Below are positions 1 through 24,323 of a stretch of DNA of 24,323 nucleotides, piece by piece. Source of the DNA: a virus (lineage: Duplodnaviria > Heunggongvirae > Uroviricota > Caudoviricetes); IMG/VR virus record IMGVR_UViG_2651869755_000001; one strand, 5' to 3'. Position numbers and translations under genes: made by a program. Positions within the stretch are counted from its first letter, which is position 1. The number at the start of each line of letters is the position of its first letter. The notes beneath the pieces are model-generated. The model was given only the letters and a program-made list of their open reading frames with translations, was not told the origin of the DNA and did not search any database.

Positions 1-176
1 CTTCCCGGAATGTTTTCGCCAGGGTCAATACCAGTGGAACAGGCGGGCATACTTACGCCAGTATTAATATATTCATCAGACCAGCCCGTATACTCAGATG
101 TTTCAGCATCATAATAAAAACAACGCATATCGCCCGGCACTGTAGCCAGCCCATTTTCATCAAAAACAGGTTTCAT
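1..176 (-). CDS. tail fibre assembly protein (Tfa-like), N-terminal part only; continues past the left edge
   Basis: ATG at 176-174 overlaps the TAA stop of the upstream 270-aa ORF (TAATG). Frame open to the window edge. Hand translation starts [32 protein letters not shown], resembling Tfa N-termini. Lies directly downstream of the fibre gene. Confidence 0.5.
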   Translation of the reverse strand, partial: MKPVFDENGLATVPGDMRCFYYDAETSEYTGWSDEYINTGVSMPACSTGIDPGENIPG

Positions 177-988
177 TATTTAGCCCTCACCAGAAAGTTA
201 AATGCAATATTTCGCGGTCTGACAGCAACAAAATTCACACCATCACCCACAGAGTTACTGGTGAAATTAAATCGTGAAAATCCTGGCTGATTTCCGGCGA
301 TGCCATCATGAAAGTTAATTGCGTGTCCCGCACCTTCGCCTATATTCCCGGCAAACTGAGAAAAGTTTGTAGCTGCCTGCCAGCTTAATAATTCGCGACC
401 ACCGTCTGCACCTCGCCCGTCATCCCAGATACGAATGAAATCACCGCGGGCTTCAGGTAATACCAGCGAAGGAAATACTTTCGCCAGCACAGGATAATCA
501 GTGGCAGAGAATTTCGCGCCGTTGAACTTCAAAAACACCATACTGGACCAGCTGTCGATTACAGTATTTGGCATTGCAGCGGACGGCCAGAAGAACGGAA
601 CGCCAATAGCTGGAGCACCTTCTCCCAAACCAAGGTTTTCGAGAGCCGTTTTCACTGTGCCGTCCGATTTGATATCGCCAAACGGATTTTTGCGGCTCAG
701 GTATTCAACAGCAAACCCCGATCCAAGCAATTCAACAAAACCGGGCAGATCACCATTATCAAGCACATCCCGTTGCGTTTTATCACTTACAAACTGGGCC
801 AGAGCTGCAGCAATAAAGCTGGCCTGCCGAATAACCTTATTGACTTGCGCACTGGAGGCTTTCCCTGCTGTAAATCCGGATAAAAGCGCGGGCAACGCTT
901 CCCATTCCTCCTGCGATATAACATTGGCATTTCGATCCGTTGCAAACGCTTTAAAGTCATTTTTCGCCATCAGAGTAATACTCCCCAT
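176..988 (-). CDS. putative tail fibre protein (270 aa)
   Basis: ORF track. ATG start confirmed at 988-986. Sits between the gp48-like baseplate gene and the Tfa-like gene. No catalytic motif recognised. Confidence 0.45.
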
Positions 989-1650
989 GCTCCTACATCA
1001 AAACCACTGATGAATTCGTTATCCATATCAAAACCAAAAAATTTTGAGCCTTCCGATGGGGTTTCCACCGAAGGTGTTTCAATGCCACCCGCCCATACCC
1101 CGGCGGCTTTTACTGTGAGATACCCCTGTTTAATTGCCGCAATTAACTCACGCGATACATCTGAAATATCAGTATCAGGAAAGACCCAGACCGATATCGT
1201 CATGTCCTGGTTATCGACTATCTGCATTCGCAGCCCGGATCCTGCTGTTGCAGCGTCAAGAATTGCCGGAAGCGAATCATTCCGTCCATCCCAGTTATTA
1301 ATCGCAATCTTCGCTTTAAGAATGACACGATAAGTTTCATCGCTGAGATACATGTATCCTGAATCAGGATCGTATGGTCCCTGCCATACCCCCTGATCAT
1401 ATCCAAGCCCGTCGGTATCCCAGCTGAAATAGACACCTGAGATAGGCTGGCTGACAACACGGCTACGTCCTATCCACAAGCCAAGAATGTCAAGTTGCAC
1501 ACCAACCGCAGAGTCAATATCAAATGCAGTAATCAGCCCTCTGGTGGCAGCCGCAACATCAATAAGTGGCCGGGTCATCAGATCAACATGCGCAAGAAAT
1601 TTAGGTTTGGTGGCGTGGTAGTTCGTGATTAGTTCGGTGTATTTGCTCAT
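970..1650 (-). CDS. baseplate/tail protein, Mu gp48-like (226 aa)
   Basis: ORF track. ATGA stop/start overlap with the upstream J-like gene at 1647-1650. Position after baseplate J as in Mu-like and e14-like tails. Confidence 0.55.
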
Positions 1651-2846
1651 GACTCCACCGTTATAACGATATTTTCCGGGGTACAGGACGCAGATTCGTT
1701 GTATCTGATATCAATGTTTGATGACGACAAAGCCCCCGGGGATTTCCCAATCGTCAGTTCCTGAATATCGTAATAGCGTGCATTCCCGCTACTCACCACG
1801 CCAAGATTCGCCGGTGAGTAAATGCGACTTAAAAGGACCGAATCACCAATCATCAGACTATTGATATAGTCGGAAATAGCCTGCTGGATCTGCTGCCCTA
1901 TCTGTGAGGTATAACCCGTAAAAACTTTTAATTTAATCCGGGCATAAACAGGCACATCACTGGAACGCGAGAATTTGATTACATGGGGATTGCCGTATTT
2001 ATCCGGAACCGTAACGGATGTTGTACCGTGAGTGGCTGTCCCCTGGCCTTTATTTCCTCTGATAGCCTGAGCAATATCCGTTACATCACCGCCATCCACA
2101 ATTACAGCAACAGAGTGTGGCGGTAACCCGTTACCGTCCTCCGAACCAGTATCGTTTTCATAGAGTTTGTGGCGGGTTACACCGGTAACATTAGAAACAG
2201 CACCATCCAGTGCTTCAAATGGGGTTATTGATGGCAACGCAACACTTTGCGACTGGCGGATACGTAACTCCGCATCAGTTTCTGCTGGAGTGCCTACAGT
2301 AGCTGCAGCAGGATTGGTTACCGAAACCCAGCCACGGGTTGGCGTATTAATTTCAGTGATAGTTCCAGCCAGCGCCGCCACTGCACCACTGACGGAACAT
2401 TTTGCGGTCACCATCACTGTACCATCCACGCCGACCACCACTGAAGCAGGCAAACGCCATATCACATTATTACTGTCTTTCACGCTGCCATTAATGATGG
2501 TTGTTCCGGCAGTTCCTGTAAGAAGCAAATCAACCGTAGAATTCGTCGCGCCTTTACGTGAAATACCATTTATTTTCACGTTACTGGTCAGTGCAGCCCC
2601 ATAGCCGGTTGCCGGTGAAAAACAGTTGTAGACAGTTATCGCCATATTATTGGCATCATGAATCGCCAGCGCCATCAGAGCCACCATCTGGCCGTCTTTG
2701 CTGTCCGGTTCGAGGTAGGCATCACTGCCATAAATCTGCTGAAAATAGCTAATCAGGGTGCTGAGTATCGTCTGATAATCAGGCGCACTGATCCCCTCCG
2801 CGGTTACCTTTGCAGATAAACCGAGAGAATCAAGGTTCAGAGCCAT
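1647..2846 (-). CDS. baseplate J-like protein (399 aa)
   Basis: ORF track. Size and position typical of the Mu gp47 / P2 gpJ family. Start overlaps the stop of the upstream gene at 2846. Confidence 0.65.
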   Translation of the reverse strand: MALNLDSLGLSAKVTAEGISAPDYQTILSTLISYFQQIYGSDAYLEPDSKDGQMVALMALAIHDANNMAITVYNCFSPATGYGAALTSNVKINGISRKGATNSTVDLLLTGTAGTTIINGSVKDSNNVIWRLPASVVVGVDGTVMVTAKCSVSGAVAALAGTITEINTPTRGWVSVTNPAAATVGTPAETDAELRIRQSQSVALPSITPFEALDGAVSNVTGVTRHKLYENDTGSEDGNGLPPHSVAVIVDGGDVTDIAQAIRGNKGQGTATHGTTSVTVPDKYGNPHVIKFSRSSDVPVYARIKLKVFTGYTSQIGQQIQQAISDYINSLMIGDSVLLSRIYSPANLGVVSSGNARYYDIQELTIGKSPGALSSSNIDIRYNESASCTPENIVITVES

Positions 2847-3199
2847 TACGCCTCCGATGTAACAGTCGTTATTCCATAAAGAGTGTCGATTTCAGCGGAA
2901 AACATGACACGTCGGGTCGTGGTATCCACCGTCGTATTGAAAGAGAGGATTGATTTAACGCCCTGCGTTTCGAGGATGCGCTTACGGATCGCCAGGTTGT
3001 AGGTTTCCGGCTTCTGCTTACCGAGTACGGACTGGATCCACGGAGTCCCCTCGGTGGTGTCGAGAAACCATTGCCCATACCACAATTCGAATCGAGTTTT
3101 TACCGCCTGCGCCACGGCCTCCGGTGAGTTAATCAGCCAAGTGTCATCACCGCTGCCAAAGGTGTAATCGCCATCGGCGTCTTCACGTCTGTATCGCAT
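2846..3199 (-). CDS. small baseplate protein, gp25/W-like (117 aa)
   Basis: ORF track. Lies between the spike and J genes. ATGA overlap with the spike gene at 3199. Confidence 0.45.
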   Translation of the reverse strand: MRYRREDADGDYTFGSGDDTWLINSPEAVAQAVKTRFELWYGQWFLDTTEGTPWIQSVLGKQKPETYNLAIRKRILETQGVKSILSFNTTVDTTTRRVMFSAEIDTLYGITTVTSEA

Positions 3200-3951
3200 C
3201 AGTTTACTCCGTCGGTATTGCTTCCACCGCGCTGAACACCACCATGAGTGTGCGTATCATCGATTGGCTTGCCGTTAGCCTTCACGCTACCCAAAAACTC
3301 AACAGCACCAGTGATTTTTGAAGCCACACCAGAAACAACAGACCCCACCATGCCTCCCATCCAGGTTAACAGGCCATGAATGGTTACTTTCTCAGAAAAA
3401 TCAGCCAGAGGGGCAACCACATCAAGGCCCCCCGGAGCGACAATTTTAATTTTCCTGGTATCAGGATTAAGCTCAAAATAGGTGCTGCCGTCATCACTAC
3501 GCAACTGTGTGGCACTGGTATTAATACCGCTAATCTTCCTTGCCTGCGACTGGGGACCGACAATACAAAACGCATCCGATAAATCATGCATTCTGTCATC
3601 GACCGGCTCCTGTATCCCGCCACTCTGCCACCAGAAATCAATACAACGATCGGCAAAAATCACCAAACATTCATCACCGGCTTTAACTGGAAACGTTAGC
3701 GTACAGCCTCCGCCACGCGGGAATACCACTGGCACATCCACCAGCAATGGGTAATTTTTGGTAATGCGGTTGCCGTCGTTATCAATTTCAACGTAACGGA
3801 TAGCAGGCTGTACAACCGCCGTCACCGCATCAGGAGCGAATGACTGAACAATGCCAGGCAAGGCGACACGGATCTGGTTCTTTGTTGTTTCCCGTTCAGA
3901 TTTAAATGTTTCGGCAAGGTCGCCGCTGCGGGTCTGGTCAGATACTGCCAT
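3199..3951 (-). CDS. baseplate spike/assembly protein V-like (250 aa)
   Basis: ORF track. ATG at 3951-3949 preceded by GGAG. Gly-rich C-terminus and position as in Mu gp45 / P2 gpV-type spikes. Confidence 0.5.
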   Translation of the reverse strand: MAVSDQTRSGDLAETFKSERETTKNQIRVALPGIVQSFAPDAVTAVVQPAIRYVEIDNDGNRITKNYPLLVDVPVVFPRGGGCTLTFPVKAGDECLVIFADRCIDFWWQSGGIQEPVDDRMHDLSDAFCIVGPQSQARKISGINTSATQLRSDDGSTYFELNPDTRKIKIVAPGGLDVVAPLADFSEKVTIHGLLTWMGGMVGSVVSGVASKITGAVEFLGSVKANGKPIDDTHTHGGVQRGGSNTDGVN

Positions 3952-3970
3952 TTAGTAGGCTCCAGAAAGC

Positions 3971-3995
3971 AAAAAACCCGCCAAGTGGCGGGTTT
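3971..3995 (-). terminator. rho-independent terminator on the minus strand, closing the two-gene accessory operon
   Basis: Plus strand reads aaaaaa-cccgcc-aagt-ggcggg-ttt. On the minus strand this is a 6-bp GC stem (9 bp counting flanking A:T pairs) with a 4-nt loop followed by TTTTTT, beginning 21 nt after the stop of the 142-aa gene. Confidence 0.7.
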
Positions 3996-4015
3996 GAATT
4001 TTGAGAAATTTCAGC

Positions 4016-4444
4016 TTATGCAGTTAACGAGTCATCACCAATCTTCAGTAATTGATTAACGATTGCATCGACCTCTTCCGCATCCAGAATTACACTTCTC
4101 GCGGTAATCCGGTTGATTTTCCGCTCAAGCTTGTAATCAGAATTAACACGTTGGGCATGCGTCATTTTCAGTTTAACGCCGATTTTCTTTACTGCGTTAA
4201 CATCAACATCGTTAAGTGCAGCTGCCTCACCACTACAAAAGGCCGTATAGACTCGCATGTGAACTCCACCTTTTAGTTTTTCACCATCTTGTGTAGCGGT
4301 CGGTACCAGATTGTTGGTGATCCGTAAGGCGGAATGGTACATACCATAGTATGCTCGGCTAATAGCATTTCTCGTCCACATCTCACCGTTTAGAGCCAGG
4401 GAATGCTTAGCCAATTCAAGAAAACAGGTATGCTCAACCGACAT
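4016..4444 (-). CDS. hypothetical protein (142 aa), distal gene of accessory operon
   Basis: ORF track. ATG 4444-4442 shares one nt with the TAA stop of the upstream gene (TAATG), suggesting translational coupling. About 40% GC by hand count against about 55% in flanking tail genes. Has an R-x6-H spacing at residues 30-37. Confidence 0.6.
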   Translation of the reverse strand: MSVEHTCFLELAKHSLALNGEMWTRNAISRAYYGMYHSALRITNNLVPTATQDGEKLKGGVHMRVYTAFCSGEAAALNDVDVNAVKKIGVKLKMTHAQRVNSDYKLERKINRITARSVILDAEEVDAIVNQLLKIGDDSLTA

Positions 4445-5175
4445 TAGAGTTCCCCGGCTTCAAAGCATCCGACGCATTCTGAATCCGCAAGCCCCGCAAT
4501 AATAATCTCATCAGCCAAGGCATTATTCATCTGCGAAAGAAGCACTGGATCGTCTGTTTTGACTTCAACGAACAGCGTATCAAGTTCTGACATTACATAA
4601 AAAGCATGAGCGCCAGCAAGACGAGCGCGGTACTTTTCTGCAACGTTCATCATGAGCCGCCCAATAGTTTTTAGCTCCTGAGCATGATCTTTTTGGGTAT
4701 GCAGATAATTGAGCGTGTCATACCATTTGCCCATATCTTCAGGGCGCGGCACTTCCATTGCAGTTAGCATCGGCATCACCTTTTCAAGCAAATCGATATC
4801 AACCCAGTATGCAGAAATTGTAGCAACCTCAGCCAATATCGTTGGATTAAGTGAATCAGATGCTTTCTGAATCATCACATACTGGCGAGCATGCAAACCT
4901 AAGTTACGCAGCGCAATCGTATAGTTACAAAAAGAAACTGGATCGTTAGGCGCTATTCTCAACCCCCGCTCACAGAGTGAACATCCTTCATCTATTTCAC
5001 CAAGAACAAGCTTAGCTAAGCCTTCAATTGATAGCCCCTGATAACGTTCAGGTAGTTTCTTCGCTTCACGAATGATTCGATGGATTTCAAACTCACTCAG
5101 AAGGTTTTCACCCTTAGTTAATGAAGGAGTCAGAAGATCTAACAGTTCTCCTGATTTTGGCTGCGCTAAGCTCAT
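4444..5175 (-). CDS. hypothetical protein (243 aa), proximal gene of accessory operon
   Basis: ORF track. ATG at 5175-5173 with AGGAAT upstream. Low GC. Two CxxC pairs (CSLC near residue 64, CVGC near residue 235). Preceded by a 149-bp non-coding spacer. Confidence 0.6.
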   Translation of the reverse strand: MSLAQPKSGELLDLLTPSLTKGENLLSEFEIHRIIREAKKLPERYQGLSIEGLAKLVLGEIDEGCSLCERGLRIAPNDPVSFCNYTIALRNLGLHARQYVMIQKASDSLNPTILAEVATISAYWVDIDLLEKVMPMLTAMEVPRPEDMGKWYDTLNYLHTQKDHAQELKTIGRLMMNVAEKYRARLAGAHAFYVMSELDTLFVEVKTDDPVLLSQMNNALADEIIIAGLADSECVGCFEAGEL

Positions 5176-5324
5176 GTTTTAGTTATTCCTGGCTTTAATG
5201 AAGTAGCATATCGATGGCAATCCACCATCAAAAAGTCAGTGCAGTGTAATCGCTCGTCTCAAAAAACAACAGTTTTTAGAGCACATTTTGTTGTTTTTCA
5301 GGCGTTACGAATTTCAGGTTACCT

Positions 5325-5666
5325 TCACCCAGCCACTTTTTTACAAGGGAAAGATCCGATGATTTTCGGCGCATCCATGCTGTTCTGCAGAAGCTGGACA
5401 TTCAGGAATCGCGTTTCGGTACCAGGGCGACGAATGTATTCAAAGCCGTAGTTGTTACCGTCTTTGGCAGGCATAAGCCCCATGTCTACTTTCAAACCAT
5501 TGGTACCCAGTTCGGTGATTTTTTGAGAGGTAACTCTTTCACCGTTGATAGTCGATAACTCGCCCTGGTTTGCAACCATAGTGTAGCCACCGCATTTAAC
5601 CGTGAAGCCATCCGCCCACGCGCTGCACGCAGAAAAGACAGCTAACAGAAAAATAATACCCCTCAT
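5325..5666 (-). CDS. predicted lipoprotein or secreted protein (113 aa)
   Basis: N-terminus MRGIIFLLAVFSACSAWADG: positive residue, hydrophobic core, lipobox-like FSAC (Cys14), and an AWA signal peptidase I motif. ATG at 5666-5664 lies 3 nt after the hub gene TGA, with AAGGGGA upstream. Confidence 0.6.
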   Translation of the reverse strand: MRGIIFLLAVFSACSAWADGFTVKCGGYTMVANQGELSTINGERVTSQKITELGTNGLKVDMGLMPAKDGNNYGFEYIRRPGTETRFLNVQLLQNSMDAPKIIGSFPCKKVAG

Positions 5667-5669
5667 TGC

Positions 5670-6731
5670 TCATCCCCTTTGCAAAGCCGATCGCGTATAC
5701 AGATCCGCCGCGCCACGCGCTTCGCACATCATATCCATGTACCACGCCTGGCCCCTTGTGTCGCCAGTGTACATAATCCCGCGCACAATATAAACGCCAT
5801 CCGTTGCGATGCTGGCAGGCTGCGATGTGGTGCCGCTTAGCGTGATATTTCCATCCGTGTTCTGGTCGGTGATCTGACCACCAGCCATCGCAATATCGTT
5901 GTTCGACAAGGCGGTACGATACACGGAAGCCTGATCCAGCTGAATAAGTCCGTTAACCCGGATGTTCGGATTAATAAGCGCGCGGACGTTTACGCCGTTA
6001 CCGATAGTCTGCTGCGGCATGCCAATAAGCCCGGTAGCGCTGTTGAGCACAATCGCTTCATGAACATATTCGTTATTCGCCACCATCTGGCGCTGACCGT
6101 CCACGAATTGCCATGTTGTGCCACATTGCCCGGCTACGTTATCCATTAGATGCCGCGTCATGCCAAAGAGTACCCGCCCCCGGGGGAATACAGTAGCAGG
6201 CATTTCCGGCGTCAGGCCTTCGGTCGCGCCTTTGGCTTCGAAGTCTTTCATCAGCGCACGGTTTACATCAGCGACCGTGTAACCGGCAGCCAGCGTCTGT
6301 GAGGTTATACTGGTGGCAAAAGCCAGATCAGTATCTGCTGCCTGAATCAGGACGTAGGAATCAACCGGACTGTCTTTTCCTGTGACCGAGTAGCGAATTT
6401 CACCGCTGAAAATCAGTCCGTAGTTGCGGCCATCACTCTGACCCACGTCCGCCGCGTCAACTTCCCGCACGGTCCCGACGTCGCTTGCCGACACCTCCGG
6501 CGCGATACCGTCGTAACCGGCAATCATACGCACTTTCGAAAACTCCTGCCCGGTGATTCGGTTCACAGTATCTGCCGAGAGGTTATAAATTTTGATAGTC
6601 CCTACCCGGGACGCGCTGCTGATGTTGAACCAGTCGATCGTAAAGGTGACTTTAAAATCACTTAGCTCAATTCCCTGACCGTTCCCGTCCACAAGCTGCA
6701 GCTCGAAATGTCTCATCCAGTTCTGTGACAT
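5670..6731 (-). CDS. putative baseplate hub protein (353 aa)
   Basis: ORF track. ATG start. Position between the post-tape-measure genes and the spike, as for Mu gp44 / P2 gpD-type hubs. Assignment is by synteny. Confidence 0.45.
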   Translation of the reverse strand: MSQNWMRHFELQLVDGNGQGIELSDFKVTFTIDWFNISSASRVGTIKIYNLSADTVNRITGQEFSKVRMIAGYDGIAPEVSASDVGTVREVDAADVGQSDGRNYGLIFSGEIRYSVTGKDSPVDSYVLIQAADTDLAFATSITSQTLAAGYTVADVNRALMKDFEAKGATEGLTPEMPATVFPRGRVLFGMTRHLMDNVAGQCGTTWQFVDGQRQMVANNEYVHEAIVLNSATGLIGMPQQTIGNGVNVRALINPNIRVNGLIQLDQASVYRTALSNNDIAMAGGQITDQNTDGNITLSGTTSQPASIATDGVYIVRGIMYTGDTRGQAWYMDMMCEARGAADLYTRSALQRG

Positions 6732-6733
6732 GC

Positions 6734-7036
6734 TTACTCCGTTGATACCAGTAAATGGCTGCGACCGCCCAGGTCAGTTTTTGTGGGGTAATCCTGTGTG
6801 TTGTCATCACAGACCACCACCAGCTTAAAACCAAGCCCCATACAGGCGTACTGCGCCAGCAGGTCAGCACCAGTGACGAGAGGAATACCGGAGATTACCG
6901 GCTCCCCTCTGTCGTTCTGCAGGTCCATAATCCAGTACAGATCGCGCCATATGATGCTAATCCGCCAGGTGACACCACCCAGGACGATGCTGAACTGCTG
7001 GTTGTCCGCTGTCAGCGGAATTTCCTGAATTGTCAT
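6734..7036 (-). CDS. small tail/baseplate protein (100 aa)
   Basis: ORF track. Start overlaps the stop of the upstream gene. Synteny only. Confidence 0.4.
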   Translation of the reverse strand: MTIQEIPLTADNQQFSIVLGGVTWRISIIWRDLYWIMDLQNDRGEPVISGIPLVTGADLLAQYACMGLGFKLVVVCDDNTQDYPTKTDLGGRSHLLVSTE

Positions 7037-7623
7037 TAGCCGCCCCCCAGTAATGACGCCACGTTACCCGTGATGCTTTTCAGCAGTGAAGTATCTGGAG
7101 GTTTTGTGGTTTTGTTGCCGCTGTTCTGTACCGCCGACGTGCTGGCCCCTTCCTTCATGTTGGTTTTATCCGCGACGGTAATCTGCTGTGTCCGGGAGAT
7201 AATGACCTCCCTCAGGGTGAGGACGGCGGACAGGACGTTTTCGGTTGTCTTGTCCGTCGTCACTTCCAGCGCCCGGATCAACATGTTGCTGTACAGCCGT
7301 TTACCGGTTACCACATCGAAGGGGATACGGCTTTCCTGCAGATCCAGTAGCTCCTGATACGTCTGCTGAGGACTCAGGCCGAGCAGGCTGGTAGCCGTCA
7401 GGTTACTGGCAAAATCCAGCAATGCGCCGCCACCGGCGAAACCAACCTCCATCACCACTTCTGACGGTTTTTTATAGGCATGATCAGCGACAGCGGCCCC
7501 GACCTCTACCGGATGCTCTGTTATTTCAAGCATATCTGTATGCTTCTCTGAAATAACAACACTGGGAACAATCATTCCTATTTTTCTGCTCTGCTGATGA
7601 AAAAGTGTAGAGAGAATATCCAC
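7036..7623 (-). CDS. tail protein downstream of tape measure (195 aa)
   Basis: ORF track. Apparent GTG start at 7623-7621 preceded by GAGGGTGGG and overlapping the tape-measure stop. Synteny only. Confidence 0.4.
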   Translation of the reverse strand: MDILSTLFHQQSRKIGMIVPSVVISEKHTDMLEITEHPVEVGAAVADHAYKKPSEVVMEVGFAGGGALLDFASNLTATSLLGLSPQQTYQELLDLQESRIPFDVVTGKRLYSNMLIRALEVTTDKTTENVLSAVLTLREVIISRTQQITVADKTNMKEGASTSAVQNSGNKTTKPPDTSLLKSITGNVASLLGGG

Positions 7624-9608
7624 TAACCCACCCTCACCTGATTACTTCGCATGACCTGAGCATTTGCAGACTGTTGCCGACGTGCAACCTCATTACCGAC
7701 AGCGTGCGGATCTCCGCCACCGTAAATATGGTAGGTATTTTGCTGGTTAACCTCTGTCACTTTGCCACTAATTCCCGCCACGGCAGCCTTATTAATCAGC
7801 TCTCGAGAATAGATATTTCTTCCATTCTCATGCTGGATAATGCTGCTCATCAATGCTGACATGGTTTGCGGATCGCTCATATTCAGGGCAGCCCGGGGAT
7901 CCACTCCCAGTCGTTGCGATACAGCCCTGATATACGCGGTTGTGTTGTTATTATCAGACGCAGGTGCCCAGGTAGAGATAATTTTCTCCACACTGTTTAT
8001 TCCCCGTCCGGCGTACAGCATTAACTGACGAGCAAGAGCCCGTAATCCATCAAAAGCGGTTTCAAATCTGGCAAATCGCCCGCCCGGTCGTTCAAGAGAA
8101 GCCCCCGCCTGACCAGCAAAATTAAGGTTTCCCGGATTGTTATTCCGTTCTCCTCGCTTCGTAGCCTGTGCATGTTGTTCCGGCTCAGCACCTGGAATAT
8201 CTGACTGAATATTTGCGCCTTTTACGGTATGAGGATTACGACCAAAATCGGTATCAATGCCAAGCCAGCGCAATGAATCTCCAATATTTTGTTTCGTGTA
8301 ATCCCAGGATGACTTCGCACTGGCACCAATATTTTCGCGATCGGAGTACAAATAAGCAGCATAAGCCATCCAGCCTTTTAACCATGGCGGTACCGGCAAA
8401 CCAGATATTTTCCCGAAAGCCCCCAGAACCCTGGATACCCAGACACCCGCGATGAATGTACCGAGGATTTCCAGTGCATTTTGCCAGCCGCCAACACCAT
8501 CTTTTAGTTCCAGAAGGTGATCACGAAGCCAGGTGATCGCATCCTTCGCTTTATCTATTGCCGGTTGCCATTTTTCCCAGTCGATAAGACTGTTACCGCC
8601 TTCTTTCCATGTTTTGTAGTCTTCCCACAAGAGACCGAGAGCCACGATCAGACCGGTAATCAGCCCTATAGGTGACATCCAGAAAGTAGAGTTAAGTATC
8701 CGCATGGCGACAACCAGACCGCCGATAACCTCTATCAGGGTTTTCGTTTCGGCATCCAGTTTCCCCCACCACTCGATGATATCTCCGACACCATCGACTA
8801 TCCGAAATGCTACCCGCCCGACTATCTCACCCAGCCAGAGGATCCCCTTTATGACCTTTGTGATGGTGACTTCAATTTTGGGAAAATTTTCAATTATCTT
8901 TTTGCGCAGGTTATCAATCTGCCCCGCCAGTCCGTCCGCAAGATTCGATCCGATTTTGTCCCGCGCCATCCCGGCCATTTCACCGAGCGATTTCAGCGAG
9001 GTCATAAACCGGTTTGACGATAAGGCAGCCTGATCGGCATTAAATCCGATCGCTTTCACCATTTCTGAATACTGAGCGCTGAACTGCCCCACTCCGCGAC
9101 GCATAGCCATCAGGGTATTTTCGTCAATGCCCAGCATCTGCGCATACTGGTTAGCCCGGTAATACGGCATGCTGCTGAGTTTCTGTCCAACGCCCGTAAA
9201 GATAGCAGCCATGTCACGCATGTTACCGCGGGCATCACGGGTCTGTACGCCCAGGCGATTCAGAAAGCCTTCTGCTCCGGGATTGTTACGAATAAACCGG
9301 GAGAGGCTTTCCAGAGAAGATCGCGCAGCGTCCACACTGCCGCCAACCTGCGAAACCGCATAGCCAATAGACTGAATTCCCTGGACCGTCGCGCCGGTGC
9401 GCTGTGACGCCCAGTAAAGATTATCCAGGCCGGAGGCGATCTTAGCCGTGAAGGCCACCACGGACAGCGCAGCTCCTTCAACAGCCAGCCCCATTTTGAT
9501 GACATTTGCAGTTGTACCGGCGAGGACAGAACCGAACTTTTTCGCTCCTGCATCATCCACACTGAAGCCAAGCGAGACGAGGAAATCTTTAATAGTTTCA
9601 GCGTTCAT
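7623..9608 (-). CDS. tail tape measure protein
   Basis: Longest tail ORF, between chaperone and baseplate genes, with a hydrophobic central segment. The track start at 9629 is TTG; the ATG at 9608-9606 preceded by GGAGAGAGG is the more likely start (about 661 aa). Confidence 0.75.
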   Translation of the reverse strand: MNAETIKDFLVSLGFSVDDAGAKKFGSVLAGTTANVIKMGLAVEGAALSVVAFTAKIASGLDNLYWASQRTGATVQGIQSIGYAVSQVGGSVDAARSSLESLSRFIRNNPGAEGFLNRLGVQTRDARGNMRDMAAIFTGVGQKLSSMPYYRANQYAQMLGIDENTLMAMRRGVGQFSAQYSEMVKAIGFNADQAALSSNRFMTSLKSLGEMAGMARDKIGSNLADGLAGQIDNLRKKIIENFPKIEVTITKVIKGILWLGEIVGRVAFRIVDGVGDIIEWWGKLDAETKTLIEVIGGLVVAMRILNSTFWMSPIGLITGLIVALGLLWEDYKTWKEGGNSLIDWEKWQPAIDKAKDAITWLRDHLLELKDGVGGWQNALEILGTFIAGVWVSRVLGAFGKISGLPVPPWLKGWMAYAAYLYSDRENIGASAKSSWDYTKQNIGDSLRWLGIDTDFGRNPHTVKGANIQSDIPGAEPEQHAQATKRGERNNNPGNLNFAGQAGASLERPGGRFARFETAFDGLRALARQLMLYAGRGINSVEKIISTWAPASDNNNTTAYIRAVSQRLGVDPRAALNMSDPQTMSALMSSIIQHENGRNIYSRELINKAAVAGISGKVTEVNQQNTYHIYGGGDPHAVGNEVARRQQSANAQVMRSNQVRVG

Positions 9609-10238
9609 TATCCTCTCTCCATTTCTCAATGCGCCGCTGGTTATCCGCTTTTACCGCCAGATGGTCATTCAAGAGAGCAATGTCATACAAATCGACAGAG
9701 CCATCTTTAAGTGCTGTATAGGGAATTAACCCGGCGTCAACCGGATTGAGAAGGTAGGACAGCCCGTCCGGCAGGCTGTTAAACGTCAGCCCTGTTGCAG
9801 GCTCTGTGTCGTGCTGGTAAGGGGTGTAGGCAAAAAATTTCCCAGCGAATCGGCGACCACCCGCGCCACCAGATGAAGCATGACCAGCAAGTCAATATCA
9901 TCAAACATCAGTTCACCCTGGGTAAATACCGGAACCCATCCGTCCATATGACGCCGCGACACCACCGCAAGACAGGGATGAATAATCGCATCGGTGTCAT
10001 CTTCGGTCAGGGAAGACAGTTCCTCAGCGATACGCGGGAGCATGGTTTCAAACACCGGTTTTAACTGCTCGAATTTCACGGTGTCGATTTTGCCGTCAGC
10101 AGGCAAACGGGAGCGAATGCTCCCGAAATCTGACATCATTCCCGCCAGTACCGGCAGAAGTTTGCGGGTCACTTTCAGCTGGTCAAAAACGCTGAGTTTT
10201 GCCACGCGATATTTCACGCCTTTAATTTCGAATTCCAT
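9598..10238 (-). CDS. predicted chaperone frameshift fusion product (G-T-like, about 213 aa)
   Basis: Zero frame 10238 to about 9841 joined to the -1 frame 9840-9598. The extension was hand-translated with no stops (…NSLPDGLSYLLNPVDAGLIPYTALKDGSVDLYDIALLNDHLAVKADNQRRIEKWREDNER) and fills the otherwise non-coding 156-bp gap before the tape measure. Confidence 0.45.
9786..10238 (-). CDS. tail assembly chaperone (150 aa, zero-frame product)
   Basis: ORF track. ATG start. Lies between the tube and tape measure genes. Confidence 0.6.
   Translation of the reverse strand: MEFEIKGVKYRVAKLSVFDQLKVTRKLLPVLAGMMSDFGSIRSRLPADGKIDTVKFEQLKPVFETMLPRIAEELSSLTEDDTDAIIHPCLAVVSRRHMDGWVPVFTQGELMFDDIDLLVMLHLVARVVADSLGNFLPTPLTSTTQSLQQG
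9837..9843 (-). other. candidate -1 programmed frameshift slippery heptamer G_GGA_AAT in the tail assembly chaperone gene
   Basis: Minus strand reads CTG GGA AAT TTT TTG in the chaperone zero frame. The -1 frame is open from here for about 80 codons to a TGA at 9600-9598. The lambda G/GT site is GGGAAAG. Confidence 0.5.
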
Positions 10239-10241
10239 GCA

Positions 10242-10682
10242 TTAAAACTCCCCGAGAACCTGGTCAATCTTGCCGCAGTCAAACACCCACGGCATCGTAT
10301 TACCGGTTTTAGCGTTGGCGTTATCCGGTTGTTTCTGGAACGCAACACTGCGTGCCGTGATGATGTCGCCGCTGACCTTGTTGCGGATCACGATAACGTT
10401 ATTCCCCCATGTGGCAGAAGACTGGCTCTGTGCGTTATACGCCAGCGACAATTTTTTATTTGTCGGTGATGTCTTCAGAAGGTTAACGGTAATCGTCCCG
10501 CTTTTATCTGCATGGAGGCTGTGCATCACTTCACCATCAGCACCGATGGTCATGGTGTTTTTAGGACCGCCCATCGCAACCACAATCCCCTCTTCAGAAC
10601 TTGCAGAACCGTACCCGAGGTCAATCGAACCGGTCGGGCCGGTCAGCGTCGCAGTGACATCCATAAAAGAATAGGTAGACAT
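10242..10682 (-). CDS. tail tube protein (146 aa)
   Basis: ORF track. Directly downstream of the sheath gene. Size typical of a tube protein. Confidence 0.55.
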   Translation of the reverse strand: MSTYSFMDVTATLTGPTGSIDLGYGSASSEEGIVVAMGGPKNTMTIGADGEVMHSLHADKSGTITVNLLKTSPTNKKLSLAYNAQSQSSATWGNNVIVIRNKVSGDIITARSVAFQKQPDNANAKTGNTMPWVFDCGKIDQVLGEF

Positions 10683-10692
10683 TCACTTCCCC

Positions 10693-11838
10693 TTAGCGAA
10701 CAACGTTAATCTGTACGTCAGCGTAATGAACCGCGCCTGCAAGTTTTATTGCAGCCTGAATCACCGGAGCCTTACGGGCTTCACGTTCTGATTGTGCCTG
10801 TTCATCCAGCGGCTGGGCGTATACGTAATAACCTTTGGGCAGTGTGTCACCTGATGACAACTGACCAAGGTCGCCCCCGTTCCATACGCCCGGAGCAATC
10901 AGTCCATTCTGAACGGCCTGATCCAGTGATTTTTCAACATTTGATAACAGTCGGGTAATACCGGCTTCAGTCTGGGGAACTTTCGTGGTGCTGGTATAAA
11001 GCAGGTTATAGAGGTTGGTCTGCACATAATTCTGTAACCAGTCCAGGCCGTGGCGTTCATCAAAGAAATCGCCGTTAGCCATCACTCCCTGCTGGAGGAT
11101 AGCCGTATCATTCTGGTAGTACACGAATACATTGCAGTTTTTTGCATCAAGTGCCGATGCCTGGCTGACTGTCAGTGTTTCATACCCGACACCCGGCTCC
11201 TGCTTAAACTTGAGCGTAATCGCGGTATTACTGCCATTGAAATTAACCGTGAATACCCGGCCAAATGCAGATAACGCAGCGTATTTATTACCCGAGGAAT
11301 ACTGAATAAAACTGCGTGAATATCCGGCGGTTTTCAGTTTTGATGCCAAATCATCGCTGGATGCAGTCTGCAGGCATTTATCATCGCTTGTCGTAATCGC
11401 CAGAATACGGCTTACAGAAGAGGATTCGATCACCGCAGCCACTTTCAGCCAGTCTGCATCCGGAATATCTTCATCGTCTGCAATCCCCAGCCCATACCAT
11501 GAAGTATAATCGAGCATGGCATTCACAGCCTGCTCCAGCGTCTCAGGCGTGGCCTGTTCGCTGTCTCCCTTCGTTTTCACCCAACGACCAACAAAAACCT
11601 CCTGAGGTTTCGGTGATTGTGAGAAAAACACCTGCGCAGCTTTATATTCTGGTGATTCCACGCCAAAATCTTTTCCAATATCTTCCGCGGCAGAATAACG
11701 ACGAATGCGCTCACTTACCGGAATGATTGTGGACGGGCCGAGAATGAGTAATGCACCAAAATTTCGCCCTGATGCTGCACGCGGCGACATGATCACATCA
11801 ACATTAACAACGTTTGATACAGGCAAGCCCTGTGCCAT
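10693..11838 (-). CDS. tail sheath protein (381 aa)
   Basis: ORF track. Large ORF immediately before the tube gene. Assigned by synteny with contractile tails. Confidence 0.55.
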
Positions 11839-11841
11839 AGC

Positions 11842-12405
11842 TTAATCTCCGAAAAAGGTGACTGGTGCTTCCACCAGCGATTTAATACCGTACTCGCGCA
11901 CAACCTTCCGGCGCAGGTGCACCGTCATATCGTAGCGGCGGACCCATTGCTGATTAATAAGTTCAGGGAAGGGAGTCAGACCTGTGTAATCGCCAAGAGA
12001 CAGCCCCAGCGCATTCAGTGCTGCATTGTTCTGCGGCACAGATATACCGTCACGAAACCGGGACGCATACACCATCCCCGCCGGTCCATAAAACGAAGCC
12101 ATACACTCAATCGTTTCATGCCGCCAGAGCTGAGAGCCATCATCGGTCTGTCTGGTGAATGCCGGACTGTCATCACCTGACCATCCGATAACCCCAAACG
12201 CACACCAGTTCGTTTCAACCGGTAGCAGTGGCGGCTGCTCTTTCTGCCAGCGCGGGCGAACCATCCCGGCAGACAGACCGGAAACGTTACGCATCCACTG
12301 GCTTAACAGCCTGTCGAGCGCTTCGTCATAATCCGGATCGCCACTGGTTGGTATTAACCATCCGCGCTCTGTACTGGTGTTATTGCTCAACCGGAGTTCC
12401 CCCAT
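11842..12405 (-). CDS. head-tail joining or tail completion protein (about 187 aa)
   Basis: ORF track (188 aa from a TTG at 12408). The ATG at 12405-12403 is the more likely start. Synteny only. Confidence 0.4.
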   Translation of the reverse strand: MGELRLSNNTSTERGWLIPTSGDPDYDEALDRLLSQWMRNVSGLSAGMVRPRWQKEQPPLLPVETNWCAFGVIGWSGDDSPAFTRQTDDGSQLWRHETIECMASFYGPAGMVYASRFRDGISVPQNNAALNALGLSLGDYTGLTPFPELINQQWVRRYDMTVHLRRKVVREYGIKSLVEAPVTFFGD

Positions 12406-12769
12406 CAAACGGCATCAACTCACAATGCGCCTGAACGAATCCGGCCCCATAAGCTGTATACGGGTCGACGAAGGTCACACGATAATCACGGCCCTGATAC
12501 GTCACGATATCGGCATCACAGCCAGTCTGTCCCTGCGTCAGTCGCTCAGTCGTCACAATCAGAATTGCACCGCTGATTACCTGCCCTGCCTGCATACGGC
12601 GGTTTTCCAGAGAGCGATCAACAGTTACGACTCCGGCAAACTGCTTTTTAACTTCACTGTCGCTGCCGATCCCGTCCTCATCCACCGTTTGCACTCGGCG
12701 TGTTACCCACAAATTGAAGTCGCAAAAATCGGGGTCAAAAAGCACATCTGTTACATCAAGAGTCGGCAT
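12380..12769 (-). CDS. head-tail joining protein (129 aa)
   Basis: ORF track. ATG start. Overlaps both neighbours in operon fashion. Confidence 0.4.
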   Translation of the reverse strand: MPTLDVTDVLFDPDFCDFNLWVTRRVQTVDEDGIGSDSEVKKQFAGVVTVDRSLENRRMQAGQVISGAILIVTTERLTQGQTGCDADIVTYQGRDYRVTFVDPYTAYGAGFVQAHCELMPFDGGTPVEQ

Positions 12770-13310
12770 CTTTATCCCTCACTACATGGGTAATAGCTCT
12801 GCGATATTGCCCGGTGTCAATTAATGGTTTCGCCAGATCGGTTCCGGGAGATTCGCCAGCAACACGCCGGGAAAGTTCCAGTGTTGCCCCCTTGCGCCCC
12901 CGACGAGCCCGGGCTTCAACAGTGCTGTCAGCAAGCGGCGTAAAGCCGGTAATAGTCATGTAACGCCTGACGCCATTAGCGGCCAGCGTTCCGGCACGGT
13001 TGAGTGCGCGTTCTGCTCCCGCAGCATTACCATCAAGAGCAGCCTGCGCCGCGGTTTTGAGCTGCGGCACCGTCTGCTCTTCTGCCGATTTAACGCCGGG
13101 GATCAGGTGAGGTCGTGGCGGGATGTTCTGCTCTGGTGAGCCGTATTCGTTGAGGTAACCGATGCCCGCATTACCAAACGGAACATCATCCCGCTCGCTG
13201 TCTTCCGAAGGGATGCCGACCAGCACATCTTTTTTGGTTAACGACCTGAGCGCATCCAGAATGGCCTTAGCGTTATCCACCCTCGTTGTTACACCGCTTT
13301 TGAAACTCAT
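12756..13310 (-). CDS. head-tail connector or neck protein (184 aa)
   Basis: ORF track. ATGA overlap with the upstream gene at 13307-13310. Confidence 0.4.
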
Positions 13311-13714
13311 AGCTGGCGACCGCCTGCACCGAACATCGTGATCAACTGATAAAATTCAGCGCCATATCGGGTGTTATTCCAGAAACCTGCATCAGGATTC
13401 AGCGTCGCGCTGGTGTCATAGCTGACGCTTACCTTGTCAACGGACTTTGAGGACTGAACACCATTGGTTGAACCGCCCGGACCACCAGCCAGCATCGCTC
13501 TGCTGTCTGCCGCCCAGAGCGTCATGTAGTGCGCAACGAACAATCCGGCAAAGTACGGAAACAACTTTTTGCCGGTGACGTTTTCACTCAGCAGTTCATC
13601 GGCCAGATTCAGACGAAACTGGATTTGCGCTTCGGGATATTTGGCAGGGTCAGCAAACTGCGGGAAGTCGCGGCGAAAATCACTTACCGCTGGCAGACTT
13701 TGATTCTTTGGCAT
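13307..13714 (-). CDS. head completion protein (135 aa)
   Basis: ORF track. ATG start. Confidence 0.4.
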
Positions 13715-13901
13715 TTTTTACCTCGTTACGCGCGTCTGTGGCTTTGCCAACGGATACTTCCGCGTGCGCACGAGTGAACCAGTGCGTGGCAACTTCTTCC
13801 TCCACAGCATGACGGCCTTTAACAAACTCGCGCCGTGAACCGTCGGGAAGCGTGAGCACAAACGGGGTATGTACGTGTATTACTGCATTATTTTTTGCCA
13901 T
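13680..13901 (-). CDS. small hypothetical protein downstream of the capsid gene (73 aa)
   Basis: ORF track. ATG start. Overlaps the next gene by 35 nt. Confidence 0.35.
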
Positions 13902-13942
13902 CGGGTCATCCTTAATGGCCCCGCCAGGGGGCCATGTGGCTG

Positions 13943-14884
13943 TTAAATGCCATCAACGTACGAAATGGTTTCTTTGTACACTGGCTCAACCGCACCCAGC
14001 TTGCCGTAGTAAGTGACGATCTGATACAGACCGCGATACTGCACCGGCACGCTCTGAAGCGGAACCAGCGGGTAGCGGACGTATTTTTTATCGTTGGTGT
14101 ACGCAACCATGCGATCCTTTTTCCCCACACCACGGCCTTTCAGCCATTTAACCGCGCGGATATTCAGCGGAACACCGTTCTGGTGATAGCTGATGGTGTT
14201 GGTCTGAAGATACGTCAACAGGGACTGGTTACCCGCAGATGAAACGATGATGCTGGACAACAGAGCAAACTGCTCAGGCGGGATCAGCAAATCACGCGGA
14301 ACCACAGAGTAACCGGAAGCGGCCCACGCATCAGACAGCACCTGGTTAATGCTTGCGCGGATTTCGTCCGGTGTTGAGGTTGCCCACGTTTTAGCAGCGT
14401 TGTTGACAGGCACGCCGTCCAGGGTAACAAGGCCTTTCAGGTTTAATGCGGAATCGCCAACATATACCTGTTCATCGTTATCCATCTGCCATTTCAGTTG
14501 CATACCGTCATACTTCTGCGTATCAATCGGGCGGCCGACCTGCTGAGCAGCCTGCAATTCTATGACCGTCCAGCCAAGTTCCATCCCCCACAGGTTCAGC
14601 GGGTTACCGGATTTGCCGATATCCACGTTCACGCCAGCAATAGCGGTTGAGTCTTTGCCTACCCAGTTTTTGCCATTCGGATTTGCACCAGTACCCGCAG
14701 CGGCGAAGCTGGTATTCGTCCAGCTGGAAATGTCATCTGCGATAGAGACATCTTCACGCAACTGAATATCGCGGGTCCAGGTGTACCCCACCAGTGGCAG
14801 GTTCAGCGTCTGGTCGAGTCGCTCCAGCTCCCCGATGAGAAAGGCACCAGAGCTGTCAACGGTTGCCTGATCAAAAGTAATCAT
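13943..14884 (-). CDS. major capsid protein (313 aa)
   Basis: ORF track. Size and position after the protease/scaffold gene match Mu gpT-type capsid proteins. Confidence 0.65.
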   Translation of the reverse strand: MITFDQATVDSSGAFLIGELERLDQTLNLPLVGYTWTRDIQLREDVSIADDISSWTNTSFAAAGTGANPNGKNWVGKDSTAIAGVNVDIGKSGNPLNLWGMELGWTVIELQAAQQVGRPIDTQKYDGMQLKWQMDNDEQVYVGDSALNLKGLVTLDGVPVNNAAKTWATSTPDEIRASINQVLSDAWAASGYSVVPRDLLIPPEQFALLSSIIVSSAGNQSLLTYLQTNTISYHQNGVPLNIRAVKWLKGRGVGKKDRMVAYTNDKKYVRYPLVPLQSVPVQYRGLYQIVTYYGKLGAVEPVYKETISYVDGI

Positions 14885-14895
14885 TCGTCTGTTCC

Positions 14896-15402
14896 TTAAA
14901 TCTTCCAGGAAATTTCTGCATTGCCGTCAGCATCACCGGCACCTGTGAATTCAGCGTTGGTCAGCACCACATTTTTGCCACTGACTGACGTGGACATGAA
15001 TCCACCCAGCGGCACTTTGATGGATTCATCAGTGGAGACGACAACGTATACCGGGTCGCCTTTTTTGATGGTGCTGGCATCAAAATCAGAACCGAGATTA
15101 ACAGTCACGTAGCCACGCTTCATGGCGTCGCCCGGGAAGTTCTTGCCTGTTCCCACCTGGCGAACCATGTCCGGCTGCGACGTGGTCGGATAAGGGCGCA
15201 CGTAGATCCCCTTCACCTTGTCTGCGGTATCACCATCTGCCAGCGGCACGAAAAAACCGTCATCATCGTATTTACCAGCCAGGCCATAGGCAGCGAAGGC
15301 GTTATCGGATTTAAGGACCACCGGTTCGACGGTTAAGTCCTGCGGGCGAGAGATAGCCCCGGCAATGCCAACAGGCATCCGGTACAGAAATACATTATTC
15401 AT
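14896..15402 (-). CDS. head-associated protein, possible decoration or scaffold accessory (168 aa)
   Basis: ORF track. Lies between the protease/scaffold and capsid genes. Confidence 0.4.
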   Translation of the reverse strand: MNNVFLYRMPVGIAGAISRPQDLTVEPVVLKSDNAFAAYGLAGKYDDDGFFVPLADGDTADKVKGIYVRPYPTTSQPDMVRQVGTGKNFPGDAMKRGYVTVNLGSDFDASTIKKGDPVYVVVSTDESIKVPLGGFMSTSVSGKNVVLTNAEFTGAGDADGNAEISWKI

Positions 15403-15405
15403 TTT

Positions 15406-16626
15406 TTACCCTTTACGGTTTGCCCAGAATTCAGCGTTTTGTTTGTTCAGGGAAGCGATACTGGTCATGCCCATGTTTAGGCGCTGTGCATCGCCGGTGG
15501 TGGCGCGGGTGTTTCGCCCTTTGGCAATCTCAGACACGGCATTAAACGCCATGTCGACCGATTGTTTCGGCAATTTGCGGATATCCGCATCACCGACGAT
15601 CTGGCGAACCAGCGTTTTATCTGCGGAAGCCAGAACCTCGCGTTTGAACTCGGTCGGTTTCATCTTACGGCTCAGATCGATACCCGGAACGATAACTTCG
15701 GCACGCCAGGCTGAGTCACCAGTAATCGTGGTTTCCTCTTCATCGTCCTCGCCGTCACCGGTCGGATTATCGTCAGGTTTATTATCGTTATCGCCCGTGG
15801 CATTTCCTTCCAGCTTAGCCAGCAGGGCTTTCAGTAATGTTTTGAGGTCATCATCACTGTCGCCGGTTGGACCTCCACCCATCTCTGGTGCTTTGTCCGG
15901 TAGTGGTTGCTGCGGGGACAGGTTGATGTTGAGATTAACGCCCTGCGGCAAATCTCCCTCATCTCCTGTAACCGATGCGGGAGCCGACTCCACCAGTTCG
16001 TTCATGGTGTCGGCATCTCCTGTCTTGATGGCTGCACGCATGCGGTTCCACCAGTTTTTCTTTTGATTTGCCATTGTGTCTCTGTCTCCAATTGCACAAC
16101 GATTTCCGGCTCTGCCTTTGGGGACAAGAGCCACATGGTTTCCGGTAATATCGACCTGCTCGGCTTTACCTGGCTCGGTCTGCTCGTACTCCGCGTCATA
16201 GCCGCACGACACTTCACGCAGGCCATCTTCGATAAGCTGAATGGCGTTTTCGTCTTTGACGATAAGGTCAGCCAGCATTAAATCAGACTGCTCACCCGTC
16301 CCGCGCCGGACATTCTGGAGGTGCCCGACAGCAAGCTCTTTCCAGTTCTCGGGATTTACCAGCCGCACATTCCCGTTTTCATCTTCAGGATGCAGGATCG
16401 TGATGCTCATCCCTTCGAATGAGGCAAGCGTGGCCGGATGGAATACCTGCTCAGGAGAACGCGTGACGACTATTTCACCGAACTTATCGGGTTTCAGTTT
16501 TGGCAGATCATCAGCACCATAGAGCTGCTTACCTGTTCGTCCTATCGGCACGTCTTTGCACAGCAACGAGCCGTCAGCCAGCTGGTAGCGGGTTTCTCCC
16601 AGCCGGGTATTGAAAAAATATTTCAT
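15406..16626 (-). CDS. prohead protease/scaffold protein (406 aa)
   Basis: ORF track. Position after the portal and F-like genes as for Mu gpI. Contains an acidic Asp/Gly/Glu-rich low-complexity linker in its middle. Confidence 0.5.
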   Translation of the reverse strand: MKYFFNTRLGETRYQLADGSLLCKDVPIGRTGKQLYGADDLPKLKPDKFGEIVVTRSPEQVFHPATLASFEGMSITILHPEDENGNVRLVNPENWKELAVGHLQNVRRGTGEQSDLMLADLIVKDENAIQLIEDGLREVSCGYDAEYEQTEPGKAEQVDITGNHVALVPKGRAGNRCAIGDRDTMANQKKNWWNRMRAAIKTGDADTMNELVESAPASVTGDEGDLPQGVNLNINLSPQQPLPDKAPEMGGGPTGDSDDDLKTLLKALLAKLEGNATGDNDNKPDDNPTGDGEDDEEETTITGDSAWRAEVIVPGIDLSRKMKPTEFKREVLASADKTLVRQIVGDADIRKLPKQSVDMAFNAVSEIAKGRNTRATTGDAQRLNMGMTSIASLNKQNAEFWANRKG

Positions 16627-16640
16627 GGGTTACCTGCGAT

Positions 16641-17414
16641 TCAGGCGGGATAAGATTGGGAGGTGGGAAAAACGATTTCTTTATAACAGCGACAATTCGG
16701 GAGCTCGCCAGCATGACCTGTCATGCCGTCAAGCGTTGGAGGTTTGCCCCATTCGACAAATTTACCTTCCATTTCCTGATGAGAATGCCTGACGTCACCA
16801 TCTTCGGCTGTACGCCAGATATAACCATTCGAACCAATTGACAGCGCACGCGCCTGATCCAGCGCTCCGGTTGCACGTCCAAGTTCAGTACGGGCAATCA
16901 GGTCAGCTCTGGACTTTGCTATATCACCCGATGCGGCTATTTCTTTAGCAAAATGTTCCGCTCTCCCACCGGTAACAACAGCTTCTGTCGCCCGATTCTG
17001 GATGTCGTACACCCTGTCAGCCGCCTCGAGGGGTAGCGATTTGATGTACTTAACCTGTTCAGCAACGATGGATTTCATCACCTGCCCTGGAGGGGCACTG
17101 TTTACCAGATTGCGTAGCTCACGGCTGATGGTTTTGCTGTGTTTACGCCACTGCTCATCATTCTTGCGCACAATGTCGGCGGTAAAGTTTTCCGCGACCT
17201 TTGTCGCCCAGGGGGTGATGATTTCACTGTAGCGTTCCAGCGCCTCAATAATTTCCGTGATACTGTCATTTGAACCATCGTAGCGACCATTTACGATGTC
17301 CCCGACCGCCCGCGCTATCCTGCGTAGACTGGTTCGATACCGGATTTCCGCCTGACGGTTCCTGCGGTTCGTCATCAGGTTCGCCGATGCCGGGCGGCGC
17401 TTCGTCTTCGGCAT
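16641..17414 (-). CDS. head morphogenesis protein, Mu F-like (257 aa)
   Basis: ORF track. ATG at 17414 lies 149 nt inside the portal gene 3' end. Position directly after the portal. Confidence 0.55.
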   Translation of the reverse strand: MPKTKRRPASANLMTNRRNRQAEIRYRTSLRRIARAVGDIVNGRYDGSNDSITEIIEALERYSEIITPWATKVAENFTADIVRKNDEQWRKHSKTISRELRNLVNSAPPGQVMKSIVAEQVKYIKSLPLEAADRVYDIQNRATEAVVTGGRAEHFAKEIAASGDIAKSRADLIARTELGRATGALDQARALSIGSNGYIWRTAEDGDVRHSHQEMEGKFVEWGKPPTLDGMTGHAGELPNCRCYKEIVFPTSQSYPA

Positions 17415-18732
17415 TCTCTATGTCCTCGTCGGTAATGGATGCCCCGATGCCGGTTACGTCAGAATTTTCGCGCAAATCAGTCATAGCGGCTTTCAGTGTC
17501 ATCAGACCATCACCCAGCGCTGTACTGATTGCGTTGGTGGTATTTAGCGCCACCGTTGAACGATCGACATCAGACATTTGCCAGAGCGGGTTAAACTCAA
17601 ACGTGAAATCATCCGGGAGCGGCTTGCCAAGTTCCGAACGATGCATGATGTCCAGTATCCGCCGCACCGGAAGACGTAAACGCCTCTCCTGCAACGAGCT
17701 TACCCGGTCGTAATAGTTGGCAAGGTCTGCATCGCCGGTAGAAAATCCCTTCGGGGACTGTCCGAACAACCGCACCAGTGGGATACCAACAGCGCCACTA
17801 ATCTGTTCTGCAAACTGTGAAAGGATGTCATCCAGACCACTGAAGCTGTACTGATGGGTTTCAAACTTATCCCGCGAGTCCATGAGAGTCATGCCTTCAT
17901 TGCTCTGGAACTGTCGAATCAGGTCAATATTCTTCAGCAACGCTTCATACGCAGGACCACCAAGTGCGATAAGCTCGCGTAGCTTCTCCACGCTGTAGGT
18001 ACGCAAATGCGCTTTGTAGACCAGCTGCGCCGCGCCGACAGTAGCGCTGTCGAACGCAGTAAGACGATCCCAGATACGCTCTACAACCGACATTCCCCAT
18101 TCGTTCTCGGTCATCTTCTGCTGAAATGGCAGCGTGACGCCATCAAAGCGAATCAGGCGACTGTGATGAATGCGCCAGGCAGGAATTCCCGTTGCTGTGG
18201 TCACCACATCGTAAAACTCAGGTTTACCCAGGTCCGGCCCCATATCTTTAATGCGGCGGGTCAGTACCGGGTCGATCATCCAGCGGTCGAGCGGGAGAAT
18301 CCCCTTAAACTTGCCCTTACCGATGGTTTCGGGTCGCAGCGGGGTCATTGGTGCCTGCCCCTCAATCATGATGAAACCCACCGCGCCGCCGTAGAGGCGC
18401 GACCATTTCAGCACGTCATTCAGCGCATCCCAGATTTGCAACTCATCCAGTTGTGATTCGAGAATGCCACGATCTTTTGCATCAATTTCCGAAGTGATGC
18501 GAATGCCTTTGCGGGTCATATCATCCGGGATAGCATCGACTGCTTCGCCGATAATCCAGGATGAACGATAGGACCATTCCACCAGCATGCGGTTACGACT
18601 GGTGAAATTAGCCCGGTAGGTGGATGCTGAGTGCTGGTTAGGTGTCTGCATCCCTACGCGGGCAATAAAATTCTCATAACCATCAGCTGTGGCCTGCGCA
18701 GTTCGCCGCAGGGCTTGTTTGTTTCGTGCCAT
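17266..18732 (-). CDS. portal protein (488 aa)
   Basis: ORF track. ATGA overlap with the large terminase stop at 18732. Size and position typical of portals. Confidence 0.75.
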   Translation of the reverse strand: MARNKQALRRTAQATADGYENFIARVGMQTPNQHSASTYRANFTSRNRMLVEWSYRSSWIIGEAVDAIPDDMTRKGIRITSEIDAKDRGILESQLDELQIWDALNDVLKWSRLYGGAVGFIMIEGQAPMTPLRPETIGKGKFKGILPLDRWMIDPVLTRRIKDMGPDLGKPEFYDVVTTATGIPAWRIHHSRLIRFDGVTLPFQQKMTENEWGMSVVERIWDRLTAFDSATVGAAQLVYKAHLRTYSVEKLRELIALGGPAYEALLKNIDLIRQFQSNEGMTLMDSRDKFETHQYSFSGLDDILSQFAEQISGAVGIPLVRLFGQSPKGFSTGDADLANYYDRVSSLQERRLRLPVRRILDIMHRSELGKPLPDDFTFEFNPLWQMSDVDRSTVALNTTNAISTALGDGLMTLKAAMTDLRENSDVTGIGASITDEDIENAEDEAPPGIGEPDDEPQEPSGGNPVSNQSTQDSAGGRGHRKWSLRWFK

Positions 18733-20354
18733 CAGGCCTGTCTCCCTAGCAGCTCCCAGATGTTCAGGGCTGAATTCATTGGGGCATAGTTGATCATCAC
18801 CGAGTCGGCAAGGTTTGGCGATCGGGTTCCATCAGGCTGTTTATCAATAACGATTTTTCCCACACCATTAATGGAATAGGTCGGCTGCGAAAGCTCGATG
18901 ATGAGTTTATCTTTGAGTGCCATGCTACTGCTGATTGAGATGATTTCGTCCGGGTTGTAAGCCATACCTTCAACCACGGCGCGCCAGGTATTCTGAAAAA
19001 GTTTACGTAACCGCCACCAGCTCTGGGCTTTGGCGTTAGCGAAGAAGTCCTTGTTCAGACGTGCGGCTTGCCCGTTGTCCCCGCGAACAGCTTCATCATC
19101 CGGATCAAATACCGCGCCACTACCTCGAAACGGTGTGGCAAGTATTGACGGTCGACGCGCAGCGTTACGCAGTTCGTTGATAGCGCGTGCATCGCCGCGA
19201 ACGCCAGCGCCCAGCCCGTCCTCGTCAAAGCGAAACTCATCAAGATTGTCCTGTTCGCAAAAGCCGAAGACCTTCTCGACGGACTGATAAATGTCGCTGC
19301 CCACCCCGGACCATTCCCGCACATTCTCCAGGAGGAAGCCATGACGGGTGGAAAAGGCATTTTTGTCCCTGCCTTCGTCGGCGACATCCATCGCGCCAAG
19401 TCGTTTGCCTGTTGGCTGGATACCCAGTTTGATATGCGCATCAACGGCAGCCTGTACCCATTCGGATGGAATCAGGACGCCTTCCGCTGATGCGCTGTAG
19501 TTCAGATCAAGTTCCTGTGCCACCACCACCGGATTATCGATTTTCTCGCATTCCCTGCGATACCACTCTTCATCCTTGCGAGGATCATCCCGCCAGTGGA
19601 ATGTGAATACCGGTATCTTCCCGCCATGACGCTTCTGAGCGAACGGGTTAGCCATGCCGTTAACTGAACTCAGGTCAATACGGCAACGCGTCGTTTGTGA
19701 CAACGCCGCATCAATCAGCAGAGGACGCTGAAGGAATGCAGCCTCATCAACCAGATAAAGCGTGGTACGGTCACCACGACCAATATTATCGCCAGCCTCG
19801 CCTTTGATAACGGCACCAGTTTCAGGAAACTCAACACGCATATATGGCGCGTGCTTCTTCTCGCTCCACGAACCGCGAAACTCTACAGGTAGTGTTTCCA
19901 CGAACTTGCGCGCCTTCCAGAACAATGCTTTCGGGTCACCGGTGCTGTCGACGTATTCCTCTTTACGGGAGCCGAAACCGATAACCATTTCTTTGTTGAA
20001 GAGACAAAGCGAGCAGGCCAGTCCGATCGCGGTCCAACTGAGCCCCATTTCACGGGATTTTTCGGTAATACCATTCTCCCGATTGCCCCAGCGTTCCATA
20101 ATCCAGTGGATCCACTCCTCCTGTTTAGGGAAGAGTAAAAACGGAATGGTCACCGGCAGGCCATAATCAATATTACGCGGGTCTGTTGTCATGCCCCAGT
20201 CGATGATGAACTGAGCCGGGTTGGTACGGTAAAACTGCTTCAATACGGGCAATATTTCAGGATTCTGGCGAATGCGCTGTAGGCGTTCCATCCGCCATTC
20301 AAAAACCATCTGGTAATCAGGATGTTTAAAATCGAAGGGAAATGGTAACGGCAT
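18732..20354 (-). CDS. terminase large subunit (540 aa)
   Basis: ORF track. ATG at 20354-20352. Walker B-like LYLVDEAAF. Size and position between terS and portal. Confidence 0.8.
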
Positions 20355-20369
20355 ACCTAGCCCTAACTG

Positions 20370-20398
20370 TTGAAGTTATTATAAACTGGAAGCATATT
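20370..20398 (+). promoter_or_regulatory. candidate sigma70 promoter for the plus-strand small gene
   Basis: TTGAAG (20370-20375), 17-nt spacer, CATATT (20393-20398), about 28 nt upstream of the ATG. Weak matches, read by eye. Confidence 0.3.
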
Positions 20399-20426
20399 AC
20401 TTATGTTTATTTGAAAAGGAGATTTT

Positions 20427-24323: not shown

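Follow-up and report, generated by a model that had tools for sequence, protein, structure and literature searches.

The window analysed here, 24,323 nucleotides in length, is an Enterobacterial prophage, and a two-gene cassette sits in the tail region of this E. coli prophage. We conclude, at somewhat better than even confidence, that positions 3996-5324 are a mobile cargo cassette in which a TPR-like partner and a HEPN effector act together as a toxin-antitoxin (TA)-like or abortive-infection module. E. coli O55:H7 DEC5E and strain CAU16175 both match region 3960-5330 at 100% identity. The late genes are all encoded on the minus strand, in the order Q antiterminator, lysis genes, head genes, tail genes and tail fibres, with a tail module of the SEN34/E217 type. 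The features of the locus are as follows.

23449-23871, minus strand: Q-family antiterminator, heading the late operon (Pfam Phage_antitermQ, E 5e-42)
5670-6731, minus strand: baseplate hub gene, backbone flank (PHROG 196 baseplate hub, E 1e-87; its score against Pfam E217_GP41 was under the cut-off of that model)
5325-5666, minus strand: 113-aa ORF with a signal peptide or lipobox-like N-terminus, a backbone gene outside the cassette (PHROG 3443, function unknown; relatives are named 'STY1065/STY2022 family' in RefSeq)
5176-5324, minus strand: cassette-specific spacer, 149 bp, 37.6% GC
4444-5175, minus strand: 243-aa ORF, the partner protein, first gene of the pair
4016-4444, minus strand: 142-aa ORF, the HEPN-domain protein, second gene of the pair
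3966-3995, minus strand: intrinsic terminator (stem-loop 3974-3995 followed by a T-run)
3199-3951, minus strand: baseplate spike gene, backbone flank (Pfam spike N-terminal domain, E 3.6e-43; GpV apex motif)

An earlier note, made from the sequence of this stretch, had described a 243-aa and a 142-aa ORF joined by a TAATG stop/start overlap behind a 149-bp spacer, and all of this is present exactly as described, the stop codon of the first gene and the start codon of the second sharing one base, the A of TAATG. The note had also placed the pair between hub and spike; the region is correct, but the pair does not abut the hub gene, as the 113-aa backbone ORF intervenes. Homologues of both ORFs are conserved, and the exact 243-aa and 142-aa proteins each occur on at least 1000 contigs. 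This conservation, together with the AlphaFold models of the 142-aa protein (pLDDT 91) and the 243-aa protein (pLDDT 90), indicates that both ORFs are real genes.

Related prophages were compared for the presence or absence of the insert, as the earlier note had proposed. When the hub-to-spike region was used as a query on 5426 complete E. coli genomes, 353 matched and 32 of these carried the cassette; approximately 90% of the E. coli prophages matching the region were without the pair. At least nine other cargos were seen in the slot. In prophages whose flanks were approximately 90-99% identical, they were a DUF2335 protein, a DUF4282 protein, an 'HMG-box' protein, a 190-aa protein with a YafO-family toxin (RefSeq annotation), a 56-aa with a 184-aa protein, and a 170-aa protein. 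Also found between flanks of this identity was the pair itself, as a divergent allele (243 and 140 aa, about 50% and 31% identity). In the more distant phages, the slot held a 266-aa protein (YP3) and a 77 + 138-aa pair (SEN34). Pairwise alignments with the other-cargo prophages gave sharp breakpoints at approximately 3995 and at 5325-5338. Therefore, the swapped unit is 3996-5324, comprising the spacer and both genes, and the spacer travels with the two genes since homology to the other-cargo prophages ends at 5325-5338. The right edge of the exchange slot is the stop codon of the 113-aa ORF. The identity of the cassette was decoupled from that of the backbone: at one locus the cassette was 100% identical and the spike 71%, and at others the identity was 51%/31% for the cassette and 97% for the hub. 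The earlier reading, in which the pair is a moron-like accessory insertion into the late operon, is thus borne out by its presence or absence between near-identical flanks, by its lower GC content and by its occurrence in slots of unrelated prophages.

The other cargos of the slot are mostly not recognisable defence genes. Annotation as known defence among them was thin, consisting of the one YafO-family toxin in RefSeq and one weak PycTM-like match, the only match when PADLOC was run on these cargos, and we rejected the idea that they are known defence genes. In the literature searched, we found no description of the hub-to-spike slot of SEN34/E217-like myovirus prophages as a hotspot. The slot is sharply bounded, from the stop codon of the 113-aa ORF to the conserved terminator, and is a convenient place for mining prophage cargo.

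The terminator hairpin at 3974-3995 has a 9-bp stem with six G-C pairs, followed by a T-run, and directly precedes the ribosome-binding site of the spike gene. Ten slot versions were aligned, and the hairpin and the spike ribosome-binding site (AACCCGCC-N4-GGCGGGTTTTTTGCTTTCTGGAGCCTACTAAATG) were kept in nine of them, whatever the cargo; the nine are the present version and eight others, and only Yersinia phage YP3 was without the hairpin. The strong terminator that the earlier note had reported at 3971-3995 is therefore present, at 3974-3995, but it is not the cassette's own in the hub-to-spike slot, where the hairpin is common to nine of ten versions and homology between prophages with different cargos resumes at approximately 3995. 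This result indicates that the terminator is the left boundary of the slot, and the terminator and the spike ribosome-binding site together are probably the anchor for recombination. A near-identical hairpin was also found 3′ of the pair in other slots. The passage of polymerase beyond terminators under Q antitermination is established lambda biology, and a terminator within the late operon would be tolerable here because the operon appears to be under such antitermination.

The region 3965-5175 has a GC content of 44.2% and a GC3 of 38-41%, compared with 50.7% GC in the whole window, 50.1% in the spike gene and 54.4% in the hub gene, and falls in the lowest 1.3% among all 1211-bp windows of the stretch. 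A hand count had put the contrast at 38-45% against 55-58%; the dip is real, but at 44.2% against 50-54% it is smaller than this count suggested. A GC content indistinguishable from the flanks, which the note had named as evidence against its reading, was not what the full computation gave. In all ten other contexts examined, the cassette was likewise more AT-rich than its flanks.

A scan of the spacer (5176-5324, minus strand) for consensus sigma-70 sites called no promoter, and a relaxed scan gave one weak candidate, with a -35 element TTGATG at 5231-5226 and a -10 element TATGCT at 5210-5205 separated by 15 nt. Better promoter-like sites, TTGAAG-N17-TAnnCT, were found in three other contexts. 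The pair may have its own promoter and be expressed in the lysogen; expression could also come from read-through of the late operon alone, because the promoter in the window is weak or undetected. No Rfam family matched the spacer at the gathering threshold, and its RNA fold showed no unusual stability (z -1.2). At the terminator, the sub-threshold Rfam matches to leaders and sRNAs were driven by the hairpin alone, and a known RNA element in either region was rejected.

The 142-aa protein is a HEPN domain of the AF0298/UPF0332 subgroup, as judged from its fold and from profile results. Its predicted structure is a HEPN-type four-helix up-down bundle. The protein had no match in Pfam at E<=1; the profile of its family reaches relatives at approximately 25-38% identity, four of which pass the cut-off of Pfam HEPN (PF05168), and hhalign of the family alignment with the alignment of these relatives gave 99.8%. 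Several of the relatives are named UPF0332 by JGI, and the PDB profile match to 2hsb was weak (E 0.18). The earlier note had guessed at a HEPN-like RNase from an R-x6-H spacing. The guess agrees with the fold and the profiles, but the spacing cited for it is not the motif: R30-x6-H37 is present and invariant and is located in helix 2, not at the canonical HEPN position. The canonical Rx4-6H position, at the end of the third core helix, is occupied by R99-V-N-S-D103-Y104 (R99-x3-D-Y), with Asp replacing His.

Conservation in the family is strong around these positions. The segment G59-G60-x-H62-x-R64 was invariant in 24 of 24 sequences, and in the close family 13 polar or charged residues were invariant (E21, R25, R30, H37, R41, H62, R64, H96, R99, D103, Y104, K109 and N111). 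Among the relatives at approximately 25-38% identity, R25, R30, H62, R99, D103 and Y104 remained invariant, and E21 and H37 were at least 90% conserved. From the sequence and the model, we infer that residues 25, 29, 33, 37 and 41 line up as one stripe on helix 2. As described by Anantharaman et al. 2013 (PMC3710099), AF0298-like HEPN-T proteins are without the motif His, often having Asp instead, and an alternative His is conserved in the insert that separates their helices 2 and 3. The deviation of the 142-aa protein at the motif is the one that defines the AF0298-like subgroup, with Asp for His and H62 in the helix 2-3 insert (PMC3710099). Catalysis by the 142-aa protein is nevertheless not assured, because the canonical histidine of Rx4-6H is absent. 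We know of no demonstrated RNase activity for AF0298-type HEPN proteins. The pair might be a non-catalytic HEPN/TPR complex that serves the phage as a ligand- or RNA-binding regulator, as a counter-defence sponge for a nucleotide signal or as a modulator of lysogeny or host physiology. To this explanation we assign a low probability. Counter-defence genes usually lie in early regions; a late or cargo slot with a private spacer is not their usual place. The 13 invariant polar residues, many of them kept at approximately 25-38% identity, form a pattern that fits an active site, and they are arranged like the alternative catalytic site that has been proposed for AF0298-like proteins (PMC3710099).

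In the model of the 243-aa protein, ten helices form a TPR-like repeat of helical hairpins, the fold that characterises TPR proteins, followed by a C-terminal beta-beta-alpha-beta domain (residues 186-240). HMMER, run exhaustively on 1.84 billion representative proteins, gave approximately 45 full-length clusters of the family (236-276 aa); the other matches were long generic TPR proteins covering only residues ~40-110. Conservation lies in the N-terminal helix (KSxEL...SLxxGxxLSEFE) and in the C-terminal domain (LNxEL...C.G.F), and residues 141-200 are the most variable part. The two CxxC pairs that the earlier note had considered a possible Zn site do exist, but conservation was 12/25 for C65, 17/25 for C68 and 12/25 for C237, and only C234 of the four cysteines was invariant; for this reason a Zn site is unlikely, and we rejected it. 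Pfam and fold searches found no DNA-binding or nucleotidyltransferase domain in the protein, and an MNT-like partner was rejected for lack of a nucleotidyltransferase signal. The 243-aa protein is predicted to be an inhibitor or sensor of the HEPN protein.

The two genes are strictly paired. A homologue of the partner was located directly upstream on the same strand in 70 of 76 HEPN loci; in the remaining six, three partners were recovered by inspection, one was cut by the contig end and two were too remote to call. For the most remote partners, at loci L084 and L085, homology was not significant (hhalign 17% and 45%). In the other contexts examined, the two genes overlapped or were at most 4 nt apart. 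Pairing was kept at 25-30% identity, as seen in P2-like prophages of Yersinia and Serratia (259-aa partner, hhalign 96.7%), in Providencia (162-aa partner with the C-terminal half only, hhalign 93%) and in a Vibrio P2-like phage (hhalign 92% and 98.5%). The divergence of the two proteins was correlated (r = 0.79), and the partner evolved faster, with 26-69% identity compared with 44-71% for the HEPN protein. Antitoxins and sensors are usually the faster-evolving partners. The pairing, the overlap or spacing of at most 4 nt and the correlated divergence indicate that the two genes are one functional unit, which moves between prophage cargo slots.

The hub-to-spike slot accounted for 47 of the 76 loci, and these included loci of E. 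coli, Salmonella, Citrobacter and Ewingella. In a lambda-like Lelliottia prophage, the pair followed the tape-measure gene and preceded the tail-tip genes, and in Klebsiella variicola it lay between the gene for the tail assembly chaperone and that for the tape measure. It was also found in the nin region of lambdoid Klebsiella prophages, beside a DUF551 gene in Serratia, at the integrase-att end of P2-like prophages, and between portal gene Q and replication gene A (gpA-gpQ) in the Vibrio P2-like phage. The nin region, the P2-like integrase-att end and the P2 gpA-gpQ locus are neighbourhoods of the defence type; the gpA-gpQ locus is the old/tin defence hotspot (PMC9122126; PMC13586616), and the integrase-att end is a minor one (PMC13586616). 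In an assembly collection, homologous pairs were indexed in 1139 blocks (Salmonella variant) and in 806 blocks (Klebsiella variant of the nin region). Only three isolated phage genomes carried the pair, and a scan of GTDB genomes gave three loci, a number that is small because a single peptide pattern was the query.

This distribution bears on two further explanations. If the proteins were lineage-specific tail or baseplate structural proteins or assembly factors, their position between hub and spike, the strand of the late operon and the 47 loci in this slot would be accounted for. However, most region-matching E. coli prophages do without the pair, it also occurs in the nin region, the integrase-att end, the gpA-gpQ locus and the siphovirus tail modules of unrelated phages, and the folds are HEPN and TPR and not virion folds. 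We rejected a structural role on this distribution and fold, and consider it extremely improbable. The second explanation is a plain addiction module, in which a HEPN toxin and a labile TPR-like antitoxin stabilise the prophage or the cassette and have no anti-phage role. Such a module would be bicistronic with a larger first gene, overlapping stop and start codons and a faster-evolving upstream partner, as observed; other prophages have a YafO-family toxin pair in this slot, and in HEPN-MNT systems the toxin is a HEPN-T protein (PMC3710099). We nevertheless regard addiction alone as unlikely, since the partner is without the DNA-binding or nucleotidyltransferase domain typical of antitoxins, and all sites at which the pair was found were prophage cargo slots, one of them a validated defence hotspot, with none found on plasmids. 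Addiction also overlaps the reading that we favour, because many TA modules have proved to be defence systems. Much of the remaining probability lies with the addiction module and the non-catalytic complex, which both overlap our main model.

In the favoured reading, a TA-like or abortive-infection module, the pair would be transcribed in the lysogen from its own AT-rich spacer, with transcription ending at the slot terminator, and the partner would bind the HEPN protein and keep it inactive in the manner of an antitoxin. Upon infection by a competing phage, a phage product might engage the partner, or the partner might be lost, and the freed HEPN protein, probably a dimer, would cleave cellular RNA. 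The candidate site is non-canonical and would consist of R99 and the alternative His62, with E21, R25, R30, H37 and H96 nearby. Translation would then halt and the infection would abort. During lytic growth of the prophage itself, Q-modified RNA polymerase would pass the terminator and reach the spike gene.

A bolder version, which we put forward tentatively and think rather doubtful as a whole, is that the pair is a new two-component family of prophage immunity. A TPR-like receptor would gate a non-canonical HEPN RNase (Arg99 + His62), the variable surface at residues ~141-200 would recognise proteins of competing phages, and the hub-to-spike junction would be an unrecognised defence-exchange hotspot anchored by the conserved terminator. 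If this were true, it would give the AF0298/UPF0332 HEPN branch its first function in bacteria. If the pair has a defence or toxin role, it would affect which phages, therapeutic ones included, grow on many clinical Enterobacterales; it would provide the AF0298-type branch, which is structurally known and functionally an orphan, with a biological role, together with a non-canonical active site open to testing, and it would add a TPR-type partner to the modes by which HEPN toxins are controlled.

We compared the pair with known systems. The earlier note had recognised no family in either protein. PADLOC-DB v2 gave no significant match: the best model for the 142-aa family was HEPN_IX (E 5e-4 to 1e-2), nothing was better than E 0.013 for the 243-aa family (PbeB, one member; PDC-M71B reached 0.023 at best), and the remote pairs had no matches. 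The coincidence of PDC-M71 A and B was rejected as noise, because it involved only 1/24 and 3/25 members at E > 0.01. Identity with a DefensePredictor system was also rejected, since neither the accessions nor sequence fragments of the pair were found in the parts of its supplements available to us; DS-28, a HEPN pair in the same material, is unrelated, with a canonical RNxxxH protein. Both proteins are of unknown function in PHROGs, all databases checked label them hypothetical, and no paper describing the family was found in the literature searched. No described system matches the pair.

The closest relatives of the 142-aa protein in fold and signature are the AF0298-like HEPN-T proteins (UPF0332/PF05168; 2hsb). 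It differs from them in having no Pfam HEPN match of its own, being linked through profiles, and in being bacterial and prophage-borne with a partner that is TPR-like and not a nucleotidyltransferase. HEPN-MNT systems (HepT/MntA; 5yep, 6m6u, 7ae2, 8xdj) share the bicistronic arrangement, with the partner first and translation coupled. In contrast to these, the partner here has no MNT or nucleotidyltransferase fold, the 142-aa protein is without the canonical RX4H histidine, and no gene for a minimal nucleotidyltransferase (MNT) antitoxin was found adjacent to the 142-aa gene. The pair is therefore not HEPN-MNT, and neutralisation by AMPylation cannot apply because the partner has no nucleotidyltransferase fold.

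HEPN proteins that abort infection are known from prophages, namely HepS of Gifsy-1 (PMC13043305) and Tha of S. aureus prophages (PMC11087260), and the likeness is that of a HEPN effector in a prophage accessory slot. HepS works without a partner protein and has the canonical motif, as R100-H105 (PMC13043305), and Tha is paired with a small inhibitor encoded in antisense (PMC11087260), whereas the present cassette has a dedicated and obligatory 243-aa TPR-like partner; neither was among the top structural matches of the 142-aa protein. Operons that link HEPN domains to alpha-helical repeat proteins are also on record, AbiU2 being found with a Sel1-repeat gene and LA2681 fused or adjacent to TPR (PMC3710099). 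These are alike in layout, but they keep Rx4-6H and are unrelated in sequence to the 142-aa protein, and no homology was detected between their partners and the 243-aa family.

At the level of the locus, the cassette resembles the lambda moron model and the P2 gpA-gpQ and P4 hotspots in being a variable insert flanked by conserved genes, in its deviant GC, and in having a spacer of its own and a terminator. It differs from a lambda moron in that the terminator of the hub-to-spike slot is a common slot boundary and not a part of the cassette, and the P2 gpA-gpQ hotspot itself holds a homologous pair in the Vibrio phage. The cassette is thus an uncharacterised variation on a familiar theme, that of HEPN-based modules for toxicity or defence in phage hotspots, and as such a sound, if unsurprising, candidate for experiment.

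The identity of the cassette (the 243-aa TPR-like partner gene and the 142-aa HEPN protein gene) is decoupled from that of the backbone, as observed at the homologous loci L042, L021-L023 and L068-L072. A spike that is only 71% identical lies beside an identical cassette, a hub that is 97% identical lies beside cassette alleles of 51%/31% identity, and a backbone with a 48% identical hub carries a 71%/68% cassette. We located the following features at the two edges of the hub-to-spike slot.

3952-3995, terminator and spike ribosome-binding site, AACCCGCC-N4-GGCGGGTTTTTTGCTTTCTGGAGCCTACTAAATG, upstream of the spike gene
5325-5666, minus strand, 113-aa ORF of PHROG 3443 (function unknown), whose relatives are labelled 'STY1065/STY2022 family' in RefSeq

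The terminator and spike ribosome-binding site were kept ahead of the spike gene with 8 of the 9 other cargos (L001, L003 and L026-L031 compared), the sole exception being the distant version in Yersinia phage YP3, which lacks the segment; it is probably a recombination anchor for cassette exchange. At the opposite edge, the right-hand breakpoint of the exchange coincides with the stop codon of the 113-aa ORF. Nearly all relatives have this ORF next after their hub gene, and the N-terminus of its product (MRGIIFLLAVFSAC...) resembles a signal peptide or lipobox. This ORF is missing from the 'HMG-box' variant of the slot (L028).

Alternative cargos were examined in L029 (1098-2088), L030 (1115-1843), L026, L027 and L028. 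The slot elsewhere holds a 190-aa protein with a YafO-family toxin, a DUF2335 protein, a DUF4282 protein or a 241-aa 'HMG-box' protein, and in ETEC H10407 a 184-aa protein that weakly matches PycTM/2TM effectors (E 2.6e-4).

The HEPN protein homologue of Salmonella Typhi (P0316) is shortened to 80 aa and is possibly a pseudogene. In L004, the E. coli O55:H7 DEC5E copy of the prophage, the DUF2612 wedge gene has an internal stop and pinE is frameshifted; this copy is probably defective, despite its intact cassette.

GC content also dips at 20200-20800 and 22600-23200 of the window. One region of ~44% GC holds another ORF, which had no Pfam match and could be a further accessory gene. The other dip (~41%) is near the presumed small-terminase region, whose place was taken solely from its offset in the DEC5E annotation. 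The ORF is listed here.

23076-23417, minus strand, second 113-aa ORF, between the Q antiterminator and holin genes

An upstream element, GATTCAACCAAAGGTTGAAGG...TTTAAGGTAATA, precedes the pair in three contexts and is absent from the 149-bp spacer upstream of the pair in the window.

L007, ~7890-7940 (Klebsiella)
L018, ~5170-5220 (Klebsiella)
L015, ~7870-7915 (Ewingella hub-spike locus)

The element contains an inverted repeat, TTCAACC/GGTTGAA, which may serve as an operator because it overlaps a promoter-like TTGAAG-N17-TAnnCT site.

Follow-up and report, generated by a model that had tools for sequence, protein, structure and literature searches.

The window analyzed here, by which we mean the whole stretch of 24,323 nt, finds a 100% identical match in a prophage of E. 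coli. All of its long open reading frames (ORFs) with a recognizable function lie on the minus strand, where they form a lambda-like late operon. The Q antiterminator gene (23449..23871) comes first, followed by a holin gene (22289..22648), the gene for a 174-aa Rz-like i-spanin with an N-terminal membrane anchor (21301..21825) and, embedded in the latter, that for a 53-aa Rz1-like o-spanin (21402..21563). Rz1 is the window's genuine lipoprotein, and its LLSGC motif provides a comparison for a canonical lipobox. The interval between holin and Rz, where an endolysin would be expected, holds a 158-aa minus-strand ORF (22285 down to 21809) that matches no Pfam family at E ≤ 0.01. The small terminase, portal, sheath and tube genes follow Rz/Rz1, in that order. 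After them come the genes for the tape-measure protein (7623..9629), a Dit-like protein (7036..7623), a Pam3 gp18-type plug (6734..7036) and the baseplate hub (5670..6731; phrog_196 at E 1e-87 and, weakly, PF22759 at E 6.8e-5). The gene studied here, which we call X, is next. Two cargo genes separate it from the gpV-type spike gene (3199..3951), and the sheath initiator, baseplate J and fibre genes succeed the spike, all still on the minus strand.

X (5325..5666, minus strand, stop codon included) is an ATG-initiated ORF of 113 codons whose product reads MRGIIFLLAVFSACSAWADGFTVKCGG...FPCKKVAG and belongs to phrog_3443. Its upstream neighbor, the hub gene, ends in AGG GGA TGA (stop codon at 5670..5672); the spacer GCA (5667..5669) and the ATG of X follow directly. 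A well-spaced Shine-Dalgarno sequence, AGGGGA (5673..5678), lies inside the last hub codons, 6 nt ahead of the ATG. Both the ORF and its start three nucleotides past the hub stop had been reported in a preliminary description of this DNA, and both are present as claimed. Residues 1-18 of the product (MRGIIFLLAVFSACSAWA; 5613..5666) form a predicted signal peptide with a predicted signal peptidase I cut after A16-W-A18, and residues 19-113 (5328..5612) a mature domain predicted to be a small all-beta barrel. There are three cysteines to consider: Cys14 (codon 5625..5627), within the signal peptide and not conserved, and Cys25 (5592..5594) and Cys108 (5343..5345), which are.

X is a real gene under purifying selection and no chance ORF, because a homologue search retrieved 396 relatives, the phrog_3443 profile matches it over its full length (E 8.4e-48; residues 2-112 against profile positions 2-114 of 115) and dN/dS between the window gene and that of Yersinia phage YP3 is 0.07. 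The YP3 gene is 92% identical to the window gene, and the differences are mostly synonymous.

How X might be expressed can be read from its surroundings. A consensus scan of the minus strand from 3800 to 7000, which a weak promoter could escape, found no sigma-70-like promoter. We found no terminator-like site directly after X, and the AT-rich hairpin downstream of it is no stabler than shuffled sequence (z-score -0.84). X thus shows neither the promoter nor the terminator of its own that would mark it as a moron. The Q antiterminator gene and the lysis cassette lie upstream on the same strand. In two cargo-free loci (L066 and L085), X ends up only 65-67 nt upstream of the spike gene, so transcription of the baseplate genes must cross it. 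Given this short distance, the tight coupling to the hub gene and the lack of a detectable promoter, X is probably expressed late, and its translation then goes along with that of the hub protein. The 3-nt spacer, the Shine-Dalgarno sequence and the cargo-free loci thus speak for the expression with late genes that the preliminary description had proposed. Its further suggestion, that the protein acts in the lysogen, fares worse: the minus strand of the region scanned holds no promoter-like site, and some relatives have the gene midway through their late operon.

The linkage between hub and X is strict. In all 80 IMG/VR loci (viral contigs) found with the close alignment as query, the hub gene lies directly upstream of X with a spacer of 2-9 nt. 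The same adjacency occurs in YP3, SEN34, Mulock, vB_EcoM-689R2 and the Klebsiella ST340, ST11 and ST405 prophages, a Klebsiella group in which X is only 28-35% identical. SEN34-like prophages are common, and they are found in Klebsiella, Salmonella and Yersinia as well as in E. coli. Among 5426 complete E. coli genomes, 409 carry this hub type, and X DNA is detectable by blastn in 288 of these, with many of the matches covering the conserved 3' half only. By tblastn, X is found in at least 19 of 152 phage records with this hub type, a lower bound since the X gene of ST405-OXA48phi1.2 was missed.

Two phages with related tails have no X. In Providencia phage PSTCR3, the hub gene overlaps the spike gene with nothing between them, and in Hafnia phage yong1, whose hub is 77% identical, the slot is taken by an unrelated 136-aa protein without a signal peptide. 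Because both phages lack it, X is not structural and is not needed for the tail. This agrees with the earlier view that such a protein has no obvious role in a baseplate. The comparison across relatives that had been suggested as a check finds X after the hub gene wherever it was retrieved from IMG/VR and missing from PSTCR3 and yong1.

Comparison of closely related phages shows that X is inherited separately from the genes around it. The tape-measure, Dit-like, plug, hub, spike, sheath-initiator and J proteins of vB_EcoM-689R2 are 97-100% identical to those of the window. Its X is only 61% identical, and the breakpoint lies about 30 nt ahead of the hub stop. In the sister phages 606R2, 611R5 and 683R1, the fibre is likewise shared with the window at 97%. 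YP3 presents another arrangement: its X is 97% identical to that of the window, its cargo differs, and the breakpoint falls in the last codons of X. Despite this near-identity of X, the YP3 tape-measure protein ends in an SLT lytic transglycosylase domain and that of the window does not. Across the IMG/VR loci, two main X alleles, two spike classes and the various cargo types occur in mixed combinations, and neither the tape-measure lysin domain nor the hub, spike or fibre turned out to co-vary with X. X alleles are therefore an exchangeable module that reassorts independently of lysin domain, hub, spike and fibre.

The tape-measure protein varies in its own right. Its C-terminal ~200 residues in the window (7623..8300, including GERNNNPGNLNF...IIQHENG) match no Pfam family. 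The SLT domain stands at this place not only in YP3 but also in SEN34, ST340, yong1 and the metagenomic locus L007, so the C-terminal domain has been swapped. As in the window, the tape measures of Mulock, 689R2 and ST405 carry no SLT domain.

A virion or baseplate-assembly component whose hydrophobic N-terminus is no export signal would suit the hub-spike position and the close coupling to the hub gene that all 80 loci share, but we regard this as very improbable, given that PSTCR3 and yong1 do without X, that the family keeps its signal peptide, cleavage site and pair of cysteines, and that its alleles can be merely 61% identical within tails whose structural proteins are 97-100% identical.

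Downstream of X, the operon is highly variable. In 79 IMG/VR loci (L017-L096), X and the spike gene are separated by anything between 65 nt and ~1.85 kb. The genes found in this interval, which spans 3952..5324 in the window, are mostly unrelated between phages, and many of them encode membrane or secreted proteins. The hub-spike junction is thus a recombination and cargo hot spot headed by X.

In the window, this slot holds a pair of genes that begins after a 149-nt gap from X. The first encodes a 243-aa TPR-like protein (4444..5175, minus strand; phrog_22649), and the second, whose start overlaps the stop of the first, a 142-aa protein that is weakly HEPN-like (4016..4444, minus strand; phrog_5176; PADLOC HEPN_IX at E 0.009). 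A strong terminator-like hairpin with a T-run (3974..3995, minus strand) closes the block just upstream of the spike gene. The GC content of the cargo is ~0.40-0.47, compared to ~0.50-0.56 in the flanking tail genes. Relatives have unrelated genes in place of this pair, and a distantly related one (263 + 127 aa) occupies the slot in L007. The TPR-like and HEPN-like proteins could constitute a defence or toxin-antitoxin-like module.

Elsewhere, membrane-bound or secreted cargo at the junction includes SEN34_21, Mulock_21, a protein of locus L008 (L008_265), the product of an opposite-strand gene in ST405 and Magia gp21, and a 188-aa cargo protein of ST340 resembles an HExxH metalloprotease. In Burkholderia phage Magia, the opposite strand carries a gene at the hub-spike junction whose 123-aa product has a clear signal peptide (L015, 3457..3828). 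Profile-profile comparison of the X family with the Magia and SEN34 gp21 junction proteins matched the signal peptide or nothing, and at the level of sequence the Magia protein is unrelated to X.

The N-terminus of X has the layout of an export signal: Arg2, the hydrophobic core GIIFLLAVFSA and the A16-W-A18 motif, followed by D19. Among the minus-strand ORFs of at least 50 aa, only the embedded Rz1 lipoprotein has a more hydrophobic N-terminus. A positive n-region, a hydrophobic h-region and small residues at -3 and -1 are what a substrate of Sec and signal peptidase I displays, and X has all three. We followed these features through a family alignment of 120 close homologues, extended with representatives from an exhaustive profile search. 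The family is small, since that search of 1.84 billion cluster representatives returned 40 clusters only. Throughout it, the positive N-terminus, the hydrophobic core and a small-x-small (AxA-type) site are conserved. Within the close set, neither the AxA site nor A18 varies, and distant members have an equivalent site; the commonest signal-peptide endings are ...SFSA-AAS and ...SFGA-TAG, each followed by G. In essentially all 131 full-length members, the AxA-type site is followed within ~3-7 residues by an invariant Cys-Gly (Cys25), and the pattern of signal peptide and site persists down to 26-30% identity. Cys25 itself is invariant in the family alignments and Cys108, five residues from the C-terminus, nearly so, a conservation that fits an oxidizing compartment.

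These alignments bear out several points of the preliminary description: the signal peptide with its Arg2, hydrophobic core and AWA motif is there and is family-conserved, the two additional cysteines of the mature part are present and invariant or nearly so, and family-wide retention of signal peptide and AxA site supports an exported envelope protein. The description had gone further and called X a lipoprotein with a lipobox-like FSAC. That sequence does fit a permissive PROSITE-type pattern, but with Phe at -3 it fails the canonical lipobox [LVI][ASTVI][GAS]C, and its cysteine is not conserved. The cysteine also sits at position 14, and the PROSITE lipobox rule places it at positions 15-35. 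Even the permissive pattern fits only 14 of 131 full-length members, the window allele among them, and the other 117 have no usable cysteine. In P0006 and P0007, which are 82-91% identical to the window protein, Ser or Tyr stands in its place. The sole match to the canonical pattern in the 131 members, at residues 5-8 of ST405_114, is spurious.

If X is cut after A18, Cys14 leaves with the signal peptide. Most likely, then, X is a Sec substrate that is cleaved by signal peptidase I after Ala18 and resides in the periplasm as a soluble beta-barrel protein rather than as a lipoprotein.

Lipid attachment does occur in the wider family. P0146 (292 aa) has a genuine lipobox, VVLSGC, followed by an uncharacterized region of ~190 residues and an X domain at the C-terminus. 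Its gene lies directly after the hub gene in a related metagenomic phage (L007, 8001..8879; L008, 4625..5503). Since P0146 carries this LSGC lipobox, X domains are tethered to a membrane in part of the family. Read as a lipoprotein, X would be acylated at Cys14 and, with Ser at +2, be sent by Lol to the outer membrane, where it would block a receptor as Cor and Llp do. Besides P0146, which has the same domain in the same genomic slot, this proposal can draw on the permissive match that the window allele shares with 13 other members and on the fact that Llp and Cor are small disulfide-containing lipoproteins that exclude phages (PMC9586334). We nevertheless think it improbable. Phe at -3, the position of the cysteine and its absence from most members, close relatives included, all count against it. 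The AxA site lies four residues downstream, acylation would leave merely six residues between the lipid anchor and the first strand, and X matches no named phage lipoprotein family in sequence. The contrast with LLSGC of Rz1, the true lipoprotein of the window, points the same way. A lipid-anchored receptor blocker is conceivable, at low probability, for the window allele only.

The mature part of X is predicted to form a compact domain. AlphaFold2 gave a poor model (pLDDT 67.5) when the signal peptide was included and the alignment held close homologues only. With residues 19-113 and an alignment including members down to ~25% identity, the model was confident (pLDDT 91.3, pTM 0.80), and all five models scored at least 90. 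It contains seven long beta strands of 5-10 residues and two short bridges, which we read as a small closed meander barrel of a generic all-beta kind. The first strand carries Cys25 and the last one Cys108, and the two probably pair as a disulfide. Foldseek searches of PDB and BFVD with the model returned nothing at E < 1e-3, and a profile search of X against PDB sequences returned nothing significant. The best structural matches are avidin- and calycin-like barrels, and the model resembles small soluble barrels. PliC scored below avidins and many unrelated barrels and no better than designed ones. Two leads were discarded along the way. The GenBank record behind a weak BFVD match named 'Lipoprotein [Serratia phage Scapp]' holds no feature so named, and the gene could not be pinpointed; the notion that the barrel has one conserved and one variable end found no support in weighted entropies per element.

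Searches for relatives of known function were equally sparse. No Pfam family matches X at E ≤ 0.1, and Pfam, NCBIfam and PADLOC scans of X and 29 members gave no match to the family. Relaxing the threshold to E ≤ 5 brought no match of the 29 members to the MliC/PliC family (PF09864) or to any other, and the Lom and Bor profiles (PF06316, PF06291) matched none of the members scanned with Pfam. The NCBIfam release searched contains no model for the family. The only PHROG match is phrog_3443, which is labelled as of unknown function, and at a 98.6%-identical locus in a single genome, E. coli 09A19CPO009, RefSeq uses the name 'STY1065/STY2022 family phage-derived protein'. Both are X's own family, with no difference from X. 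The family, profile and structure searches found no homologue of known function, and we found nothing on the family in the literature on SEN34, STY1065/STY2022 or periplasmic exclusion proteins. The family is therefore already in databases under these two labels, and its kind, exported accessory proteins in tail modules, is known.

Some database entries for the family call for caution. RefSeq SEN34_20 (78 aa; Salmonella phage SEN34) begins at an internal Met and omits the signal peptide; the full SEN34 ORF at this locus (L002, 4001..4342) starts at a TTG 2 nt past the hub stop and includes it. The X protein of ST340-VIM1phi10.1 has the same truncated annotation, yet is labelled 'putative exported protein'. 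In five very long proteins of the representative library, P0123 (4267 aa), P0142 (5298 aa), P0144, P0156 and P0160, the X profile matched up to 19 separate stretches; faulty gene calling or concatenation probably explains them. P0158, a distant member (118 aa; profile E 1e-4), is encoded on a metagenomic contig between cls/yciY and yciI, with no phage genes near (L010, 8001..8357). A search for this chromosomal subfamily found two clusters only, the second being a Mixta gaviniae protein with 74% identity.

The evidence above converges on what X is. We consider it likely that X is a late-expressed, Sec-exported protein, cut by signal peptidase I, that forms a soluble periplasmic barrel with a disulfide; the same judgement covers its standing as a non-structural accessory protein and the assignment of the phages that carry it to SEN34-like temperate myophages.

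What such a protein does is a harder question. One candidate role is that of a periplasmic inhibitor of cell-wall hydrolases, with the fold of PliC/MliC and the role of T4 Spackle, directed against the lysin of an incoming tail. It would give resistance to lysis from without or to superinfection, and both the barrel fold and the SLT domains in the tape measures of several relatives lend the proposal some appeal. Spackle (gp61.3) is likewise a small Sec-exported periplasmic phage protein with one disulfide, and it targets the incoming tail tip (PMC7677548). However, Spackle folds as an alpha-helical bundle and is made early (PMC7677548), whereas X is all-beta, probably late and shows no co-variation with the tail lysin domain: X proteins that are 97% identical accompany an SLT tape measure in YP3 and a non-SLT one in the window, and yong1 has SLT without X. 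The link to PliC/MliC is no closer, for Pfam detects no such family in the 29 members and avidins and many unrelated barrels outscore PliC in fold similarity. We therefore judge this role to be quite unlikely.

X could instead be an envelope accessory with some other task, either as a helper in lysis and release or as a ligand- or lipid-binding barrel that alters the physiology of the host envelope as a conversion or fitness factor. Probable co-expression with the late genes would suit such a task. The best structural matches are barrels of the avidin and calycin type, which often bind small ligands, and the rare chromosomal copy at cls/yciY-yciI, together with the Mixta gaviniae protein, suggests a use outside phages. 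Against these proposals, the lysis cassette of the window (holin, Rz/Rz1) is complete elsewhere, a 95-residue barrel is smaller than ligand-binding avidins and none of their motifs was recognized, and a conversion factor would have to be expressed in the lysogen, for which no promoter was found. Overall, such a role seems unlikely, if still conceivable.

The explanation we put forward, tentatively, is that X acts at the envelope to hinder the entry or re-adsorption of phages. X would be translated in close coupling with the hub gene, from a late transcript that depends on Q, and exported through Sec, with signal peptidase I removing Cys14 along with the rest of the signal peptide. The mature protein would fold in the periplasm into a soluble barrel of ~95 residues, made of beta strands only and probably with a Cys25-Cys108 disulfide. 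There it would probably bind a component of the host envelope or an incoming tail tip, and this binding would stop adsorption or DNA entry of further phage particles. The infected cell would be guarded late in infection, and progeny would be spared abortive attachment to infected cells and debris.

Several observations lead us to suggest envelope interference. X is exported and, though not structural, stays linked to the tail operon; the hot spot that it heads contains many other envelope proteins, and its alleles swap as a module between tails that are 97-100% identical. The P0146 lineage tethers the X domain to a membrane, and T5 Llp offers a precedent as a small phage protein that blocks a receptor in the outer membrane from its periplasmic side (PMC9586334). 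The functional part of this explanation, drawn from context, is a possibility that we favor with reserve, and the explanation as a whole, identity and function together, deserves the same reserve.

In its logic, T5 Llp is the closest model for the proposed action of X. Llp and the Cor proteins of T1, phi80 and N15, which exclude phages via FhuA, are small envelope proteins with one intramolecular disulfide; as with X, their genes adjoin tail genes and they act from the periplasmic side (PMC9586334). They differ in being lipoproteins of ~60-80 residues whose genes adjoin that of the receptor-binding protein, whereas mature X has 95 residues and its gene adjoins the hub gene. Moreover, X has no conserved lipobox and no sequence match to Llp or Cor, and its alleles are independent of the fibre.

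The other phage proteins to which X had been likened, lambda Lom and Bor, are likewise envelope proteins with genes in the late part of a phage genome. Lysogens express both Lom, an integral outer-membrane barrel of ~200 residues, and Bor, a lipoprotein. X does not have the length that a barrel spanning the membrane requires, has no promoter or terminator of its own that we could detect and matches no Pfam family. The earlier analogy with Lom, Bor, Cor and Llp thus comes down to genomic context, with no sequence or family match to X behind it.

Exclusion proteins are usually made early in infection or in the lysogen. If X is made late only, classical superinfection exclusion is weakened as an explanation and only a variant that protects progeny is favored. 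Protection of progeny and of cells late in infection fits better than exclusion by a lysogen. Because the X alleles track no fibre, spike, hub or lysin domain, no partner can be inferred from co-variation.

The present analysis adds to what the databases hold a corrected targeting class, a confident fold, a strict hub linkage combined with modular alleles, and the hub-spike hot spot. For annotation, it means that phrog_3443 should be described as a signal peptidase I-type secreted periplasmic protein and not as a lipoprotein. X may even represent a new class, late soluble periplasmic barrels that block entry or abortive re-adsorption from the periplasmic side, though we think this rather doubtful; if it were true, the exchange of alleles would reflect an arms race among co-circulating SEN34-like phages. 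A conserved exported protein encoded in a tail operon could plausibly bring about exclusion between phages or the protection of progeny, and such an effect of X would matter for host-range predictions in phage therapy and for the annotation of prophages.

What the first reader, a model, noticed from the sequence alone, without database searches (positions are those of the whole stretch)
9598..9843. Candidate -1 programmed ribosomal frameshift producing a G-T-type tail chaperone fusion
The chaperone ORF contains the heptamer G_GGA_AAT followed by TTTTTT. From that point the -1 frame stays open for about 80 codons across the otherwise non-coding gap and ends 11 nt into the tape measure gene. This is the conserved tailed-phage arrangement and explains the apparent 156-bp gap.
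Basis: partly seen in the sequence, partly recalled or inferred. Interest (0 to 1): 0.45.

Follow-up and report, generated by a model that had tools for sequence, protein, structure and literature searches.

The report
Tail chaperone -1 frameshift, ordinary

Summary
On the minus strand the 150-codon tail assembly chaperone gene (9786-10238, Pfam Phage_TAC_15) lies between the tail tube gene and the tape measure gene. It contains GGGAAATTTTTTG (9843-9831). From there the -1 frame stays open for 81 codons, to TGA 9600-9598, 11 nt inside the tape measure gene (ATG 9608).

The extension is real coding sequence. It matches Pfam DUF6889 (E 9e-20). It is kept open in about 57 of 59 species-level relatives and in 12 distant phages. 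The most variable codon position switches to the -1 frame at the slippery run. The -1 frame has no conserved start codon.

- The gap is 177 nt, not 156.
- The run holds three overlapping in-phase heptamers: G_GGA_AAT, A_AAT_TTT and T_TTT_TTG. Comparative and published reporter data favour the T-run motifs over G_GGA_AAT.
- No conserved downstream RNA structure was found.

NCBI's PGAP pipeline annotates the extension as a separate 54-aa "DUF6889 family protein" with a CTG start, which is very probably wrong. Klebsiella phage Mulock (identical slippery run) and Burkholderia phage Magia already carry the joined "frameshift product" CDS. Nothing here was tested experimentally. Interest is low.

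The parts
9786..10238 (-). Zero-frame tail assembly chaperone gene (TAC-N, 150 aa; stop TGA 9788-9786)
   Evidence: Pfam PF21822 Phage_TAC_15 at E 7e-31 and phrog_1688 'tail assembly chaperone' at E 6e-65. It lies between the tube and tape measure genes. PGAP names it 'phage tail assembly chaperone' in a 99.8% identical E. coli prophage.
9831..9843 (-). Slippery run GGGAAATTTTTTG. It holds three overlapping in-phase heptamers: G_GGA_AAT (9843-9837), A_AAT_TTT (9840-9834) and T_TTT_TTG (9837-9831).
   Evidence: Read directly from the sequence. The 13-mer is identical in 49 of 59 species-level loci at a fixed distance from the zero-frame stop. It occurs once in the window against 0.03 expected. 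All tblastn alignments of the chaperone to 40 phage records end at residue 134-135, which is this site.
9598..9834 (-). -1 frame extension: 78 codons after the shift, plus TGA 9600-9598. It gives a 213-aa long form (TAC-NC), with junction ...SLGNFFAYTPY... if the shift is on either of the first two heptamers, or ...SLGNFLAYTPY... if on T_TTT_TTG.
   Evidence: Translation. The extension is 80-86 codons in 56 of 58 distinct relatives. The -1 frame third codon position is the most variable from the slippery run onward. The first canonical start codon lies anywhere from codon 11 to codon 63 of the extension.
9607..9723 (-). DUF6889 domain within the extension (residues 173-211 of the long form); proposed counterpart of the lambda 'T' domain
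   Evidence: Pfam PF21829 at E 9e-20. phrog_4364 at E 1.4e-22 covers residues 161-213. The conserved motif LP.GED...RPV....L.DG..DL.DIA.MND.L...A.N is found in distant phages. The AlphaFold2 model is helical here, pLDDT about 70.
9598..9762 (-). Footprint of the stand-alone 'DUF6889 family protein' CDS that PGAP calls in identical prophages (CTG start at 9762). Judged to be an annotation artefact.
   Evidence: WP_071819661.1, locus coordinates converted to the window. The CTG codon is Leu27 of the extension and is Glu in more distant relatives. Database fragments of this family start at many different positions.
9857..9862 (-). GGGTGG, a weakly Shine-Dalgarno-like hexamer 13 nt upstream of the first heptamer; possible stimulator (speculative)
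   Evidence: It is made by the codons CGG GTG GT. The rare Arg codon CGG is used in 37 of 48 distinct contexts, and GGGTGG is present in 35 of 48. It is not conserved in Photorhabdus-type relatives. Its function was not tested.
7623..9608 (-). Tape measure gene (661 aa, ATG 9608). Its first 11 nt overlap the end of the -1 extension.
   Evidence: phrog_2276 'tail length tape measure protein' at E 5e-265. The same start is annotated in relatives. The sequence AATGAACGCTGA is conserved.
10242..10682 (-). Tail tube gene immediately upstream (146 aa); by analogy, the likely binding partner of the extension domain
   Evidence: Pfam PF11681 at E 9e-61. The domain is named Phage_Tube_PhiTE. The sheath gene (DUF3383) lies upstream at 10693-11838.

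Best explanation
This is a programmed -1 ribosomal frameshift in the tail assembly chaperone gene of a SEN34-like (Brunovirus-like) temperate myophage integrated in E. coli.

Most ribosomes read the gene in the zero frame and stop at TGA 9788-9786, giving the 150-aa short chaperone. A minority slip back one nucleotide on the run G_GGA_AAU_UUU_UUG (9843-9831) and read 78 further codons to TGA 9600-9598. This gives a 213-aa long form made of the chaperone core, a variable linker and a conserved C-terminal DUF6889 domain.

By analogy with lambda gpG/gpGT and P2 E/E+E', the shared N-terminal part coats the tape measure protein. The frameshift-encoded domain recruits the tube protein so that the tube polymerises around the tape measure. 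The frameshift efficiency sets the ratio of the two forms.

Shown here, by computation only: the ORF geometry, the domain identity of both parts, deep conservation of the open -1 frame and of a slippery motif at the same codon, the switch of coding periodicity, and the absence of a conserved start codon.

Inferred: that ribosomes actually shift, where in the run they shift, how often, and what the extension binds. The most likely shift sites are A_AAU_UUU or the overlapping U_UUU_UUG, with G_GGA_AAU as a possible contributor.
For: Position and family:
- The gene matches Pfam Phage_TAC_15 and lies between the tube and tape measure genes.

The extension is a real domain:
- It matches DUF6889 at E 9e-20 and phrog_4364 at E 1.4e-22.

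Conservation of the open frame:
- In 59 genome loci from different species (38-85% identity) the -1 frame runs 185-197 nt past the zero-frame stop in 56. The +1 frame runs a median of 25 nt.
- The extension is 80-86 codons in 56 of 58 distinct sequences.
- In 12 phages at 26-59% identity the extension is again open for 167-227 nt, with the same motif.

Coding signature:
- Third-position variability follows the zero frame upstream (entropy 0.44/0.21/1.06 bits by codon position).
- It follows the -1 frame in the 42-nt overlap (0.96/0.75/1.24) and in the extension (0.66/0.58/1.33).

Slippery motif at the same codon in every relative:
- GGGAAATTTTTTG in 49 of 59 loci.
- C_CCT_TTT in Burkholderia phages.
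- A_AAT_TTT in Acinetobacter phages.
- G_GGA_AAT alone in Bordetella phage IFTN9 and locus L022.
- T_TTT_TTG alone in Erwinia-type loci. One of these, L058, has a -1 frame stop directly before the T-run.

Other points:
- Homology of the zero-frame protein ends at residue 134-135, which is the slippery codon, in all 40 phage records.
- Independent annotators already joined the two frames in Klebsiella phage Mulock and Burkholderia phage Magia.
- P2 uses TTTTTTG without a downstream hairpin (PMC3091744).
- A conserved poly-T -1 frameshift is reported for the chaperone of phages with the same KPP10-type tail (PMC12846349).
- The lambda mechanism is described in PMC5009743.
Against: There is no experimental evidence for this family: no junction peptide and no reporter assay.

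In E. coli reporters each of the three heptamers is close to background without a stimulator: 0.07%, 0.07% and 0.12%, against about 0.055% (PMC4066793 supplement; section 17). No conserved downstream structure was found (RNAalifold essentially empty; window z-scores -0.2 to -0.9). What makes the site efficient enough is therefore unexplained.

The upstream GGGTGG is only weakly Shine-Dalgarno-like and is not universal.

The AlphaFold2 model was too poor (mean pLDDT 46.5) to confirm the chaperone fold. No solved homologue exists.
Confidence: 0.9

Rival explanations
1. The extension is an independent small gene (the PGAP 'DUF6889 family protein', 9598-9762). It would be translated from its own near-cognate start (CTG 9762) or by re-initiation after the chaperone stop, not by frameshifting.
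For: PGAP annotates it this way in 99.8% identical E. coli prophages. Small stand-alone DUF6889 entries exist in databases. In some distant phages a short ORF is called in the gap.
Against: The window has no ATG, GTG or TTG in the -1 frame before codon 51 of the extension, which lies inside the domain. Across relatives the first canonical start ranges from codon 11 to codon 63. The CTG codon is Glu in more distant relatives. Database fragments begin at many different residues and range from 43 to 78 aa. Only 28 such entries were found, against more than 600 chaperone entries. Sequence conservation and -1 frame periodicity begin at the slippery run, 27 codons upstream of the CTG and overlapping the chaperone ORF.
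Confidence: 0.04
2. The frame change is made by RNA polymerase, not the ribosome. Transcriptional slippage on the T6 run (A3T6 context) would add or drop a U in a fraction of mRNAs, and these would then encode the fused protein directly.
For: A homopolymeric T6 run is present in 58 of 59 close loci. Assemblies with T7, T5 or T4 at this run exist, so the run is indel-prone at some level. PMC4066793 notes that U7 and A7 runs are avoided in genes, possibly for this reason.
Against: From established knowledge, efficient slippage by bacterial RNA polymerase needs runs of about 8-9 or more, so T6 is short. Relatives keep the same extension with runs far too short for polymerase slippage: C_CCT_TTT-A in Burkholderia phages, GGGAAATAC in Bordetella phage IFTN9 and GGGAAATATTTTG in L022. 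All of these still offer a ribosomal slippery heptamer in phase. The motifs are always in the X_XXY_YYZ phase of the zero frame, which matters to ribosomes but not to polymerase.
Confidence: 0.04
3. Nothing is expressed from the -1 frame. The gap would be a decaying remnant of an ancestral longer gene, or non-coding spacer that happens to be open.
For: An open run of 77 codons arises in 2.1% of dinucleotide shuffles. The single heptamers are near background in reporters.
Against: A remnant would accumulate stops and indels. Instead the frame and its length are kept in about 57 of 59 species-level loci and in phages down to 26% identity. The pattern is one of purifying selection, with the third codon position most variable, and there is a significant Pfam domain match.
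Confidence: 0.02

Closest known systems
Klebsiella phage Mulock tape measure chaperone and its annotated frameshift product (MN098327, CPT_Mulock_014/015); also Burkholderia phage Magia gp15/gp16 (NC_070954)
   Same: Same protein family (58% and 26% identity to the chaperone here). Same gene order: sheath, tube, chaperone, tape measure. Mulock has the identical run GGGAAATTTTTTG, an extension of the same length, and the same AATGAACGCTGA overlap with the tape measure start.
   Different: Those records already carry the joined CDS. The records closest to this window do not: E. coli prophages annotated by PGAP, phage SEN34, Yersinia phage YP3 and vB_EcoM-606R2. Magia uses C_CCT_TTT instead. Neither annotation is backed by an experiment that I could find; the Mulock announcement does not mention the frameshift.
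Bacteriophage P2 E / E+E' (contractile-tail phage, -1 frameshift at T_TTT_TTG)
   Same: A myophage chaperone gene between the tube and tape measure genes. A -1 shift on a T6G run, with no downstream hairpin (PMC3091744). Here too T_TTT_TTG is present and no conserved structure is found.
   Different: Different protein family: no Pfam or PHROG match to the P2 proteins came up. The run here is extended upstream by GGGAAA, which gives two more in-phase heptamers.
Bacteriophage lambda gpG / gpGT (G_GGA_AAG)
   Same: The founding example. [quoted passage not shown] The first heptamer here differs from lambda's only in the last base.
   Different: Lambda is a siphovirus with unrelated sequences. Its A-site codon is AAG, highly shift-prone in E. 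coli. AAU here is a poor one: G_GGA_AAU gives 1.05% against 43% for G_GGA_AAG with the IS3 pseudoknot.
Conserved GTTTTT -1 frameshift in the chaperone locus of Vandenendeviridae (Pakpunavirus) and Andersonviridae (PMC12846349)
   Same: These phages share the KPP10-type tail module (DUF3383 sheath, KPP10_Orf10 tube). The argument is the same: the downstream 'hypothetical protein' is really the C-terminal part of the long form, and the slippery motif is poly-T.
   Different: They are lytic Pseudomonas and other phages. Their chaperones were not retrieved as homologues here, so any relationship of the chaperones themselves is untested.

Membership tests
G/GT-type frameshifted tail assembly chaperone pair (Xu, Hendrix and Duda 2004 definition) | The gene pair lies between the major tail (tube) gene and the tape measure gene | tested here: met
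   Tube gene 10242-10682, chaperone 9786-10238, tape measure 7623-9608, all on the minus strand.
G/GT-type frameshifted tail assembly chaperone pair (Xu, Hendrix and Duda 2004 definition) | The second ORF overlaps the 3' end of the first in the -1 frame and lacks its own conserved start codon | tested here: met
   The -1 ORF overlaps the chaperone by 103 nt and runs 188 nt past its stop. The first canonical start is at codon 51 here and ranges from 11 to 63 in relatives.
G/GT-type frameshifted tail assembly chaperone pair (Xu, Hendrix and Duda 2004 definition) | A slippery X_XXY_YYZ heptamer in the zero-frame phase within the overlap, conserved in relatives | tested here: met
   Three overlapping heptamers at 9843-9831. 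At least one in-phase heptamer, or a U_UUU/U_UUC tetramer, is found at or next to the same codon in all loci examined.
G/GT-type frameshifted tail assembly chaperone pair (Xu, Hendrix and Duda 2004 definition) | The arrangement (open -1 extension) is conserved among relatives despite sequence divergence | tested here: met
   56-57 of 59 genome loci and 12 of 12 distant phages. Codon-phase switch.
G/GT-type frameshifted tail assembly chaperone pair (Xu, Hendrix and Duda 2004 definition) | Both products are actually made, at a fixed ratio, and the long form is required for tail assembly | not testable with these tools
   This needs proteomics, reporter assays and genetics. No such data were found for this family.
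G/GT-type frameshifted tail assembly chaperone pair (Xu, Hendrix and Duda 2004 definition) | The N-terminal part binds the tape measure protein and the frameshift-encoded domain binds the tube protein | not testable with these tools
   Inferred from lambda only (PMC5009743).
Pfam PF21822 Phage_TAC_15 | Score above the curated gathering threshold over the full domain | tested here: met
   107.8 bits against a cut-off of 22; residues 6-138 match profile positions 1-122 of 127.
Pfam PF21829 DUF6889 | Score above the curated gathering threshold | tested here: met
   70.6 bits against a cut-off of 23.9; residues 173-211 of the conceptual long form match profile positions 2-40 of 40.
Tail assembly chaperone fold (structural) | The predicted or solved structure resembles known chaperone structures | tested here: inconclusive
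   The AlphaFold2 model has mean pLDDT 46.5 and pTM 0.28, too poor for a fold search. There is no sequence match in the PDB.
dnaX / IS911-type stimulated -1 frameshift signal | A downstream stem-loop or pseudoknot 5-9 nt after the heptamer | tested here: not met
   The RNAalifold consensus over 45 sequences is essentially unpaired (0 to -1.8 kcal/mol). The window MFE z-scores are -0.2 to -0.9. No Rfam match.
dnaX / IS911-type stimulated -1 frameshift signal | An upstream Shine-Dalgarno-like element about 10-14 nt before the heptamer | tested here: inconclusive
   GGGTGG lies 13 nt before G_GGA_AAT and is present in 35 of 48 distinct contexts, with the rare CGG codon preferred. The pairing is weak (an internal U-U mismatch) and the element is absent in Photorhabdus-type loci.

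The most novel reading that the evidence does not exclude
The 13-nt run may be a composite signal in which two or three overlapping heptamers (G_GGA_AAU, A_AAU_UUU, U_UUU_UUG) each contribute. It would work without a downstream RNA structure, possibly helped by the upstream GGGUGG or by the nascent peptide. Redundancy, rather than a stimulator, would then set the ratio of short to long chaperone. Lineages that keep only one of the motifs (Bordetella phage IFTN9 and L022 keep G_GGA_AAU; Erwinia-type loci keep U_UUU_UUG; Burkholderia phages have C_CCU_UUU) would be natural dissection mutants.
Probability: 0.3. Interest if true: 0.3.

Novelty: already known. Interest (0 to 1): 0.15.

Why it matters
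The main value is for annotation. In several hundred E. coli genomes (346 of 5426 complete genomes carry this chaperone) and in SEN34-like phage records, the extension is either left as a 177-nt gap or called as a separate 54-aa "DUF6889 family protein" with a CTG start. Older database entries even name it "NTP pyrophosphohydrolase".

The analysis gives DUF6889 a probable identity: the frameshift-encoded C-terminal domain of Phage_TAC_15 chaperones, the counterpart of the lambda T domain.

The natural variation of the slippery run across the family could serve as a ready-made panel for asking which heptamers work in Enterobacteria without a stimulatory structure. Beyond that, it does not change what is known about phage tail assembly or recoding.

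Tried and rejected
- **Downstream stimulatory RNA.** I ran RNAalifold on 45 distinct relatives over five spans and folded the window sequence with shuffles. There was no consensus structure and the z-scores were -0.2 to -0.9, with +1.3 for one span. An Rfam scan found nothing relevant.
- **Terminator or promoter in the gap.** None found.
- **Structure.** The AlphaFold2 model of the 213-aa fusion P0001, built with a 38-sequence alignment, had mean pLDDT 46.5. Only the C-terminal helices reached about 70. I did not run a fold search because a model this poor gives meaningless matches. PDB sequence search: no homologue. NCBIfam: no model hit.
- **One-ORF fusions as independent support.** About ten assemblies encode 212-213-aa in-frame fusions. 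All arise from homopolymer length changes at the T-run (T7, T4, or T5 plus a C-run deletion). They cannot be told apart from sequencing errors, so I do not count them as evidence.
- **Independent start for the extension.** Rejected.
- **Zero-frame readthrough of TGA 9788-9786.** Rejected: the zero frame has another stop about 20 codons later and is not the conserved frame.
- **TTG 9629 as the tape measure start.** Rejected in favour of ATG 9608: it has the ribosome-binding site, is used in all annotated relatives, and matches the PHROG profile from residue 1.
- **Literature.** A search for DUF6889 returned nothing. The Mulock announcement does not discuss the frameshift.
Full report
**The observation**

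All genes in this part of the window are on the minus strand. The chaperone ORF runs from 10238 to 9786: 150 codons plus TGA at 9788-9786. Near its 3' end the zero frame reads CTG GGA AAT TTT TTG CCT. This places G_GGA_AAT at 9843-9837 and a T6 run at 9837-9832.

Read one base back, the sequence GGG AAA TTT TTT GCC ... has no stop for 81 codons, then TGA at 9600-9598. The tape measure gene starts at ATG 9608, preceded by GGAGAGAGGA.

The "156-bp gap" is not correct. The distance between the chaperone stop and ATG 9608 is 177 nt. The figure of 156 comes from the mechanical TTG start at 9629 in the ORF list. That start has no ribosome-binding site and is not used in any annotated relative.

The chance figures are modest on their own:
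- 77 open codons arise in 2.1% of dinucleotide shuffles.
- The 13-mer occurs once in the window, against 0.03 expected.
- Of 20 in-phase heptamers in 31 genes of the window, only those in this gene open into a long, unassigned -1 ORF that passes the stop.

**What the pieces are**

The 150-aa protein is a Pfam Phage_TAC_15 tail assembly chaperone (E 7e-31) and matches phrog_1688 (E 6e-65). Upstream lie the tube gene (KPP10_Orf10 / Phage_Tube_PhiTE) and the sheath gene (DUF3383). Downstream lies the tape measure gene (phrog_2276, E 5e-265).

The conceptual long form adds a second significant domain, Pfam DUF6889 (E 9e-20, residues 173-211), and phrog_4364 (E 1.4e-22). The "gap" therefore encodes a recognised protein domain, in the -1 frame.

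The window is a SEN34-like (Brunovirus-like) temperate myophage. It is 98.5% identical to Escherichia phage vB_EcoM-606R2 over this stretch, 84% to Yersinia phage YP3 and 75% to Salmonella phage SEN34. The chaperone is present in 346 of 5426 complete E. coli genomes.

**Comparative test**

I collected 59 loci from one genome per species (38-85% protein identity), 80 near-identical viral contigs and 12 more distant phages (26-59% identity).

*Open frame.* In the genome set the -1 frame runs 185-197 nt past the zero-frame stop in 56 of 59 loci. The +1 frame runs a median of 25 nt. The three exceptions:
- L013 has a disrupted chaperone gene, but its extension is intact.
- L032 has a premature stop in the extension.
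- L062 is a degraded copy.

The extension is 80-86 codons in 56 of 58 distinct sequences. It is conserved from its first codons: F-F-A-R-T-P-x-x-x-D ... L-P-x-G ... R-P-V ... D-L-x-D-I-A-x-M-N-D.

*Codon phase.* Across 45 distinct sequences with identical geometry, per-column entropy by codon position behaves as follows:

| Region | Frame used for codon positions | Position 1 | Position 2 | Position 3 |
|---|---|---|---|---|
| Upstream of the run | zero | 0.44 | 0.21 | 1.06 |
| 42-nt overlap | -1 | 0.96 | 0.75 | 1.24 |
| Beyond the zero-frame stop | -1 | 0.66 | 0.58 | 1.33 |

Selection therefore switches frame at the slippery run. The zero-frame tail of about 15 residues is not conserved. In line with this, every tblastn alignment of the chaperone to 40 phage records stops at residue 134-135, the slippery codon.

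*Distant phages.* In Burkholderia, Bordetella, Acinetobacter, Ralstonia, Providencia and Edwardsiella phages the -1 extension is again open for 167-227 nt and carries the same motif.

**Is the extension a separate gene?**

PGAP annotates it so: a 54-aa "DUF6889 family protein" that maps to window 9598-9762 and starts at a CTG codon. The evidence is against this:
- The window has no ATG, GTG or TTG in the -1 frame before codon 51 of the extension, which is inside the domain.
- Among relatives the first canonical start wanders from codon 11 to codon 63.
- The CTG codon is glutamate in more distant relatives.
- The 28 stand-alone database entries are fragments of 43-78 aa that begin at different residues, and many carry the unrelated name "NTP pyrophosphohydrolase".
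- Conservation and periodicity begin 27 codons upstream of the CTG.

**Which slippery site?**

The run holds three overlapping heptamers, all in the X_XXY_YYZ phase: G_GGA_AAT, A_AAT_TTT and T_TTT_TTG. Shifts on the first two give the same protein (...SLGNFFAYTPY...). A shift on the third gives ...SLGNFLAYTPY....

Across the 59 sequences compared (the window plus 58 genome loci; L062 excluded), T_TTT at the Phe codon is present in 58, A_AAT_TTT in 54 and G_GGA_AAT in 51.

Natural variants are informative:
- Erwinia-type loci keep only T_TTT_TTG. One of them, L058, has a -1 frame stop immediately before the T-run, so the shift there cannot be further upstream.
- Burkholderia phages have C_CCT_TTT at the same codons.
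- Acinetobacter phages have A_AAT_TTT.
- Bordetella phage IFTN9 and L022 keep only G_GGA_AAT.

Both ends of the run therefore appear to be usable in some lineage, and the Phe codon preceded by U is the commonest element.

Published E. coli reporter values (PMC4066793 supplement; the source table prints the first motif as "GGGAAU"):

| Heptamer | No stimulator | IS911 stimulators | IS3 pseudoknot |
|---|---|---|---|
| G_GGA_AAU | 0.069% | 0.112% | 1.05% |
| A_AAU_UUU | 0.070% | 0.355% | 11.4% |
| U_UUU_UUG | 0.118% | 0.247% | 0.765% |

That paper ranks H_HH.U_UU.Y, the class that includes A_AAU_UUU, among the best classes in E. coli. P2 nevertheless uses TTTTTTG, with no downstream hairpin (PMC3091744).

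**Stimulators**

No conserved downstream structure was found, there is no Rfam match and no terminator or promoter in the gap.

Upstream, the codons CGG GTG GT form GGGTGG 13 nt before the first heptamer. The rare Arg codon CGG is used in 37 of 48 distinct contexts. This hints at a Shine-Dalgarno-like stimulator of the dnaX or IS911 kind. However, the pairing is weak and the element is missing in Photorhabdus-type relatives.

Each heptamer alone is near background in reporters. What makes the site efficient enough is the one open point.

**Transcriptional slippage**

T6 is short for polymerase slippage. Relatives with only T4, or with an interrupted run, keep the same extension and still keep an in-phase ribosomal heptamer. 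I rate this rival low.

**Mechanism**

By analogy with lambda gpG/gpGT (PMC5009743) and P2 E/E+E', the short form and the N-terminal part of the long form would bind the tape measure protein. The DUF6889 domain would recruit the tube protein encoded just upstream. The shift frequency would fix the ratio of the two forms. These functional steps are inferred, not shown.

**Comparison with what is known**

The arrangement meets every sequence-level criterion of the conserved tail chaperone frameshift. More to the point, the same frameshift in the same protein family is already annotated in two phage records:
- Klebsiella phage Mulock (58% identity, identical run) carries a joined "tape measure chaperone frameshift product" CDS.
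- Burkholderia phage Magia also carries one.

A 2025 paper argues for a conserved poly-T -1 frameshift in the chaperone locus of phages with the same tail type (PMC12846349). The finding is therefore correct but not new. Its practical value is to correct the annotation of the E. coli and Salmonella prophages and to give DUF6889 a probable role.

**What led nowhere**

- The AlphaFold2 model of the fusion was poor: mean pLDDT 46.5, with only the C-terminal helices near 70. No fold search was run.
- The PDB and NCBIfam gave no hits.
- One-ORF fusions in about ten assemblies all come from homopolymer indels at the run and may be sequencing errors.

Noticed in passing
window 9598-9762 (-); proteins P0122-P0148: Stand-alone 'DUF6889' database entries are fragments of 43-78 aa with different artificial starts. 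Many are named 'NTP pyrophosphohydrolase', an apparently propagated misannotation. PGAP now calls a 54-aa CDS with a CTG start.
   Followed up: yes
L005 1896-1908; proteins P0001, P0149-P0161: About ten assemblies, including E. coli ISC7 (CDL28562.1), encode 212-213-aa in-frame chaperone+DUF6889 fusions. They arise from length changes of the T-run (T7, T4, or T5 plus loss of a C in the next C-run). These could be sequencing errors or real long-form-only mutants; the two were not told apart.
   Followed up: partly
window 7042-7048 (-): G_GGG_GGC lies four codons before the stop of the Dit-like baseplate gene (7036-7623). Its -1 frame is the next gene (6734-7036). That gene has its own ATG in a TAATGA overlap, so the G-run is most simply its ribosome-binding site rather than a second frameshift site.
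   Followed up: partly
window 7623-9608 (-): The C-terminal third of the tape measure protein (about residues 407-650) matches lytic transglycosylase and endolysin PHROGs, and PGAP names the gene 'lytic transglycosylase' in many genomes. It appears to be a tape measure protein with a built-in cell-wall hydrolase domain.
   Followed up: no
L017 (Chryseobacterium sp. 18061 assembly), L065 (Bacillus sp. AFS073361, 395-nt contig): Assemblies of non-enterobacterial organisms carry this enterobacterial-type chaperone locus at 69-75% identity. This is probably contamination of those assemblies.
   Followed up: no
L032 (Enterobacter sp. R1), L062 and L013 (Apirhabdus apintestini): A few relatives have a premature stop in the extension (L032, 41 codons) or a disrupted chaperone gene (L013; L062 with T5). 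These are probably decaying prophages.
   Followed up: no
L004 (E. coli C25, NZ_CP127314) 1-3046: In the 99.8% identical E. coli genome the prophage tail-fibre end abuts pphA, yebW and yebV, which indicates the chromosomal neighbourhood of this prophage.
   Followed up: no
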